A stretch of 64,000 nucleotides of DNA from an uncultured Opitutus sp. (lineage in GTDB: Bacteria > Verrucomicrobiota > Verrucomicrobiia > Opitutales > Opitutaceae), in NCBI GenBank assembly GCA_964504885.1, contig CAZDGC010000020.1, positions 3,552 through 67,551 on the forward strand. The letters run 5' to 3'. Of the stretch, positions 1 to 64,000 are shown piece by piece. Position numbers and translations under genes: made by a program. The notes under the pieces were generated by a model, which was given only the letters and a program-made list of their open reading frames with translations, was not told where the DNA came from and ran no database searches. Position 1 is the stretch's first letter. Each line of letters opens with the position of its first letter.

Positions 1-144
1 CGATCCGCTGATGTCGCCGTGGTCTTTGTCGAGCCCTACGAAGGCCGCACCATCTTTCGTGAAATGCCGCTCAACGAACGTGGTGAACTCGTGAAGGCCT
101 GGCCCGGTGGGTTTTTCGAGGAGGATCTCGACGAGATGTTCTGA
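1..144 (+). CDS. C-terminus of AAA/ABC-type ATPase with DUF3696-like tail (5'-truncated by window)
   Basis: Not in the ORF track. Frame 1 reads RSADVAVVFVEPYEGRTIFREMPLNERGELVKAWPGGFFEEDLDEMF-stop. The G-x4-WPxGFF ending is typical of DUF3696, found at the end of AAA_15/AAA_21 ATPases. Confidence 0.7.
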   Translation, partial: RSADVAVVFVEPYEGRTIFREMPLNERGELVKAWPGGFFEEDLDEMF

Positions 145-148
145 CGCC

Positions 149-1102
149 ATGCTCCACGAAATTGCCATCACCCCGAGCGTGTTCTACCGCGAGACCTACG
201 CGCATCCGAACGTATGCGACGCCCACATGCAGGGCATTCGTGAGGCGCTCCTGGAATACCTGCTCGTGCGGGACCTGCGCAGCAGCGCTTGGCAAACCGA
301 ACTGCTGTCGAAATTCGGCGAGATGACCGCTCCCGCCAAAGAACTAATCAAGAAGTGCATCAAGCGAGGGAGGTTTCGGACGTTTCCCAGTGCGATTGAG
401 GAGGCCCCCATCGATGCCGCCGGGTGGTGTCGTGAAGCTCTGGCGACATACCAACAGGAGTCCATGGCTGGAATTCTAGCATGTCCGACCGGCAAGGCGG
501 CTTACGCAGGTGAACCGTTGGTTGCCTCCGTCGAGAGACACACCGGCGCAGGCTGGTGGCAGCAGTGCGTAACGAGTTGCCATCCCGACGGGCCGCGTGT
601 TCCGCGAACCACTCGCGCCTACTTGGATCGCCTTGGGAACATACTGCGTCACGCGAAACACATTGCCTTCACCGATCCCCACCTGGATCCAAGTCGCGCA
701 GGTTACCGCGAATTTTTCGAATTACTCAAAGCGACAGCACGACCTCACGGACCAAAGGCACTGGTCGAGATTCATCGCGTGCGTTATGTAGGGTCAGGCT
801 CCAGTCGCACTTTTCCAGAAAGAGCGGAATGGGAGCAGCGATTTCGGAGCACACTAGACTCCGCACTGGCAGCGGTCGGTGTGAGTGTGGAGGTGTTCAT
901 TTGGAATGAAGAGCACGACCGACATCTGATCTCCGACCTCCTCGGCCTGCACGTTGGCAACGGTTTCGACACCACTACCGCTCCAAATGCCGTCTCAACC
1001 TGGACGCGTCTTTCGTCCCGGGATCGCGACAGCGTTCAGCGTTCGTACGATCCACAAGCCCGTTCTTCCTCTCTTTACCACCGATTCAACATTGGAGCAT
1101 GA
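149..1102 (+). CDS. Hypothetical protein with C-terminal PLD-like (DP..HDR..G.GFD) putative nuclease domain
   Basis: ATG 4 nt after the upstream stop (MLHEIAITPSVF). Motifs FTDPHLDP, VEIHR and EEHDRHLISDLLGLHVGNGFD. Codon usage is less GC-biased than the flanks. Confidence 0.65.
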   Translation: MLHEIAITPSVFYRETYAHPNVCDAHMQGIREALLEYLLVRDLRSSAWQTELLSKFGEMTAPAKELIKKCIKRGRFRTFPSAIEEAPIDAAGWCREALATYQQESMAGILACPTGKAAYAGEPLVASVERHTGAGWWQQCVTSCHPDGPRVPRTTRAYLDRLGNILRHAKHIAFTDPHLDPSRAGYREFFELLKATARPHGPKALVEIHRVRYVGSGSSRTFPERAEWEQRFRSTLDSALAAVGVSVEVFIWNEEHDRHLISDLLGLHVGNGFDTTTAPNAVSTWTRLSSRDRDSVQRSYDPQARSSSLYHRFNIGA

Positions 1103-1121
1103 GGAATCCACCAACACACCC

Positions 1122-1793
1122 ATGATTGAGGCCTCACGCGTCTCCAAATCCTACGCCACGCCTGCCGGCCCCGTGCCCGTGCTGCGCGATCTCGATCTGC
1201 GCGTCGCGGCCGGCGAGTCCGCCGCCATCGTCGGCCCCTCCGGCAGCGGCAAGACCACGCTCCTCAACCTCCTCGGCGCCCTTGACCAGCCCACCTCCGG
1301 CTCCCTCCGCATCGACGGCGCCGAACTCGCCTCGCTCGATCCCGCGGCCGCCGCCCGCTTCCGCAACCGCACGATCGGCTTCGTCTTCCAGCTCCACTAC
1401 CTCCTGCCCCAGTGCACCGTGCTGGAAAACGTCCTCGTCCCCCGCCTCGCCGGCGGCTGGGAGGAGGACGCCGCCACCACCCGCGCCCGCGCCGAGGCCC
1501 TGCTCGCCCAGGTCGGCCTGCAGGACCGCCTCGGCCACCGGCCGTATCAACTTTCCGGAGGCGAACAGCTCCGCGTCGCCATCGCCCGCGCCCTGATCAA
1601 CCAGCCCAAGATCATCCTGGCCGACGAACCCACCGGCTCCCTCGACTCCGCCACCGGCGAACGCATCGCCGATCTGTTCCTCCGCACCCAGGAGGCCGCG
1701 CGCGTCGCCCTTGTCGTTGTCACCCACCACCCGGGCCTCGCCCGGCGCCTGCACCGCACCTACCGGCTAGTCGACGGGAGGCTGGAGGGATGA
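1122..1793 (+). CDS. ABC transporter ATP-binding protein, LolD/MacB-like
   Basis: Walker [29 protein letters not shown]. Start taken at MIEASRV. Confidence 0.93.
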
Positions 1794-4700
1794 CTCCCGC
1801 GCGCTATCTGCTCCGCAGCCTGGTGCATCACCGGTACGCCCACCTCGGCGTGCTGGCCGGCGCCATCCTCGGCGCCACCGTGCTCCTCGGCGCCCTCTTC
1901 GCCGGCGATTCCGTCAAGGCCTCGCTCCGCCAGCTCGCCGAACAACGCACCGGACGCGCCACCCACGTGCTCACCTCCGGCGACCGTTTCTTCCGCGAGG
2001 CCCTCGCCGCCGACTTCGCCGCCGCCGCCGGCCCCGGCGTCCGCACCGTTCCCGCCATCCTCACCCGCGGCACCGCCGTGCACGCCACCACCCAGGCCCG
2101 CGCCCACGCGGTGCAACTCGCCGGCGTCACCCCCGCGTTCTGGGAACTGGCCCCACGGCCCGCCCGCGTCGCGTTTCCCGCGGAGGACGCCGTCATCATC
2201 AACGACACCCTCGCCCGCCGCCTCAACCTCGCCCGCGGCGACACCGTCGTGGTGCGTTTCCCCAAGCCCGGCATCCTCGCCGGCAACGCCCCCATCGCCG
2301 GCGGCGAAACCACGCTGCAAACCCTGCGCGGCACGGTCGCCGCCATCGTCGGCGACACCGGCTTCGGCCGCTTCAGCCTCGATGGCACCCAGCTTCCGCC
2401 CGCCACCGTGTTCCTGCCGATCGCGCGCCTGCAGCAGGCCCTCGATCAGCCGGCCCGCGCCAACCTGCTCCTGATCGAGCGCGGCCCCGCGGGCACGGCG
2501 GGCGCGGCCACCGATCTCGCCGCCGCGCTGGGCCGCGCCGTGCAGCTTGCCGACTACGGGCTCGCCCTGCGCTGGCTCGAGACGCCCCGCGCCTTCGAGC
2601 TCACCTCGACGCGCATCTTCCTCGACCCCGAACTCGACGACGCCGCCCGTGCCGCCTGGCCGGACGCACAGCCGGTGACGTCGTATCTGGTCAACGAATT
2701 CAAGGTGCGCGACCGCACCGCGCCCTACTCGATCGGCACGGCGACCACCCCCGGCGCCGCGCCGTTCCTGCCCGCCGACCTCGGCCCGCGCGAGCTCGTG
2801 CTCAACGACTGGCTCGCGCAGGACCTCGCCGCCGGCGTCGGCGACACCGTGCGGCTCGCGTATTACCAGGCCGCGGACGGCGGCACCCTGGTCGAACGCA
2901 CCGCGGAATTCCGCGTGCGCGCCGTCGTCCCCCTCGCCGGCCTCGCCGCCGACCGCGCCTGGATGCCCGAGTTTCCCGGCATCACCAACACCGACAGCCC
3001 GCGCGAATGGAACCCCGGCCTGCCGCTCGACCTGACGCGCATCCGCGATCAGGACGAAAAATACTGGGACGATCACCGCGGCGCGCCCAAGGCTTTCCTC
3101 TCCCCCGCGGCCGGCCGCGAACTCTGGTCGACGCGCTGGGGCACGCACACCGCGCTCCGCGTCGCCGCGCCGCGCGAACGCGAAGCGGAACTCTCCGCCG
3201 CGCTGCGGCAGGCCCTGCGCCCGGAGATGAACCAGCTTCTGCTGCGCGACTTCGGCGCCGCCGCGGTCGCGGCGGCCGCCCCCTCGGTGGATTTTGCCGG
3301 GCTGTTCGTGGGCCTGAGCTTCTTCCTCATCCTCGCCGCGCTCGGGCTGGTGGCGCTGCTCTTCCAGTTCTCGCTCCTGCAGCGCAACCGCGAGGACGCC
3401 CTGCTCGGCGCCGTCGGTGTCGCGCCGCGCGCCGTGCTGCGCTGGCGCCTGCTCGAAGGAGGCACGATCCTCCTGCTCGGCGCCGCCGCCGGACTGCCGC
3501 TCGCCGCGCTCTACACGCGCGGCATCCTGCGTTTTCTCGCCACCATCTGGTCCGGCACGGGCGGGGGCGCCGCCTTCGCCTTCGCCGCGGGCCCGGCCAG
3601 CCTCGCCGCCGGCCTCGGCGGCTTCCTGCTGCTCTCCCTCGGCGCCATCTGGCTCGCCGCCCGCCGGCTCGCGCGCCGCGCCCTCTCGATCCGGCTCGCC
3701 GCCAGCGCGGAGGAGAGCGTCGCCAGCGATCGGATACGACAGAACTCCCGCCGCCTGGCCGCCGGCGCCGCTTTCGCGGCGGCCGTGGCCGTGGCGCTCT
3801 CCGGGCGCGGTCTGCCGGCCCAGGTCGCGTTCTACCTCGCGGGCTTTGCGCTGCTCGTGGCCGGCCTCGCGCTGTGCCGCGCCTGGCTGGCCGCCGCGCC
3901 CGCGGCCGGCGCCGCCGCTGCGATCGACCCCGCCACCCTCGGCCTGCTCAACCTCAAGGCGCGGCGCACACGCAGCCTCACCGTCGCCGGCCTCATCGCG
4001 ACCGCGGTCTTCATGGTGCTTTCCGTCGCGTCGTTCCGGAAGCAGATCGGCAGCGACTGGCTGGAGCGCGGGAGCGGCACGGGCGGATTTGCGTTCTGGG
4101 TCGAGACCACCGCGCCCCAGAACCCGGCCCGCGACGGCACCGACGGCCGCTTCGAGATCTTCACCGCGGCCGCCGCCGACCTCGGCGCCGTCGTCCCGCT
4201 GCGCGCCGGCGCCGGCGACAACGCCAATTGTTTCAACCTCAACACCACCGCCCAGCCGCAACTGCTCGCCGTCGATCCGGCGAAGCTCGCAGGCCTCCAG
4301 GCGTTCCGCCCGCGCGTGCCCGACCGTGGCCACGAGCGTGCGCGAGTGGACGCCGCCGCTTCCCCCTGGTCCCTCCTCCGCCCCGCACCGGGAGGCGACG
4401 CTCCGCTCCCGGCCTTCGTCGACGCCACGACGCTCCAGTGGGCGCTCAAGCGCAAGGTGGGCGACCTCCTCACCTACACCGACGAAAACGGCCGCGCCTT
4501 TGCAGTGCGCATCGCGGGCACGCTGGCGGACTCGGTTTTCCAGGGTTATCTCCTCGTCGACGAAGCGGCCTTCCTCGCGCGCTTCCCATCGCACGCCGGG
4601 TATTCGGTGTTCCTCGTCGACGCGAAGGATCCCGCTAAGATCGCCGCTCTTCAGCCGCGCCTGCAGGCGGCGGCGGGCGACGCCGGCGGGCGGGTCGACA

Positions 4701-5125
4701 CCACGCGCGACGTGCTGGCGGCGTTCCACCGGATCGAGAACACCTACATCGCGATCTTCAATGTGCTCGGCTCGCTCGGCGTCGTGCTGGGCAGCCTTGG
4801 GCTCGCGATCGTCGTGGCCCGCAACCTGCGCGAGCGACGCGGCGAATTCGCGGTGATGGCGGCCATCGGCATCCCGTCCGCCGTGCTCGGCCGGCTGGTG
4901 TTCGCTGAATTCAGCCGTCTCGTGTTCTGGGGCCTCGCCATCGGCGCCGCCGCCAGCGCCATCGCCGTGTTTCCCAACCTCGCCGGCCTTCCGCCGGCCC
5001 CCACGCTCGCCCTCGTCGCGGCGCTCCTCGCCGGCATCGTCGGGCTCAACCTGCTCAGCGGCTGGCTCGTCTTCCGCTGGTCCCTGCGCGATCTCCGCCC
5101 GGCGCTCGCCCAGGGCGCGGAGTGA
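1790..5125 (+). CDS. ABC transporter permease, duplicated FtsX/MacB type
   Basis: ATGA overlap with the ATPase gene. Two FtsX-like TM blocks (QRNREDALLGAVG, ERRGEFAVMAAIG). Confidence 0.88.
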   Translation: MTPARYLLRSLVHHRYAHLGVLAGAILGATVLLGALFAGDSVKASLRQLAEQRTGRATHVLTSGDRFFREALAADFAAAAGPGVRTVPAILTRGTAVHATTQARAHAVQLAGVTPAFWELAPRPARVAFPAEDAVIINDTLARRLNLARGDTVVVRFPKPGILAGNAPIAGGETTLQTLRGTVAAIVGDTGFGRFSLDGTQLPPATVFLPIARLQQALDQPARANLLLIERGPAGTAGAATDLAAALGRAVQLADYGLALRWLETPRAFELTSTRIFLDPELDDAARAAWPDAQPVTSYLVNEFKVRDRTAPYSIGTATTPGAAPFLPADLGPRELVLNDWLAQDLAAGVGDTVRLAYYQAADGGTLVERTAEFRVRAVVPLAGLAADRAWMPEFPGITNTDSPREWNPGLPLDLTRIRDQDEKYWDDHRGAPKAFLSPAAGRELWSTRWGTHTALRVAAPREREAELSAALRQALRPEMNQLLLRDFGAAAVAAAAPSVDFAGLFVGLSFFLILAALGLVALLFQFSLLQRNREDALLGAVGVAPRAVLRWRLLEGGTILLLGAAAGLPLAALYTRGILRFLATIWSGTGGGAAFAFAAGPASLAAGLGGFLLLSLGAIWLAARRLARRALSIRLAASAEESVASDRIRQNSRRLAAGAAFAAAVAVALSGRGLPAQVAFYLAGFALLVAGLALCRAWLAAAPAAGAAAAIDPATLGLLNLKARRTRSLTVAGLIATAVFMVLSVASFRKQIGSDWLERGSGTGGFAFWVETTAPQNPARDGTDGRFEIFTAAAADLGAVVPLRAGAGDNANCFNLNTTAQPQLLAVDPAKLAGLQAFRPRVPDRGHERARVDAAASPWSLLRPAPGGDAPLPAFVDATTLQWALKRKVGDLLTYTDENGRAFAVRIAGTLADSVFQGYLLVDEAAFLARFPSHAGYSVFLVDAKDPAKIAALQPRLQAAAGDAGGRVDTTRDVLAAFHRIENTYIAIFNVLGSLGVVLGSLGLAIVVARNLRERRGEFAVMAAIGIPSAVLGRLVFAEFSRLVFWGLAIGAAASAIAVFPNLAGLPPAPTLALVAALLAGIVGLNLLSGWLVFRWSLRDLRPALAQGAE

Positions 5126-5126
5126 G

Positions 5127-5167
5127 GGAGCGCGGACGTATCGCCCCCGCGCGGGGCGATCGTCCGC
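5127..5167 (+). repeat. REP-like palindrome, family A, copy 1
   Basis: GGAG-CGCGGACGTATCGCCCC-CGCGC-GGGGCGATCGTCCGC: hairpin with one bulged T, immediately after a stop codon. Confidence 0.75.
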
Positions 5168-5263
5168 CCGCCCGCCTGCCCGCACCTTTCATCCTGAATT
5201 CAGGGTGACGGCGCGGTTGAAATGCGCCGGGTTCGGGGCATGGTCGGCCCAACGCTATCCCCG

Positions 5264-5515
5264 ATGGCCGATCCCCTCCCGAATCCCACCACCACGGTAA
5301 TTGCCGAACTGAACCGGCGCCTGGCCGAGGTCCCGTTTGTCCCGTTCACGATCGTGATGTCCAACGGCGATCGGCATGAGGTGCCGACCGCGGATCACCT
5401 GACCATCACCCGACTGCTGCGCCAGGTGGTGTTGGAAACCGACGAGCCGCGCATCGTCGACATCAACCCCCTGCACGTCGCCAGCATCGAACGCGCCGGC
5501 CGCCCGGCCGCGTGA
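5264..5515 (+). CDS. Small conserved hypothetical protein (PFxPFxI-x-MSxG motif, PVC-type)
   Basis: 83 aa, VPFVPFTIVMSNGDRHEVP...INPLHVASIE, with coding-like codon usage. Confidence 0.7.
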   Translation: MADPLPNPTTTVIAELNRRLAEVPFVPFTIVMSNGDRHEVPTADHLTITRLLRQVVLETDEPRIVDINPLHVASIERAGRPAA

Positions 5516-5517
5516 GA

Positions 5518-5553
5518 GGAGCGCGGACGTATCGCCCCGCGGGCGATCGTCCG
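5518..5553 (+). repeat. REP-like palindrome, family A, copy 2
   Basis: GGAGCGCGGACGTATCGCCC-CGC-GGGCGATCGTCCG, a direct repeat of 5127-5167. Confidence 0.75.
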
Positions 5554-5663
5554 GCAACGCCTCGTGCCGGCCCTGCTTCCTCCCGGTTCGCAGCGGCGGG
5601 ACGCCGCCGCCACTTGGCAGATCCCGCGCCGACTGGCGGCGCTACGCCCGCGCTCCCGCCTGC

Positions 5664-6827
5664 TCAGCGGTTGAACGACTTGGTGAAATCGGTCGCGACC
5701 TGCTGCACGACCTTCTTCTCGCGGCGCGATTCGGCGATGAGCTGGTTGAGCTTCGCCTCCCAGGCCGCGCTGTCCATCGGCAGCTCGATGGTCTGGTTGA
5801 TGAGCGACGAATAGAGGAGAACGTTGGCGAGCTCGACCGAGCCCATGCCCTCGGCGCCGGGCGCGATCAGCGGCGTGCCGTCGAGGATGGCGTCGACGAA
5901 ATTCTGGATCAGCGTCGCGTGCGGGTTGGCGGCGTTGTCGAAGGGGATTTCGACGTTCCAGACCTCGGGCTTCGCGAAGCCGCTCTTCGAGGTCTTGCTG
6001 AACTCGATCATGTCGGCGTCGTTGCGCGTGAAGAACACCTTGTTGTTTTCGAGGACGAGCTTGCCGCGCGTGCCGCAGATCTCGAAGCGGTTGGTGCCGG
6101 GGGCCTCGCCGGTGGAGGAGATGAAGACGCCGGTCGCGCCGTTCTTCCACTCGAGGTAGGTGGTGATGTTGTCCTCGACCTCGATGTCGTGGAAGCGGCC
6201 GAGCTGGCAGAAGCCGCGCACGCGGGCCGGCATGCCGCACAGCCACTGGAGCATGTCGAGCTGGTGCAGGCACTGGTTGAGCAGCACGCCGCCACCCTCG
6301 CCCTTCCAGGTCGCGCGCCAGCCGCCGCTCGCGTAGTAGGCCTCGGTGCGGAACCAGTCGGTGATGATCCAGTTCACGCGCACAATCTCCCCGAGTTCGC
6401 CGCTCTCGATGAGTTTGCGGATCTTCAGGTAGCGCGGCTCGACGCGCATCTGGAACATGCCGGCAAAGACCTGCTTCGGCCGCTCGGTCGCGCAGGCGAT
6501 GAGGCGCTCGGCGTCGGCCTTGTGCGCGGAGATCGGCTTCTCGACCATCACGTGCAGGCCGGCCTTGAGCGCGGCGATGCCGAGCGAGGTGTGCAGGAAG
6601 TGCGGCGTGGCGACGACGATGGCATCGATCTCGCCGGAGCGGATCATCTCCTCGGCGTCGGTGTACGTCTTGAGGCCGGGTTTGTCCTTGAACGCCTCCA
6701 GGCTCGGCGCGAACGCGTCGCTCACGGCGGTCAGGGTGCAGCGGGAAATCTTGTTCTCGAGGAGGTAGCCGGTGTGAAACCGCCCGATGTTGCCGAGGCC
6801 GACGATGCCGAGACGTACGTTTTTCAT
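5664..6827 (-). CDS. Gfo/Idh/MocA family oxidoreductase
   Basis: GIVGLGNIG, VATPHFLH, HVMVEKP, GGGVLLNQCLHQLD. Confidence 0.92.
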   Translation of the reverse strand: MKNVRLGIVGLGNIGRFHTGYLLENKISRCTLTAVSDAFAPSLEAFKDKPGLKTYTDAEEMIRSGEIDAIVVATPHFLHTSLGIAALKAGLHVMVEKPISAHKADAERLIACATERPKQVFAGMFQMRVEPRYLKIRKLIESGELGEIVRVNWIITDWFRTEAYYASGGWRATWKGEGGGVLLNQCLHQLDMLQWLCGMPARVRGFCQLGRFHDIEVEDNITTYLEWKNGATGVFISSTGEAPGTNRFEICGTRGKLVLENNKVFFTRNDADMIEFSKTSKSGFAKPEVWNVEIPFDNAANPHATLIQNFVDAILDGTPLIAPGAEGMGSVELANVLLYSSLINQTIELPMDSAAWEAKLNQLIAESRREKKVVQQVATDFTKSFNR

Positions 6828-6913
6828 AGAAGGGTCGGCGACTATCGCCGCAGGCAAAAACGCCCCGCAACCACTTTCTGCGGCCGCGAGCGCCTGCCAC
6901 TGGATGGCGGCAA

Positions 6914-7045
6914 TTGACGACGCTGCCCGCTACGGACGGAGTCGCGCGACCCGGTTGCTTGGTTGCTCCGTGGCGGGAAACTGAACCACCGAGCAACGGA
7001 GTAACGGAGGAGCGGGGCGATTGCGGAGGGGGGCAGCGTCGTCAA
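6914..7045. repeat. Nested inverted repeat (long hairpin) in a divergent intergenic region
   Basis: Perfect 15-bp IR TTGACGACGCTGCCC (6914-6928) / GGGCAGCGTCGTCAA (7031-7045) enclosing an imperfect 20-bp IR (6954-6973 / 6986-7005). Confidence 0.7.
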
Positions 7046-7133
7046 CTGACGCAATCCGAGATTCGCCTCGGTCTCACGCGGCAGGCGGCGGCGCCATTGA
7101 CCGCCACGCGGCGCGACCCTTTCCTTCGCCGCC

Positions 7134-8009
7134 ATGTCCCTTTCCCTCGTTGTCCTCGCCGCCGGCATGGGCTCGCGCTACGGCGGACTGAAACAAGTCG
7201 ATCCCGTGGGCCCGGCCGGCGAAACCGTGCTCGACTACGCCGTGTTCGACGCCCGCCGCGCCGGTTTCACCCGCGTGATCTTCGTCATCCGGCGCGATTT
7301 CGAGGCCCTCTTTCGCGACACCATCGGCGCCCGCTACTCCGGCCGGATGGAGGTCGACTACGTCTTCCAGTCGCTCGACGCCCTGCCGCCCGGCCACGCC
7401 GTGCCCGCCGGCCGCGAAAAGCCCTGGGGCACCGGTCATGCGGTGTGGTGCGCCCGCGCCGCGCTGCCGGGCAATTTCGCGGTGATCAACGCCGATGACT
7501 TCTACGGCGCCGACTCGTTCGCGCGCCTGGCGGCGTTCCTGCGCGAGGCCCGCGGCGGGCAGTTCGCGATGGTGGGCTTCCGCCTCGCCAACACCCTCTC
7601 CGAACACGGCGCGGTTTCGCGTGGAGTCACCGTCGTCGCGGCCGATGGCGGGCTGCAAGCGATCGTCGAGACGCACGGCATCACCGCGGATCAGGTGGGG
7701 CCGGGGCGACGCTACACCGGCGCCGAACTGGTCTCGCTCAACTGCTGGGGCTTTACGCCGGCCCTGTTCGCCGGGCTCGATGCGCAATTCGCGGCGTTCC
7801 TGCGCGACCACGGCGCCGAGCCCAAGGCGGAGTTCTACCTGCCGGCCGCGGTGTCCGCGCTGGTGGCGCCAGGCGCCGCCACCGTCCGCGTGCTGCCGAC
7901 CACGAGCACGTGGTTCGGGGTGACCTACCGCGAGGACAAGCCCCGGGTGCAGGCCGCGATCGCGGAACTTGTCCGCGCCGGCCAGTACCCGGCGAACCTC
8001 CTGGGCTGA
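7134..8009 (+). CDS. Sugar-phosphate nucleotidyltransferase family protein
   Basis: LVVLAAGMGSRYGGLKQ, KPWGTGHAV, VINADDFYG. Confidence 0.9.
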   Translation: MSLSLVVLAAGMGSRYGGLKQVDPVGPAGETVLDYAVFDARRAGFTRVIFVIRRDFEALFRDTIGARYSGRMEVDYVFQSLDALPPGHAVPAGREKPWGTGHAVWCARAALPGNFAVINADDFYGADSFARLAAFLREARGGQFAMVGFRLANTLSEHGAVSRGVTVVAADGGLQAIVETHGITADQVGPGRRYTGAELVSLNCWGFTPALFAGLDAQFAAFLRDHGAEPKAEFYLPAAVSALVAPGAATVRVLPTTSTWFGVTYREDKPRVQAAIAELVRAGQYPANLLG

Positions 8010-8159
8010 GGACTCGCGGCGCCGCGGGCGCCCGGCGCGTTTCCCGCGCCGCGAACCGCACGGGCGACGGTTGGATGCCGACCCCGCCGAGGCGCCCTGC
8101 TTGTGGGTCGGGGAAAAACCTTTCGCCAGACAGCCGGAAGGCGCACTAAACTGCGGATC

Positions 8160-8597
8160 ATGCGCCTCGCGGTGATCTCCGACACCCACGACCGTTACCT
8201 GCCGGAATTCCCGGAGCGGCTGCGCGGTGCCGATGAGATCTGGCATCTGGGCGACGTGTGCGCACCGGCCGTCCTGGTCGAGTTCGAACAACTCGGCGTG
8301 CCCGTGCGGGTGGTGGCGGGCAACTGCGACGCGCATCCCTGGCCGGCGACGCTCGATCTGGTGCGCGCGGGGCTGCGCTGCCACCTGGTGCACATCCCGC
8401 CGCGGCACGCGCCGGCCGGAGCACATCTCGTGTTGCACGGTCACACCCACGTGCCGCGCGACGAGATCGATGCCGCCGGCGTGCGCTGGCTCAACCCGGG
8501 CTGCATCACGCGGCCGAACCGCGGGGCGCCGGCAAGTTTCGCCTGGCTTGAACTCGAGTACGGCCGGCCGCCGGAATGGCGCCTGGTGCGGGTGTGA
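8160..8597 (+). CDS. YfcE-like metallophosphoesterase
   Basis: SDTH, HLGD, GNCD, HGHTH, NPG motifs. Confidence 0.92.
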   Translation: MRLAVISDTHDRYLPEFPERLRGADEIWHLGDVCAPAVLVEFEQLGVPVRVVAGNCDAHPWPATLDLVRAGLRCHLVHIPPRHAPAGAHLVLHGHTHVPRDEIDAAGVRWLNPGCITRPNRGAPASFAWLELEYGRPPEWRLVRV

Positions 8598-8729
8598 AGA
8601 CCGGGCCGGCGCAGCGGCGACTTTCCCGTTGCCAGCCCGGCGCGGGACCGGATTAAGAAGAGGAGGAAAGGCCGCCGCGTCGGGAGCGCCCGCCCCCTCC
8701 CGCGCCGGCGGAGTTACCGCCGCCCCTTC

Positions 8730-9332
8730 GTGAACCGCAAACACTGGCCCAACGTGGTCACCGCCTCGCGCCTCGCGCTGATGCCCGCGGTGCTGGCCTC
8801 CGCCCTCGCGGGCTCGCGACCCTGGTTTGCCGGTCTCATCGCCACCGCACTGCTCACCGACGCGATCGACGGATTCCTCGCCCGGCGGCTCCAGGCGTAT
8901 TCGGATTTTGGACGCAAACTCGACAGCGTGGCCGACTACGTGACGATGCTCGTCGGGGTCACGGGCATCGCGCTGCTGTGGCCGGAGATCGTGCGGCGCG
9001 AGCTGCCGTGGGTCATCACCGGGGTGACCGCCTTCTTCGCCGTCATCGTCTACGGTCTTGTGCGGCTGGGACACGTGCCGTGCTACCACACCTGGGCTTC
9101 GAAGGCCGGGGCGATCGTGTGTCCGTTCACGCTGGTGCCGCTCCTGAACGGGTGGACGGCGGCGCCGTTTCACGCCGCGATGGTGTGGCTGGTGATCACG
9201 GGAGTGGAGGAGATTGCGATTGCGATGCTGGTGCCGCGGCATTCGGGCGAGATGGCCACGGTCTGGCATGCCTGGCGGCAGAGGCGGGAAGCGGCCGCGG
9301 CACGCGACAAGGCGCTCGATTCCGGCGCGTGA
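8730..9332 (+). CDS. CDP-alcohol phosphatidyltransferase family protein
   Basis: PNxxT..R and DAIDGFLARR..GRKLDSVAD signature. Confidence 0.9.
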   Translation: MNRKHWPNVVTASRLALMPAVLASALAGSRPWFAGLIATALLTDAIDGFLARRLQAYSDFGRKLDSVADYVTMLVGVTGIALLWPEIVRRELPWVITGVTAFFAVIVYGLVRLGHVPCYHTWASKAGAIVCPFTLVPLLNGWTAAPFHAAMVWLVITGVEEIAIAMLVPRHSGEMATVWHAWRQRREAAAARDKALDSGA

Positions 9333-9353
9333 ATCGTTTCACTGCCGCCCCGA

Positions 9354-10166
9354 GTGAGCCCCGAACAGCAGGATCTCTTTGGTTTTTTTGCGCCGCAGGC
9401 CGGCGTGCACCGCGCCCCACCCGCCCCGGCGGCGCCGGCACGCCCGGGGTCGACCGGGGCGATCGCGCCGGTGCCTGCGGCCGCGACCGTGGCGGCGCCA
9501 GGGGAGGCGATTGTCTTTGAACGCAGCCACCGTGCGCAACACTACCGGCTGACACTGCGGCGCGACGGCACGGCGGTGGCGACGATTCCGGCCCGGGGCA
9601 CGGAGCGGGAGGCGTGGCGGTTTGTGGAAACGCACCGGGCGTGGCTGGAGCGCGCGCGGGAGCGCCAGCGGCGGCGACCCCGCGCGGCGGAGGTCTGGAC
9701 CCTCGGCACCCACGTGCTCTGGCGCGGGGAGCTGACGGAGGTGCGCCCCGCCGCCGCGGGCGAACGTCCGCAGGTCTGCCTCGCGGCCGATGTGTTTCGC
9801 GTGTCGCGGCTCGACGGCGATCTGCGGCCGACCCTCGAGGCGCATTTCGCGCGGCGGGCCCGGATCGAGCTGCCGGCCCGCACTTGGGAACTGGCAGCCG
9901 TGACGGGCATGGAGGTGAAGGAGGTCACGGTGCGCAACCAGCGCTCGCGCTGGGGGTCGTGCTCGGCCCAGGGCACGATTTCGCTCAACTGGCGCCTGAT
10001 CCAGACGCCGGATTTCGTGCGCGACTACATCATTTACCACGAGTTGATGCACCTGCGGGAGATGAACCACTCGGATCGCTTCTGGGCGCGGGTGGAGGAG
10101 GTCTGCCCGGGCTGGCGCGACGCCGAGCGCTGGATCAAGCGCAACGGCGCCCTGGTGGGGCTGTAG
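9354..10166 (+). CDS. YgjP/DUF45 (M48/SprT-like) zinc metallohydrolase
   Basis: QRSRWGSCS, YIIYHELMHLREMNHS..FW. Confidence 0.9.
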   Translation: MSPEQQDLFGFFAPQAGVHRAPPAPAAPARPGSTGAIAPVPAAATVAAPGEAIVFERSHRAQHYRLTLRRDGTAVATIPARGTEREAWRFVETHRAWLERARERQRRRPRAAEVWTLGTHVLWRGELTEVRPAAAGERPQVCLAADVFRVSRLDGDLRPTLEAHFARRARIELPARTWELAAVTGMEVKEVTVRNQRSRWGSCSAQGTISLNWRLIQTPDFVRDYIIYHELMHLREMNHSDRFWARVEEVCPGWRDAERWIKRNGALVGL

Positions 10167-10352
10167 GCGCGGCAGACGCGGCGGGGATCGCACCCTCGCC
10201 GAGGGGCGCAAGTCGTGGCGTTGCCGCGAAGCGGAGGCGTGCGAACCGGCAGGCTGGTCATTCTGCTCGCCGCGACCCGGGGATGGCCGACGAGGTCATG
10301 GCGCGGAGGCAGTGTCGGGTGGTTCATTCGAGCGGTCCCTGAAGCGACGCGC

Positions 10353-13300
10353 TCAGTAGGTGCCCTTGATCCCGACAGTCCAGACGGCGCCGAAGCGGTG
10401 GTAGGACTTGAGCCGGCCGGGTTCGTTGGAGTAACGCACCAGCGGTGCGTCCAGGAGATTGGCGCCGCTCACCGTCAGCTCCAGGCGCGACGTCAGCCGG
10501 TAGGTCGCCGTCAGGTCGAACATGACCCGCTCCTTCGTCCACAGATGCTCGTTGTTGGCGTTGAGTTGGTAGTGGATGGCGGAATTCCAGGTGCTGCGCA
10601 GTTGGAGGTTAAGCCCGCCGAGCTTGAAACCGACGCCGCCTTTCGCGGCTTTCGGCACATACCACCAGCCGGGCCCGTCGGTCGTCACCCGGCTGACCGA
10701 GCCGAAGACGCTCAACCCCCGGAGCACGCCGGGCAGGAACACCAGTTGCTGCGTGTAGCTCACGTCCACGCCGCGGTTGCGAACGCTCGCCGTGCCGTTG
10801 CGGAACGTGCTGAAGTCGTAGCTGGCATATTCGGGAAAGTCCTCATAGCCGGCTTCGGCGGCCGAGACGATGCTCCGCCGCTCCAGCATCCGGTCGATAT
10901 CGAGTACGTAGGCCGTCACGTCCAGGGAGCCGGCGGGCTCGAAATAGTACTGGAGGCCCGCCAGGTACTTGACCGAGGTCTCCGGACGCAGGGCGGGATT
11001 GGGCACGGTGACGATGCGGTTGACGTCGTCGATCGAGGCCGCGCCCGACATGTTGTTGTAGTTGGGCCGCATGATCGACTCGCAGAAGCCGAACTGCGCC
11101 GTGAGCCGGCGACTGAAGTCGTACTTGGCCCCGCCGCTGACAAACAGGTTGTCGTAACGCCCTTCGCGCCACGACGCGACGCCATCGCGATAACGGTAGC
11201 GCTCGTAGTCGATCGTGTTGGGAGTGTACCCCGCGGCGGCGGCCGCGGCCGCGGTGCGCAGGTCATAGACACTCGCGCCGGAGGTGGTTTGCTCGTAACG
11301 CAGCCCGCCCAGCAGCCGCAGGGCCCGCCAGCGCGTATCGCCCTCCAGGTACGCGGCGTCGATCCGCTCCTCGATGCGATTGCGGCTCGTGAGGTTGAGA
11401 TTGCGGTAGTTCGTGACGGTGTTGGGGGAAAAATACCCCGGGTTCGTCAGAAACAGATCGTACATCGCCTTGCGGTCGGGATAGAGCCAGCCTTGGGCGC
11501 CGATGTTGCCCAGCCCGGGATCGAAACCGCCCACGGCGTCGGCGATGAGGGCCGAGCTGGGCGCACGCTGGTTGTTGGCCGGCCCGACGTACGTCCATTG
11601 CTGACCGCGGCCGGCGACCTCGAATTCGCTGCTCCGGGTCTTGAGCCCGACCTTGAGCGTGACCGGCACGGCCAGGGCGAGCGTGGCCCGGGCGTCGACG
11701 TAACCGATGAGTTGTTTGGTGGCCGCGGTCTTGTCGCCGCTGGTGCTGATGTTGTTGGCGTAGGTGTCGGCGAGGTTGAAGTTCGCGAGATCGGACCAGG
11801 GCAGGCCGGCGCGCTGGGAGACGGTCCAGTCGGGGGAGTTGTTGTCCGGGCGGGTCGCGCTCCAACTCATGCGGGTGAGCCGGGCGTGCGCGTTGCTGAA
11901 GCGCCCGTTGGCGGCACTGCGGATGTCGACGTTGCTGTCGGTCAGGCTGCCGCCCAGCGTGACCGCGTAGTGATCGCGTTTGTATTCGAGGCGCGGGCCG
12001 AGCGTCAGGCTGTCGGAGATGCGCTCGCGATACGCGCCGCCGGTGCTCAGCCGCGTGGTATTGTTGGCGGTGGCGTTGGCGACGAGTGAGGTGTCGGTCG
12101 AGGTCGGCGCGATGGTGGCGAGGGACGCATTGAGCGAGAAGGTCCGGCCTGTGACCTCGCTCTCCTGCCGGCTGTAGGAACTGCGCCAGGAGAGGACCAG
12201 ATTGCTGCCCAGCTTCGCGTCGGCGTTCAGGCTGGCGCTCGCGCGGTCCTGGAATCCGGGCGTCATGCCCCAGGCCAGCGAAGTGATCACGGCGCCCCGC
12301 GCCGGGGTGCCGTAGTCATAGGTGTGCGTGAGCGAACGCGCCTCCGTGTAGGACGCCGAACGACTGAGGCTCACCTGCACGCCGAGGCGGTTGCCGAGGA
12401 AGACGTCCGCATAGTCCAGCATCGCATTGGGCGTGATGCGGCGGTGGCTGGTCTGAGCGGGATCCCGGACGCGGCCGGTGCTGAGGTCGGCGGAGTTGCC
12501 GGAGAGGGCGAAACGGTAGGTGAACAGGCGGCCCTTGCGTTCAAAGGCGTTCTTGCTGCGGAGATTCACGGCGCCGGCGGGGGCATCGGCGTCCATCGAA
12601 GGCGTGAGCGTCTTGTTGACCTCGATGGACTCGATCGCACTCACCGGGATGGTGGCCGATTGGGAGAATTCGAACTGGCGGGAGTTCTGGTTGAACTCGC
12701 CCGAGCCGACGTTCGAGAGCCGGTTGCCGTCCAGGGAGACCGAGGCGTATTTCGGATCGAGCCCGCCAATCCGGATCGCATTGCCGTCGCTGCCGTTGTC
12801 GAGGTAGTCGAGCTCGACCCCCGGAATGTACTTCATGAATTCCGCGAGGTTGTCCTTGCTGAGATCGCCGAAGTTGTCGGCGGCCAGGACGCTCTTGGCG
12901 TTGATCGCGGCGCGTTGATCCATGATCGCCTTGGCGTTGCCCGCGCGTTCCCCGGAGACGACGTATTCGCCGAGCCGGACGATCGCGTCCTCCTTGTACT
13001 GCGCGGCCGCCTCAAGGTTGAAATCCTGCACGATCCGCTGGCCGGCCGCGAGCGTCAGCGTCGCCGTGCCGGTCTGGTAGCCGGTGTAGCTGACGACCAC
13101 CGTGACCTCCCCCGCCGGCACGCGGGTGAGCAGGAACGAGCCATCGTCGCCGGTGAAAACCATCGCCTCCTGGCCGGCGAGCCGCACCTCCGCATTGCGG
13201 ACGAATTCGCCGCGGGCCGGAACAAACACCCGCCCCGTGACCGTGCCGGTGGCGGCGGTGGCCTCGGCCGGATACGCCGGTGTGAGGGCGAGGGCGATCC

Positions 13301-13748
13301 AGGCGCCCAGCATCGCCAGGGGGGTCCGCTTCGCGGACCGGGGCGCCGGCCGCGTTTCGCGGACGGGTTCGGTGGCGCGGGGCGCCGTGCCGGCTGCCTC
13401 GCGCGAAACCGCCGCGGGCCGGGCCCGTTTGACCAGCAGCGCCCCGGTCGCGGCATCCTCCACGACCTCGAGGGCGGTTCCCGTCACCATCCGGTCGAGC
13501 ACCTGCCGCGCGGTGAACTCTCCCCGGACAGCGTTCGTGGTGACGTCGCGCACCGCATCGACCAGGTAGATCACCTGCCGGCCGGACTCGTCCGCAAAGC
13601 GCCTGAGCGTCTCCGCGGCCTCGCCGCCGGGAAAGTCAAACCACTGGCGGGGCGAACCGGCGGCGGCGGCCAGCGCCGTGGCGGAGCCGAGGATCGAACA
13701 GGTGGCCACGGCAAGCGCCGGACCGGAGGAAGCGGGGGAGGAAATCAT
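10353..13748 (-). CDS. TonB-dependent receptor with N-terminal signalling (STN) and carboxypeptidase-regulatory-like domains
   Basis: FDFPGGEAAETLRRFADESG (STN), GTVTGRV, plug IESIEVNKTLTPSMDADAPAGAVNL, C-terminal GIKGTY. Start moved from 13811 to 13748 because the upstream stretch is a promoter module shared with 19505-19581. Confidence 0.92.
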   Translation of the reverse strand: MISSPASSGPALAVATCSILGSATALAAAAGSPRQWFDFPGGEAAETLRRFADESGRQVIYLVDAVRDVTTNAVRGEFTARQVLDRMVTGTALEVVEDAATGALLVKRARPAAVSREAAGTAPRATEPVRETRPAPRSAKRTPLAMLGAWIALALTPAYPAEATAATGTVTGRVFVPARGEFVRNAEVRLAGQEAMVFTGDDGSFLLTRVPAGEVTVVVSYTGYQTGTATLTLAAGQRIVQDFNLEAAAQYKEDAIVRLGEYVVSGERAGNAKAIMDQRAAINAKSVLAADNFGDLSKDNLAEFMKYIPGVELDYLDNGSDGNAIRIGGLDPKYASVSLDGNRLSNVGSGEFNQNSRQFEFSQSATIPVSAIESIEVNKTLTPSMDADAPAGAVNLRSKNAFERKGRLFTYRFALSGNSADLSTGRVRDPAQTSHRRITPNAMLDYADVFLGNRLGVQVSLSRSASYTEARSLTHTYDYGTPARGAVITSLAWGMTPGFQDRASASLNADAKLGSNLVLSWRSSYSRQESEVTGRTFSLNASLATIAPTSTDTSLVANATANNTTRLSTGGAYRERISDSLTLGPRLEYKRDHYAVTLGGSLTDSNVDIRSAANGRFSNAHARLTRMSWSATRPDNNSPDWTVSQRAGLPWSDLANFNLADTYANNISTSGDKTAATKQLIGYVDARATLALAVPVTLKVGLKTRSSEFEVAGRGQQWTYVGPANNQRAPSSALIADAVGGFDPGLGNIGAQGWLYPDRKAMYDLFLTNPGYFSPNTVTNYRNLNLTSRNRIEERIDAAYLEGDTRWRALRLLGGLRYEQTTSGASVYDLRTAAAAAAAGYTPNTIDYERYRYRDGVASWREGRYDNLFVSGGAKYDFSRRLTAQFGFCESIMRPNYNNMSGAASIDDVNRIVTVPNPALRPETSVKYLAGLQYYFEPAGSLDVTAYVLDIDRMLERRSIVSAAEAGYEDFPEYASYDFSTFRNGTASVRNRGVDVSYTQQLVFLPGVLRGLSVFGSVSRVTTDGPGWWYVPKAAKGGVGFKLGGLNLQLRSTWNSAIHYQLNANNEHLWTKERVMFDLTATYRLTSRLELTVSGANLLDAPLVRYSNEPGRLKSYHRFGAVWTVGIKGTY

Positions 13749-13822
13749 CAGGAGCAGGGGGAGTGCCCCTGAGACGCAACGGCGGACGAAACGGGTTATC
13801 GTCGCGCGCATGATTTCTTGCC
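13746..13822 (-). promoter_or_regulatory. Putative ECF-sigma promoter/leader module, copy 1 (ATAACCC-N15-GCGTCT)
   Basis: Aligns without gaps (60/77 nt by hand count) to 19505-19581. Both copies end in TCCTG-ATG. Confidence 0.75.
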
Positions 13823-13838
13823 CGTCGTGCGGGCCGGT

Positions 13839-14936
13839 TCAGGGCGCCGCGCGCAACACCACGGTCCGCTCATCCCGCCGCTCCACCGCAATGGTCCCGC
13901 TATTTTCGAGCAGGCGGAGAAAACCCTCGACGTTGTCCGCCGCAAAGGTGCCGCCGACCGGGCGCGCCGCGAGTATCGGGTCCTCCACTACGATCTGCAG
14001 CCGGTTGCGCCGGTTGAACTGCGCGGCGACGGCGCGCAGCGGTGTCTCCGCAAACACCAGCTTCCGTTCCTGCCAGGCCATCGCCACGCGCATCGCTTCC
14101 GGGGTGACCGTCTCGATGCCGGACGGTGCGGCGGCCTCCGGCAGGCGTTTCGCCGCGAGGGTCGGAACCACCAGCCGTTCATGGGCGCCGAGAATCGCCG
14201 CGGGCGGTGACGGGTGCCGATCCGAACGCGCCGGGTCTGGTTCGGCCGCTCCCGGGAGCACGCCGGGGCCCGTCTGCCCCACCCTGCCGACGGCCACCCT
14301 GCCCTCGGTCACGAGCACCTCCACCGCCTCCGGCGCGAGCCGCACGTTGAACGCCGTGCCGACCGCCCGCACCGCCACACCGCCCGCCTCAACGACAAAC
14401 GGTCGCGCCGCATCCGGCACCACGCTGAAATGCGCTTCGCCGGCCAGCAGCGCCACGCGGCGCTCCTGCGCCGAAAACCGCACCTGCGCTTCGCTGCTCG
14501 CGTTGAGCTCCAGCGTGGAGCCGTCGGCGAGCAGCACACGCTCGTAGCCGCCCGCGGATGTCGCATGGCGGGCGGGATTCGATCCCACCCGCGGCCACTG
14601 CCACGCCGCGAGCGCCGCCACGGCCAGGACGGCGGCCACGGCAGCGGCGATCTGCACCCGCGACTGGCGCCGCGTCGCGCCGGGCGCCCTGGCCGGCGCA
14701 CGGCCGGTGACGGGAAACTCCACCACGGGCTGCAACTCCGCCCGCACCTGTGGCATTTTCCGCAGCAGCGCGCACGCCTGTTCGAGTCGCGCCACTGCCG
14801 CGGCGTGTCGCGGATCCTGCCGGCACCACTCTTCGAACTCGCGGGCCCGGGCCGACGAAAGCCCTTCCTCGCGCTCCGCCAGCCAGTTGGCCGCGACGTC
14901 CTCGATCGTGTCGGCGTCCTCGCGTTCCGTGCTCAT
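13839..14936 (-). CDS. FecR-family anti-sigma factor
   Basis: AANWLA..FEEW..DPRH, a TM segment, LADGSTLELN, GEAHFSV, AVGTAFNV, LVFAETPL. Overlaps the sigma stop by 4 nt. Confidence 0.93.
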   Translation of the reverse strand: MSTEREDADTIEDVAANWLAEREEGLSSARAREFEEWCRQDPRHAAAVARLEQACALLRKMPQVRAELQPVVEFPVTGRAPARAPGATRRQSRVQIAAAVAAVLAVAALAAWQWPRVGSNPARHATSAGGYERVLLADGSTLELNASSEAQVRFSAQERRVALLAGEAHFSVVPDAARPFVVEAGGVAVRAVGTAFNVRLAPEAVEVLVTEGRVAVGRVGQTGPGVLPGAAEPDPARSDRHPSPPAAILGAHERLVVPTLAAKRLPEAAAPSGIETVTPEAMRVAMAWQERKLVFAETPLRAVAAQFNRRNRLQIVVEDPILAARPVGGTFAADNVEGFLRLLENSGTIAVERRDERTVVLRAAP

Positions 14937-15514
14937 GCCGTGCCCTCCCTCCTCACGGGCAGGGGAGCCTCCATCAGCCCCCGTTCCGCAAAGAATGCCG
15001 CGCATCGCCGCATGCCCTTGGCCATGTGCACCTTCACTGTCTCCGGCGAAATGCCGAGCTGGGCGGCGATCTCCTTGTACGACAGATCGTCGAGATAGCG
15101 GAGCATCATCACCTGGCGGCAGCGCTCGGGCAGCGCCCGCACCGCCTCGGCCAGCACTTCGAGCTCGTAACGCTGATCGACCTGATCCGCCGTCCCCGGC
15201 TGTTCCTCGAGGATGGACAACTCCCACGGATCGGTCGCCGTTGCCATCGGCAGCACCCGCCGCCGCCGGAACAGATCGAGCGCGGCGTTGCGCGCCGTGG
15301 TGAACAGCAACGCCCGCGCATGCCGCACCTGCCCCGCCGCCCGAGCCTTCAGCAGACGGGCATAACTTTCCTGCACGATGTCGTCGTAATCGCCGAGCGA
15401 GGGAAACCGGGCCTGCAAGTACGCGCGCAACACCGGCTCGTGCGGTTGCACCTCCTCGGCAAACCAACGCGACTCCCCGGTGCTGGTGGAACGGACCTGG
15501 TCAGACGGGAGCAT
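14933..15514 (-). CDS. ECF RNA polymerase sigma factor (FecI-like)
   Basis: DIVQESY, ARNAALDLFRR, LPERCR, SYKEIAAQLGISPETVK. Confidence 0.93.
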   Translation of the reverse strand: MLPSDQVRSTSTGESRWFAEEVQPHEPVLRAYLQARFPSLGDYDDIVQESYARLLKARAAGQVRHARALLFTTARNAALDLFRRRRVLPMATATDPWELSILEEQPGTADQVDQRYELEVLAEAVRALPERCRQVMMLRYLDDLSYKEIAAQLGISPETVKVHMAKGMRRCAAFFAERGLMEAPLPVRREGTA

Positions 15515-15610
15515 GGCGATGCGGCGACGCGGATTGCATCGATCTCCCCCTGGGGCAAGTCGAGGGGATTCTCGGGAAACCGACCCGCCAAGGGCTATTT
15601 TCGTTTTCGG

Positions 15611-15638
15611 ATAACCCGGAATCGCTCCGGCTGCGTCT
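15611..15638 (+). promoter_or_regulatory. Third ATAACCC-N15-GCGTCT motif, opposite orientation, no downstream gene
   Basis: ATAACCC GGAATCGCTCCGGCT GCGTCT, with the same boxes and spacing as the other two copies. Confidence 0.55.
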
Positions 15639-15674
15639 GCTTGATCTCGAGGTGGCCAAGCGAAGGGCGAGTGT

Positions 15675-16300
15675 TCATTCCGGCTCGCCTGGACGCGCGG
15701 ACGGCCCGGTTTCCGGAAAGAAGTCCGCTTCGAGCAATCGGAACGACCGGTTTCCGTGCCGCTGGGCCGTGAGACAAATTTCCCCGGGACGCCGCTCGAA
15801 GGCGACCGGGTAGGAAACGAGGTTTTCCCCGCGCAGGATCACCACCGGCTTCGACCAAGTGCTTCCGTCGTGCCGGCCTGCCAGCTACGGCCCTCGTCGC
15901 GCGAGATCACCGTGGTCACAAGGTTGCGATTGCGATTCCCCACCCGCAGTTGGAGCGGCACCACGATCGATCCGTCCGACGCCTGGGTCAGTTGGATCAG
16001 GCTGCGACAATAGGGCGACACGTGATGGAACAGAGCCGAGACCTCCTGGCGATCGATCCAAGTCTTTCCCCCGTCGACGCTGCGAATCGCCCAGACATCG
16101 GCCCGCTGTTCGGGCAACGGCTCTCCGGTGTCCCGATCCCAACTGAGTTTTCGACTCGTCGGGTCACTGTAGATGAGGACCAATGTGCCGCGCCCGGTCC
16201 GGATCATCGGATCCGCCCGCGGCACGCCTTCGTCGCCGGCAGCAGCGACCATCGGCACGAGTTTCCTCAAGGTTTCGCCATCGTCCCGGGTAACCTGGAA
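15675..16300 (-). pseudogene. Exo-alpha-sialidase/BNR-repeat pseudogene (N-truncated, internal deletion with frameshift)
   Basis: Asp-boxes TRDDGETL, SVDGGKTW and SRDEGRSW lie in one frame. Near 15870 a different frame continues DGSTWSKPVVILRGENLVSYPVAFERRPGEICLT...LLEADFF to a stop at 15675. Confidence 0.75.
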
Positions 16301-17805
16301 AAGCCAGCCAGGCTGTAGAGCCGGCTGCTGACCAATTCGACCAACACCCGTAAAGGACGGTCGGAAGGAATCGCCCGCCCCGACTTCCAACGCGCCTCCG
16401 CCCTGGTTGCGTCTTTCTGCAGTGTCTCGAATTCCTCGAATCCAAAGCCGGGCACAGTGCCCCCGGTGGCTTCCCGCAACGCCACTCGTATCTGACCGCG
16501 ACTGGCATCCGCGTTGAGCAGCAACGTCCCGCCGCCAATCAGCAGCGGCCGGGTTTCAAGCCGCCCGCCGGAAGGTCCGGCATCGAGGGAGGCGAATCCG
16601 TGCAGACGCCAGGTAGCCCGGCCGATTGTCAGGCGCTTCGGCGGTATCGCGCCGCCGTGCCCGGTATTGAGCGCGGTATAAAGCATCCACGTCTCATCCG
16701 CCATGTGCGCCGCCGTGCTTGTCAGGCCCAGGATCGCTCCGCCATCGAATGTCCCCGGCGCACCGCGGGGAATCACGTTCCCCCGCGGATGGGTCCGCGC
16801 CCAGTTCTCGCCGTCGGCGCTCGTGACCATCTGCACATCAATCGGACCGTCGTCCCGGCTCTGTCCGAGGGACACCTTGGTCCCCGACGGCACCCGGTGC
16901 ATAATTCGGAAGAGAGTCGGGAATCCGATATATCCGGTGGCATGGGGCACCACGCTCATGTTGTAGACCTCGGTGCGTTGCGTCTCCGTCCACACCCAGC
17001 GGTTGTCCTCCTCGTCAGCGTGAAACACCAACTTGGGCTCGCTCCAGTCCAGGAAATCCCGGCTCCGCGTCAGCCAGACGACCCGACCCGGCACCTCCTC
17101 CGAACGCTTCTTGAAGAACGCGAGGAATTCTCCGGTCCGCGGATTCTGGGTCAGCGACAGGGTGTCGCTGCCTTGGAAGAGCGGCTCCTTGCTCAGCTCC
17201 TGCCAGTTAATCCCATCCGCCGAACCAACCCCGAAGTAGCTGGACTTGGCATAACCCAGCATTTTCAACCGCTTCGCGGGATCACGCTCGAATCGATCCT
17301 CCACGACGGCTGGCGAATGAAAATCCGTCACGATGTTGTTCTCCTTTGAGCCGCGGTACTCGTGGAGCCCAAGCGCGGGCTTGTCCCAATGGAGGCCATC
17401 GGACGAGGTCGCATACAGGACCAGATCCCGGCCGCCCTGCCGCAACTGCGGCGCCGGAGGTTCGCCAGGCTCCTGGGAACGCGACATGTACCACAACTGG
17501 TAAATGCCCGTCACTGGATCCCGGTGGACCGAGCCGTAGGTGTAGACCCGCACGCCTTCCCATGGGCGATCCGGCTCAAGCACCGGAGCCGGGCGGGTCC
17601 GCGCCGGATGAATCGTGCGCACCACACCGTGCCGCGCCGCGATCGCGCTGTCATCGACGAAGAGCAACGGTGCGTGTTCCAGCCGGATGGCCTCCGCCCC
17701 GCCCGGCGCATCCCGCGCCAGCACCGCGACCGCCAGGCTGCCGAAAATAGCAGCCCCCCGGCAGACACGCGTCAGCCGGGAAGCCAGTTCATTGTTCTCG
17801 GGCAT
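16267..17805 (-). CDS. Secreted five-bladed beta-propeller glycoside hydrolase-like protein (GH32/GH43 clan-like)
   Basis: Signal-like N-terminus, LFVDD, PWEG..YGSV, YATSSDGLHWDKP, RLHGFASLDAG, LLLNADA. Start could be 17823. Confidence 0.75.
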   Translation of the reverse strand: MPENNELASRLTRVCRGAAIFGSLAVAVLARDAPGGAEAIRLEHAPLLFVDDSAIAARHGVVRTIHPARTRPAPVLEPDRPWEGVRVYTYGSVHRDPVTGIYQLWYMSRSQEPGEPPAPQLRQGGRDLVLYATSSDGLHWDKPALGLHEYRGSKENNIVTDFHSPAVVEDRFERDPAKRLKMLGYAKSSYFGVGSADGINWQELSKEPLFQGSDTLSLTQNPRTGEFLAFFKKRSEEVPGRVVWLTRSRDFLDWSEPKLVFHADEEDNRWVWTETQRTEVYNMSVVPHATGYIGFPTLFRIMHRVPSGTKVSLGQSRDDGPIDVQMVTSADGENWARTHPRGNVIPRGAPGTFDGGAILGLTSTAAHMADETWMLYTALNTGHGGAIPPKRLTIGRATWRLHGFASLDAGPSGGRLETRPLLIGGGTLLLNADASRGQIRVALREATGGTVPGFGFEEFETLQKDATRAEARWKSGRAIPSDRPLRVLVELVSSRLYSLAGFSRLPGTMAKP

Positions 17806-17832
17806 TGCATCCCTGTTCAGCATGTTCCCTTG

Positions 17833-17899
17833 AACGCCACCGGTGCCCGCGCGGTGCAAGCCGACCTTTTCCGGATTCCGGACATGACCCCTTCGGCTC
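17833..17899 (+). repeat. Partial copy of IR element family B (core plus right arm)
   Basis: AACGCCACCGGTGCCCGC..AAGCCGACCTTTTCCGGATTCCGGACATGACCCCTTCGGCTC matches 20277-20343. Confidence 0.85.
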
Positions 17900-17908
17900 G
17901 GGCCCCGC

Positions 17909-19507
17909 TCAGTCGGCGATCAAGGCGATTGCTCTTGCCACCTCCGGATTGGCGCAGACTCGCGGCGGCTTGCCGCTGGCCGTCACGAGACGCCGGACAT
18001 TGAGCGTCTTCGTCAGCGCATAGGGATGCGGTCGCTCTGGCTTCGGTGGACCAAGCGGATCGGAGAAATAGACCAGCCCGGTGTAGTCGGCCGGATGCCT
18101 GCCGTCTTCCACGTACAGTCCGTCGATCGTGACCGCGCGCGGCATCGAACACGGATAGCCGAAATTGTGAGTGCCATCGTTGCTCAGGGCGAACATCACC
18201 AGGCTGGTCGTTTCGCCCGCGTCCGGGATCCAGCGGCAGTTGCGGATCCACACGTCGCCGTCCCACGGCGAGCCGTAGTCCGAGCGGAACCGGATCAGGT
18301 GCCGGCCGTGCAGCACGGAATCCTCGACGACGAGCCGGCCGCGCCCGACGGCATTGAGCCCGGCATGGCCCAGCGTGCTGCGCCGGATGACCAGGGAGCC
18401 GGAGACGCCCTGGTGCACGTCCATCCGCGACAGCACGCAGTCCTCCAGCAGGATGTTCTTCATGAAGTTGGTGGCGATCACGCCCCAGCGGCTGCGGTCG
18501 TGGATCTGCTCCCCGGGCATGTGGCAGCCCAGCATGCGGAAGTTCACCACGAGCGAAACGCTGTAGCCGTAGGTGCCCATCGACACCGGCCGGCCCGCCG
18601 CGCCGATGGTCCGGTACGTCCTGCGCCCGTCGATCGAGCAGTTGCGCAGCGTGATGTGGGCGCACTGCCGGATGTTCAGGAAGCCATCGTACGGCCGGCC
18701 GACCTCGGTTTCGCCGGTGACGCGATGGATCAGATCCCGGACCTCGGTGTTCGAACGGCTGATACGGAGGTTGCGGCTCCAGTAGTTGTAGCCCTTTTCC
18801 TGCGGCATGCGGTTCGCCACGTGAGTGAAGACGCCCCCGCGCAGCAGCAGCGGCTGCGGATCGATGGGCCGGGCCTCGGCCCGGGTGACGACCTCGTACT
18901 CCCAATCCACCCCACCCTCCAGCGACCCATCGCGGCGCAGGATGAAGACCTCCTTCTGCGCGGTGCCGGCATTCTGGTTGAGGCCGCGGCGGATGAAGAT
19001 CCGGCGATGTGCGTTCTCCACGAGGACCAGGAGGTCGTTCGCCGGCCGGAGGTCGAGCCGGGTCTGGCCTTGCGCCAGGCGCTCGATCGCGAGCGGCACC
19101 GGAGGCAGGAGGGAAACAACCTCGAACAGCGGGGCCCGGTGGTTCTCGACGCCCTGGGTGTCGTCGATCAGGAGGCGCGAGGTGTTCCAGTCGGTATCGG
19201 TGGCGATGAGGGCGGTGAGCGCCCGGCGGCCGAGGTGGTAGGTCGCCCTGGGGTTCGAGCGCACCGGCAACCCGTGTTGGTTGGCGTGGGCGTGCGCGGC
19301 GCAGATCGCCGGCAGGTCGTCGGTGACGCCATCACCCACCGCCCCGAACGCCTCGTATGTGACCACGCCCCCGGTCGCCCGACCCCACGCCGGCGCGGCT
19401 GACAGCAGCAAAGCCGCGCCGGCCGCCACCAAGACCGTCCACCTTCCCGGCCGCCAGGGTGATTTCGTCGCAGACAGCCGGGTGCAGGAGGCGATGGGAC
19501 TGCTCAT
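17909..19507 (-). CDS. Secreted pectin-lyase-fold (right-handed beta-helix) protein
   Basis: Signal peptide ending PAWG, YEAFGAVGDGVTDD motif, beta-helix-like repeats. Confidence 0.75.
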   Translation of the reverse strand: MSSPIASCTRLSATKSPWRPGRWTVLVAAGAALLLSAAPAWGRATGGVVTYEAFGAVGDGVTDDLPAICAAHAHANQHGLPVRSNPRATYHLGRRALTALIATDTDWNTSRLLIDDTQGVENHRAPLFEVVSLLPPVPLAIERLAQGQTRLDLRPANDLLVLVENAHRRIFIRRGLNQNAGTAQKEVFILRRDGSLEGGVDWEYEVVTRAEARPIDPQPLLLRGGVFTHVANRMPQEKGYNYWSRNLRISRSNTEVRDLIHRVTGETEVGRPYDGFLNIRQCAHITLRNCSIDGRRTYRTIGAAGRPVSMGTYGYSVSLVVNFRMLGCHMPGEQIHDRSRWGVIATNFMKNILLEDCVLSRMDVHQGVSGSLVIRRSTLGHAGLNAVGRGRLVVEDSVLHGRHLIRFRSDYGSPWDGDVWIRNCRWIPDAGETTSLVMFALSNDGTHNFGYPCSMPRAVTIDGLYVEDGRHPADYTGLVYFSDPLGPPKPERPHPYALTKTLNVRRLVTASGKPPRVCANPEVARAIALIAD

Positions 19508-19581
19508 CAGGATCGGATTGAGTGCACCGGAGACGCAGCGGCGGCCGAAACGGGTTATTCACCCGTCGATGATTTCCTGCC
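19505..19581 (-). promoter_or_regulatory. Putative ECF-sigma promoter/leader module, copy 2
   Basis: GGCAGGAAATCAT-N10-ATAACCCGTTTCGGCCGCCGCTGCGTCTC...TCCTGATG, homologous to 13746-13822. Confidence 0.75.
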
Positions 19582-19656
19582 TGTAGGTATCCGGTGTGCC
19601 AACCCTCGGTCGCGGATCAGGATCAGTCTCCGCCCGCCCCGTCCCCCCGGGGCCGC

Positions 19657-20193
19657 CTACCGCCAGTCGAGCAGTTCGACCTCGAAGATCAGCGTGGCCT
19701 TGCCAGGGATGGTGGGGGGCTTGCCCTTTTCGCCGTAGGCGAGCCAGTAGGGGATGATCAGCGTGCGCTTCTCGCCGCGCTTCATGGTGAGGAAGGCCTC
19801 GTCCCAGCCGCGGATCACGGCGCCGGTGCCAACGCGAAAGGTGAAGGGGGCGCCGCGGCGGAAGGAGCTGTCGAAGGACGTGCCGTCGAGCAACCGGCCT
19901 TCGTAATGGGCGATGACCTCGCTGCCGAGCGAGGGCGTGTCCGCGCCGGTGCCGGCGGCGCGCACCACCCAGCGCAGGCCGGACGGGCGGCGGTTGGCGT
20001 TCGGGAATTGCTGCACCAGCAGCAGCTCGTCTTCGGTGCTGTACTGCGGGTTGCGGCGGTCCATCGCCTCGCGCATGGCGCTGTTGATCGGGCGGTCGCG
20101 CGGATCGTGGCGCGCGAACCAGCCCGAACGAGCCACAAAAGCGATGGTGGCGAGCACCGCGGCAAGCAGGAGCAGATAGAAAAAGTTCCGCAT
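19657..20193 (-). CDS. FKBP-type peptidyl-prolyl cis-trans isomerase
   Basis: HYEGRLLDGTSFDSS, VIRGWDE, LAYG, TLIFEVEL. Confidence 0.95.
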   Translation of the reverse strand: MRNFFYLLLLAAVLATIAFVARSGWFARHDPRDRPINSAMREAMDRRNPQYSTEDELLLVQQFPNANRRPSGLRWVVRAAGTGADTPSLGSEVIAHYEGRLLDGTSFDSSFRRGAPFTFRVGTGAVIRGWDEAFLTMKRGEKRTLIIPYWLAYGEKGKPPTIPGKATLIFEVELLDWR

Positions 20194-20250
20194 GGAGAAG
20201 AGGCCCGAGGCTGTAGTGGTGTCCGGCGAATTGGCAAATCTGGAGGGCGA

Positions 20251-20338
20251 GAAGGGGTCATGTCCGGAATCCGGACAACGCCACCGGTGCCCGCACGGGG
20301 AAAGCCGACCTTTTCCGGATTCCGGACATGACCCCTTC
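20251..20338. repeat. 88-bp element with 25-bp perfect terminal inverted repeats (family B; MITE/REPIN-like)
   Basis: GAAGGGGTCATGTCCGGAATCCGGA (20251-20275) ... TCCGGATTCCGGACATGACCCCTTC (20314-20338). Confidence 0.85.
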
Positions 20339-20368
20339 GGCTCCCCCCGGACGACCGGTCACGTGCCG

Positions 20369-20403
20369 GCGGACGATCGCCGGCGGCGATACGTCCGCGC
20401 CCC
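20369..20403 (-). repeat. REP-like palindrome, family A, copy 3
   Basis: Minus strand GGGGCGCGGACGTATCGCC-GCC-GGCGATCGTCCGC, just after the stop of 20408..21766. Confidence 0.75.
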
Positions 20404-20407
20404 GCGC

Positions 20408-21766
20408 TCACTTGCCCAGGCAGTACAGCTTGGTGCCCGTGCGGACGTAGAGGTTGCCCTGCGAGATGGCGACGCTGGAGCGGTGGCGGGTGTCGTCGCC
20501 GGCATCCTTGAAGTTTGCGGTATGCAGGATCTTGAACCCGCTGCCGCCCGCCTGCACGACCGAGACGTCGGCGTCGAAGTTCATCACATAGATCCTCCCG
20601 TCGGCGGCGGTGGGCGAGGCCTGAAAGACGGAGCGGCCGCCGAGGTCGCCGCTCCAGACGATGGCGCCGTCGGCGGGGTTCACGCAGAGGAGCTTCCGCT
20701 TGGTGCCGTTGAGCACGTAAAACTTCCCCTCGTAGAACAGCGGCGTGGGCACGTCGCTGGTGAGGTCGCGCTCGTTGCGGGTGGGTGCGGCCTCGGCGGC
20801 GTCCTCGGTCGGCTGCACGTGGCTCTGCCAGACGAGAGCCTGGCGGTGGGTGGCGGTGCCGCTGAGGCCGGCGCGGACGGCGTAGACGGGGGCGTTCTTG
20901 GGCGCACAGGCGAGCAGCACGCCCGCGCCGTAGGTGGGCGAGGGGACGAGTCGCCAGTGGCCGATCTTGGTCGGGTTCCATGTGCCCCAGCGCCAGAGTT
21001 CGCGGCCGTTGGCAGGATCGTGCCCGGTGATGCAGTCGCCGCCGATTACCACGAGCTCCTCGCGGCCCTGGTGCACGAGCGGCAGCGGCGTGCTGAACGC
21101 CTCGCGCGACTCCGCCACGGCCTCGGAGGGTCGCAGGCTGCGCCATACGTCCCGGCCCGTGAGCGGGTCCAGCGCGAGCAGGTAGGACTCGTTGCCCGTG
21201 GGCTTGCCCCGGCCGCGCACAGCGACGTCGCGCTGGAGGATCTGCATGACCAGCCGGCCGTCGTGGAGCAGCGGGCTGGAGGAAAACGTCCACTGGAACG
21301 CGAACGGCCCGAGGTTGCGCTCCCAGAGTTTTTTCCCGCCGACCTCGAACGCGGCCAGCTCGCCGGTGCCGAAGAAGAACACGACGACCTTCCCGTCGGT
21401 CACCGGCGACGGCGAACAGGAGTTGCTGTACTGGCCGTCGGTGGTGAAGGCGCTGATGTCGGCGCGCCAGAGCTGCCGGCCGGTGCGGCGATCGAGCGCG
21501 ATCGCGCACTGCTGGCCGGACTTCGTGTCGGCCGCGGTGACAAACACGCGGTCGCCCCAGATGATGGGCGTGGCGGCGGAGGAGCCGGGAAGGTCGACGG
21601 CCCACTTGACGTTTTCGGTCTTCGAGAACGTGACGGGCAGGCCCTTTTCGGGGCTGGAGCCGTTGTGCGCCGGACCGCGCCAGTTCGCCCAGTTGCCGGC
21701 GGAAAGCGCGGTGGTCGTGAGGAGGAACGCGAGCGGGGCGAGCAGGTGGTTGGGGCGGCGTTTCAT
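20408..21766 (-). CDS. PQQ-binding-like beta-propeller repeat protein (secreted)
   Basis: NWANWRGP, ATPIIWGDRVFV, SPSPVTDG, SSP, ASPTAADGRIY, LYVRT..LYCLG. Confidence 0.9.
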   Translation of the reverse strand: MKRRPNHLLAPLAFLLTTTALSAGNWANWRGPAHNGSSPEKGLPVTFSKTENVKWAVDLPGSSAATPIIWGDRVFVTAADTKSGQQCAIALDRRTGRQLWRADISAFTTDGQYSNSCSPSPVTDGKVVVFFFGTGELAAFEVGGKKLWERNLGPFAFQWTFSSSPLLHDGRLVMQILQRDVAVRGRGKPTGNESYLLALDPLTGRDVWRSLRPSEAVAESREAFSTPLPLVHQGREELVVIGGDCITGHDPANGRELWRWGTWNPTKIGHWRLVPSPTYGAGVLLACAPKNAPVYAVRAGLSGTATHRQALVWQSHVQPTEDAAEAAPTRNERDLTSDVPTPLFYEGKFYVLNGTKRKLLCVNPADGAIVWSGDLGGRSVFQASPTAADGRIYVMNFDADVSVVQAGGSGFKILHTANFKDAGDDTRHRSSVAISQGNLYVRTGTKLYCLGK

Positions 21767-22072
21767 GGCGGGACGGAGGCGGCGTGGGAGGACGGGGATG
21801 GAGCAGCCCGTGCGAGCCCGCCGGGGTGGGCGGGGCCGCGGGGCGCGAACGGTCGCTGGGGACTCCGCAAGCTCGGCGCAGCGGGGTCAAGTGCAACACG
21901 CCGCCCGCCCGGCGCACCGGCGCTGCTCCTGGCCAAAGCGGGCAGGCGGTAAGGCCGACCGGCGCCATTAATCCCGCCGGGGCGCAATTCGCCGGTTGCT
22001 TCTGCCGGGTCCGGGCTCCGCCCGCGGGCTTGCCGGCGGCGGCGAACCCGCGCACACCTCTCTCCAGCCGTC

Positions 22073-23455
22073 ATGAAACCCCTCACTCGTCGCGAATTCG
22101 CCCGCACCTCCGTCCTCGGCGCCAGCCTCCTCGCCGCCCCCAACCTCATCCCCGCCCGCCTGCTCGGCGCGGGCGCTCCCAGCAACAAGGTCCGCGTCGG
22201 CCAGATCGGCTGCGGCCGCATCGCGCGCGACCACGACATGCCGAACGTTTTTCACTCGGACCTCGCCGACATCGTGGCCGTGTGCGACGTCGACTCGCGC
22301 CGCGCCGCCGACGGCAAGGTGCGCGTCGAGGGGTTCTACAAGGAAAAGAATCTCCCCGCGCCGCCCATCTCCGTGCACGGCGACTACCGCGAGTTGCTGT
22401 CGCGCCCCGACATCGACGCGATCTGCATCAGCACGCCCGATCACTGGCACGCCGAGCCCGCACTCGCCGCCGTGCTCGCAGGCAAGGACGTCTACCTGCA
22501 GAAGCCGATGACGATGACCCACGCCGAGGGCGTGATCCTGCGCCGGGCGCTGGAAAAGACCGGCCGCATCTTCCAGCTCGGCAGCCAGCAGCGCTGCAAC
22601 AACCAGCAGTTCCGCAAGGCCAGCGAGTTCGTGCGCAGCGGGCGCGTCGGGCGCCTGAAGCGCGTCGAGATCGGCCTGCCGATCGACCCGACCGCGCCGG
22701 ACAACCCGCCGCAGCCCGTGCCGGCCAACCTCGACTACGACCGCTGGCTCGGCTGCACGCCCCGGCAGCCCTACACCGAGCAGCGGGTGCATCCACAAAA
22801 AGGTTACGACCGCCCCGGCTGGCTGCGCAACGACGCCTACTGCCTCGGCATGATCACGGGCTGGGGCGCGCACCACTACGACATCCTGCATTGGGCGCTC
22901 GACTGCGAGCTCGGCGGCCCGACCCGCATCGAGGCCCGCGCCGATTTTCCGAAGAACACGATCTGGAACGTCCACGGCGCCTACCACATCGAGCTCGACT
23001 ACCCGGGCGGCGTGCGCGTCGCCGTCTCCGACAAGTTCCCCAACGGCCTCAAGTTCATCGGCGACGACGGCTGGATCTTTGTCTCGCGCGGCAGCGTCGC
23101 GACCAAGGACCCCGCGGTGCCGCGCGGCCGCCTGCGCCCGCTCGACGCCAGCAACGACAAGCTGATCGATCCGAAGGGCGTGAAGGTGCAGTTGCCGCAG
23201 TGCTCCGAACACCACCTCAACTGGCTCGAAAGCGTGAAGTCGCGGAAGCAGCCGCTGGTCCCGGCGCCGGTCGCCCACCGCGGCAACGCCGCCTGCATCG
23301 TGAGCTGGATCGCGATGAAGCTCGGCCGCCCGCTCACCTGGGATCCCAAGGCGGAGAAATTCGTCAACGACGCCGCGGCCAACGCCCTGCTGGTCCGCCC
23401 CGAGCGCGCGCCCTACGGTGCCACGCGCCTCGCGGCCAAGTCCGGCCTCGCCTGA
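22073..23455 (+). CDS. Tat-exported Gfo/Idh/MocA oxidoreductase
   Basis: TRREF twin-arginine signal, IGCGRI, STPDHWH, DVYLQKP, GSQQR. Confidence 0.92.
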   Translation: MKPLTRREFARTSVLGASLLAAPNLIPARLLGAGAPSNKVRVGQIGCGRIARDHDMPNVFHSDLADIVAVCDVDSRRAADGKVRVEGFYKEKNLPAPPISVHGDYRELLSRPDIDAICISTPDHWHAEPALAAVLAGKDVYLQKPMTMTHAEGVILRRALEKTGRIFQLGSQQRCNNQQFRKASEFVRSGRVGRLKRVEIGLPIDPTAPDNPPQPVPANLDYDRWLGCTPRQPYTEQRVHPQKGYDRPGWLRNDAYCLGMITGWGAHHYDILHWALDCELGGPTRIEARADFPKNTIWNVHGAYHIELDYPGGVRVAVSDKFPNGLKFIGDDGWIFVSRGSVATKDPAVPRGRLRPLDASNDKLIDPKGVKVQLPQCSEHHLNWLESVKSRKQPLVPAPVAHRGNAACIVSWIAMKLGRPLTWDPKAEKFVNDAAANALLVRPERAPYGATRLAAKSGLA

Positions 23456-23474
23456 GGCGCGCCCGCGGAGTCCC

Positions 23475-24152
23475 GTGAGCGCCGCCTGGACGGAGCAACC
23501 GGTCTTCTTCCTCGATTTCGAGGGCAGCCGCGCCTCCGGCATCCTCGAATTTGGCGTCGTCGAAGTGCACCGCGCCGCGGTGGTGTCGGCCCGCACGCGT
23601 CTCTGCCGCGCCACCGGCGAGGTGCGGCCGGAGGACGCCGCGGTGCACGGGCTGCAGGCGGAGACGGTGGCGGCGCACGCGCCGTTCGCGGACGAGTGGC
23701 ATTACTTTTCCAGCCTGCGCGAACTCGGCCCGCTGGCGGCGCACTACGCGGGGGTGGAGAACGGCCTGCTCAAGTCGGTCTGGCCCTACCCGCGCAGCGT
23801 GCCCGACTTCGCGCGGCCGGGGGCGCGCATCGTCGACTGGGGGCCGTGGATCGACACCGCGCGACTCTACGCGCAACTGCTCCCGCGGTTCGAGTCGGGG
23901 CGCCTCGAGATGCTGGTGGCGGCCGCGGGCCTGCAGGCGGAGCTCGATGCCCTCGCCGCGGCGCACTGCCCGCCGGCCCGGCGGCGTTACCATGCCGCGC
24001 TCTACGACGCGCTCGCGGGGGCGCTGCTGTTGATCGCGCTGGCCCGCGATCCGCAGGTGGCGGCGTTGTCGACCATGCAGCTCCTCGCGCTGAGCACGCT
24101 CGACCCCCGCAAGCGCGACGCGCTCCAGCAGTCGGAGCTGTTTCCGTCGTAA
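23475..24152 (+). CDS. DEDDh 3'-5' exonuclease (DnaQ-like)
   Basis: FLDFEG, VHGL, WIDT, HAALYDA. GTG start. Confidence 0.85.
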   Translation: MSAAWTEQPVFFLDFEGSRASGILEFGVVEVHRAAVVSARTRLCRATGEVRPEDAAVHGLQAETVAAHAPFADEWHYFSSLRELGPLAAHYAGVENGLLKSVWPYPRSVPDFARPGARIVDWGPWIDTARLYAQLLPRFESGRLEMLVAAAGLQAELDALAAAHCPPARRRYHAALYDALAGALLLIALARDPQVAALSTMQLLALSTLDPRKRDALQQSELFPS

Positions 24153-24176
24153 GGTGCGGCAGCCACGCGCCGCACC

Positions 24177-24938
24177 TCACTCGATCGGATACCGCTTCAG
24201 CCCGGTCTTCTGGGCGAGCACGCGAAGCACGAAGATCGGATTGGTCTTCAGGTAGCGCCGGGCGAGGCGCCGCGGTTCGGTGCCGAGGCGGAAGAGCCAT
24301 TCGAGCCCGCTGCGCTGCATCCAGCGCGGGGCCTGGCGGACGCGACCCGACAGGAAGTCGAAGGCGGCGCCGACGCCGATCATCACTCCGGCATCCAGCT
24401 CGCGCCAGTGCGCGGCCATGAACCGTTCCTGCTTGGGGGCGCCGAGGCCGACCCAGATGATGTCGGGACGGACGCGCGCGACTTCCGCCTGCCAGGCCCG
24501 GAACTCGTCGTCGGTGAGCGGCCGGAAGGGGGGTTCATACGAGCCCACAATTTGCACGCCCGGAAAGCGCTGCTCCAGCCGTTGGGTCAGCGCCGCGGCC
24601 ACCCCCGACACGCCCCCGAAGAGATAATGCCGCAAGCCCACGGCGCGGCCGGCATCGCAGATGTCGAGGAGCAGATCCGGCCCGTAGACGCGCTCCACCC
24701 CGGGGGGGCCAAGCCAGACCAGCGGCATGCCGTCGGGCGTGGTCAGCCAGGACTGGTTGTAGGCCCGGCGCAGCTCCGGATCGGAGCGGGACTCCGTGAC
24801 GCCAAAGGCCGTTGCCAGGCAGACATAACCGCGGCGCAACTGCCCGCGCGTACCCAGGATCAACGCGCGGGTCTGGGCGAGGGTCAGGGCGGAGACGCCA
24901 ACGCCGAGGACGTTGTAGCGCGCGGGCTCATCAGGCAT
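24177..24938 (-). CDS. WecB/TagA/CpsF family glycosyltransferase
   Basis: PDGMPLVW, RVYGPDL, WVGLGAPKQE, GVGAAFDF, LEWLFRL..EPRRL..RY. Confidence 0.93.
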   Translation of the reverse strand: MPDEPARYNVLGVGVSALTLAQTRALILGTRGQLRRGYVCLATAFGVTESRSDPELRRAYNQSWLTTPDGMPLVWLGPPGVERVYGPDLLLDICDAGRAVGLRHYLFGGVSGVAAALTQRLEQRFPGVQIVGSYEPPFRPLTDDEFRAWQAEVARVRPDIIWVGLGAPKQERFMAAHWRELDAGVMIGVGAAFDFLSGRVRQAPRWMQRSGLEWLFRLGTEPRRLARRYLKTNPIFVLRVLAQKTGLKRYPIE

Positions 24939-25135
24939 TGGCGGCGAAACGAGCAGGTGCGGAGGGGGTTGGCAAGACTCGGGCGGACGGGCCGGAGGTG
25001 CGAGACAACTTGCAGCGCCGGCCGAGTTCCGCACCGTGGCCGCATGCCACGAATCCGCCGCCCTTTTCGGTGCGCCTGCGCGGCCCCCGCGGGGGCGGGG
25101 GGCGCGGCGGGGTACGGCGAGCGGGAGCGGCGCGC

Positions 25136-25666
25136 ATGAAGTGGCGGGAGACTCGCGGCTGGCTGCGCGCGGACCTGGAGCGGCTGGATCGCTTCCGGCC
25201 GGACGGCGGTGGATCGGCCCGCTGGACTCCGGCGCACCTGTGCGTGGCGCTGTATCGCCTCACCCAGTACTTCAGCCGGAACGGCCACCGGTTTCTCGCC
25301 CGGCTGACTTGGCAGGTGAACCACTTTCTCACCGCGGCGGATGTGAGTCCCGGGGCCGATCTCGGACCCGGGCTGGTGATCCTGCACCCTGCGGCCGTGA
25401 TGATTCACGGGCGGGCGGGCCGGAACCTGACCGTGGTCGGGCGCGGCGGCTTCGGGGGCGGATTGAGCCTGAAGGATGTCGGGGCGGGCCCGGGCTTCGC
25501 CTGGCTGGGCGACGAAGTCACGCTCGAGATGGGGGCGATGATTCTCGGACCGCAGCGGATCGGGGACCGGGTGCGGATTGGGGCGAACTGCACGGTGATC
25601 CAGGATTTGCCCGACGATGCGGTGGTTGCACCGCTGGCGCTGCGGGTGCGGGGCGCGGGAGCATGA
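25136..25666 (+). CDS. CysE/LbH-type O-acetyltransferase-like protein 1
   Basis: LYRL helix, ADVSPGADLGPGLVILHP, hexapeptide IGDRVRIGANCTV. Confidence 0.8.
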   Translation: MKWRETRGWLRADLERLDRFRPDGGGSARWTPAHLCVALYRLTQYFSRNGHRFLARLTWQVNHFLTAADVSPGADLGPGLVILHPAAVMIHGRAGRNLTVVGRGGFGGGLSLKDVGAGPGFAWLGDEVTLEMGAMILGPQRIGDRVRIGANCTVIQDLPDDAVVAPLALRVRGAGA

Positions 25667-26253
25667 TGCACCCCTACCCTCTCGCGACGCTCTGGCGGGA
25701 CTGGCAGGACGACCTCGCGGCGTTCGTGCGCGAGGGTCTGGCGCCGCGGACCGGCTGGCGCGGGCGGGCGCAACGGCTCAGTGCCGCCTTCATGCCCCCG
25801 GTGCTGTGCTGCCTGCTCTACCGCCTGTCACATGTCTGTTGCAGCCGGAGCTGGGCGCGGCTCGCGGAGCTGGTGGCGCTGCTCAACCAGGCCGCGTTCG
25901 GCGCGAGCATCAGTCCGGGGTCCGAGATCGGCGGCGGATTGTACCTGCCGCATCCGGCTGCGGTGGTGCTGCAGGTGCGGGCGGGACGCAACCTGCGCGT
26001 TTACGCCGGGGCCAGCGTGCATTGCCGGCCGCTGCGGCCGCTGGATGGGCTGCCGCTCCAGGGCGCGCCGGAGCTGGGTGCGGCGGTGCGCGTCGGCGCC
26101 AAGGCGGTCGTGGCCGGGCCGGTGCGGATCGGCGACGGTGCGACCGTCTCGTTCGATGCAGTCGTAGGGCAGGATCTCGGTCCGGGCGCCTCGGCGCTGC
26201 AGTCGCCGCTGCGCAACTACCGGATGGCGGTCGCGGAAGGGAGGGCCGGATGA
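25663..26253 (+). CDS. CysE/LbH-type O-acetyltransferase-like protein 2
   Basis: LLYRLSH, ISPGSEIGGGLYLPHP, VRVGAKAVVAGPVRIGD. ATGA overlap. Confidence 0.8.
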   Translation: MMHPYPLATLWRDWQDDLAAFVREGLAPRTGWRGRAQRLSAAFMPPVLCCLLYRLSHVCCSRSWARLAELVALLNQAAFGASISPGSEIGGGLYLPHPAAVVLQVRAGRNLRVYAGASVHCRPLRPLDGLPLQGAPELGAAVRVGAKAVVAGPVRIGDGATVSFDAVVGQDLGPGASALQSPLRNYRMAVAEGRAG

Positions 26254-27167
26254 GTGGGCGTGTCCCGCGGGTGAGCGTCATCCTCAACACCTGCAATTCG
26301 AGCCGGTACCTGGACGAGACCCTCGACAGCCTGCTGGCCCAGACGGTGACGGACTGGGAGGCGATTGTCTGGGACAATTGTTCCGGGGACGACACGGTGG
26401 CGCGGGTGGAGGCGCGGCGCGATCCGCGGTTCCGGGTGGAGGTGGCGCCGCGGCCGATGACGCTGGCGGAGGGGCGCAATCAGGCGCTCGACCGGGCGGT
26501 GGGAGAGTGGCTGGCGTTCCTCGACCACGATGACCTGTGGCAGCCGGGGAAACTCGCGGCGCAACTGGCGCGGGCGGCGGAGGCCCCGGATCCGGAGCGG
26601 GTGGGCCTGGTTTATGCGCGGACGCGGTCCTTCTCGGAGCGGGGCGATGAAGGGGAGATGATCTTCCGCTACGAAGGGCGCCCGCTGCCGGAGGGGCGGG
26701 TGCTGACGGTGCTGCTGGAGGAGGGATCGATCATCCCGTTGTCGTCGGCGATGATTCGCCGCCGGGCCTGGGAGGCAGTGCGGCCGATACCGGCGCACCT
26801 GCGTTTTGCGGAGGACTACTGGCTGTTTCTCGCCCTGGCGGAGCGCTTCGAGGTGCGGTGCGTGCAAAGCGAGCAGTGCCGCTACCGGGTGCATGCCGGG
26901 AGCACGACCGCCCGGCACCGGCACCTGTCGCACATCGAGTCGCTCGAACTGCTCGAGGCCTGGCGCGACCACCTGCCGGCGGCCCGGTACCGGCGGCGCC
27001 GTCGGATTTACCACACCCTGTGGGCGGTGGAGCTGGTGCGGCGGGAGGGCCGCTGGGCGGCGGCGCTCGCGAAGATCCTGCGCGAGGGTTCGCTGCCCTT
27101 CCTGGTGCGCGGAGGGCTGTCGCACCTGGTGCGGACCCGCCTGCGCCGGCGGCGGCCGGTGAGTTGA
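26250..27167 (+). CDS. Glycosyltransferase family 2
   Basis: VSVILNTCN, IVWDNCSGD, AFLDHDDLW, EDY. Confidence 0.92.
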   Translation: MSGRVPRVSVILNTCNSSRYLDETLDSLLAQTVTDWEAIVWDNCSGDDTVARVEARRDPRFRVEVAPRPMTLAEGRNQALDRAVGEWLAFLDHDDLWQPGKLAAQLARAAEAPDPERVGLVYARTRSFSERGDEGEMIFRYEGRPLPEGRVLTVLLEEGSIIPLSSAMIRRRAWEAVRPIPAHLRFAEDYWLFLALAERFEVRCVQSEQCRYRVHAGSTTARHRHLSHIESLELLEAWRDHLPAARYRRRRRIYHTLWAVELVRREGRWAAALAKILREGSLPFLVRGGLSHLVRTRLRRRRPVS

Positions 27168-27176
27168 GAACCGGCC

Positions 27177-28337
27177 ATGAAGGTGCTCCACGCTTACAAT
27201 CTCCACCGCGGCGGCGGGGGCGCCGACAACGCCACGCGTGCGACCATTGCGTTGCTGCGGGAGCGCGGGGTCGAGGTGGCGGTGTTCGAGCGCGACAGTG
27301 CGCAACTGCCGGCGTCGGCGGCGGGCCGGCTGACGGCCTTCGTGCGGGGACTCTATTCGCGCGAGGCGGTGCGGGCGTTCCGGACGCACCTGGAGGCAGA
27401 GCGCCCGGACCTGGTGCACGTGCACGAGTTGTACCCGTTGATTTCGCCCTGGGTGCTGCCCGAATGCGCCCGGCGCGGGCTGCCGGTGGTGATGAGCGTG
27501 TACGACTACCGCCTGACCTGTCCGGTCCACAACCACTTCCACCGGGGCCAGGTCTGCACCCGGTGCGTGGGCGGACGGGAGTTCCAGTGCGTGCGGCAGA
27601 ACTGCCGCGGCCGCTGGGCGGAGAGCGTGGCGTTCGCGCTGCGGAACCTGGTGGCGCGCCGCTGGCGCCTGTTCGCGCGGAATATCCAACTTTACATTAC
27701 ACCGACGCGTTTCACCGCCGACTGGCTGACGGCCCACGCCGGGGTCGCGGCGGAGGCGGTGTGCGTGGTGCCCTGCGCGATCCGGCTGCCGGGGACGACG
27801 GTCGATCCGGCAGCGGGACGGTACGCGGCGTTCGCGGGCCGGTTCGTGCCGGAGAAGGGCGTGGAGGTCGCGGTGGCGGCGGCGCGGCAGGCGCGGGTGC
27901 CGCTCTGGCTGGCGGGAGATGCGGACACGCATCCGGCGGTGCGGCCGGGAGACGAGGTGCGGTTCGTGCGGACGCGCGGGCCGGAGCAACTGGCGGAGTT
28001 CTACCGCGGGGCGCGGGTCCTCGTGATGCCGAGCATCTGGTTCGAGACCTTTGGCATCGTGGTGGGCGAGGCCATGAGCCATGGCGTGCCCGTGCTGGCC
28101 TCGGGGATCGGCGCCCTGGCGGAGACCACTGTGGACGGTGTGACCGGACTGCATTTCCGGGTCGGAGATGCCGGGGATCTGGCCGGCAAACTGCGGCGGC
28201 TGTGGGAGGATGACGAACGCTGCCGCGCCCTCGGGGCGGCGGCGCGGCGGCACATCGAGCGGACCGCCTCCCCGGCGCGCCATGTCGAACTCATGCTGGC
28301 GGCCTACGCGCGGGTCCTGGGCCGGGCGGTGGGCTGA
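27177..28337 (+). CDS. Glycosyltransferase family 4
   Basis: PDLVHVH, GRFVPEKG, ETFGIVVGEAMSHGVPV. Confidence 0.92.
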   Translation: MKVLHAYNLHRGGGGADNATRATIALLRERGVEVAVFERDSAQLPASAAGRLTAFVRGLYSREAVRAFRTHLEAERPDLVHVHELYPLISPWVLPECARRGLPVVMSVYDYRLTCPVHNHFHRGQVCTRCVGGREFQCVRQNCRGRWAESVAFALRNLVARRWRLFARNIQLYITPTRFTADWLTAHAGVAAEAVCVVPCAIRLPGTTVDPAAGRYAAFAGRFVPEKGVEVAVAAARQARVPLWLAGDADTHPAVRPGDEVRFVRTRGPEQLAEFYRGARVLVMPSIWFETFGIVVGEAMSHGVPVLASGIGALAETTVDGVTGLHFRVGDAGDLAGKLRRLWEDDERCRALGAAARRHIERTASPARHVELMLAAYARVLGRAVG

Positions 28338-28481
28338 GGCTCGCCCCCGCCGCCGCCGGGGCGGGAACGCCTGGCGCCGGCGGGGCACCGGGGCGGGGAA
28401 CGGGATCCGACCTGCCCGGGCGGAGGTTTTTCCGAGTCCGGCCTTGTGTCCGGCCGCGGCCCTTCCGATGAACCTCGGCCC

Positions 28482-29597
28482 ATGAGCCGGACGAACAATC
28501 GAAGGTGGGGTCGGGCGGCGGTGGGCGGGCTGCTGGTGCTGCTGGCGGGATGTCGCGCGGGCCAGTCGGCGGCCCCCGACCCGGTGGCCGGGCTGCCGCG
28601 GCGCGAAGGCTGGACGGTCGGCGCGGAGCCGGTGATCCAGGCGGGGGATTTCCGGCCGCAGGCGCTGTGGGCGGACCCGTGTGTGTTGCAGGAGGGCGGT
28701 CGCTACGTGATGTACCTTACGAGCAGCACGCGGGAGCCGTTCAAGCCGCCGGTGCTGCCGTTCCGGGCGGAATCGGACGACGGCCTGACGTGGCGGCTGA
28801 ATCCGGCCACGCCCCTGCTGGAGGCGGATGGCGGGGAATTCGTGAGCCTGGAGACGCCCTCGGTGGTGTATTTCAAGGGCCAATACCACATGTACACCAG
28901 CGCCATCGCGCCGGCGGGAAAGGTGCCGATGATGGCGATTGGCCACGCGGTCTCGCCGGATGGCGTGACGTGGCGCCGCACCCCGGGGGCGGTGCTGCGG
29001 GCGACCGGCACGGTGACCGACTGGAACGGCTTCCTGGTGGGTGAGCCGGGGGCCGTGGTGGTGGACGGCCGGATCCGGGTCTACTTCTCCGCGGTCGGGG
29101 CGCGGACGGGCGGCCAGCCGCCGCAACTGCAGACCATCGGGGTCGCGGAGAGCGACGACGGGGTGCGGTTTGGCGCCCTCCGCCAGGCCTTCGGTCAGTC
29201 GGACCTGTACCCGGCGGGCGCCGGCTACGTGGGTTATTCCACGCCCGCGGCCCTGTGGCACGAGGGGAGACTGCACCTGTTCTACGACGTGGCGCACTTT
29301 CAGCAGGGCCGCAACCCGGAGTGGCAGCAGGTGGCGCTGCACCATGCGGTATCCACGGATGGAGGACGCACGTTCGCGCAGGACGCGGCGCCGTTCCTGC
29401 GCCGGGGTGAGCTGCCCTGGACGACCGGCCAGGTGCTGGCGCCGACCGTGCTCGTGGACGGCGGGCGGCTCCGGCTCTGGTTCGGCGGGCATGTGCGCAA
29501 TCCGGATCTCGCGCCGCTGATCCGCCGCGGCTTCAAGGGTCGGGAGTTCGGAATCGGCCACGCCACGGCGCCGCAGTCGTGGCTGCAGGGGCCGTGA
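28482..29597 (+). CDS. Lipoprotein, five-bladed beta-propeller glycosidase-like (GH43/GH32/GH130 clan-like)
   Basis: Lipobox LAGC, ADPCV, ESDDGLTW, ETPSVV, SPDGVTW, GEPGAV, STDGG. Confidence 0.7.
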   Translation: MSRTNNRRWGRAAVGGLLVLLAGCRAGQSAAPDPVAGLPRREGWTVGAEPVIQAGDFRPQALWADPCVLQEGGRYVMYLTSSTREPFKPPVLPFRAESDDGLTWRLNPATPLLEADGGEFVSLETPSVVYFKGQYHMYTSAIAPAGKVPMMAIGHAVSPDGVTWRRTPGAVLRATGTVTDWNGFLVGEPGAVVVDGRIRVYFSAVGARTGGQPPQLQTIGVAESDDGVRFGALRQAFGQSDLYPAGAGYVGYSTPAALWHEGRLHLFYDVAHFQQGRNPEWQQVALHHAVSTDGGRTFAQDAAPFLRRGELPWTTGQVLAPTVLVDGGRLRLWFGGHVRNPDLAPLIRRGFKGREFGIGHATAPQSWLQGP

Positions 29598-29626
29598 ACG
29601 CCGGCGCGGCCGGGCGCAGGGACGGC

Positions 29627-30403
29627 ATGAACGTATTCATCACCGGGGGCACGAGCGGCATTGGCCTGGCGCTGGCCCGGCGTTATGCCGGGCGGGGCTG
29701 CCGCGTGGGGGTGTTGGCGCTGCCGGGGACGGAGCCGGAGGGAACTGCCGCCGGCGGCCTGGCGGGCGTGGTGCGCTATGAGGGCGACGTGCGCGATGCC
29801 GCCGCGCTGCGTCAGGCGGTGGAGACGTTTGCGGGAGGTCGGCTGGACCTCCTGATCGCCAGTGCGGGGATCAACCAGGGCTTTGCGCCGCGCGAGCATC
29901 CCGACGTGGCGCTGGAGCGCACGGTAATCGAGGTCAACCTGCTGGGCGTGCTCAACGCCTTTGGGGCGGCGTTGCCGCTGATGGTGCGGGCGAAGCGGGG
30001 CCAGCTCGCGGCGATCGCGTCGGCCTCCGGCCTGTTCGGCGTGCCGGGAAACGCGGGCTACACGGCGTCCAAGGCGGCGGTGATCAACCTGTGCGAGGCC
30101 TATGCCGTGGAGCTGGCGCGGCACGGCGTCCACGTAGCGTGTTTTGCGCCCGGCTTCGTCGACACCCCCTTGATGGCGGGCAATCCGGAGCGGATGCCGT
30201 GTTTGCTGTCGCCGGACCAGGCCGCGGAGCGGATTGCGGAGGCCCTCGAGCGCCGTCGCGAGTGGCTGGTCTTTCCCCGCCCGATCGCCGTGGCGGCGCA
30301 GTGCCTTCGGCTGCTGCCGCGGGCCTGGTATCGCGCGCTCTTCCGGCGCGCCTACGACCGCCGGATGCGGCGGTTGCGGGCGGGGGACGCCGCGTCCCCC
30401 TGA
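29627..30403 (+). CDS. Short-chain dehydrogenase/reductase
   Basis: ITGGTSGIG, YTASK, PGFVDT. Confidence 0.92.
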   Translation: MNVFITGGTSGIGLALARRYAGRGCRVGVLALPGTEPEGTAAGGLAGVVRYEGDVRDAAALRQAVETFAGGRLDLLIASAGINQGFAPREHPDVALERTVIEVNLLGVLNAFGAALPLMVRAKRGQLAAIASASGLFGVPGNAGYTASKAAVINLCEAYAVELARHGVHVACFAPGFVDTPLMAGNPERMPCLLSPDQAAERIAEALERRREWLVFPRPIAVAAQCLRLLPRAWYRALFRRAYDRRMRRLRAGDAASP

Positions 30404-30413
30404 GCAGTCCGGA

Positions 30414-31268
30414 CTAATTGCCGCGGGTCATCGCCCGGCGGATCAGCCAGTCCCGCCAGCGGTCCGGCAGGTGCGACAACAGCCAGGCGAAGCGGGCGCC
30501 TGGGCCGACGCGAATCCGTGTGGGGGGGCGCGGCAGGGTGGCGGCGCGATGAACCGCACGGACCACCGCCGCGCCGTCGGGGGCGTGGGTGCGGGCGCGT
30601 TCCGCTTCGCCGACCATCCAGGCGCAGGCAGCGGCATAGCGCTGCCGCAGCTCCGGTGGCCAGGCTGCCTCGCGCCGCCGAAAATCGGCCAGGGAACGTT
30701 CCCAGATCGCGGTTCGCACTTCGCCGGGCTCGATGACCGTAACGGGCAATTGCTCGGCGGAGAGTTCAACTCGCAACGCATCCGCCACCGCTTCGAGGGC
30801 GTGTTTCGAGGCGGCGTAGGGGCCGAGCAGCGGATACGAGACGAGTCCGGACGCCGAGCTCATCAGGATGAGCCGGCCGCGCCCACGGCGCACCAGGGGC
30901 AGCAGCGCCTGGGTGACCGCGATTACCCCCAAGACATTGACCTCCCACTGGCGGCGCCAGTCCTCCAGCGACACACCCTCGACCGGACCGGCCACCGCGA
31001 GGCCGGCGTTGGGAACGAGGACTTGGAGACCGCGTTCTCCGAGGGCGGTGGCCAGCGTCGCGCGGGCGGCTTGGATCGAGGAAGCCTCCGTGACCTCGAG
31101 GACGAGCGGGTGAATCCGGCCGGGGGTAGGTTCGGGCGCGACCGGGGCGGCAGCGAGTTCGCGCACTCCCGCCCAGACCGCCCAGCCGCAAGCGGCGAAA
31201 TGCAGGCTCAGGCTCCGGCCAAGCCCGGAGGACGCGCCGGTGATGAGGATGGTCGGGGCGTCAGCCAT
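30414..31268 (-). CDS. Short-chain dehydrogenase/reductase (17-beta-HSD/RDH-like)
   Basis: ITGASSGLG, NAG, YAASK, IEPG. Confidence 0.92.
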   Translation of the reverse strand: MADAPTILITGASSGLGRSLSLHFAACGWAVWAGVRELAAAPVAPEPTPGRIHPLVLEVTEASSIQAARATLATALGERGLQVLVPNAGLAVAGPVEGVSLEDWRRQWEVNVLGVIAVTQALLPLVRRGRGRLILMSSASGLVSYPLLGPYAASKHALEAVADALRVELSAEQLPVTVIEPGEVRTAIWERSLADFRRREAAWPPELRQRYAAACAWMVGEAERARTHAPDGAAVVRAVHRAATLPRPPTRIRVGPGARFAWLLSHLPDRWRDWLIRRAMTRGN

Positions 31269-31278
31269 CGAGGGAGAC

Positions 31279-32337
31279 TCAAGCACGGCCGGTTGCAGGG
31301 GAGGCGGGCCGGCGGGCCCAGTCCCGCGGTTCTCCCCAGCGCGGCGGACTGCCCCGGGCCATGCGGATGAAGTCGGCCAGTCCACGGGCGATTTCCCGCA
31401 CGACTTGGCCCGGCTGGTCGCGGCGGATGAGCGCCAGGAGCACGAAGCGACCGATCCAGTTGACCGCAAAGGCGGGCGCCAGCGTCAGCCAGTGCCACGG
31501 GCGGGCGTGCCGTGCGAACACCCGGAGCTGGTTCCGCGTGCCGTAGTAGATGCGTTTGGGGTTTCCCAGGTTGGTCTTGGAGGCAAAGCCCTCGCGGTGC
31601 CAGATGCGGGCGGCGGGCACGTAGACCAGACGCCCGCCGCGCGCCCGCACGCGCAGCGAATAATCGGTGTCCTCCGCGTAGGCGAACAACGACTCATCAA
31701 GCAATCCCACGCGCTCGATCGTGGCGCGGCGCAGCGCCAGGACGCAACCATTGGCAAACGTGATGTCGCGACGGCGATCGTATTGCCCCCGGTCGGTTTC
31801 ACGCCGCCCGACGTTGACCCCGATCCCGGTCCAGAGGGAGAGCCGGCCGCCGGCGAACCAGAGCACTTGAGGCGCATCCCAAAAATAAATCTTGGGGCAG
31901 GCCACCGCGACATCCGGCTCGGCGTCCAAAGCCGCCACCAGTGCGCCCAGCGCCTCGGGGTCGACGATCGTATCGTTGTTCAGGAGCACGGCGTGGTCGG
32001 CCGCGGTGCTGAGCATCCAGCGCAGGCCCGTGTTCATGCCGCCGGTGAAGCCGAGATTGCGACCGGTTTCGAGCACCGTGACTTCAGGGAACATCTGGCG
32101 CAAGCGGCCGGCCGTCCCATCCGTGGAACCGTTGTCCACCACCACGAGGTGAAACGCGGCAAACCTCGACCGACGCAGCGAGTGGAGGCAGTCGGCCGTG
32201 ACGTCGCAACTGTTCCAGGTCAATACCACCACGATGACGCGACAGCCGCTGGAGTCGTCGTCGCGGCGTCGAGTCGGGTCGCGAGGTGCGTCCGGGGAGA
32301 TAGGGGGGGGACTCCCTTCCGGCGGCGGCGGGACCAT
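31279..32337 (-). CDS. Glycosyltransferase family 2 (WbbL-like)
   Basis: VVDNGSTDG, NLGFTGGMN, LLNND, YAEDTDYSLR. Confidence 0.9.
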   Translation of the reverse strand: MVPPPPEGSPPPISPDAPRDPTRRRDDDSSGCRVIVVVLTWNSCDVTADCLHSLRRSRFAAFHLVVVDNGSTDGTAGRLRQMFPEVTVLETGRNLGFTGGMNTGLRWMLSTAADHAVLLNNDTIVDPEALGALVAALDAEPDVAVACPKIYFWDAPQVLWFAGGRLSLWTGIGVNVGRRETDRGQYDRRRDITFANGCVLALRRATIERVGLLDESLFAYAEDTDYSLRVRARGGRLVYVPAARIWHREGFASKTNLGNPKRIYYGTRNQLRVFARHARPWHWLTLAPAFAVNWIGRFVLLALIRRDQPGQVVREIARGLADFIRMARGSPPRWGEPRDWARRPASPATGRA

Positions 32338-32399
32338 GCCGGCTTGTTCCAGACGACTCCGGCCGGCGCAAGGAAAGTTTGCCGGGCTTGGCAACTCGA

Positions 32400-32416
32400 C
32401 TGGCCCGGCACCTGCT
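32400..32416 (+). promoter_or_regulatory. Putative sigma-54 (-24/-12) promoter for the PEP-CTERM gene
   Basis: CTGGCCCGGCACCTGCT has GG-N10-GC spacing and about 2 mismatches to YTGGCACGRNNNTTGCW. Confidence 0.45.
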
Positions 32417-32593
32417 TTCCGGTGCCTCGTTGCTGCATCCTGCAGCCGTTCTAATTTTACTTATGAGCTGTCTTTTCGCTTGTTTTCGTTTGGGGTAGGG
32501 GTAAGCCCTTGGGTCCCACCGCGGTCGCTCCCACCACTCCGTCGCGACCGCTGCTGACGGATTTACCCATAAATCTGAGGATCAGGACGTTCC

Positions 32594-33301
32594 ATGAACA
32601 CATACTCATTCCGATTCCCCTGGTTGGCCGCCCTCTTCGTCGGGGCGTCGCTCGTGCTCGTTCCGGCCAAGGCGCAAACGCAGGTGACGACGCTGGGTGG
32701 CACGGCCGACGGCTATCTCGGCGCGTTGGGCCAGCAGATCAACGCCACAAGCTGGTTTGGCTTCGCTTTCACGACCGGAGCGAGCAGCGGCGGTTACACC
32801 TTCAACAACTTTACGGCACGATTGATTGAGCTGGGCGGCGGGGGCCACGTAAATCCCTCCGCGCTCCTGCTGAAATCAAACGGCTCGGGTCTGGTGGACA
32901 CCAGTGTCCCGGCGGAGGGGACCTTCGGGATTACGCCCACCGCCCTCAACCCGGCCACCTACACGAACGCGGTGTTCACACCCACGGCATCGCTGACCCT
33001 GCTTCCGAACACGACCTACGTGCTGGCGGTCACGCCATTTGCGGCCGGCTCGTGGGACTGGGCGGCCACTTCGTCGGCGGCGACGGTTTCGTCGGGCTGG
33101 AGCATGAATGCCGGTGTGATCGGGCCGTACGACAACGGCACTCAAACGGGCAACAGCATCCTGGCGGGCTCGGCGGGATTCCGGTTCATGGCGTCGATCG
33201 ACGCCACGCCGATTCCGGAGCCGGAAACGACGGCCCTGCTGGCGGGGCTGGCGGCAGTTGGCGCCGCGATGGCGTATCGCCGGCGGAAGCGGGCGGTCTG
33301 A
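32594..33301 (+). CDS. PEP-CTERM sorting domain surface protein
   Basis: Signal peptide ending AKA, Ser/Thr/Gly-rich body, C-terminal IPEPETTALLAGLAAVGAAMAYRRRKR. Confidence 0.93.
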   Translation: MNTYSFRFPWLAALFVGASLVLVPAKAQTQVTTLGGTADGYLGALGQQINATSWFGFAFTTGASSGGYTFNNFTARLIELGGGGHVNPSALLLKSNGSGLVDTSVPAEGTFGITPTALNPATYTNAVFTPTASLTLLPNTTYVLAVTPFAAGSWDWAATSSAATVSSGWSMNAGVIGPYDNGTQTGNSILAGSAGFRFMASIDATPIPEPETTALLAGLAAVGAAMAYRRRKRAV

Positions 33302-33477
33302 GTGGTGGGCACATTGGAAGCCGGGGTGGCCCGGACGTGCGCGCCCGGCGGCTGCGGTCGCGAGTGGCTCCCTGGCGGAGCGGTCCGCGAGGGGCGGCGA
33401 ATCGACCCACCCGCTGAACGCCGGCGGGGAGCCGCGGGGGCGTGGGCGGACCGGGGCGGTGCGGGTGGCGGTTTTTC

Positions 33478-34194
33478 ATGAACGCGAAAGTGATCATCCT
33501 CTGCGGCGGGCGCGGGGTGCGGGCATTTCCCTTCACCGAGTACCTGCCCAAGCCGATGCTGCCCATCGGCGGGTCGCCCATCCTTGTCCACCTGATCCGA
33601 AGCTTCGCGGCCCAGGGATTTCGCGAGTTTGTGCTCGCCGCCGGGTATCGAAAGTCGGTGTTGGACGACTATTTCCACGCCAAGGATCTCGGGGTGAAGA
33701 TTGAGATTCTTGATACGGGTGAAGGGGCGGACACGGGGGAGCGGATTTTCGCCTGCCGGGAGCATGTGGGGGAAACCTTTCTCGCGACTTACGGAGACGG
33801 ATTGTGCGACATCCCGCTGGCCCGCCTGGTCGAGTTTCACCGGGAGCGGAAGGTCCTCGCGACCGTGACCTGCGTTCCCCTCTTTTCGCAATACGGCGTG
33901 ATCGAGACGGATGCCGGCGGGGTGGTGACTTCGATGCGGGAGAAACCGGTGCTGCCCGATCACTGGATCAATGCCGGTTTCTTCGTGATGGACCGGGCGG
34001 TGTTTTCGCACTGGAACGGCCGCAATCTCGAGCGGGAGGTCCTGAGGCACCTCGTGCAGCAGCACCGGCTGGCGGCTTACCGCCACCTCGGGTTCTTCAA
34101 GTCGATCGACAGCTACAAGGACCAGCAGGAGTTCGACGAAATCTTCAACAGCGGCCACCTGCCCTGGGTGGTCCGGGAAGCCAAGGCCTCATGA
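33478..34194 (+). CDS. Glucose-1-phosphate cytidylyltransferase-like (RfbF-like) nucleotidyltransferase
   Basis: ILCGGRG..PKPMLPIG, DTGERI, TYGDG, WINAGFF. Confidence 0.85.
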   Translation: MNAKVIILCGGRGVRAFPFTEYLPKPMLPIGGSPILVHLIRSFAAQGFREFVLAAGYRKSVLDDYFHAKDLGVKIEILDTGEGADTGERIFACREHVGETFLATYGDGLCDIPLARLVEFHRERKVLATVTCVPLFSQYGVIETDAGGVVTSMREKPVLPDHWINAGFFVMDRAVFSHWNGRNLEREVLRHLVQQHRLAAYRHLGFFKSIDSYKDQQEFDEIFNSGHLPWVVREAKAS

Positions 34195-35189
34195 ACTTTT
34201 GGAGTGGACGCAGTGTCTTTGTCACCGGGGCCGCCGGCTTTCTCGGCACGGCGCTCACCCGGGAGTTGGTAGCCCGGGGGGCGCAGGTTAGCTGCCTCAT
34301 CCGCGACTGGGTGCCGCAGGCGCCGTTCTTTCAACGGCCGCTCTTTCAGCAGGTGGCGGTGGTGCGCGGGGAACTGGAGGACTACGCCGTGCTGGAGCGG
34401 GCGCTCAACGAATACGACGCCGAGACCGTGTTTCACCTGGCGGCCCAGCCGCTGGTCGGCGTGGCAAACCGCAATCCGCTCGCGACCTTCGAGGCGAACA
34501 TCAAGGGCACCTGGAATCTGCTCGAGGCTGCGCGGCGCAATGCCTGCGTCCGGCGCGTCGTGGTGGCGTCCAGCGACAAGGCCTATGGCGATCACAAGGT
34601 GCTTCCCTACGACGAAGGTTTTCCGCTGCAGGGGCGTCATCCGTACGATGTTTCCAAAAGCTGTGCCGACCTGATCAGCCTGGCCTATCATCAAACCTAC
34701 GGGTTGCCCGTGAGCATCACCCGGTGCGGCAACCTCTTTGGACCCGGCGATCTCAACTTCAGCCGGATCGTGCCGGGCACGATCCGCTCGGCACTGCTCG
34801 GCGATCGGCCGGTCATCCGGAGCGACGGGTCACCGAAGCGGGACTACGTCTACATCGGGGACATCGTGCACGCCTATCTGACGTTGGCGGAACAGATGGA
34901 GCGGGCGGAGGTCCGGGGGCAGGCGTTCAATTTCGGCACTGGCGAGCCCCAGAGCGTGCTGGAGTTGACGCGATCGATTCTCGCGGCGGCCGGCCGGGCG
35001 GATCTGGAACCGGTGGTGCGCAATGAAGCGACGGGGGAGATTGTGCACCAGTACCTGGATTCCCAGCGCGCCCGCCGCGAGCTGGGCTGGGCGCCGGGCG
35101 CCACCCTGCAGGCGCGCCTGGGCGAAACCATCGCCTGGTACCGGGAGTACCTCGGCCGGCCCCCGGCAAACGGAGCGATTTCAGGGTGA
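34191..35189 (+). CDS. NDP-sugar 4,6-dehydratase (RfbG-like)
   Basis: VTGAAGFLG, FHLAAQPLV, SSDKAYG, PYDVSK, RCGNLFGPGDLNFSR. Confidence 0.88.
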   Translation: MNFWSGRSVFVTGAAGFLGTALTRELVARGAQVSCLIRDWVPQAPFFQRPLFQQVAVVRGELEDYAVLERALNEYDAETVFHLAAQPLVGVANRNPLATFEANIKGTWNLLEAARRNACVRRVVVASSDKAYGDHKVLPYDEGFPLQGRHPYDVSKSCADLISLAYHQTYGLPVSITRCGNLFGPGDLNFSRIVPGTIRSALLGDRPVIRSDGSPKRDYVYIGDIVHAYLTLAEQMERAEVRGQAFNFGTGEPQSVLELTRSILAAAGRADLEPVVRNEATGEIVHQYLDSQRARRELGWAPGATLQARLGETIAWYREYLGRPPANGAISG

Positions 35190-36226
35190 ACCCGCGGGTC
35201 TTCATCGGCATCCCGACTTTCAATCGCCCGCACTACCTGCGCGCGACTATCGCCAGCCTGCGCGCGCAGACGCTGGGAGCCTGGCGCGCCATCGTCAGCG
35301 ACAACGACTCCCCCCCGGCGGCGGCGGCGGCGGCGCGGGCGGCGGTGGAAGCCGCCGGGGATCCGCGGCTCTCGTACGTGTTGCAACCGGAGAACGGCGG
35401 CGAATACGGCCAGGGCCGCTTCTTCTTCGGGGCCGCCCGGGACGAGGACTACTTCGTCATCCTACACGACGACGACCTGCTCCGTCCCGACTATCTGGAG
35501 ACGGCGCTGCGCACGCTCGACCGCCGGCCGCACCTGGCGTATTTCCACTGCGCGCCGGCGGTGATCGATGCCGACGGCCGGGAGTCGGCCGAACTCACGC
35601 GCTGGTATTCCGCCTATCACGGCCAGGAGGGCGTGTCCGCAGGGGAGATTGTCGTCCTGGATCGCCTGCTGCGCACGGGCTTCACGCCGATCTGCGGCAC
35701 CTGCTTCCGGCTCTCGCGGCTGCGGGAGTCGGGCTTCGTCGATCCGGACCTGGGGGGAAACTATCCCTTTGAGCTCAACGTGCTGCTGCGCCTCGGGGAA
35801 CGCGGGCTGCGCGCCTGGTATTCGCCGGAGCGCCGGATCGTGTTCCGGGTGCACCCGGGGGCGCTGCGCAACGCGGATCGGCTGATGGAGAATGCGGGGG
35901 TCGTCGACGCGATGATCACGCTGCTCGGGCGCCGGCGGTTCACCGGTGCCAACGAGCGCTTTCGCCGGCGCCTGCTCAGCCGGCTGCACCGGGCGCGGGC
36001 GGTGATGGAATTGCGGGCGGGCCGGATCGCGCCGGCGCGAGCGGCGCTCCGGGAGGCGGTGGCGCACAACCGTTTTTCGCGCGGCACCCTGCTGGCCGCC
36101 GCGTTCCTCCTCGCCCCGCGGCTGACGGCGCGGCTGCTCCCGCCGCCGCGGCCGGTGGCCTGCCCGCCCGGGCTGGCGCCGGCGGCGGCCGCCGCCCGGT
36201 TGCACCCGAGTGGCCTGTCCCGATGA
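35186..36226 (+). CDS. Glycosyltransferase family 2
   Basis: IGIPTFNR, VSDNDS, ILHDDDLL. Confidence 0.88.
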   Translation: MNPRVFIGIPTFNRPHYLRATIASLRAQTLGAWRAIVSDNDSPPAAAAAARAAVEAAGDPRLSYVLQPENGGEYGQGRFFFGAARDEDYFVILHDDDLLRPDYLETALRTLDRRPHLAYFHCAPAVIDADGRESAELTRWYSAYHGQEGVSAGEIVVLDRLLRTGFTPICGTCFRLSRLRESGFVDPDLGGNYPFELNVLLRLGERGLRAWYSPERRIVFRVHPGALRNADRLMENAGVVDAMITLLGRRRFTGANERFRRRLLSRLHRARAVMELRAGRIAPARAALREAVAHNRFSRGTLLAAAFLLAPRLTARLLPPPRPVACPPGLAPAAAAARLHPSGLSR

Positions 36227-36993
36227 AGACGACGTTCCCCCTCCTGCTCCCGCTCGCCGGTCTGGCGCTCGCCGCCCTCGGCGCCGGTTGCGCCGGCGGT
36301 CCGGCGGCGGTCGAGCCGCCGGCCGAAACGGCGTATTCGCTCCGGAAGTACCGCAAGGAGTATGTCATCTCCCCCGGCGATCAGTTCGAGGTGCTGGTCC
36401 AGCGCACGCCGGAGCTGTCGCGCACGGTGGTGGTGCGGCCGGACGGCATGATCACCCTGCCCACGCTGGGGGACCTCCAGGCGGCGGGCCGCTCCTTCGC
36501 CGAGCTCGATCAGGAGATCACCGCCCGGTTGGGGGCGCGGCTCCAGCATCCCGAGGTGGACCTGATCGCGATCGACGTGCCGCCGGCGGTCGTCTACGTC
36601 GTCGGCGAAGTCACGGCGCCGCGGGCCGTGCCGTTGCGCAACGCCCGGACGGCGGCCGAGGCGGTGGCCCAGACCGGCGGTCTCCGCCACACTGCCCACC
36701 GCGATGTGTTTCTGATCCGGCTGCAGGACGACGGCCGGATTGCGGCCACCCCGCTGCGCTCCGCCACGTCCGCGACCTCGGCGCGTTACCTCGCGCTCGA
36801 GACCACGCTGTTGCGCGCGGACGACATCCTGGTGGTGCCGGAGAGCGCGCGATCGCAGTTCGTCCGGATGGTCGACGACTTCGTCAACAAGCCGCTGTCG
36901 GGTCTCAACTCGATCCTGGGGCTCTACGTGAACTACCGGCTGACCGAGCAGCTCGATGCGAACCTCGATCAAATCCGCCGGCTGAACCCATGA
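36223..36993 (+). CDS. wza: Polysaccharide export lipoprotein (Wza/OPX)
   Basis: Lipobox GAGC, YVISPGD, VRPDGMITLP, VYVVGEV, DILVVPES. Confidence 0.88.
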   Translation: MKTTFPLLLPLAGLALAALGAGCAGGPAAVEPPAETAYSLRKYRKEYVISPGDQFEVLVQRTPELSRTVVVRPDGMITLPTLGDLQAAGRSFAELDQEITARLGARLQHPEVDLIAIDVPPAVVYVVGEVTAPRAVPLRNARTAAEAVAQTGGLRHTAHRDVFLIRLQDDGRIAATPLRSATSATSARYLALETTLLRADDILVVPESARSQFVRMVDDFVNKPLSGLNSILGLYVNYRLTEQLDANLDQIRRLNP

Positions 36994-38627
36994 ACTTCGA
37001 ATCTCCCGATCCCGCCGGTCCGGTCCGATCGACCGATGTCTTCGACGTCCGGAGCGCCCTGCTCCGGATCTGGGACAGTTGCCGCATTCATGCCTGGCTG
37101 GTCGTGTTCTGCCCCCTTCTGACGGTCGGGCTGATCACGTTTTACGTGCTGAACTGGCAGCCGATCTACGTGGCGGAGGCGGTGCTGCTGGCGGAGCCGG
37201 AGCGCGACAGCTCCCGCGAGCAGTTTTATTATTTCTGGAACATGTTCCGGAAGGAGGATGTGAAGAGCGAAGTGAGTCTCATGACCTCGACCGCGGTCGT
37301 CGCCGAGGTCGTGAAGAAGCTCAACCTCACGTACGACGACGTCTATCATCCCTTCCTCAACCACGCGGCCTACCTCTGGACCCAATCGACGGTGGGCCGG
37401 ACCTACCGGCGGGTGAAGCAGTGGTTCTTCCCGCCCAAGCCAGGGCCGTATGTGCCCACGGAGGCGGAGGTCGATTTCGCCCGCACCGTGGCCGACTTCA
37501 AGGAGGGGGTCTCGATCACGCCCGTGCCGGAGTCGCACGTCGGCGCCCTGACGCTCAAAGGCCCGTCGCCGCGCGTGGCGGAAATCGCCAACGCCCTGAT
37601 CCACACCTCGCTGGAGCACCGCCGGCGGCGGTACATCGAGGAGGCCACCCATGCTTACAACGCGGTCAAGGCGGAGACCGACAAGGTCTATGCGGAGCTC
37701 AAGGCGCGGGAGGAGAGCCGGCGGCAGTTTTATGCCGACAACGGACTGCTGATGGAATTGGAGCGGGAGAAGATCGATGTGACCAACTACGCGTCGCTCG
37801 AGGCCTCGCTCGGCACGTTGCGGACGGAGCTGGCCGGGCTGGAGCAGAAGAAGGCCCTCCTGCAGCGGTTGCTGGCCAACGAGCCCAGCGAAACCATCAC
37901 GCAACGCACGGTGCAGCGCAACCCGCTGCGCCAGGAGGTCGAGCGGCTCAAGACCACCCTCGAAGCCCAACTGGCGGACAACCTGGTGCGGTACCGCGAG
38001 GACGCCCCGGAGATCGTCGAACTGCGCAAGCGGATCGCCGCCTTCGACGGACTGCTCAAGAGCATGGCCGAGGAGGCGAGCCACTCCAGCACCCGGGCGG
38101 TCAGCACGACGCGCGAAGCACTCGACAGCCAGCTCAAGAACACGGAGGTGGAAATCGCCGGCAAGCGGGCGACCCTCGAGGCCAAGGAAAAGCTGCTCTC
38201 GACCCTCCGACCGCGCCTGACGGAGATTCCCCGGCAAATCATCGAGCTGCGCCACCTGGGCCGCGAGGAGTCCGGGATCGAGAAGAAGTACGTGATCCTG
38301 CAGGAGCGCCTGATGATGGCGGAGGTCTCGATCTCCGCGGCGCGATCCGCTCCGGCCTCGCTCAAGGTGGTGGATTTCGCCGAGACCCCGTCCAAACCCG
38401 CCTGGCCACAGAACAAGCTGCTCTTCCCCGCGGCGTTGCTGCTGGGGCTGTTCGCCGGCGTCACGCTCGCGGTCTGCCTCGACCTGCTGGCGAGCCGCGT
38501 CACCGAAGCGCGGCTCAAATCCCAGGCGGCCGAGTACCCGCTGTTCGGGACGATCCGCGAGGTGCAGGGTGAACCGGTGCTCGACCTGCAACTGGCGCGG
38601 CTGCGGGTGCGCAGCCTGCCGGAGTGA
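36990..38627 (+). CDS. Polysaccharide co-polymerase (GumC/Wzc membrane-periplasmic half)
   Basis: N-terminal TM + PIYVAEA, long coiled coil, YREDAPEIV, VVDFAETP..P and a second TM. Confidence 0.85.
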   Translation: MNFESPDPAGPVRSTDVFDVRSALLRIWDSCRIHAWLVVFCPLLTVGLITFYVLNWQPIYVAEAVLLAEPERDSSREQFYYFWNMFRKEDVKSEVSLMTSTAVVAEVVKKLNLTYDDVYHPFLNHAAYLWTQSTVGRTYRRVKQWFFPPKPGPYVPTEAEVDFARTVADFKEGVSITPVPESHVGALTLKGPSPRVAEIANALIHTSLEHRRRRYIEEATHAYNAVKAETDKVYAELKAREESRRQFYADNGLLMELEREKIDVTNYASLEASLGTLRTELAGLEQKKALLQRLLANEPSETITQRTVQRNPLRQEVERLKTTLEAQLADNLVRYREDAPEIVELRKRIAAFDGLLKSMAEEASHSSTRAVSTTREALDSQLKNTEVEIAGKRATLEAKEKLLSTLRPRLTEIPRQIIELRHLGREESGIEKKYVILQERLMMAEVSISAARSAPASLKVVDFAETPSKPAWPQNKLLFPAALLLGLFAGVTLAVCLDLLASRVTEARLKSQAAEYPLFGTIREVQGEPVLDLQLARLRVRSLPE

Positions 38628-39451
38628 CCGCCATGCCGACGCCCCACCTTCCCGCTTCCCGCTCGTTGCCCGAACCTGGCGGCCGCGCCCTGGCCGTCGG
38701 GAAACCTCATGCCCTCGCGGAATCGGCCGGATTCGAGGCCATCTTCCGCCTCTTTCTCGCCGTGCCGGCAGACCCCCGGCTCGCGGCGCGCGACACGGCG
38801 GTCACACTGGCGCGGGGCCTCTCGGCCCAGGTCGACGGCCGGTTGCTGTTGATCGATGCCCGTCTCGACACGCCGGCGCCGAAGGTCGTCTCCGACCATC
38901 CCGCCGAGCGGGGCCTCAGCGACCTGCTCGCCGAGCAGTCGCCGTGGCGGGAATCGCTGGCCGTTCCGCTCGAAGGCAATCTCGCCTTTCTCCCGCGCGG
39001 GAGTGCGCCGGCCCTGGCGCCGGCGCAGACGCGCGCACGGCTGTCGGCGCTGCTCGGCGAGCTGAGTTCCCTCTATTCCGTCGTCGTCCTGCTCGGCGGG
39101 CCGGTGGAGACGTCGGTCTCGACGCGGGCGATCGCGGGTTTCGCGGAGAAGTCGCTGCTCCTCGTGCGCGAGGACGACACCACCATGCATGAGTTGGACC
39201 GGAGTCGCGAGCTGCTGCTGGCGAGCCTCGTGCCGCAGGTGGAAGTGGTGCTGGTGAAACCGACCCTGACGTGGTCGCAACGGATCTTTGGTCCGCCGTG
39301 CGAAGCGATGGGTGCGCTGGCCTCCGGCGTCCGCCGGGGTGTCCGGGCCATTGGGCAGCGGTTGTCGCGACTCAAGTCGGATCAGGGGGCGCGGACGACG
39401 ATCCCCTGGCCGCGGCGAGCGCCCATCGAGGAAGCAAACAAGGGTTCCTGA
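38624..39451 (+). CDS. Degenerate CpsD/CapB-like (BY-kinase fold) protein
   Basis: Retains LLLIDARL and GLSDLL. No recognisable Walker A; the Walker B region reads YSVVVLLGGP. Confidence 0.6.
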   Translation: MTAMPTPHLPASRSLPEPGGRALAVGKPHALAESAGFEAIFRLFLAVPADPRLAARDTAVTLARGLSAQVDGRLLLIDARLDTPAPKVVSDHPAERGLSDLLAEQSPWRESLAVPLEGNLAFLPRGSAPALAPAQTRARLSALLGELSSLYSVVVLLGGPVETSVSTRAIAGFAEKSLLLVREDDTTMHELDRSRELLLASLVPQVEVVLVKPTLTWSQRIFGPPCEAMGALASGVRRGVRAIGQRLSRLKSDQGARTTIPWPRRAPIEEANKGS

Positions 39452-39452
39452 G

Positions 39453-40955
39453 ATGGCTCCGTCGAGCGCGGGTGACGGCCGGAGGGTGCTCGAACTGGCC
39501 TGGCTCCTCTCCTTCGCCGGGGCGGCGGCCGGGGCGGTGCTGGCGCTGTTCCTGGCGCCGGCGCACGTTCGGTTCGCGCTGGCGGGCGGCCTGGGCCTGC
39601 TGGCGGTGTTTGTGGTCTGCGGTAATGTGCGCCTGGGCCTGTTGTGGGCGCTGGTGCTCACGGCGCCCCTGGGGCTCTGCAAGCGTTTCCTCACGACGCC
39701 GAACATGGGCGGGGCCTCCGGGATCCAGATCGATGCGTGCGATCTCTTTCTGTTTCCCCTCGCGTTCCTGATTCTGCGTGAGATGCACGTCGGGCTGCGC
39801 CGGCCCTCGGGGTTTTCCTTCCCCACCACGGCGCGGTGGTGGCTGGCGCTCAGCGTGGTGGGAGGGCTGACGATCTTGACGGGGCCGTTCCGCACCCTTG
39901 CGACGTTCGAGGTAATCCGGATGCTGAAGCTCCTGCTGCTTCTGCTGGTGGTGGCCAACGAAGTCTCCCGGCTGCGGCAATTCCGGCATGTCTGCGCCGC
40001 CCTGATGCTCTCGCTCGTGGTCCAGTCGAGCCTCGCCGTCCTGCAATACGTCCTGCAGCGCCCCCTGGGCATGGAGGCGATTGGCGAGGCCAGCGCGGAA
40101 GCCGTCAACGCCCTTTCCCAAGGCACGCTGCAGACGCGCGAGTTTGTGTACCGGGTGAGCGCGCTGCTCGGGCACGCGAACTTCCTGGCGACCTTCGTGG
40201 CGGCGCACCTGCCGCTGGGGCTCGCGCTGCTGTTCACGCGCGCGCCCCTGCGGCTGCGCCTCCTCTGCGGCGTCGGCCTGGTGCTGGGGGCCACCGCCCT
40301 GATCCTGACGCTGTCCCGCACCGGCTGGCTGGCGGCCGGCGCCGCGCTGATCGGCGTGATGGTACTGACCCTGTTTCACCCCCGGCTGCGCGTGCAGTTT
40401 CCGCTGGGGCGGGTCGGCTTCTTTCTGGGCGTGGCCGCGATCGGGCTGGTGTTCTCGGGGAAAATCGGCGCGCGATTGTTCCAAAGCGACGAAGGGGCGG
40501 TGGATTTCCGCTGGGAGATGCTCGACGTGGCGTGGAAGATGGGTGAATCGAAACCGATTCTGGGGCGCGGGCTGAACAGCTTCGTCTTTCAGATGCCGCC
40601 GTTCACGCGCTACCTGAGCCCGGAGGGGGTGACGGAGCGGTACGGGACCACCTGGCCGGTCGTCCACAACATCTACGCCCTCTTCTGGGCGGAACTCGGG
40701 GCGATCGGCTCCCTGCTCTTTCTCGGTTTCTGCGCCAGCCTGCTGCGACTCGCCTGGCGCGCGCTGAAGTCACGGGACGAGGAGGCCTACGCGCTCGCGG
40801 CGGCCGGGCTCATGGCTTTCGTGGTGTTCCTGCTCGACTGGCTGGCGAGCTTCACCCTGCGGAACGACAACATGGCGCGGGTCCTGTTCATCTTCATCGG
40901 GCTGGTCGCCGCAGTGGTCCGCTGGAATCGCGCCCCCGACACCGCCGGCCGATGA
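39453..40955 (+). CDS. O-antigen ligase/Wzy-like polymerase
   Basis: Many TMs, HANF, TLSRTGW, PILGRGLNSF, VHNIY..AELGAIG. Confidence 0.88.
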   Translation: MAPSSAGDGRRVLELAWLLSFAGAAAGAVLALFLAPAHVRFALAGGLGLLAVFVVCGNVRLGLLWALVLTAPLGLCKRFLTTPNMGGASGIQIDACDLFLFPLAFLILREMHVGLRRPSGFSFPTTARWWLALSVVGGLTILTGPFRTLATFEVIRMLKLLLLLLVVANEVSRLRQFRHVCAALMLSLVVQSSLAVLQYVLQRPLGMEAIGEASAEAVNALSQGTLQTREFVYRVSALLGHANFLATFVAAHLPLGLALLFTRAPLRLRLLCGVGLVLGATALILTLSRTGWLAAGAALIGVMVLTLFHPRLRVQFPLGRVGFFLGVAAIGLVFSGKIGARLFQSDEGAVDFRWEMLDVAWKMGESKPILGRGLNSFVFQMPPFTRYLSPEGVTERYGTTWPVVHNIYALFWAELGAIGSLLFLGFCASLLRLAWRALKSRDEEAYALAAAGLMAFVVFLLDWLASFTLRNDNMARVLFIFIGLVAAVVRWNRAPDTAGR

Positions 40956-42424
40956 ACGCATCCGTCGAGAGCGGTCCGGGGCGGATCCTGGTGAACGCGG
41001 TCAGCCAGATGGGCGGCCGGCTCATCCTCACCGGGCTTCGCTTTCTCATCGTCGTGGTGATTACGAACACCGCCGGGGCGGGGGCCTTTGGCGACTACTC
41101 GCTGCTGCTGAGCCTGCTGGTGTTTGCGGACTTCCTGGTCGACTTCGGGATGACGGATGTGGCGGTGCGTTCGCTCAGCCAGGACCCGGGGAGGAAGGGA
41201 GTGATTCTGGCCGGACTGATCCGATCGAAAGTGCTCCTGCTGGTGGCCGCGGGCGCGGGGCTGGCGGGAGCGCTGCTGGCCCTGAAGGGACCGTCGCACC
41301 TGCTGGCCGAGGGGCTGGCGGCGTTGCCCGCGGTGGTGTCCTACGCGGGGGTGCTGGTTTTCCGGGCGGTGCTGAAATCCCGCTGGCGGATGCAGCGGGA
41401 AGTGCTGGCGGAAGTGGCGGGGGTGCTGGGGGCGCTGCCGCTGTACTGGCTCGCGGCGAAGTCCGGGGGCTCGGTGGCGGTCCTGATCGGCTGCTACAGC
41501 CTCTCCCGGCTGCTGAGCCTCGGCGTTCTCCTCGCGGGCAGCCGGGCGGAGCTGGGGCCGGTGGCATGGGATGGCGCAGTGGAGGAGTCGCGCGCGCTCG
41601 CGCGGCAGGCCTCCCCGCTCGGGGCGTCGCTGCTGCTGGTGTGCCTGTATGATGCCCTCGATCCGATCGTCCTCTCGCAGTTTCGCTCCGCCGAGGAGAT
41701 CGGCTGGTTTTCGGGGGCGATGCGGTTCGTCGCGCTGCTGGCGATGTTCATTTACCCGGTGGCGGATTCGGCCCTGCCGCTGCTGGCGGCGCGGTGGAAG
41801 GACGCGCGCGCGGCATTCCGGGAAACCCTCGCCACGACCATCCGCTGGGTCGCCCTGCTGGCGGGAGGTGGATTTTGTCTGCTGCTGGGGGCTTCGGATT
41901 TCCTGATTGGGCTGCTGGGGCGCGAAATGCTGCCCGCCGCCGACGTGCTGCGCGTGCTGGCCTTCGCCACTGTCGGCCGCTCGCTCATGTCGGTCATCCC
42001 GCCGGTGCTGATCGCCGCGGGCGGAATCCGCTACGCGCTCTGGCTCGCGGTCTTCGGGGTGCTCGGCAAGGCGGTGGTTCTGCTGTGGCTGGTGCCGCGG
42101 CACGGCGCGCTGGGCGCCGCCTTCGCCAACGTTCTGGGCGAAGGGTTGAGTCTGCTCGCGGCGTCCCTCGTGGTGCGCCGGCTGACCGGGTTTCCCGTGC
42201 CGTGGGGGCCGGTGTTCCTGGCCGCGCCGGCCTGTGCCGTGGCGCTGGGGGCGGTGGGGTGGCTGGGCCTGCTGGGCGGACTCGGCGGTGGTCTCCTGGC
42301 GGGCGCCGGATACGCGCTGATCGCCGGGGCAACGGGTCTCGTGCCGCGCGACCAGGTGCGGGAGATGCTCGCGCGGTTGCGCCGGCGACTGCCGGCGGCG
42401 GGAAGGGAGTCCGCCAGCCGATGA
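40952..42424 (+). CDS. Wzx-type flippase
   Basis: About 12-14 TMs, FGDYS, DFGM, EIGWFS, GALGAAFA. Confidence 0.88.
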   Translation: MNASVESGPGRILVNAVSQMGGRLILTGLRFLIVVVITNTAGAGAFGDYSLLLSLLVFADFLVDFGMTDVAVRSLSQDPGRKGVILAGLIRSKVLLLVAAGAGLAGALLALKGPSHLLAEGLAALPAVVSYAGVLVFRAVLKSRWRMQREVLAEVAGVLGALPLYWLAAKSGGSVAVLIGCYSLSRLLSLGVLLAGSRAELGPVAWDGAVEESRALARQASPLGASLLLVCLYDALDPIVLSQFRSAEEIGWFSGAMRFVALLAMFIYPVADSALPLLAARWKDARAAFRETLATTIRWVALLAGGGFCLLLGASDFLIGLLGREMLPAADVLRVLAFATVGRSLMSVIPPVLIAAGGIRYALWLAVFGVLGKAVVLLWLVPRHGALGAAFANVLGEGLSLLAASLVVRRLTGFPVPWGPVFLAAPACAVALGAVGWLGLLGGLGGGLLAGAGYALIAGATGLVPRDQVREMLARLRRRLPAAGRESASR

Positions 42425-43617
42425 AACCCGGGGCCACTCCGCTGTCTTCCGCGCGCATCGCCCTCGCGAGCCCCGGCATCGGGCTCGTGCAGCGGGGCTT
42501 CGAACGCATGTTTTCGGATCTGTTCGACGTGCTGCGCGACGAGGTCGACATCACCCTGATCAAGGGCGGCGGCCCGGTCTCGGCACGGGAATGGGTGCCG
42601 CGATTTCTGCCCCGCAACGGCCGGTTGCTCCGGGCCGTGCCACTGCACCTCCTCATCGGGCGCACGCGGATGCACGTGGAATGCCTGACCTTTGCCCTCG
42701 GCCTGCGGCGGTGGCTGCGCGCGGGCCGGTTCGACCTGGTGCATGTCATCGATCCGCCGCTCGCCCGGCTGCTGTTCAAGTTGAGGGCGCGCCTGCGCTT
42801 CCCCTGCCGGCTGCTCTTCACGGAGGGCACCGCGATGCCGCCCTCCGACTACCCGCCGGCGGACCACGTGCATCACATCTCTGCGGTCATGTACGAGGAG
42901 TCCCTTCGTTTCGGCTACCGCCGCGAAGACCAGACGCTGATCCCCGCCGGCATCCGGCCCGACCGCTTTGCCCCGACGCGGGATCGCGCGGCCCTGCGCG
43001 CGAAACACGGCGTGTCGCCCCAGACCTTTGTTGTCCTGAGTGTGGCCGCGCTGAGCCGCGCGCACAAACGCATCGATCATCTCGTGGAAGAGTTCCAGCG
43101 CCTGGATGGCGACTGCCTGCTGTGGCTCGATGGCAGCATGGACCACGGCGATCCGGATCTGCCCGCCTGGGTGCGCAGCCGCCTGGGAGGCCGCTGCCGG
43201 ATCACCCGCGTGCCATCGGCGGAAGTCGGCGAACTCTACCACCTGGCGGACGTGAAAGTGCTCGCCTCGATCCGCGAGTCGTTCGGCCTGGTGATCCCGG
43301 AGGCGCTGGCCTGCGGCACGCCGGTGCTGGCCCACGACTCGCCCCATTTCCGCTGGCTCGTGGGGGCGCCGGAAAACCTGGTCGACATGACCAGGGCGGG
43401 AGCTCTGGCCGCGCGGCTGCGCCTCCTGCGGGATTCCCCGGCGGAGCGGACCCGGTTGTGCCGGCGGGAGGAGACCCTCGGCTGGCTGGATTGGCGCCAC
43501 CTGCGGCCCCAGTATCTTGCCCTCTACGCCAAGGTGCTTGCCTCGCCCGCGAGCCCGTGGGGATGTCGTCCGGGAGATTCCGGCCGGATATCCCCGGGCG
43601 GACTGAGTTCGATCTGA
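42421..43617 (+). CDS. Glycosyltransferase family 4
   Basis: HKRID, ESFGLVIPEALACGTPV. Confidence 0.9.
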   Translation: MKPGATPLSSARIALASPGIGLVQRGFERMFSDLFDVLRDEVDITLIKGGGPVSAREWVPRFLPRNGRLLRAVPLHLLIGRTRMHVECLTFALGLRRWLRAGRFDLVHVIDPPLARLLFKLRARLRFPCRLLFTEGTAMPPSDYPPADHVHHISAVMYEESLRFGYRREDQTLIPAGIRPDRFAPTRDRAALRAKHGVSPQTFVVLSVAALSRAHKRIDHLVEEFQRLDGDCLLWLDGSMDHGDPDLPAWVRSRLGGRCRITRVPSAEVGELYHLADVKVLASIRESFGLVIPEALACGTPVLAHDSPHFRWLVGAPENLVDMTRAGALAARLRLLRDSPAERTRLCRREETLGWLDWRHLRPQYLALYAKVLASPASPWGCRPGDSGRISPGGLSSI

Positions 43618-43628
43618 AACCGACTTCC

Positions 43629-44825
43629 GTGGACCCGTCCCTTCCTCCCTCCTTCCTTGCGGTCAGCGGCGCCGGCCGTGCACCGGCCTCCTCGGCCGGT
43701 CAGTTGGCGACCTCCGGCCCCGCACTGGGTCCAGCGGAACTCGCGGCGGTGGCGGAGGTGTTTGCCAGTGGCTACCTGGGCATGGGCGAGGAGGTCCGGC
43801 AGTTCGAGGCCGAGCTGGCAGCCTTCCTGGGGGGCGGCAGGGAGGTGGTGGCCACGAGTTCCGGCACGAGTGCGATGCACCTGGCGTGCGCCGTGGCCGG
43901 CCTCGGACCGGGCGATGAAGTGCTGGTTCCGGCCCTCACCTTCGTGGCTTCCTTCCAGGCGATCGCGGCGACCGGCGCCCGGCCGGTGGCGTGCGACATT
44001 CTGCCGCGCAGCGGGCTGCTCGATCTGGCCGACGCGGAACGACGCCGCACCCCGCGCACGCGGGCCGTCCTGCCGGTCCATTATGCCGGATATGCGGGCA
44101 ATCTGGACGAGATCCTGGACTATGCCCGCCGCCACGGGCTGCGCGTCATCGAGGATGCCGCCCACGCCTTCGGCAGCCGGCGCGCCGGGCGGCTGGTGGG
44201 GTCGTTTGGCGATCTCACGTGTTTCAGCTTCGATCCCATCAAGAACATCACCTGCGGGGAGGGCGGCGCGGTGGTCACCCGCGAGGCGGAGACCGCGCGC
44301 CGGCTGCGGGCGATGCGCCGGCTGGGCATCGAGGCGAGGCCGGCCGATCCCGCCGCCGATCCCTGCGACCCGGCCGCGTTCGGCTATGATGTCGCCGGGC
44401 CCGGCTGGCGCTACCATCTGCCCAACCTGCTCGCCGCGATCGGCCGGGTGCAGTTGCGGCGCTTCGAGACCGAACTCCGTCCGCACCGGCTGGCGCTGGC
44501 GGACTTGTATCGAAGCCAGTTGGACGGAGTGCCGGGGGTGACGCTCCTCGACACGGAACCGGGGGTCGTGCCCCACCTCTTCGCCCTGCGGGTGCCGGCG
44601 GCGCGGCGCGAACCGCTGCGCGAACACCTCCGGCAGGCCGGATTCGGGACCCTGGTGCAGTACCCGCCGGCCCACCGCTTCACCCGGTTCCGCTCGGCGT
44701 CGCTGCCGGAGGCGGAACGCTGGTTTCGCGAGTCCTTCACCCTGCCGCTGCATCACGGGGTCTCGCCCGCGGCTGTGCGGGAGATAGGCGGAATCATCCG
44801 GACCCACTTTTCCCCTTCCCGCTGA
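43629..44825 (+). CDS. DegT/DnrJ/EryC1/StrS aminotransferase
   Basis: SSGTSAMHLA, GPGDEV, PVHYAG, IEDAAHAFG, FSFDPIKNITCGEGG. Start uncertain. Confidence 0.92.
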   Translation: MDPSLPPSFLAVSGAGRAPASSAGQLATSGPALGPAELAAVAEVFASGYLGMGEEVRQFEAELAAFLGGGREVVATSSGTSAMHLACAVAGLGPGDEVLVPALTFVASFQAIAATGARPVACDILPRSGLLDLADAERRRTPRTRAVLPVHYAGYAGNLDEILDYARRHGLRVIEDAAHAFGSRRAGRLVGSFGDLTCFSFDPIKNITCGEGGAVVTREAETARRLRAMRRLGIEARPADPAADPCDPAAFGYDVAGPGWRYHLPNLLAAIGRVQLRRFETELRPHRLALADLYRSQLDGVPGVTLLDTEPGVVPHLFALRVPAARREPLREHLRQAGFGTLVQYPPAHRFTRFRSASLPEAERWFRESFTLPLHHGVSPAAVREIGGIIRTHFSPSR

Positions 44826-44834
44826 ATCCCGCCC

Positions 44835-45581
44835 ATGGCCAATCCCGCCAAACTCCTCCTCGCCCACGGCTTTCTCGGGGCGCTCCGCGTCACCGAATTC
44901 ATCATCCGGTACGCGTCGGCGACGGGGCGTCAGCCCGTGCTCGACCTGCAGGCGTTTCCCTGGGCGGCCCCGCTCGAGGCCGGCGCCGCCGCGATTCGGG
45001 AGGAGTTGCGCGAGGTGCTGACCGAGCGGGAGAAGATCCCGAACTTCCAGGACGTCTCGGAGCCGCAACGCGTGCTCACCCAGGACTCCGGCTGGAAAAC
45101 CTACTTCTTCTTCCTCGCCGGGCAGCCGGTGGTCGCGAACTGCGCGCGCTGTCCGCGGACGGCGGCGCTGCTCCGGAAAGTGCCCGGCATGCACAATGCG
45201 CTCTTCTCAATTTTGGCCCCGCACAAACACATCCCCGAACACCGCGGTGTTTACAACGGGCTGCTGCGGTTTCACCTGGCCCTGATCGTCCCCCGCGAGG
45301 CCGGGCGGGTCCGCATCCACGTGGATGGCCGGCCGTATCATTGGACCGAGGGGAAGGGGTTTCTCTTCGACGACTCCTTCCGCCACGAGGTGTGGAACGA
45401 CACCGAGGAGGAACGGGTGATCTTGATGGTGGATGTGGAACGGCCCCTCTGGGTTCCGCTGCGCTGGCTCAACCGCGCCGTCCTGTGGGTGCTGGGCCGC
45501 ACGTCGATTGCCCGCCGCCCACTGGAGAAACTCAACCGGCGCGCCGACATCGAACTGCCGCCTCCCGGCGCCGCCGCATGA
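44835..45581 (+). CDS. Aspartyl/asparaginyl beta-hydroxylase domain protein (LpxO-like Fe/2OG dioxygenase)
   Basis: CPRTAALL, FSILAP..HIPEHRG, LRFHLAL, WTEG..FDDSFRHEVWN, RVILMVD. Confidence 0.9.
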   Translation: MANPAKLLLAHGFLGALRVTEFIIRYASATGRQPVLDLQAFPWAAPLEAGAAAIREELREVLTEREKIPNFQDVSEPQRVLTQDSGWKTYFFFLAGQPVVANCARCPRTAALLRKVPGMHNALFSILAPHKHIPEHRGVYNGLLRFHLALIVPREAGRVRIHVDGRPYHWTEGKGFLFDDSFRHEVWNDTEEERVILMVDVERPLWVPLRWLNRAVLWVLGRTSIARRPLEKLNRRADIELPPPGAAA

Positions 45582-45615
45582 AGCGCTCGTCACCCCGCTG
45601 CCGCGCCGCCCTGCC

Positions 45616-46818
45616 ATGAGGATTGCCATCATCGGCGACCGCGGCATCCCCGCGCGCTACAGCGGCTTCAGCACGCTGGTGGAGGAACTGGCCGTGCGGC
45701 TCGTGGCCCGGCACGGCTGCGACGTCACGGTGTATGGCCGGCGCCCCTACTTCGACTCGCATCCGCCGGCCTATCGCGGCGTCCGCCTCGTCTGGCTGCC
45801 GGCCCCCGGGGGCAAGAGCTTCGAGAGCATCGTGCACACCAACCTGTCCGTCCTGCACGCGACCGCGCGCGGCCGGTTCGACCTCGTCTTCATCGTCGAC
45901 CCGGGCAACGGCCCCTTCTGCCTGCCGCTCAAGCTCCGCTCCGTGCCCGTCGTCTATCACACCGACGGCCTGGGCTGGAAACGCACCAAGTGGAACGCGC
46001 TCCAGCGGCGCTACTACCAATGGTCGGAACGGGCGACCTCGCGCCTCGCGAACTGGCTGGTGACGGATTCGCGCGCCATGGTGGAGTATTACCGGAAGCA
46101 CTACGCCGTGCCGTGCTCGTTCATTCCCTACGGCAGCGTCGTCGGCGCGCCGCCCGACGACACCGCCCTGGCCCGGCACGGCCTGCGGCCCGGGGAGTAT
46201 TACCTGCTGGTGGCGCGGATGGAGCCGGAGAACAACTCGCTCCTGGTGATCCGCGAATTCAAGCGCACCCGCACGCGCCGGCCGCTCGTCGTGGTGGGCG
46301 GTGTGCCTTACGAGTCGCCCTACGCCCGGGCCGTGATGGCCGAAGCCGACGAGCGCGTCAGAATCATCGGCTCAGTGTACGACTCCGGCCAGTTGAACGG
46401 ACTCTGGCGGAACTGCACCGCCTACCTGCACGCCCACGAGGTCGGAGGAACCAACCCGAGCCTGTTGCGCGCCATGGGCGCGGGGTGCGCCTGCCTGGTT
46501 CTCGGCGTCGATTTCAATCGCGAAGTCGTCGGCCTCGACGCCCCCTTCTTCACCCGCGACGCCGGCAGCCTCTCGCAACAGGTCGATCAACTCGATGCCG
46601 ACGAGGAGGCCCGGTCGCGGCTGGCCGCGGCGCTGCAGGCGCGCGCCCGGGAAGCGTACCGCTGGGACGCCGTCGCGGCCGCTTATGCGGCGATGTTTCG
46701 CGACGTCATCGCCTGGCGACAGGGAAGACTCGACCGCGCCGCGCTGGCCGCAGCGGAGTATTATCGCCCGCGGGAGTTCGGCCCCGGCGCGGAGGAGTGG
46801 AGCGCACCGGGAGCCTGA
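45616..46818 (+). CDS. GT4 glycosyltransferase with DUF1972 N-terminus
   Basis: IIGDRGIPARYSGF, DGLGWKRTKW, ARMEPENN, HEVGGTNPSLL. Confidence 0.9.
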   Translation: MRIAIIGDRGIPARYSGFSTLVEELAVRLVARHGCDVTVYGRRPYFDSHPPAYRGVRLVWLPAPGGKSFESIVHTNLSVLHATARGRFDLVFIVDPGNGPFCLPLKLRSVPVVYHTDGLGWKRTKWNALQRRYYQWSERATSRLANWLVTDSRAMVEYYRKHYAVPCSFIPYGSVVGAPPDDTALARHGLRPGEYYLLVARMEPENNSLLVIREFKRTRTRRPLVVVGGVPYESPYARAVMAEADERVRIIGSVYDSGQLNGLWRNCTAYLHAHEVGGTNPSLLRAMGAGCACLVLGVDFNREVVGLDAPFFTRDAGSLSQQVDQLDADEEARSRLAAALQARAREAYRWDAVAAAYAAMFRDVIAWRQGRLDRAALAAAEYYRPREFGPGAEEWSAPGA

Positions 46819-47003
46819 CCGGGGAGCGGAGCAGGCCGCCGACCGGCGATAAGGGAGCCTCACAAGCCACGGCTACAGGCATTACTTCGGGTGCTGGCTC
46901 GCGGCGAAGCGTGTCGCCGGTTGATTAGGGATTGCGATGCGGGTGATAAGTTACTGAATTGCGTTTGTTCCCACTCGGGTGGCCCGCACCCGCCCTTTTC
47001 GTC

Positions 47004-48416
47004 ATGCTCCCTAATCGGTCGAACGGCCTTGCCAATGCGTTCGCAGTCGCCCTGCTGCTGGCGAATTTGCTGCTGTTCGTGTTGTTGTGGCGGCTCTGGG
47101 CGCTGACTCCATGGAGCGATGCGGAAGTGCACGTCCGCCTGGGCTCGTACCTCGGGGTGGTGTTCATCGGTCTGTTCTATGTTTCGCGGCGCCTCTATGC
47201 GCAGCGGGCGCGGATCACCGCCCTGCCCGTGGTCGATCGCATCGCGTTCTCGCTGCGGCTGGTGGTGGGTTTTCTGCTGGGCGCGGCGCTGATTCATTTT
47301 GCGACGGGTCCGCAACCGCCGGAACGGCTTTTCATCCTGGCATTCATCGCCGCCTCGTTTCCCTTCAATTTCCTGATGTTGCGACTGCTGCCGGAGATGC
47401 TCGTGCGGCGGTTCTTTCCCCGGCATCAGCGCGGCCGGGTGGTGCTTGTGGGCGCGGGGGCGCTCCCGGCCTCCCTGCGCGACTACCTCGATCGCTCCCA
47501 GGCGCTCGGGATCGAGATTGCGGGGTACCACAGTGACGCCCCCTTGCCCGGGCTGCCCTGGCCCTATTTGGGGACGGTCGACGCGCTGCGGGGAGGCGGT
47601 CGCGCCGGCGGGCCGGCGCCGGATTGCGTGGTCGCTTACAACTTCGACCACACGGCGGCGAACTTCCGCGACCTCGTGCGGCATTGCGCCAGCGGTGGCA
47701 TCCGGCTCCAGGCGTTTGCACGCCTCGCCAACCTCGATGCCGAACCCGTGGAGCTGGTGGCGGACGGCGACCTGAATTTTCTCGTCTTCATGAAGGAGCC
47801 GCTCGAGGACCCGCTCAACCGGCTCATCAAGCGGGCCCTGGATCTGGCGGTCGCAATTCCCGTGGTCTTCCTGCTCCTGCCCTGGCTCACCCTGCTGGTC
47901 TGGATCATTCAGCGGCGATATTCGCCCGGCCCGATTCTCTTCAAGCAGGTGCGCTTCGGCGCCAACCGCCGCCCCTTCCAAATCTACAAGTTCCGCACCA
48001 TGCACCAGGCGGCCAGCGACCTCGGCCGCGAATTTGTCCAGGCCCGGGCCGGCGATCCGCGCGTTTACCCGCTGGGCGATTTTCTGCGACGCTCGAGCCT
48101 CGATGAATTTCCCCAGTTCCTCAACGTCCTCAAGGGCGAGATGAGCGTGGTCGGTCCGCGGCCCCATCCGATCAAACTCGATCAGGACATGGAAGGCGCG
48201 TTCCTGGCCTACCGCTCGCGGCACTTCGTGCGGCCAGGCATCACCGGCTATGCCCAGGTGCTCGGGCTGCGCGGCGAGACCCCCCATCCGGGCCTCATGG
48301 TCGAACGGGTGCGCCGCGATCTGCAGTACATCAGCGGCTGGTCGCTGACCTTCGATCTCAAGATCATCCTGCAGACCGCGTGGCAGATGGTGTCACCGCC
48401 GGCCCGCGCGTACTGA
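47004..48416 (+). CDS. Priming polyprenyl-phosphate glycosylphosphotransferase (WcaJ-like)
   Basis: KRALD, KFRTM, SLDEFPQFLNVLKGEMSVVGPRP, RPGITGYAQV. Confidence 0.93.
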   Translation: MLPNRSNGLANAFAVALLLANLLLFVLLWRLWALTPWSDAEVHVRLGSYLGVVFIGLFYVSRRLYAQRARITALPVVDRIAFSLRLVVGFLLGAALIHFATGPQPPERLFILAFIAASFPFNFLMLRLLPEMLVRRFFPRHQRGRVVLVGAGALPASLRDYLDRSQALGIEIAGYHSDAPLPGLPWPYLGTVDALRGGGRAGGPAPDCVVAYNFDHTAANFRDLVRHCASGGIRLQAFARLANLDAEPVELVADGDLNFLVFMKEPLEDPLNRLIKRALDLAVAIPVVFLLLPWLTLLVWIIQRRYSPGPILFKQVRFGANRRPFQIYKFRTMHQAASDLGREFVQARAGDPRVYPLGDFLRRSSLDEFPQFLNVLKGEMSVVGPRPHPIKLDQDMEGAFLAYRSRHFVRPGITGYAQVLGLRGETPHPGLMVERVRRDLQYISGWSLTFDLKIILQTAWQMVSPPARAY

Positions 48417-48469
48417 AGCGGCAGCCTGGGCTCGTCAATCGGAGAGTGGCCGTCTCAAGTAGCGCGATC

Positions 48470-49333
48470 ATGTCGAGCAGTCCTGCGGTCACTCCCGCCA
48501 AACGTCTTCGCTTTGCCGCGATTCGGGTGATCCGCCGGGCCGGGCTCCTGGCGGCCGCGGACTACGGCCGGTTTCAGCTCCGGCGCTGGCAGACCGCCGC
48601 CGCCAATCGCGATTTTCTCGACCGACATCCGGAATTTGTGCCGCCGCCGGAGGATCTGGCGTTCGATGCCTACAACCACGTCGACTGGCATCGCTACCAC
48701 GAAGGCGGGCGGCTGCACGCCGCGTTCTTTGCCCGCATCGTCCGGGAGGCATTGCCCGACACCCTGCTGAGCGTGTTGGAGTGGGGTTGCGGCCCCGGGC
48801 GCATCATCCGGCACCTGCCGGCGCAGCTCGGGGGACGGCTCGCGGAGCTCGTCGGGACCGACTACAATCCGCGCACCATCGCCTGGTGCCGGAGCGCGCT
48901 GGCGCCGATCCGATTCGAGGGGAACGCGCTCCTGCCACCGCTGCCCTTTCCTGATCGCCGCTTCAACGTCACCTACAACTTCTCGGTCTTCACCCACCTG
49001 TCGGAAGCCGTCCAACTCGCCTGGGCTGCGGAGCTCCATCGCGTACTCCAGCCCGGCGGTATCCTGATCTGCACCACGCAGGGCCGCGGCTACTGGCACC
49101 TGCTGGCCTCGGATGCGGAGCGCGCCCGCTTCGATCGGGGCGAGGTGGTGGTGCAGGCCGGTTACAAGGAAGGGGCGAAGTGGTATTTCGCGGTGCATCC
49201 GGAACCGTACGTCCGCCAGCGCCTGCTGAAGGATTTTGCCGTGGTGGAACGCATCCCGACCCTGGAATCGGACGGCCTGCCGGCCGACCTCTGCCCGCAG
49301 GACGTCTGGCTCGCCCGCAAGGCGGGCGGGTGA
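48470..49333 (+). CDS. Class I SAM-dependent methyltransferase
   Basis: VLEWGCGPGR, SVFTHL, ELHRVLQPGG. Confidence 0.9.
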   Translation: MSSSPAVTPAKRLRFAAIRVIRRAGLLAAADYGRFQLRRWQTAAANRDFLDRHPEFVPPPEDLAFDAYNHVDWHRYHEGGRLHAAFFARIVREALPDTLLSVLEWGCGPGRIIRHLPAQLGGRLAELVGTDYNPRTIAWCRSALAPIRFEGNALLPPLPFPDRRFNVTYNFSVFTHLSEAVQLAWAAELHRVLQPGGILICTTQGRGYWHLLASDAERARFDRGEVVVQAGYKEGAKWYFAVHPEPYVRQRLLKDFAVVERIPTLESDGLPADLCPQDVWLARKAGG

Positions 49334-49384
49334 TGCGCCCGCGCCTTGCCTTTGGCGCGGGGGGCGCGACGCTGACCGTTTCCC

Positions 49385-51235
<1,851 letters not shown>

Positions 51236-51311
51236 GCGGCGCGCGGATCGGCGGCGCCCGCGCGAAGCCCGCGCACCGGCCGGCCGCTCCGCCGCTCCGG
51301 AGTCCGCGCGC

Positions 51312-52508
51312 TCAGGTCCGCACCTTCAGCTCCGGGAACTCCCGGCTGCGCACCTTCGCGATCGGCTCACCCGCCACCTCGATGCGCGCGAAATCAAGCG
51401 TCCCCAGGCCGGCCTGCTCGGCCAACACCAGGTGGTTGTCGCCCGGGCCAAAGGGAATCGTGCCCCGCGGCGCCCGCACATTCGGAAATCCCATCACGGC
51501 CGTGCCGACGGCGTCCGTCGCCACCGGGTCAAAACCGCAGATGATCACCCCCGGCCGCGCGATCTTCTGATCCACGCCTTTCACCCAGGGCCCTTCCGAC
51601 CAATTCAGCGTCGTAATTCCATCGATGATACCCAGGTGGATCGGCCGCGCGGTGCACACATCAGTGATGATGCGCGGCACGCGGTAGCCCGCGTCCTTCG
51701 GCTCGAAGAACTCCCGCTTGGACCCGGGCGGATCAAACACCGCCGGATTGTCGCGGCCCTCCCAACCCTTCAGGTTGTGCAGCCGTCCCCGACCCTTCAG
51801 CCCCTGCTCCGACGGCGCCTCGTCGCCGTAAAGTGCGTTGGGCGTGATGCCGAAGAGGTTCTTCATCGTCAGCGTAATGCCGGTCGTGATGTGCGTCTTC
51901 AGCTTGCAGAGCGACACGAACACGTCGCAGTCCGCGTACGAGTGGTTCAGCTCGAAACCGTCGAACAGATGCCCGCCGGTCGGCACCTTGAACGACGCGT
52001 ACTGCTTCGCCTGCCCCAGATTCCGCGTGCACTCCGCCTCCACCCGGCCCATCGCCTGCAACCCCCGCCAGTCGAAACCCGCCTCCACCAAGGTCTGGTC
52101 GAGGGGCTGGGGCCGCGTCGACGACTCCAGGTAGCGCACCCGCCGCGCCCCCGCCGCCAGCAGCGCCGCCGTCAGCGCCATCACCGTCGCCGGATGCGTC
52201 ATGTAACTTTCCCCCACCGGCCGGCCCAGGTGCGGCGTAAACTTCGATCCCGTGAGATTGATCTTCACCGCCACCGTCTTGTCCTTCACCAGCCGCCCGA
52301 GCCCGCCCAGCAGGTCGAAGCTCCGATCCAGCGCCGCCCGCACCTCCGGGCCATAACCGCGACAACGGACAATCGCCACGCGGGTGTTGCGGCCGGCGGG
52401 GGCGACTCCGGCCGCCCGGACGGCCGGTCCCAGGGCCGCGCCCAGCAGCGCGCCCGCCCCGACCTGGAGAAATTCGCGACGACGATAGGAATGGGGCTCG
52501 TGGGTCAT
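51312..52508 (-). CDS. Tat-exported DUF362 domain protein
   Basis: RRREFL signal, VKINL, THP, KLKTH..GITLTMKNLFG, IIDGI, DPVATD. Confidence 0.85.
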   Translation of the reverse strand: MTHEPHSYRRREFLQVGAGALLGAALGPAVRAAGVAPAGRNTRVAIVRCRGYGPEVRAALDRSFDLLGGLGRLVKDKTVAVKINLTGSKFTPHLGRPVGESYMTHPATVMALTAALLAAGARRVRYLESSTRPQPLDQTLVEAGFDWRGLQAMGRVEAECTRNLGQAKQYASFKVPTGGHLFDGFELNHSYADCDVFVSLCKLKTHITTGITLTMKNLFGITPNALYGDEAPSEQGLKGRGRLHNLKGWEGRDNPAVFDPPGSKREFFEPKDAGYRVPRIITDVCTARPIHLGIIDGITTLNWSEGPWVKGVDQKIARPGVIICGFDPVATDAVGTAVMGFPNVRAPRGTIPFGPGDNHLVLAEQAGLGTLDFARIEVAGEPIAKVRSREFPELKVRT

Positions 52509-52610
52509 GCCTCCTGCTTGGTGAATTTTCATGCCCAGGGCCATCCGGAACTTGCCGCCCGCACTTGGGTTTTGACGCCTGAAACCAAAGCCGTTCCCCT
52601 GCGCGCGACC

Positions 52611-54116
52611 ATGACGCGCCTGTTCCCCGCCGTCGCCGCCGCGCTGGCGGCCGCGACCGCCACCCTCGCCGCCCCGGCCGGTTCCTCCGTTCCGATCCTG
52701 CCCCTGCCCCTCGACAGCTACCGCGAGCCCGCGGGCGCCGGCCTGTGGGAGGTGCTCAGCCACCGCGTCCAGGTGGAACCGTTCAACCTCGTCGCGCTGC
52801 TGATCTTCGGAAGCGCGATCCTCCACACCTTCTTCGCCGCGAAAATCCGCCACTGGGCCCATCTCGTCGAGGAGCGGCACGCCGCCCGGCTGCAGCAGCG
52901 CGGTCCGATCACGGACATCGATGGCGACGGCCGGCCGGACGAGGTGAGCTTCGGCGGGCAGGTGCTGCATTTCTTCGGGGAAATCGAGGCCGTATTCGGC
53001 CTCTGGGTGATCGTGCTGGCCGGCGCCATTACGTGGATGAAGGGCTGGCCGGCGGTGGTCGGCTACATCAGCGGCAAGGTCAGCTACATCGAGCCCCTCT
53101 TCGTCGTCATCATCATGGCCCTGGCGGCGACGCGGCCCGTGCTCGATTTCGCGGAGCGCTGCCTGCGCGGGGTGGCGGCGCTGGGCGGCGGCACGCCGGC
53201 CGCCTGGTGGCTCTCGATCCTGATTCTGGCGCCGCTGCTCGGCTCGTTCATCACCGAACCCGCCGCGATGACGATCGCCGCCCTGCTGCTCGCCCGCCAG
53301 TTCTACGAGCTCAAGCCGAGTCCGACGCTCGCCTACGGCACGCTCGGGCTGCTGTTCGTCAACATCTCCGTCGGCGGCACGCTGACCAACTTCGCCGCGC
53401 CGCCCGTCATCATGGTGGCGGCCCCGTGGGGCTGGGATCTCGCCTTCATGTTCAAGCACTTTGGCACCCGCGCGACGATCGGCGTGGTCAGCGCCACCCT
53501 GCTCTACTTCGTGATCTTCCGCCGCGAACTCCACGCGCTGGCCCGGGTGGCCGCCACCCGGCCGGCGGCGCCGGTCCGCCCGCCCGTGCCGCTCTGGATC
53601 ACCTGCGTGCACGTCGGGTTCCTCGCCTTCACGGTCTGGCAGGCCCACTTCCCGGTGATGTTCGTCGGTGCGTTCCTGTTCTTCCTCGCCTTTGCCCAGG
53701 CCACCGCGCACCACCAGAACCCGATCGATCTCAAGCCGCCCGTGCTCGTCGGCTTCTTCCTCGCCGGGCTCGTCATCCACGGCGGATTGCAGTCGTGGTG
53801 GATTCAACCGGTGCTCACCCGCCTCGGCGAGGTACCGCTCTTCTTCGGCTCCACCGTGCTGACGGCCTTCAACGACAATGCCGCCATCACCTACCTCGCC
53901 TCGCTCGTGCCCGGCTTCACCGACGAACTCAAATACGCCGTGGTCGCCGGCGCGGTGACCGGCGGCGGCCTCACCGTCATCGCCAACGCCCCCAACCCCG
54001 CCGGCCAGGCGATCCTCGCCCGCTTCTTCCCGGAGGGCGTCGCCCCGGCCAAGCTCGCCCTCGCGGCCCTCGCCCCCACCGCCATCATGTGCGCGGCCTT
54101 CCTGCTCGCGCGGTAG
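52611..54116 (+). CDS. Putative Na+/H+ antiporter (DUF1504)
   Basis: AILHTF, GEIEAVFGLW, GSFITEPAAMT, VNISVGG, GGGLTVIANAPNPAG. Confidence 0.85.
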   Translation: MTRLFPAVAAALAAATATLAAPAGSSVPILPLPLDSYREPAGAGLWEVLSHRVQVEPFNLVALLIFGSAILHTFFAAKIRHWAHLVEERHAARLQQRGPITDIDGDGRPDEVSFGGQVLHFFGEIEAVFGLWVIVLAGAITWMKGWPAVVGYISGKVSYIEPLFVVIIMALAATRPVLDFAERCLRGVAALGGGTPAAWWLSILILAPLLGSFITEPAAMTIAALLLARQFYELKPSPTLAYGTLGLLFVNISVGGTLTNFAAPPVIMVAAPWGWDLAFMFKHFGTRATIGVVSATLLYFVIFRRELHALARVAATRPAAPVRPPVPLWITCVHVGFLAFTVWQAHFPVMFVGAFLFFLAFAQATAHHQNPIDLKPPVLVGFFLAGLVIHGGLQSWWIQPVLTRLGEVPLFFGSTVLTAFNDNAAITYLASLVPGFTDELKYAVVAGAVTGGGLTVIANAPNPAGQAILARFFPEGVAPAKLALAALAPTAIMCAAFLLAR

Positions 54117-54137
54117 CGGCGGGGTGCACCCCCTGCC

Positions 54138-55685
54138 ATGACCCCCCCGCTCTCCGCCGCCGTTCTCCTCCTCCTGTTGCTGCCGGCCGCCACCGCGGTC
54201 GCCGCCGACTCCGCGCCCCGCCGCCTCACTCGCGCGGAGCTCCGCGACAAAATCCAGGGCGCCTGGGCCGGCCAGATGGCCGGCGTGGCTTATGGCGCCA
54301 GGACCGAGTTCAAAGCCCGCGGCTCCCGGTACGAGACGGAGATCAAACCCGAGCCGCTGACCAACGCCCTCGGGCAGGACGACCTCTACGTCGAGATGAC
54401 CTTCGCCCACGTGCTCGACACCGTGGGACCCGACGCCACCGCCGCCGACTTCGGCGCCGCGTTCCGCGACTCGCAGTACCGCCTCTGGCACGCCAACGCC
54501 GCCGCCCGCCGCAACCTGCAGCGCGGCCTCCTGCCCCCGCTCTCCGGCCACCCGCGCTACAACGCGCACGCCGATGACATCGATTTCCAGATCGAGGCCG
54601 ACTTCATCGGCATCATGTGCCCGGGCCTGCCCCAGGCCGCCCACGATCTCTGCGACCGCGTCGGCCGCATCATGAACCACGGCGACGGCCTCTACGGCGG
54701 CCTGTTTGTCGCCGGCCTCTACGCCGCCGCGTTCTTCGAAACCGATCCTCGCGCCGTGGTCGCCGCCGGGCTCGCCGGCCTTCCGCCCGCCAGCGCCTAC
54801 GCCCGCCTCGTGCGCGATGTCCTCGCCTGGTCACAGGAACACCCGGACGACTGGCGCGCCGTCTGGCAGCAGGTCCAGGACCGCTGGGATGTCGACGACG
54901 GCTGCCCCACCGGCGCCCTCAACCCCTACAACATCGACGCCAAGCTCAACGGCGCCTACATCGCCATCGGCCTCCTGCACGGGCGCGGCGACTGGACGCG
55001 TACGCTGGAAATCTCGACCCGCTGCGGCCAGGACTCCGACTGCAACCCCTCCAGCGCCGCCGGCGTGCTCGGCACGATGCTCGGCTACGCGGCTCTGCCC
55101 GCCGCGCTGCGAAGCGAACTGGAGGTGATCGCCGACCGGAAGTTCGAATTCACCCAGTATTCGTTCCGCTCAATCGTCGCTTCCACCGAACGCCGCGCCC
55201 TCGCCCAGATTCAGCGGGCGGGCGGCACCGTGACCGACCGCGAAGTGATCCTCCCACGACAGGCGCCGCGCCCGCCGCCGCTGGAGCAGTGCGACTTCGG
55301 CCGGCCGGTGCGGCTCGTCGAGGCCCGCAACCCCGCCTGGACCTGGCGCGGAGCCTGGCAGGAGCAGAAGGATCAGCGCACGACCTCCGCCGCCGGCGCC
55401 GAGGCCGAACTGCGCTTCCACGGCACCGGCGTCGCCCTGGTCGGGCCGTTGTCGCAACAGGGCGGGCGCGCGGACGTGTTCATCGACGGCCGGAAACACG
55501 AACTGGTGGCCGACGCCTACGTGGGGCCCAACCTGATCGATCAGGATCTGTGGCGGGTCTTCGATCTGCCGCCCGGCGAGCACGTGCTCCGGCTCGTCAC
55601 GCGCGCCGAGGCCGATCCGCGGAGCAGCGGCCGCACCGTCGGCCTGCGCCGGGCGGTGATCTACTCGCGAACGGAGACCCGGTAG
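54138..55685 (+). CDS. Secreted ADP-ribosylglycohydrolase family protein with C-terminal beta-sandwich domain
   Basis: Signal peptide, DKIQGAWAGQMAG, QDDLY, DIDFQIEAD, GQDSDCN, C-terminal FHGTGV..GRADVFIDG. Confidence 0.85.
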   Translation: MTPPLSAAVLLLLLLPAATAVAADSAPRRLTRAELRDKIQGAWAGQMAGVAYGARTEFKARGSRYETEIKPEPLTNALGQDDLYVEMTFAHVLDTVGPDATAADFGAAFRDSQYRLWHANAAARRNLQRGLLPPLSGHPRYNAHADDIDFQIEADFIGIMCPGLPQAAHDLCDRVGRIMNHGDGLYGGLFVAGLYAAAFFETDPRAVVAAGLAGLPPASAYARLVRDVLAWSQEHPDDWRAVWQQVQDRWDVDDGCPTGALNPYNIDAKLNGAYIAIGLLHGRGDWTRTLEISTRCGQDSDCNPSSAAGVLGTMLGYAALPAALRSELEVIADRKFEFTQYSFRSIVASTERRALAQIQRAGGTVTDREVILPRQAPRPPPLEQCDFGRPVRLVEARNPAWTWRGAWQEQKDQRTTSAAGAEAELRFHGTGVALVGPLSQQGGRADVFIDGRKHELVADAYVGPNLIDQDLWRVFDLPPGEHVLRLVTRAEADPRSSGRTVGLRRAVIYSRTETR

Positions 55686-55836
55686 CGATCGCCGGGCGCC
55701 CCCGGGTGCATCTGCCCGTTGGCGGCCTCTCCGCCTCGCTCCCGCTTCTCCCGCAGCGGGCCGCCCCCCGGAAATCGCCGGTTGACGCGGGGGCCGGCGG
55801 GCCGCGAGCCTCCGGGCTTTCCCTTCGAACCCTCCG

Positions 55837-56940
55837 ATGATTCGCGTCTTCGTTTCCGGGTGTTACGACATCCTCCACGCCGGCCACGTGCAGTTCTTCA
55901 CCGAGGCTCGGGCGCTCGGCGATCACCTCACGGTCTGTTTTGCCTCCGCGGACGTGCTCTGGCTACACAAACAGCGGCGCAGCTCCCTGCCGGACGAACA
56001 CAAGCGCGCCCTGCTGGCCGCCCTGCGCATGGTCGACGACGTCGTGGTCGGCACCGGCACCGAGCCGGGCATCGATTTCCGCGAGCACTTCCTGCGCCTG
56101 CGGCCGGATATTCTCGCGGTGACGGAGGACGACAAGTACGGCCCCCTCAAGCGGGCGCTGTGTGCCGAGGTGGGGGCGAAGTATGTCGTGATGGCGAAGA
56201 CGCCCCCGCAGTTCCCGCCGGTGTCGACCACCCAGATTGTGCGGTTCATCCGGGCACCCGAGGTGGCGCCGTTGCGGGTGGATTTCGGCGGCGGCTGGCT
56301 TGATGTGCCGCGGCTGGCCCGGCCCGGGGCGTACATCGTCAACTGCGCGATCTCTCCGACCGTCTCGCTGCGCGACTGGCCCTACGAGCGCAACTCCGGC
56401 CTCGGCGGCTCGGGCGCGTGGGCGTTGCTCAACGGCCGCGACGGCATCAGCTCGGAGCTGGATCTGGGCGTCGGCTGGCAGGATCCGGCCGTGGTGGCGG
56501 AGACCGGCCTGTGCGTCTGGCGCAGCGGCCCGCGGCCGGAGCTGGAGATCAAAACCAGCGGCGACTTCCTGCGCGGGCGGCTGGCGCTGCGCTGGACGGG
56601 CACCCCGCACGACACGCCCGGCATCGTGCACGGCGCCCGCGATTATGAGGCGATCGCCCGCGCCGGAGCGACCGCGCGGGAGGCGGTGTGGCGCAGCGAT
56701 CCGGCGGGCCTGGCCGACGCCGTGCGGCAGTCGTACGCCGTGCAACGGGCCGAGGGGATGGGCCCGCTGCCCGGGGATCCGGCGGCGGAGGAGGAAGCGC
56801 CGGGCGCGCTCGGCTGGAAATACTGCGGCGGCGGCTTCGGCGGCTACGCGGTGTACCTGTTCGCCGAGCCGGCGGCGCGCGACGCCGCCTGCGCCCGGCC
56901 CGGCTTCCGGCCGATCGAGCCCTACGTGGCGGCGCGATGA
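55837..56940 (+). CDS. Cytidylyltransferase-like (HxGH) domain fused to a compact GHMP kinase-like domain
   Basis: GCYDILHAGH, then PLRVDFGGGWLD, SGLGGSG, GWQD, KYCGGGFGGY. Confidence 0.8.
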   Translation: MIRVFVSGCYDILHAGHVQFFTEARALGDHLTVCFASADVLWLHKQRRSSLPDEHKRALLAALRMVDDVVVGTGTEPGIDFREHFLRLRPDILAVTEDDKYGPLKRALCAEVGAKYVVMAKTPPQFPPVSTTQIVRFIRAPEVAPLRVDFGGGWLDVPRLARPGAYIVNCAISPTVSLRDWPYERNSGLGGSGAWALLNGRDGISSELDLGVGWQDPAVVAETGLCVWRSGPRPELEIKTSGDFLRGRLALRWTGTPHDTPGIVHGARDYEAIARAGATAREAVWRSDPAGLADAVRQSYAVQRAEGMGPLPGDPAAEEEAPGALGWKYCGGGFGGYAVYLFAEPAARDAACARPGFRPIEPYVAAR

Positions 56941-57812
56941 GACGCGCGCCCGCGTGGATCCTCTCCGTGGCCGCCGCCGCTTCCGGCGCCGCGCCCGCGA
57001 CGTCCTCGCTCCCGGATCTCGCCACCGTGCCGCCGGACTTGACGGTGCCGGCGGCGCAGGCGAGGCCGCCGGCGCCCGGCGTGCGCAGCGTGCAGACCAC
57101 CGCGGGCTGGGAGGGCACGGCGGTCCATCACACCCTCTACCTGCCGGTGGACTGGGCGCCGGGCCGGCGTTATCCGGTGCTCGTCGAATACGCGGGCAAC
57201 GGCGGCTACCGCAACGCCTACGGCGACGTTTCCGAGGGCACGGTCGAAGGCTGCCGCCTCGGCTACGGCCTCAGCGCGGGCCGCGGCTTCCTCTGGCTGT
57301 GCCTGCCGTTCATCGAGGGCGCCGGGGCGCAGCGGCGCAACGCCCCCCGGTGGTGGGGCGACGTCGCGGAGACCAAACGCTACTGCCTCGCCACCGTCCG
57401 CGACGCCGTGGCGCGCTGGGGCGGCGACCCGGACGCGGTGGTGTTCAGCGGGTTCTCGCGCGGTGCGATCGCGGCCAACTTCCTCGGCCTGCACGACGAT
57501 GAGATCGCCCCGCGGTGGCGCGCCTTCTTCTGCCACAGCCACTACGACGGCGTGAGCGAGCGGTGGCCGTACGCCGGCGCGGATCGGGCCTCCGCGCTGG
57601 CGCGGCTCGCCCGGCTGGCGGGGCGCCCGCAGTTCATCAGTCACGAAGGTTCCACGGCCGCGACCGAGGCGTGGCTGCGCTCGACCGGCGTCGACGGCCG
57701 CTGGACCTTTGTGGCGATCCCGTTCCGCAATCACTCCCCGGACTGGCTGTTGCGCGACCTGCCCGAACGCCGCGCCGCCCGCGCCTGGCTGGCCGCGGTG
57801 GTGGCGAGGTGA
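56937..57812 (+). CDS. Secreted alpha/beta-hydrolase-like protein
   Basis: LYLPVDW..YPVLVEY, GFSRG nucleophile elbow, terminal NH. Confidence 0.7.
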   Translation: MRRAPAWILSVAAAASGAAPATSSLPDLATVPPDLTVPAAQARPPAPGVRSVQTTAGWEGTAVHHTLYLPVDWAPGRRYPVLVEYAGNGGYRNAYGDVSEGTVEGCRLGYGLSAGRGFLWLCLPFIEGAGAQRRNAPRWWGDVAETKRYCLATVRDAVARWGGDPDAVVFSGFSRGAIAANFLGLHDDEIAPRWRAFFCHSHYDGVSERWPYAGADRASALARLARLAGRPQFISHEGSTAATEAWLRSTGVDGRWTFVAIPFRNHSPDWLLRDLPERRAARAWLAAVVAR

Positions 57813-57917
57813 AGCGGAAACTTTCCGCTTCTGCCGAAACGAGCCACGGCGTTTCCGGGGCGGGCGACGCTTGACCGTGGCCCGGCGCGTCGGCGCCGGG
57901 CCGTTCCGCCGCGGGCT

Positions 57918-58916
57918 TCAGCCGCGGGCAGGCGGCTTGAGCTGCAGGATCAGGTTGGCGAGCGTGATGAGCCCGCCGCCGGCCAGCAGCGACCAGGTGG
58001 CGCTCTCGTTGGGATAATGGATGGCGGCCCAGATCGACAGCCACGCCGGCAGAAAGAGCGCCAGGGCGGAGCCGAAGATCGGCTCGATGCAGTAGATCAG
58101 TCCCGCTTCGGTGGCGGTGATCTTCGGCTGCCAGGCGTTCATCAGCGAGAAGGCGCCGATCGTGCAGAAAAGGGTCAGCGCCAGGGTGAACGCCAGCCAC
58201 ACCGGCGAGCGCCACGGCGCCAGCAGCGCCGCGGCATCCGGCGCGGTGACGCCGGCGAGGACCGCGAAGATCACCGCTTCGGTGGCGAACATCACCCACG
58301 TGATCTTCTCCGGCCGGTTGCCGGCGAAATCGCGCCGCTCCAGGGTGAGAATCTGCCCCATGAAGAAGAGGGAGCTGAGCAGCGTCTCCCACTCGCCGCG
58401 GCCGAGCGCCAGCCCCCCGCCGCCCCGCAGTTGCTCCAGCGGATTGAAGCGACCGAGTACCGCGACGCCGGCGAGCACGAGCGCGCAGCACGCCCAGACG
58501 CGCACCCCGGGGTCGCGGCGCGAGCGCAGCGCAATCCACACCGGAATCAGGATGGCGTAGAACTGGGTGAGAAACGCCGAGGTGCTGGCATGCGTGAACT
58601 GCAGCCCGTCGTTCTGGAAGAGCATGCCGGCGGCGGCGAAGAGCCCGAGCAGCACGCCCTGGTGCCATTCACGCGGCGTGGCCCGCCAGGCGTCGCGCGG
58701 CCGCCACGCCAGCAGGATCAGCACGGCCAGCAGGAATCGCGGCGCCACGGTGTAAATCGCCGCGAACCACGTGCCCGCCTGCGGCACCAGTTGCGCGTGC
58801 AGCAGGGTCAGGGCCTTGATCAACGGAAAGCTCAATCCCCAGAAAAGGTTGGCGACCAGCAGCAGCAGGATCGCCCGGCCGTGGTCGGCGGAAGCAGCGC
58901 GGGCGGCGGAGCTCAT
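57918..58916 (-). CDS. DMT/EamA family transporter
   Basis: FWGLSF, RF, GLQFT.AS.SAFLT, IEPIF. About 10 TMs. Confidence 0.9.
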   Translation of the reverse strand: MSSAARAASADHGRAILLLLVANLFWGLSFPLIKALTLLHAQLVPQAGTWFAAIYTVAPRFLLAVLILLAWRPRDAWRATPREWHQGVLLGLFAAAGMLFQNDGLQFTHASTSAFLTQFYAILIPVWIALRSRRDPGVRVWACCALVLAGVAVLGRFNPLEQLRGGGGLALGRGEWETLLSSLFFMGQILTLERRDFAGNRPEKITWVMFATEAVIFAVLAGVTAPDAAALLAPWRSPVWLAFTLALTLFCTIGAFSLMNAWQPKITATEAGLIYCIEPIFGSALALFLPAWLSIWAAIHYPNESATWSLLAGGGLITLANLILQLKPPARG

Positions 58917-58941
58917 CGGATCGCGGAGCGACGGGCGGGGT

Positions 58942-60762
58942 TCACTCCGCCTCCGGGCGGCGCAGCGGGCAGAGGCGCCGGAGCTCCTGCTCCAGCTCCG
59001 CGACCCTGACCGGCTTCGTCAGATAGCCGTTCAACCCCGCCGCCAGGCCCGCCGCGCGCCGCTCGGGGCGTGCATCCGCCGACAGCGCCACCACCGGCAG
59101 GCCCTGCACCGCCGGCCCGGCGTGGCCCGCGCGAATCGCGAGCACCGTGGCCAGCCCGTCCATCTCCGGCAGGTGCATGTCGAGCAGCACGAGATCGAAA
59201 TCCTCGCCGCGCACAATCAGCAGATCGAGCGCCTCCCGTCCGTGGGCGGCGAGGACCGCACGGCAGCCGAGGGTCTGCAGCATGCGCCGGGTGAGGTGCT
59301 GGTTGACCGCATCGTCCTCGACGACCAGCACCCGCAATCCGAGGGCGGCCGCCGGCGCGGCAGCTTCCGGTTCCCGGGCGAGCGCGCCGGCGACCAGGGT
59401 GAAGAGCGAATCGTGGTGGACCGGCTTGTTGACCAGAAAACGGCAATGCCGCCGCAGGGCGGCGCGGAGCTCGTTGGAGAGCCCGATCGGCACGAGCCCG
59501 ATCATCCGCCCGGGACGCCAGCCCGGCGGCTGGGCGGGACGTTCGGCCAGCGCACGCGCCAGCGGCTCGCCCACGTCGACCAGCGCCAGATCCCAGTCCG
59601 CCGCGGGCAGGGGGTCGACGGTGTCGCACTCGCGGACCGAGGCATGCCAGCCGCACAGCAGTCCGGCGATTTCGCGCCGGACCGGCCCCGGCGGCGCGGC
59701 GAGGAGGATCGGCCGGCCCTCCAGATCCTGCACCGGCCGGGTCGCGTTCACAACGGGCACCCGGATGGAAAAGGTGAAGGTCGAGCCCTGGCCGGGTGCG
59801 CTCGCCACCCCGATCTCCCCGCCCATCAGGCCCACCAGGTTGCGGCAGATGGCGAGGCCCAGGCCCGTGCCGCCGTAGCGGCGCGTGGTGGATTCGTCGA
59901 CCTGCGAAAAGGCGCGGAAGAGCCGGTCGTGGTGTTCGGGCGCAATCCCGATGCCGGTGTCGCGCACCGCCAGGACCAGCGTGCACCAGACGGCCGGCGG
60001 CTCCTCCGGCCCGCCGGTCGCAACCGGCGCGGCGGGCGGGGACGGCGGCGGGGCGCTCCCCCGCGCCAGCGTCACTTCGACCTCCCCCTGCTCCGTGAAC
60101 TTCACCGCATTGCCGACCAGGTTGAACAGCACCTGCCGCAGGCGCCCGCCGTCGACCAGCACGGCGGCCGGCACCGCCGGATCAACGCGGTGAATCAACT
60201 CAATGCCCCTGGCTCCCGCCCGCGCGGCGAGCAGATCGAGCGCGTCCTCGATGCAGTCCCGCGGATCGCAGGGCAGCGGATCGAGCTTCAGCCGGCCCGC
60301 CTCGGTGCGCGCAAAGTCGAGGATATCGCCGGTGAGCTGGATCAACGCCTCCGTGCTCATCCGGATCGTCTGCACGTATTCGCGCTGCTCCGCGCTGAGC
60401 GGGGTCTCCAGCAGCAGGCTGGTGAAGCCGACGATGCCGTTGAGCGGGGTCCGCACCTCGTGGCTCATCGTGGCGAGAAACTGACTCTTCGCCCGGTCGG
60501 CCGCCCGCGCCAGCTCCGCCGCCTCGCGCTCGTGCGCCTCCGCCAGCCGCCGGAGCGCCTCGTCCTGCTCCCGGCGCCGTCGCCTCACCCCCCACGCCAG
60601 CCCGGGCACTCCCAGCGCCAGCCAGACCCCGACGGCCGCGAGAGCGCCGTTCTGCCAGACGTGGCCGCGCTGCCACACCGCCCAGCCGGCCCCGAGGCCG
60701 GCCAGGCCGATCGCCAGCGGCCCGAGGAGCCACCGGCGCGGGCGGAAGGAAGGAGCGGCCAT
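58942..60762 (-). CDS. Hybrid sensor histidine kinase/response regulator
   Basis: FLATMSHEVRTPLNG, NLVGNAVKFT, DTGIG, YGGTGLGL, REC VEDD..LLDMHLPEMDG..KP. Confidence 0.93.
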   Translation of the reverse strand: MAAPSFRPRRWLLGPLAIGLAGLGAGWAVWQRGHVWQNGALAAVGVWLALGVPGLAWGVRRRRREQDEALRRLAEAHEREAAELARAADRAKSQFLATMSHEVRTPLNGIVGFTSLLLETPLSAEQREYVQTIRMSTEALIQLTGDILDFARTEAGRLKLDPLPCDPRDCIEDALDLLAARAGARGIELIHRVDPAVPAAVLVDGGRLRQVLFNLVGNAVKFTEQGEVEVTLARGSAPPPSPPAAPVATGGPEEPPAVWCTLVLAVRDTGIGIAPEHHDRLFRAFSQVDESTTRRYGGTGLGLAICRNLVGLMGGEIGVASAPGQGSTFTFSIRVPVVNATRPVQDLEGRPILLAAPPGPVRREIAGLLCGWHASVRECDTVDPLPAADWDLALVDVGEPLARALAERPAQPPGWRPGRMIGLVPIGLSNELRAALRRHCRFLVNKPVHHDSLFTLVAGALAREPEAAAPAAALGLRVLVVEDDAVNQHLTRRMLQTLGCRAVLAAHGREALDLLIVRGEDFDLVLLDMHLPEMDGLATVLAIRAGHAGPAVQGLPVVALSADARPERRAAGLAAGLNGYLTKPVRVAELEQELRRLCPLRRPEAE

Positions 60763-60783
60763 GGCGCGGAGCAGGCGGCGGGC

Positions 60784-60815
60784 AAAAAAAAGCCGCCGCG
60801 ACGGGGCGCGGCGGC
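60784..60815 (-). terminator. Rho-independent terminator of the SWIB gene
   Basis: Minus strand GCCGCCGCG-CCCCGT-CGCGGCGGC followed by T8. Confidence 0.85.
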
Positions 60816-60844
60816 GAAAGTCGAAAGGAACGGCCCGGCGGGCG

Positions 60845-61117
60845 TTACTTCACGAGGTTGTTCGAGACCAGCTTGGTCATCTCGAACATCGAGACCTTGC
60901 TCTTGCCACCGAACACCGCCTTGAGGGCGTCGTCCGCGTTGATCTGGGTCTTCACCTTCTTGTCCTGAAGACCGTGCTTCTTGATGTAGGCCCAGAGCTT
61001 CTTGGTCAGCTCGGTGCGGGGAAGCGGATTCTTGCCCACGACAGCAGCGAGCTTTTCGTTGGGAGTGACCGGCTTCATGAACGCGGCGTTCGGTTTACGG
61101 GCAGCTTTTTTAGCCAT
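60845..61117 (-). CDS. Stand-alone SWIB/MDM2 domain protein
   Basis: LAAVVG..PRTELTKKLWAYIKKHGLQD..INADDALKAVFG..VSMFEMTKLV. Confidence 0.93.
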   Translation of the reverse strand: MAKKAARKPNAAFMKPVTPNEKLAAVVGKNPLPRTELTKKLWAYIKKHGLQDKKVKTQINADDALKAVFGGKSKVSMFEMTKLVSNNLVK

Positions 61118-61201
61118 GATGGTATTTGGGTTTTTGGAATGTTTCCCTCTGAGACGAGATCCCTTCTAGAAGGAAAGATCGGCGATTGCATAGGAAAATC
61201 T

Positions 61202-63109
61202 TCACCCCCTCCCCGGGGGGCTCCCCGCGGCGGTCTCCGCCGGGCGGTCGTCCATCTGCACGAACTGGCGGTACAGCGCCGCGTAGGATCCGCCCCGCGC
61301 GAGGAGCTCCGCGTGGGTGCCGCGCTCGATCACCCGGCCCTGATCGAGCACGAGCACGAGGTCGGCGTGGCGGATCGTGCTGAGGCGGTGCGCGACCACG
61401 AAGCTGGTGCGTCCCCGTAAAAGGGATACGAGGGCGCGCTGCAGGCGGGCCTCCGTGCGGGCGTCGATCGCGCTGGTCGCCTCGTCGAGGATGACCAGCC
61501 GCGGATCGGCCAGCAGCGCGCGCGCGAAACACACGAGCTGGCGCTCGCCCACCGAGAGCGCCGCGCCCCGTTCGCCCACCGGGGTGTCAAAGCCGCGGGG
61601 CAGGCCCTCGAGAAGATCCCGGCAGCCGAGGCGCTCCGCCACCGCGCGCACCTCGTCGCGCGTCGCCTCCGGCCGCGCGAGGCGGATGTTGTCGAGCACC
61701 GTGCCGCTGAAGAGGAAGTTCTGCTGCGGCACGATCCCCATCTGCCGGTGCAACGAGCGGCTGGTGAGCGTGCGGATCTCGCGCCCGTCGATCCACAGCG
61801 CGCCCGCGACCGGCAGGTGAAACTTGGTCACCAGGTTCAGGATCGAGCTCTTGCCGCTTCCGGTGTGGCCCACCAGCGCGATCGCCTGCCCCGGCTCCGC
61901 CGTGAACGTCACGTCGTGCAGCACCGGCCGCGCCGGATCGTACCCGAAGGTCACGCGATCGAACTCGACCCGCACGCCGGCCACCGCGCCACCCCCGCGG
62001 GCCGCCGCCCCCCGCGGATCGGGCAGGTCGGTCGCCTCCGGCGCATCCTCCCAGTCCGGCGGCGCATCGATCAGGCGGAACACCCGCTCCGCCCCGGCCA
62101 TCGCCACCAACGCCTGGTTGTACTGGTTGCCGATGATCGCGATCGGCGCGAAGAACTGGTTCGCCAGCAGGAAGAACGTGATCAGGTCGCCGATGCCCAT
62201 CGCGTCGTGGAACACCCGCCACCCCCCGAAGAGCAGCAGGATCGCCACAAAGAACTGGCTGTTGAGCTCGAGCAGCGGCGTGAGGATCGCCGAGGTGCGC
62301 GCCAGCGCGACGCTGAAACGCGAGTGGTCCGCCAGCAGCTCGCGGAAAAGCCCCGCGTTGGTCTGCTGCCGCACGAAACCCTGCGTCACCCGGATGCCGT
62401 TCACCGACTCCGCCAGCGTCGCCGTCACCCGGCTGAAGCTGTCGCTCGCCGCCCGCGAGTAGTGGCTCAGGCGCACCCGGAAGTGGCGGTTGAGCACCCA
62501 AAGCACGGGCGCGAGGCCGAGCACGACGAGGAACAGCACGAGATCGGACCACGCCATCACCGCGGCCGCAAACAGCATCTGCCCGCCCTGGATGGCGCTC
62601 ACGAAGAGCACGTCCTGGATGCCGACGCGCAGCGCCTCCACGTCGCTCGTCACCCGCCCGATGATGCGCCCCAGCTTCACGCGGTGGAAGAAGCTCATCG
62701 GCTGCCGCTGCACGCGCGCGAACACCTCGGCGCGCAGGCGGTTGACCACCGTCTCGCCGATCTCGAGCGCGTAACGCTGGCGGAAGTGGAACAGGCCGTC
62801 GGTCGTGAGCGCGAGCAACGCATAGCCCGCGACCCCGAGCGCCAGGCCGCGGACCTCCCCGGCCGCGATCGGGCCGGTGATGACCAGCGACACGATCCAC
62901 ACCAGCCCGGGGAGCTGGGCGGCGCGGATGATCGTCAACGCCGACAGCGCCGCCAGCTTGCGGCGCGCCGGCGCAGCGTAGGTGAACAGGCGGCGGATCA
63001 GCGACCACTCCAGCGGCCGCTGCAGCTCCTCCGGCTCGTCATCGTCGCGCCGGCGGCGGATGAGGCCGACGTCGCGGACGGGCGGGGGACTGGCGCCGGG
63101 CGCCGTCAT
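61202..63109 (-). CDS. ABC exporter, fused permease/ATPase
   Basis: TM domain, GHTGSGKS, LSVGERQ, ILDEATS, VAHRLST. Confidence 0.92.
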   Translation of the reverse strand: MTAPGASPPPVRDVGLIRRRRDDDEPEELQRPLEWSLIRRLFTYAAPARRKLAALSALTIIRAAQLPGLVWIVSLVITGPIAAGEVRGLALGVAGYALLALTTDGLFHFRQRYALEIGETVVNRLRAEVFARVQRQPMSFFHRVKLGRIIGRVTSDVEALRVGIQDVLFVSAIQGGQMLFAAAVMAWSDLVLFLVVLGLAPVLWVLNRHFRVRLSHYSRAASDSFSRVTATLAESVNGIRVTQGFVRQQTNAGLFRELLADHSRFSVALARTSAILTPLLELNSQFFVAILLLFGGWRVFHDAMGIGDLITFFLLANQFFAPIAIIGNQYNQALVAMAGAERVFRLIDAPPDWEDAPEATDLPDPRGAAARGGGAVAGVRVEFDRVTFGYDPARPVLHDVTFTAEPGQAIALVGHTGSGKSSILNLVTKFHLPVAGALWIDGREIRTLTSRSLHRQMGIVPQQNFLFSGTVLDNIRLARPEATRDEVRAVAERLGCRDLLEGLPRGFDTPVGERGAALSVGERQLVCFARALLADPRLVILDEATSAIDARTEARLQRALVSLLRGRTSFVVAHRLSTIRHADLVLVLDQGRVIERGTHAELLARGGSYAALYRQFVQMDDRPAETAAGSPPGRG

Positions 63110-63999
63110 GCGCGGCCTTCCCGGAGCCCGAGTTGCTGCAGCCCGCGGTTGTCGACGAGCTGAAGATTGGCCACGTGGAGGTACGGGCCGTCCTCCCGCA
63201 TGAGCTGCTCGTGCGTGCCGCGCTGCACGATCCGGCCGTGCTCGAGCACGACGATGAAATCGGCGCGGCGCAGCGTGCTCAGGCGGTGGGCGACGATGAA
63301 GGTGGTGCGGCCGGCGATGGCGCGATCGAGGGCGGTGAAGATCTCCTGCTCGGTCTCGCTGTCGATCGCGGCGGTGGGATCGTCGAGCAGCAGGATCGCC
63401 GGCTCGAGCAGCACGGCGCGGGCGATCGCCAGGCGCTGGCGCTGGCCGCCGGAGAGGTTGTTGCCCCCCTCGCCGAGCACGGTGTCGTAGCCCTGCGGCA
63501 GGTTGACGATGAAGTCGTGCGCGGCGGCCAGGCGGGCCGCGCGCTCGATCTGCGCCGGCGTCGCCCCGGGGTGACCGAAGGCGATATTGGCGGCGACGGT
63601 GTGGGAGAAGAGGAAGCTCTCCTGGAAAACGAGGCCGATGTTGCGGCGCAGGTCGTCGAGATCGATCTGCCGCGCGTCGATCGCGTCGATCAGGAGCCGG
63701 CCGGCCGTGGGATCGAAGAACCGCGGCACCAGGCTCATCAACACGCTCTTGCCCGCCCCCGTGGCCCCGAGGATCGCCACGCACTGTCCCGGCCGCACGT
63801 GCAGATCGAGGTCCCGCACCACCGCCTGCGCGCCGTCGTACGCGAAGGAAACCCGCTCGAAGCGCACGTCGCCCTGCAGCCGCGGGCGGCGGATCGCGCC
63901 GGGGGCGTTCCTCACCTCGATCGGCGCGTCGAGGATCTCGAACACCCGCCGCGCGCCGATCAATGACTGCTGCACCGAGTTGATGAGGGTCGCGACGTT
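63106..63999 (-). CDS. ABC exporter, fused permease/ATPase (5'-truncated by window), likely heterodimer partner
   Basis: GATGAGKS, LSGGQRQR, LLDDPT (degenerate Walker B), AHRLST. Confidence 0.92.
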   Translation of the reverse strand, partial: NVATLINSVQQSLIGARRVFEILDAPIEVRNAPGAIRRPRLQGDVRFERVSFAYDGAQAVVRDLDLHVRPGQCVAILGATGAGKSVLMSLVPRFFDPTAGRLLIDAIDARQIDLDDLRRNIGLVFQESFLFSHTVAANIAFGHPGATPAQIERAARLAAAHDFIVNLPQGYDTVLGEGGNNLSGGQRQRLAIARAVLLEPAILLLDDPTAAIDSETEQEIFTALDRAIAGRTTFIVAHRLSTLRRADFIVVLEHGRIVQRGTHEQLMREDGPYLHVANLQLVDNRGLQQLGLREGRA

Positions 64000-64000
64000 G

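Follow-up and report, generated by a model that had tools for sequence, protein, structure and literature searches.

The window analysed here is a 64,000-nt stretch of contig CAZDGC010000020.1 of an uncultured Opitutus sp. (GCA_964504885.1; G000:C20:3552-67551). It opens with the 3' end of one gene and, immediately behind it, a complete gene for a 317-residue protein. The original prediction took the two for a DUF3696-tailed ATPase and a PLD-like nuclease effector, forming a defence system that might be an undescribed variant. The locus thus raises the questions of what the two proteins are, how they are related to known ATPase-controlled nucleases such as Menshen, and what the pair does in the cell. 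In our main reading, to which we give a probability of roughly 0.68, the pair is an ATPase-gated PLD nuclease that provides back-up, abortive anti-phage defence.

The locus and its probable operon

Both predicted frames were found again, namely the ORF tail at 1..144, the 4-nt gap, the ATG at 149 and the 317-aa ORF ending at 1102, together with the motifs DPH (residues 176-178), IHR (208-210), HDRHL (256-260) and GNGFD (270-274). The upstream part of the ATPase gene, which lies outside the window as had been stated, was retrieved from the same contig (Table 1). The lower GC3 of both genes is also confirmed: the 317-aa gene has a value of 0.62 and the complete ATPase gene one of 0.76, compared with 0.91 for the downstream permease gene and a genome median of 0.86 (2,731 long ORFs). 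Total GC is 0.58-0.60 over positions 1..1200 and 0.72-0.76 over 1201..2400. At the edges of this island no clear attachment repeat was found (longest common word 9 nt), nor was a tRNA gene found near them. Straight after the island, positions 1122-5125 hold an ABC transporter ATPase of the usual kind, high in GC (Pfam ABC_tran), and a large permease-like ORF. A profile search detected the effector in 0 of 60 relatives, 36 of which belong to the same genus; on this ground, with the low GC3 also counted, the module is accessory. The sequencing runs in which at least half of the module's words occur come from bioreactor or sludge metagenomes (four rows, three studies, one possibly the source). 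In the RNA run X12, short identical pieces lie over hsdR, hsdM and the 3' end of the effector gene at a depth of 2-4, and these contigs may be DNA.

Of the upstream partners that had been suggested, type I RM genes are present, with hsdM and hsdS directly before the ATPase gene. A DUF262/ParB gene was sought in the same place and none was seen; hsdS is there, and PF03235 (DUF262) was not found in the genome, which is 94% complete. A second contig, C29, ends with the genes for a 495-aa activator, a 93-aa ORF, hsdR and the 5' part of hsdM. The hsdM pieces of C29 and C20 align to residues 3-169 and 246-502 of one homologue, without overlap, and the other two hsdM genes of the genome are whole. 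Because the pieces are complementary in this way, we infer one operon in the order activator, small ORF, hsdR, hsdM, hsdS, ATPase, effector; the C29 segment is probably its front, and the operon ends at window position 1102. No bridging contig was found among the contigs listed. In the hsdM piece on C29, a TAG lies 77 nt short of the contig end. Two runs gave contigs with G at this place; these have a depth under 5 and show further differences too, so that a contig-end error is likely.

Table 1. Features of the locus. Plain ranges are window positions; C20 and C29 are contigs of the source genome (G000).
Feature	Position	Strand	Basis or remark
ATPase gene, 3' end (47 codons, DUF3696-like tail)	1..144	+	Frame-1 ORF, ends WPGGFFEEDLDEMF
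Whole NsnB-like ABC ATPase, 539 aa	G000:C20:2076-3695		Starts 1,476 bases before the window
NsnC-like effector gene, 317 aa (PIN-like and PLD-like)	149..1102	+	Family, model pLDDT 95.6, fold matches
PIN-like domain (residues 1-144), to which the ATPase tail is predicted to dock	149..580	+	SMG5 PIN match; co-variation with the tail
Single-motif PLD-superfamily domain, MITD1 type, residues 145-317	581..1099	+	VIA-align; ESM Atlas neighbours
D176, behind strand 2 of the PLD domain, predicted to be the catalytic acid	674..676	+	Conservation
H256-D257-R258, HxR equivalent of the PLD HxK motif	914..922	+	Conservation
hsdS, intact	C20:834-2051		Outside the window, directly precedes the ATPase gene; PADLOC Specificity_I, E 2.9e-86
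hsdM, 3' half	C20:1-837		Outside the window, upstream of hsdS
Activator, sigma54-like site, 93-aa ORF, hsdR, 5' hsdM	L201:11839-17808 = G000:C29:55838-61807

The ATPase and the effector

The ATPase has GANSVGKST as Walker A, a GxG signature (GAG), VVEQPE as Walker B and ETHSEH as H-loop, and its residues K36, G406, G408, E430, Q431 and H465 are kept in 60 of 60 aligned homologues. Its best PADLOC match is PDC-M55A (E 3.8e-41), followed by NsnB (1.4e-40) and HEC-03B (1.3e-33). The description as a DUF3696-tailed AAA_15 ATPase holds, with one qualification: the NsnB model extends over the tail and one homologue passes the DUF3696 cut-off of Pfam with 27.6 bits, but the score of the ATPase itself (14.9 bits, E 0.032) stays under that cut-off of 22.

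The effector has no match in Pfam, PADLOC or NCBIfam, and no PDB relative was found at the sequence level. Its AlphaFold2 model, made from 118 sequences (pLDDT 95.6), consists of two domains. In VIA-align, residues 145-317 match MITD1 (2ymb) with Z 10.8 and rmsd 3.1 over 131 aligned residues; SauUSI (Z 10.0), NucT (9.6) and Nuc (9.2) are further PLD-domain matches, and phospholipases and phosphatidylserine synthase (10.7-10.8) are level with MITD1. Going by their titles, we take the best 19 rows to be PLD-fold entries. The model thus supports the PLD fold proposed for the HDR protein, and among the ESM Atlas neighbours MIT_C is found in 17% and 83% of members. The N-terminal ~150 residues had been said to match nothing recognizable. 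This stands for the sequence databases but not for structure, since about 145 residues form a PIN-like domain in the model: residues 1-144 match the SMG5 PIN domain (2hwy; Z 8.3, rmsd 3.3, 107 residues aligned over residues 3-142), and many more PIN/VapC entries match at Z 5.8-7.5.

D176 is D in 118/118 sequences of the A1 alignment and D or E in 70/70 of the wider A5 alignment; H256 is H in 117/118 and 68/70, and R258 is R in 118/118 and 70/70. Because the middle residue of HDR varies (the commonest five of 70 in A5 are D 48, N 14, E 4, A 2 and V 1), the predicted motif is HxR. It stands in the place of the canonical HxKxxxxD motif, which the effector lacks, as in MITD1-type domains. In the PIN-like domain, the position where we would expect the first catalytic Asp is T8 (111/118), while E4 (D/E in 100%) and E96 (100%) are conserved. 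Searches gave 246 relatives at E<=1e-3, and the family falls into 304 clusters (50% identity) with E<=1e-30 as the limit and into 1,699 with E<=1e-3. Judged by its sequences, the effector ORF represents a genuine gene family. Conservation of the pair extends over many phyla; no effector relatives were found in 72,556 plasmids or in viral contigs.

Genomic contexts, the activator and tandem arrays

Neighbourhoods were analysed in a genome set (80 of 111 matches kept) and a metagenome set (80 of 235 kept), the latter being a divergent effector subfamily (profile-profile probability 99.2%) that was scanned with alignment A6. The predicted tight linkage is evident in both: an ATPase homologue was called in 77/80 genome loci, two of the other three starting at a contig edge and one holding a fragment only, and it adjoins the effector gene in 63 of the 64 metagenome loci with at least 400 nt upstream. 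The gap between the genes is -46 to +6 nt in 95 of 101 adjacent pairs, with a 1-nt overlap in 66. Where genome loci have room upstream (68), the neighbours are type I RM in 29 (hsdS directly upstream in 13, intervening genes in 16), a CARF-sigma54 activator in 28 (directly upstream in 27, within four genes in one) and others in 11. The RM loci bear out the expected defence context, and five of them show an activator upstream of hsdR, the same order as that proposed for our genome. Two lineages supply 25 of the 27 direct-activator loci (18 Vicinamibacterales, 7 Latescibacterota). The 39 metagenome loci with at least 3.5 kb upstream hold RM in 30 and an activator in six. Elsewhere, the same slot behind hsdS is filled by OLD-Toprim, Kiwa, YhcG and SIR2 defence genes. 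In a cyanobacterium (L187:1863-7844), the pair has a CRISPR RAMP gene on one side and, on the other, a WYL-like gene on the opposite strand. Transposase genes lie inside or next to those for the activator, the ATPase or hsdM at many loci, namely L032, L048, L071, L073, L075, L079, L080 and L081, which suggests frequent inactivation of these operons.

The N-domain of the C29 activator is a CARF domain: it exceeds the Pfam cut-offs of both RtcR (E 8.8e-8) and Csm6_CARF (2.2e-7), and each of these models is matched by 15 of 21 activator members at E<=1. Its top Foldseek match is Csm6 (6tug, TM 0.74). Against NCBIfam RtcR the activator scores 311 bits over residues 39-486, short of the cut-off of 650. 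It has the CARF domain, sigma54 AAA+ domain and HTH of the RtcR-like CARF-sigma54 activators. Instead of GAFTGA, 17 of the 28 activators with a readable motif have GAFSGA and four have GAFSNA or GTFANA; that of our genome has GSFTGA. No RtcA or RtcB was found among 209 proteins scanned from homologous loci, a subset of their genes.

With TGGCACG-N4-TTGC as the sigma54 consensus, a site with at most one mismatch lies just after the activator stop in 26 of 37 search windows, a count that kin inflate, compared with 11 of 878 behind other genes and 0 of 37 on the antisense strand. The metagenome set, which is independent, gave 7/8 (three near-identical) against 0/103. The site in our genome has two mismatches, including the -12 C, and is equalled by 102 of 3,000 random windows (3.4%); it sits just upstream of the 93-aa ORF. 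ORFs of 93-94 aa between this site and hsdR (L201:13466-13744 and L010:806-1087, 53% identical) belong to a cluster also present in L014 and L025. The 93-aa ORF has no Pfam or PDB match; its start, IIDGDTF, reminds us of thermonucleases. The rpoN gene (PF04552), present in 29/30 relatives, was not found in our assembly and is probably unassembled. The activator is like the RtcR-like activators that head defence superoperons and have been proposed to sense cyclic-phosphate RNA ends (PMC4012209, PMC11090510): these too have CARF, AAA+ and HTH domains and stand first in operons that include type I RM. The passages on them concern RM systems and CoCoNuTs, whereas here the activator often leads straight into the ATPase-PLD pair or into arrays, and the sigma54 site was counted against controls.

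Tandem ATPase-effector arrays with two or three effector genes occur in 21/80 genome loci. In the 16 arrays with complete motifs, the paralogous ATPases are 53-96% identical around Walker A and 35-45% in the tail behind the H-loop, and the effector domains are 17-29% identical; in L024 and L043 the two ATPases reach 93-96% around Walker A. Over 76 of 101 pairs, whose pairwise identities are not independent, effector identity correlates with tail identity at a Spearman coefficient of 0.79 and with identity of the ATPase core parts at 0.30-0.38. One tail cluster goes with 56/57 effectors of the window's type and with 0/19 others. The ATPases of divergent effectors cluster according to host lineage, and a test on a quick tree rejects their forming a single clade (p-AU 5e-7). 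Because the tail tracks the effector while the ATPase bodies follow the host lineage, tail and effector appear to have moved together onto a resident ATPase body at least twice. The tail would be the docking site for the effector, for which the co-variation is the best evidence. Some array ATPases measure 780-800 aa from just before Walker A to the end (L020:8964-11441, L027, L031:5404-7992, L060), exceeding their paralogues by 160-260 aa; this variable insert could be a sensing domain.

Relation to known systems and proposed mode of action

Both proteins have counterparts in Menshen. Like NsnB, the ATPase combines a GxG signature, an altered Walker B and a DUF3696 tail. The effector, by described architecture, is like the inPIN + PB-PLD1 type, one of 15 NsnC effector types; the computational description of this type includes an HDR motif and an acid following beta2 (Li et al., 2025; PMC12065111). 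For PB-PLD1 the published Z against MITD1 is 11.4, versus 10.8 for our effector. Two NsnB DUF3696 tails were predicted to sandwich the inPIN domain, and AlphaFold3 models of NsnB with NsnC docked the N-domain of NsnC on DUF3696 in 23 of 24 cases (PMC12065111). The association with type I RM is shared as well. Nevertheless, there are clear differences: the pair here lacks NsnA (ParB-DUF262 + ParBDB) and has hsdS upstream of the ATPase instead, its ATPase has 539 aa against about 375-460 in the collected NsnA-linked rows, and it has a CARF-sigma54 leader and tandem arrays. Since NsnA, which defines Menshen, is missing, the system is, on gene content, not Menshen. In none of the 107 homologous loci with enough upstream DNA does an NsnA gene precede the ATPase gene. 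Two DUF262 profiles built here, which detected 39/40 other DUF262 loci as a positive control, found none in 81 genome loci (our own and 80 others, up to 8 kb on each side, 12 with little upstream DNA). Of the 80 metagenome loci, 39 of which reach at least 3.5 kb upstream, none has a DUF262 gene before the ATPase gene. Downstream, a DUF262 gene of ~600 aa occurs in 2/80 metagenome loci, in one of them (L252) adjacent, as in PDC-M55.

A quick IQ-TREE tree of the ATPases (LG+G4, SH-aLRT support only) included 67 of 92 rows, with near-copies and one truncated and one frameshifted row left out. All 35 rows of PLD-partnered ATPases form one group (SH-aLRT 99), and 8/9 NsnA-linked ATPases (100), HEC-03 (99) and PDC-M55 (93) form the others; the branching order among the four is unsettled. 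A WP..FF-like tail closes most rows in each of the four groups. On the simplest reading, a DUF3696 ATPase and its PIN-fold partner make up a general unit of two genes, and Menshen is this unit with a sensor added. The PADLOC NsnC model PDLC03880 matches 2/118 (A1) and 15/70 (A5) members weakly (best E 7.8e-8), in three family loci through model positions 118-225, its C-terminal half. Searched with this model, 251 + 251 + 5 + 12 genomes gave no NsnA-linked PLD-type NsnC; they yielded two unrelated PLD proteins in RM loci, three family members and one chance match. In two genomes (L165, L166; L180, L181), hsdM and hsdS are separated by genes for proteins of ~300 aa that end in an HDR-type PLD domain. 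Their N-terminus resembles, in our judgement, ORF6N, and they may represent a second route of MITD1-type domains into type I RM loci.

Two other ATPase systems were considered and rejected. HEC-03, an ABC ATPase with a PIN protein, needs both genes for defence (Payne et al.; bioRxiv 2024.01.29.577857). It shares the two-gene form, an ATPase match that includes the tail, a PIN-fold partner and embedding in other defence systems. Its partner, however, is a short VapC-like PIN (159-position model) without room for a PLD domain, such as our effector carries; no HEC-03 model matches the effector or the A1 and A5 members, and our ATPase falls in a separate group. PDC-M55, the PADLOC candidate with the best ATPase match, has a partner of similar length (315 positions), but one without an HDR-type motif or a match to our effector profiles, and the effector does not match PDC-M55B. 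We regard the motifs of the PDC-M55 partner as Toprim-like. A DUF262 gene follows in most PDC-M55 loci; in L167-L178 the order is ATPase, 315-aa partner and ~560-aa DUF262 gene, a permuted Menshen-like arrangement. PrrC sits inside type I RM operons. PARIS, Septu and PrrC/RloC, the ATPase-gated nucleases described in PMC12065111, are also alike in that an ABC ATPase controls a nuclease, but their effectors are Toprim, HNH and HEPN, and they have no DUF3696-PIN docking.

The suggestion of an undescribed variant has to be divided. The effector type was described for Menshen NsnC, and the ATPase and effector parts are known; the arrangement appears new. The Menshen loci were collected through DUF262 only (PMC12065111), and therefore NsnA-less pairs could not be in its set. 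A full-text literature search found no NsnA-less pair of DUF3696 ATPase and PIN-PLD protein, although an earlier mention is possible in classification papers or the Menshen supplement. As far as searched, the NsnA-less two-gene form, the CARF-sigma54 context and the exchange of tail-effector cassettes are undescribed.

In the reading that we prefer, the ABC ATPase would hold the PIN-like domain of the effector through its C-terminal DUF3696 tail and, on infection, would release or pair the PLD domains, so that nucleic acid is cut and the infected cell is stopped. The single-motif PLD domain would dimerise to form one active site, as is established for Nuc-type enzymes. The likeliest trigger would be a phage protein that inactivates the adjacent RM system, or else an altered ATP level, detected by the ATPase itself as in PARIS-type systems. 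We lean slightly towards DNA as the substrate; RNA or tRNA is a strong alternative at somewhat less than even odds, because related ATPase-gated systems have been reported to cut tRNA. This reading is supported by the two folds, the fixed gene pair, the RM and activator contexts, the accessory distribution with low GC3 and the co-variation of tail and effector, and it has published precedents in the NsnB-NsnC models, HEC-03 and DruE. Counted against it are the 11 of 68 loci with neither RM nor an activator upstream, the dependence among the pairwise identities, the two lineages that dominate the direct-activator loci, the mismatched sigma54 site and undetected rpoN of our genome, the unbridged C29-C20 join with the hsdM TAG, and the departures from GAFTGA. 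In activator-led operons, transcription might be switched on by cyclic-phosphate RNA ends, by analogy with RtcR. A more far-reaching proposal, which we hold only tentatively, is that the CARF-sigma54 activator senses such ends, left by first-line defences or by the phage, and induces a polymorphic battery of ATPase-nuclease pairs in which the tail is a swappable key to effector specificity; tail and effector cassettes would be exchanged on the resident ATPase body like polymorphic toxin tips. If true, immunity would have a second line, induced at the level of transcription, with a sigma54 switch in the position that the DNA sensor holds in Menshen.

Several other explanations have to be weighed. 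The pair might be an accessory subunit of type I RM that finishes restriction products or tunes restriction and does not act alone. The position of hsdS here and in 13/68 genome loci, and the RM genes upstream in 29/68 genome loci and present in 30/39 metagenome loci, would fit. We nevertheless consider it unlikely, since the 28 activator-led and 11 other loci have no same-strand hsdM or hsdS within up to 8 kb upstream, one cyanobacterial copy lies beside a CRISPR RAMP gene, and other defence genes fill the same slot behind hsdS. It is also conceivable, but quite improbable, that the PLD domain is not a nuclease at all but acts on membrane lipid, by binding or hydrolysis, or serves as a scaffold without catalysis, as has been proposed for human MITD1. 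The structural matches to phospholipases and phosphatidylserine synthase and the HxR rather than HKD motif speak for this. The model, however, is that of a soluble two-domain alpha/beta protein, and D..HxR is near-invariant even at ~20% identity, which argues for catalysis. Moreover, the MITD1-like PLD domains of DruE, the closest tested case, degrade DNA, and D1740A abolishes both degradation and defence; this PLD pair, with His1999/Arg2001, is a DNase (bioRxiv 2026.05.13.724313).

The pair could finally be an ordinary Menshen system whose NsnA has been lost or acts in trans, and hence a remnant or dependent on a distant sensor. It shares its architectures with NsnB and NsnC, PDLC03880 weakly matches 15/70 wider-family members, some DUF262 gene is found elsewhere in 41/50 host genomes, and one lies downstream in the two metagenome loci mentioned above. 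This explanation is very unlikely, given that DUF262 was found neither in our own genome nor in the 81 genome loci or upstream in the 39 metagenome loci, that the PLD-partnered ATPases form their own group, and that the pair is kept across many phyla.

On the preferred reading, the pair reduces the Menshen core to a minimum of two genes, with which the control of NsnC by NsnB and the need for NsnA can be probed. Its small stand-alone HxR-type PLD domain offers a means to ask whether MITD1/BrxL-type domains are enzymes. The loci also supply named, predicted sigma54 promoters with which to follow up the proposal, computational until now, that defence operons are induced by RtcR-like activators, and they define a family of at least 304 clusters (50% identity) that is barely seen by PADLOC effector models.
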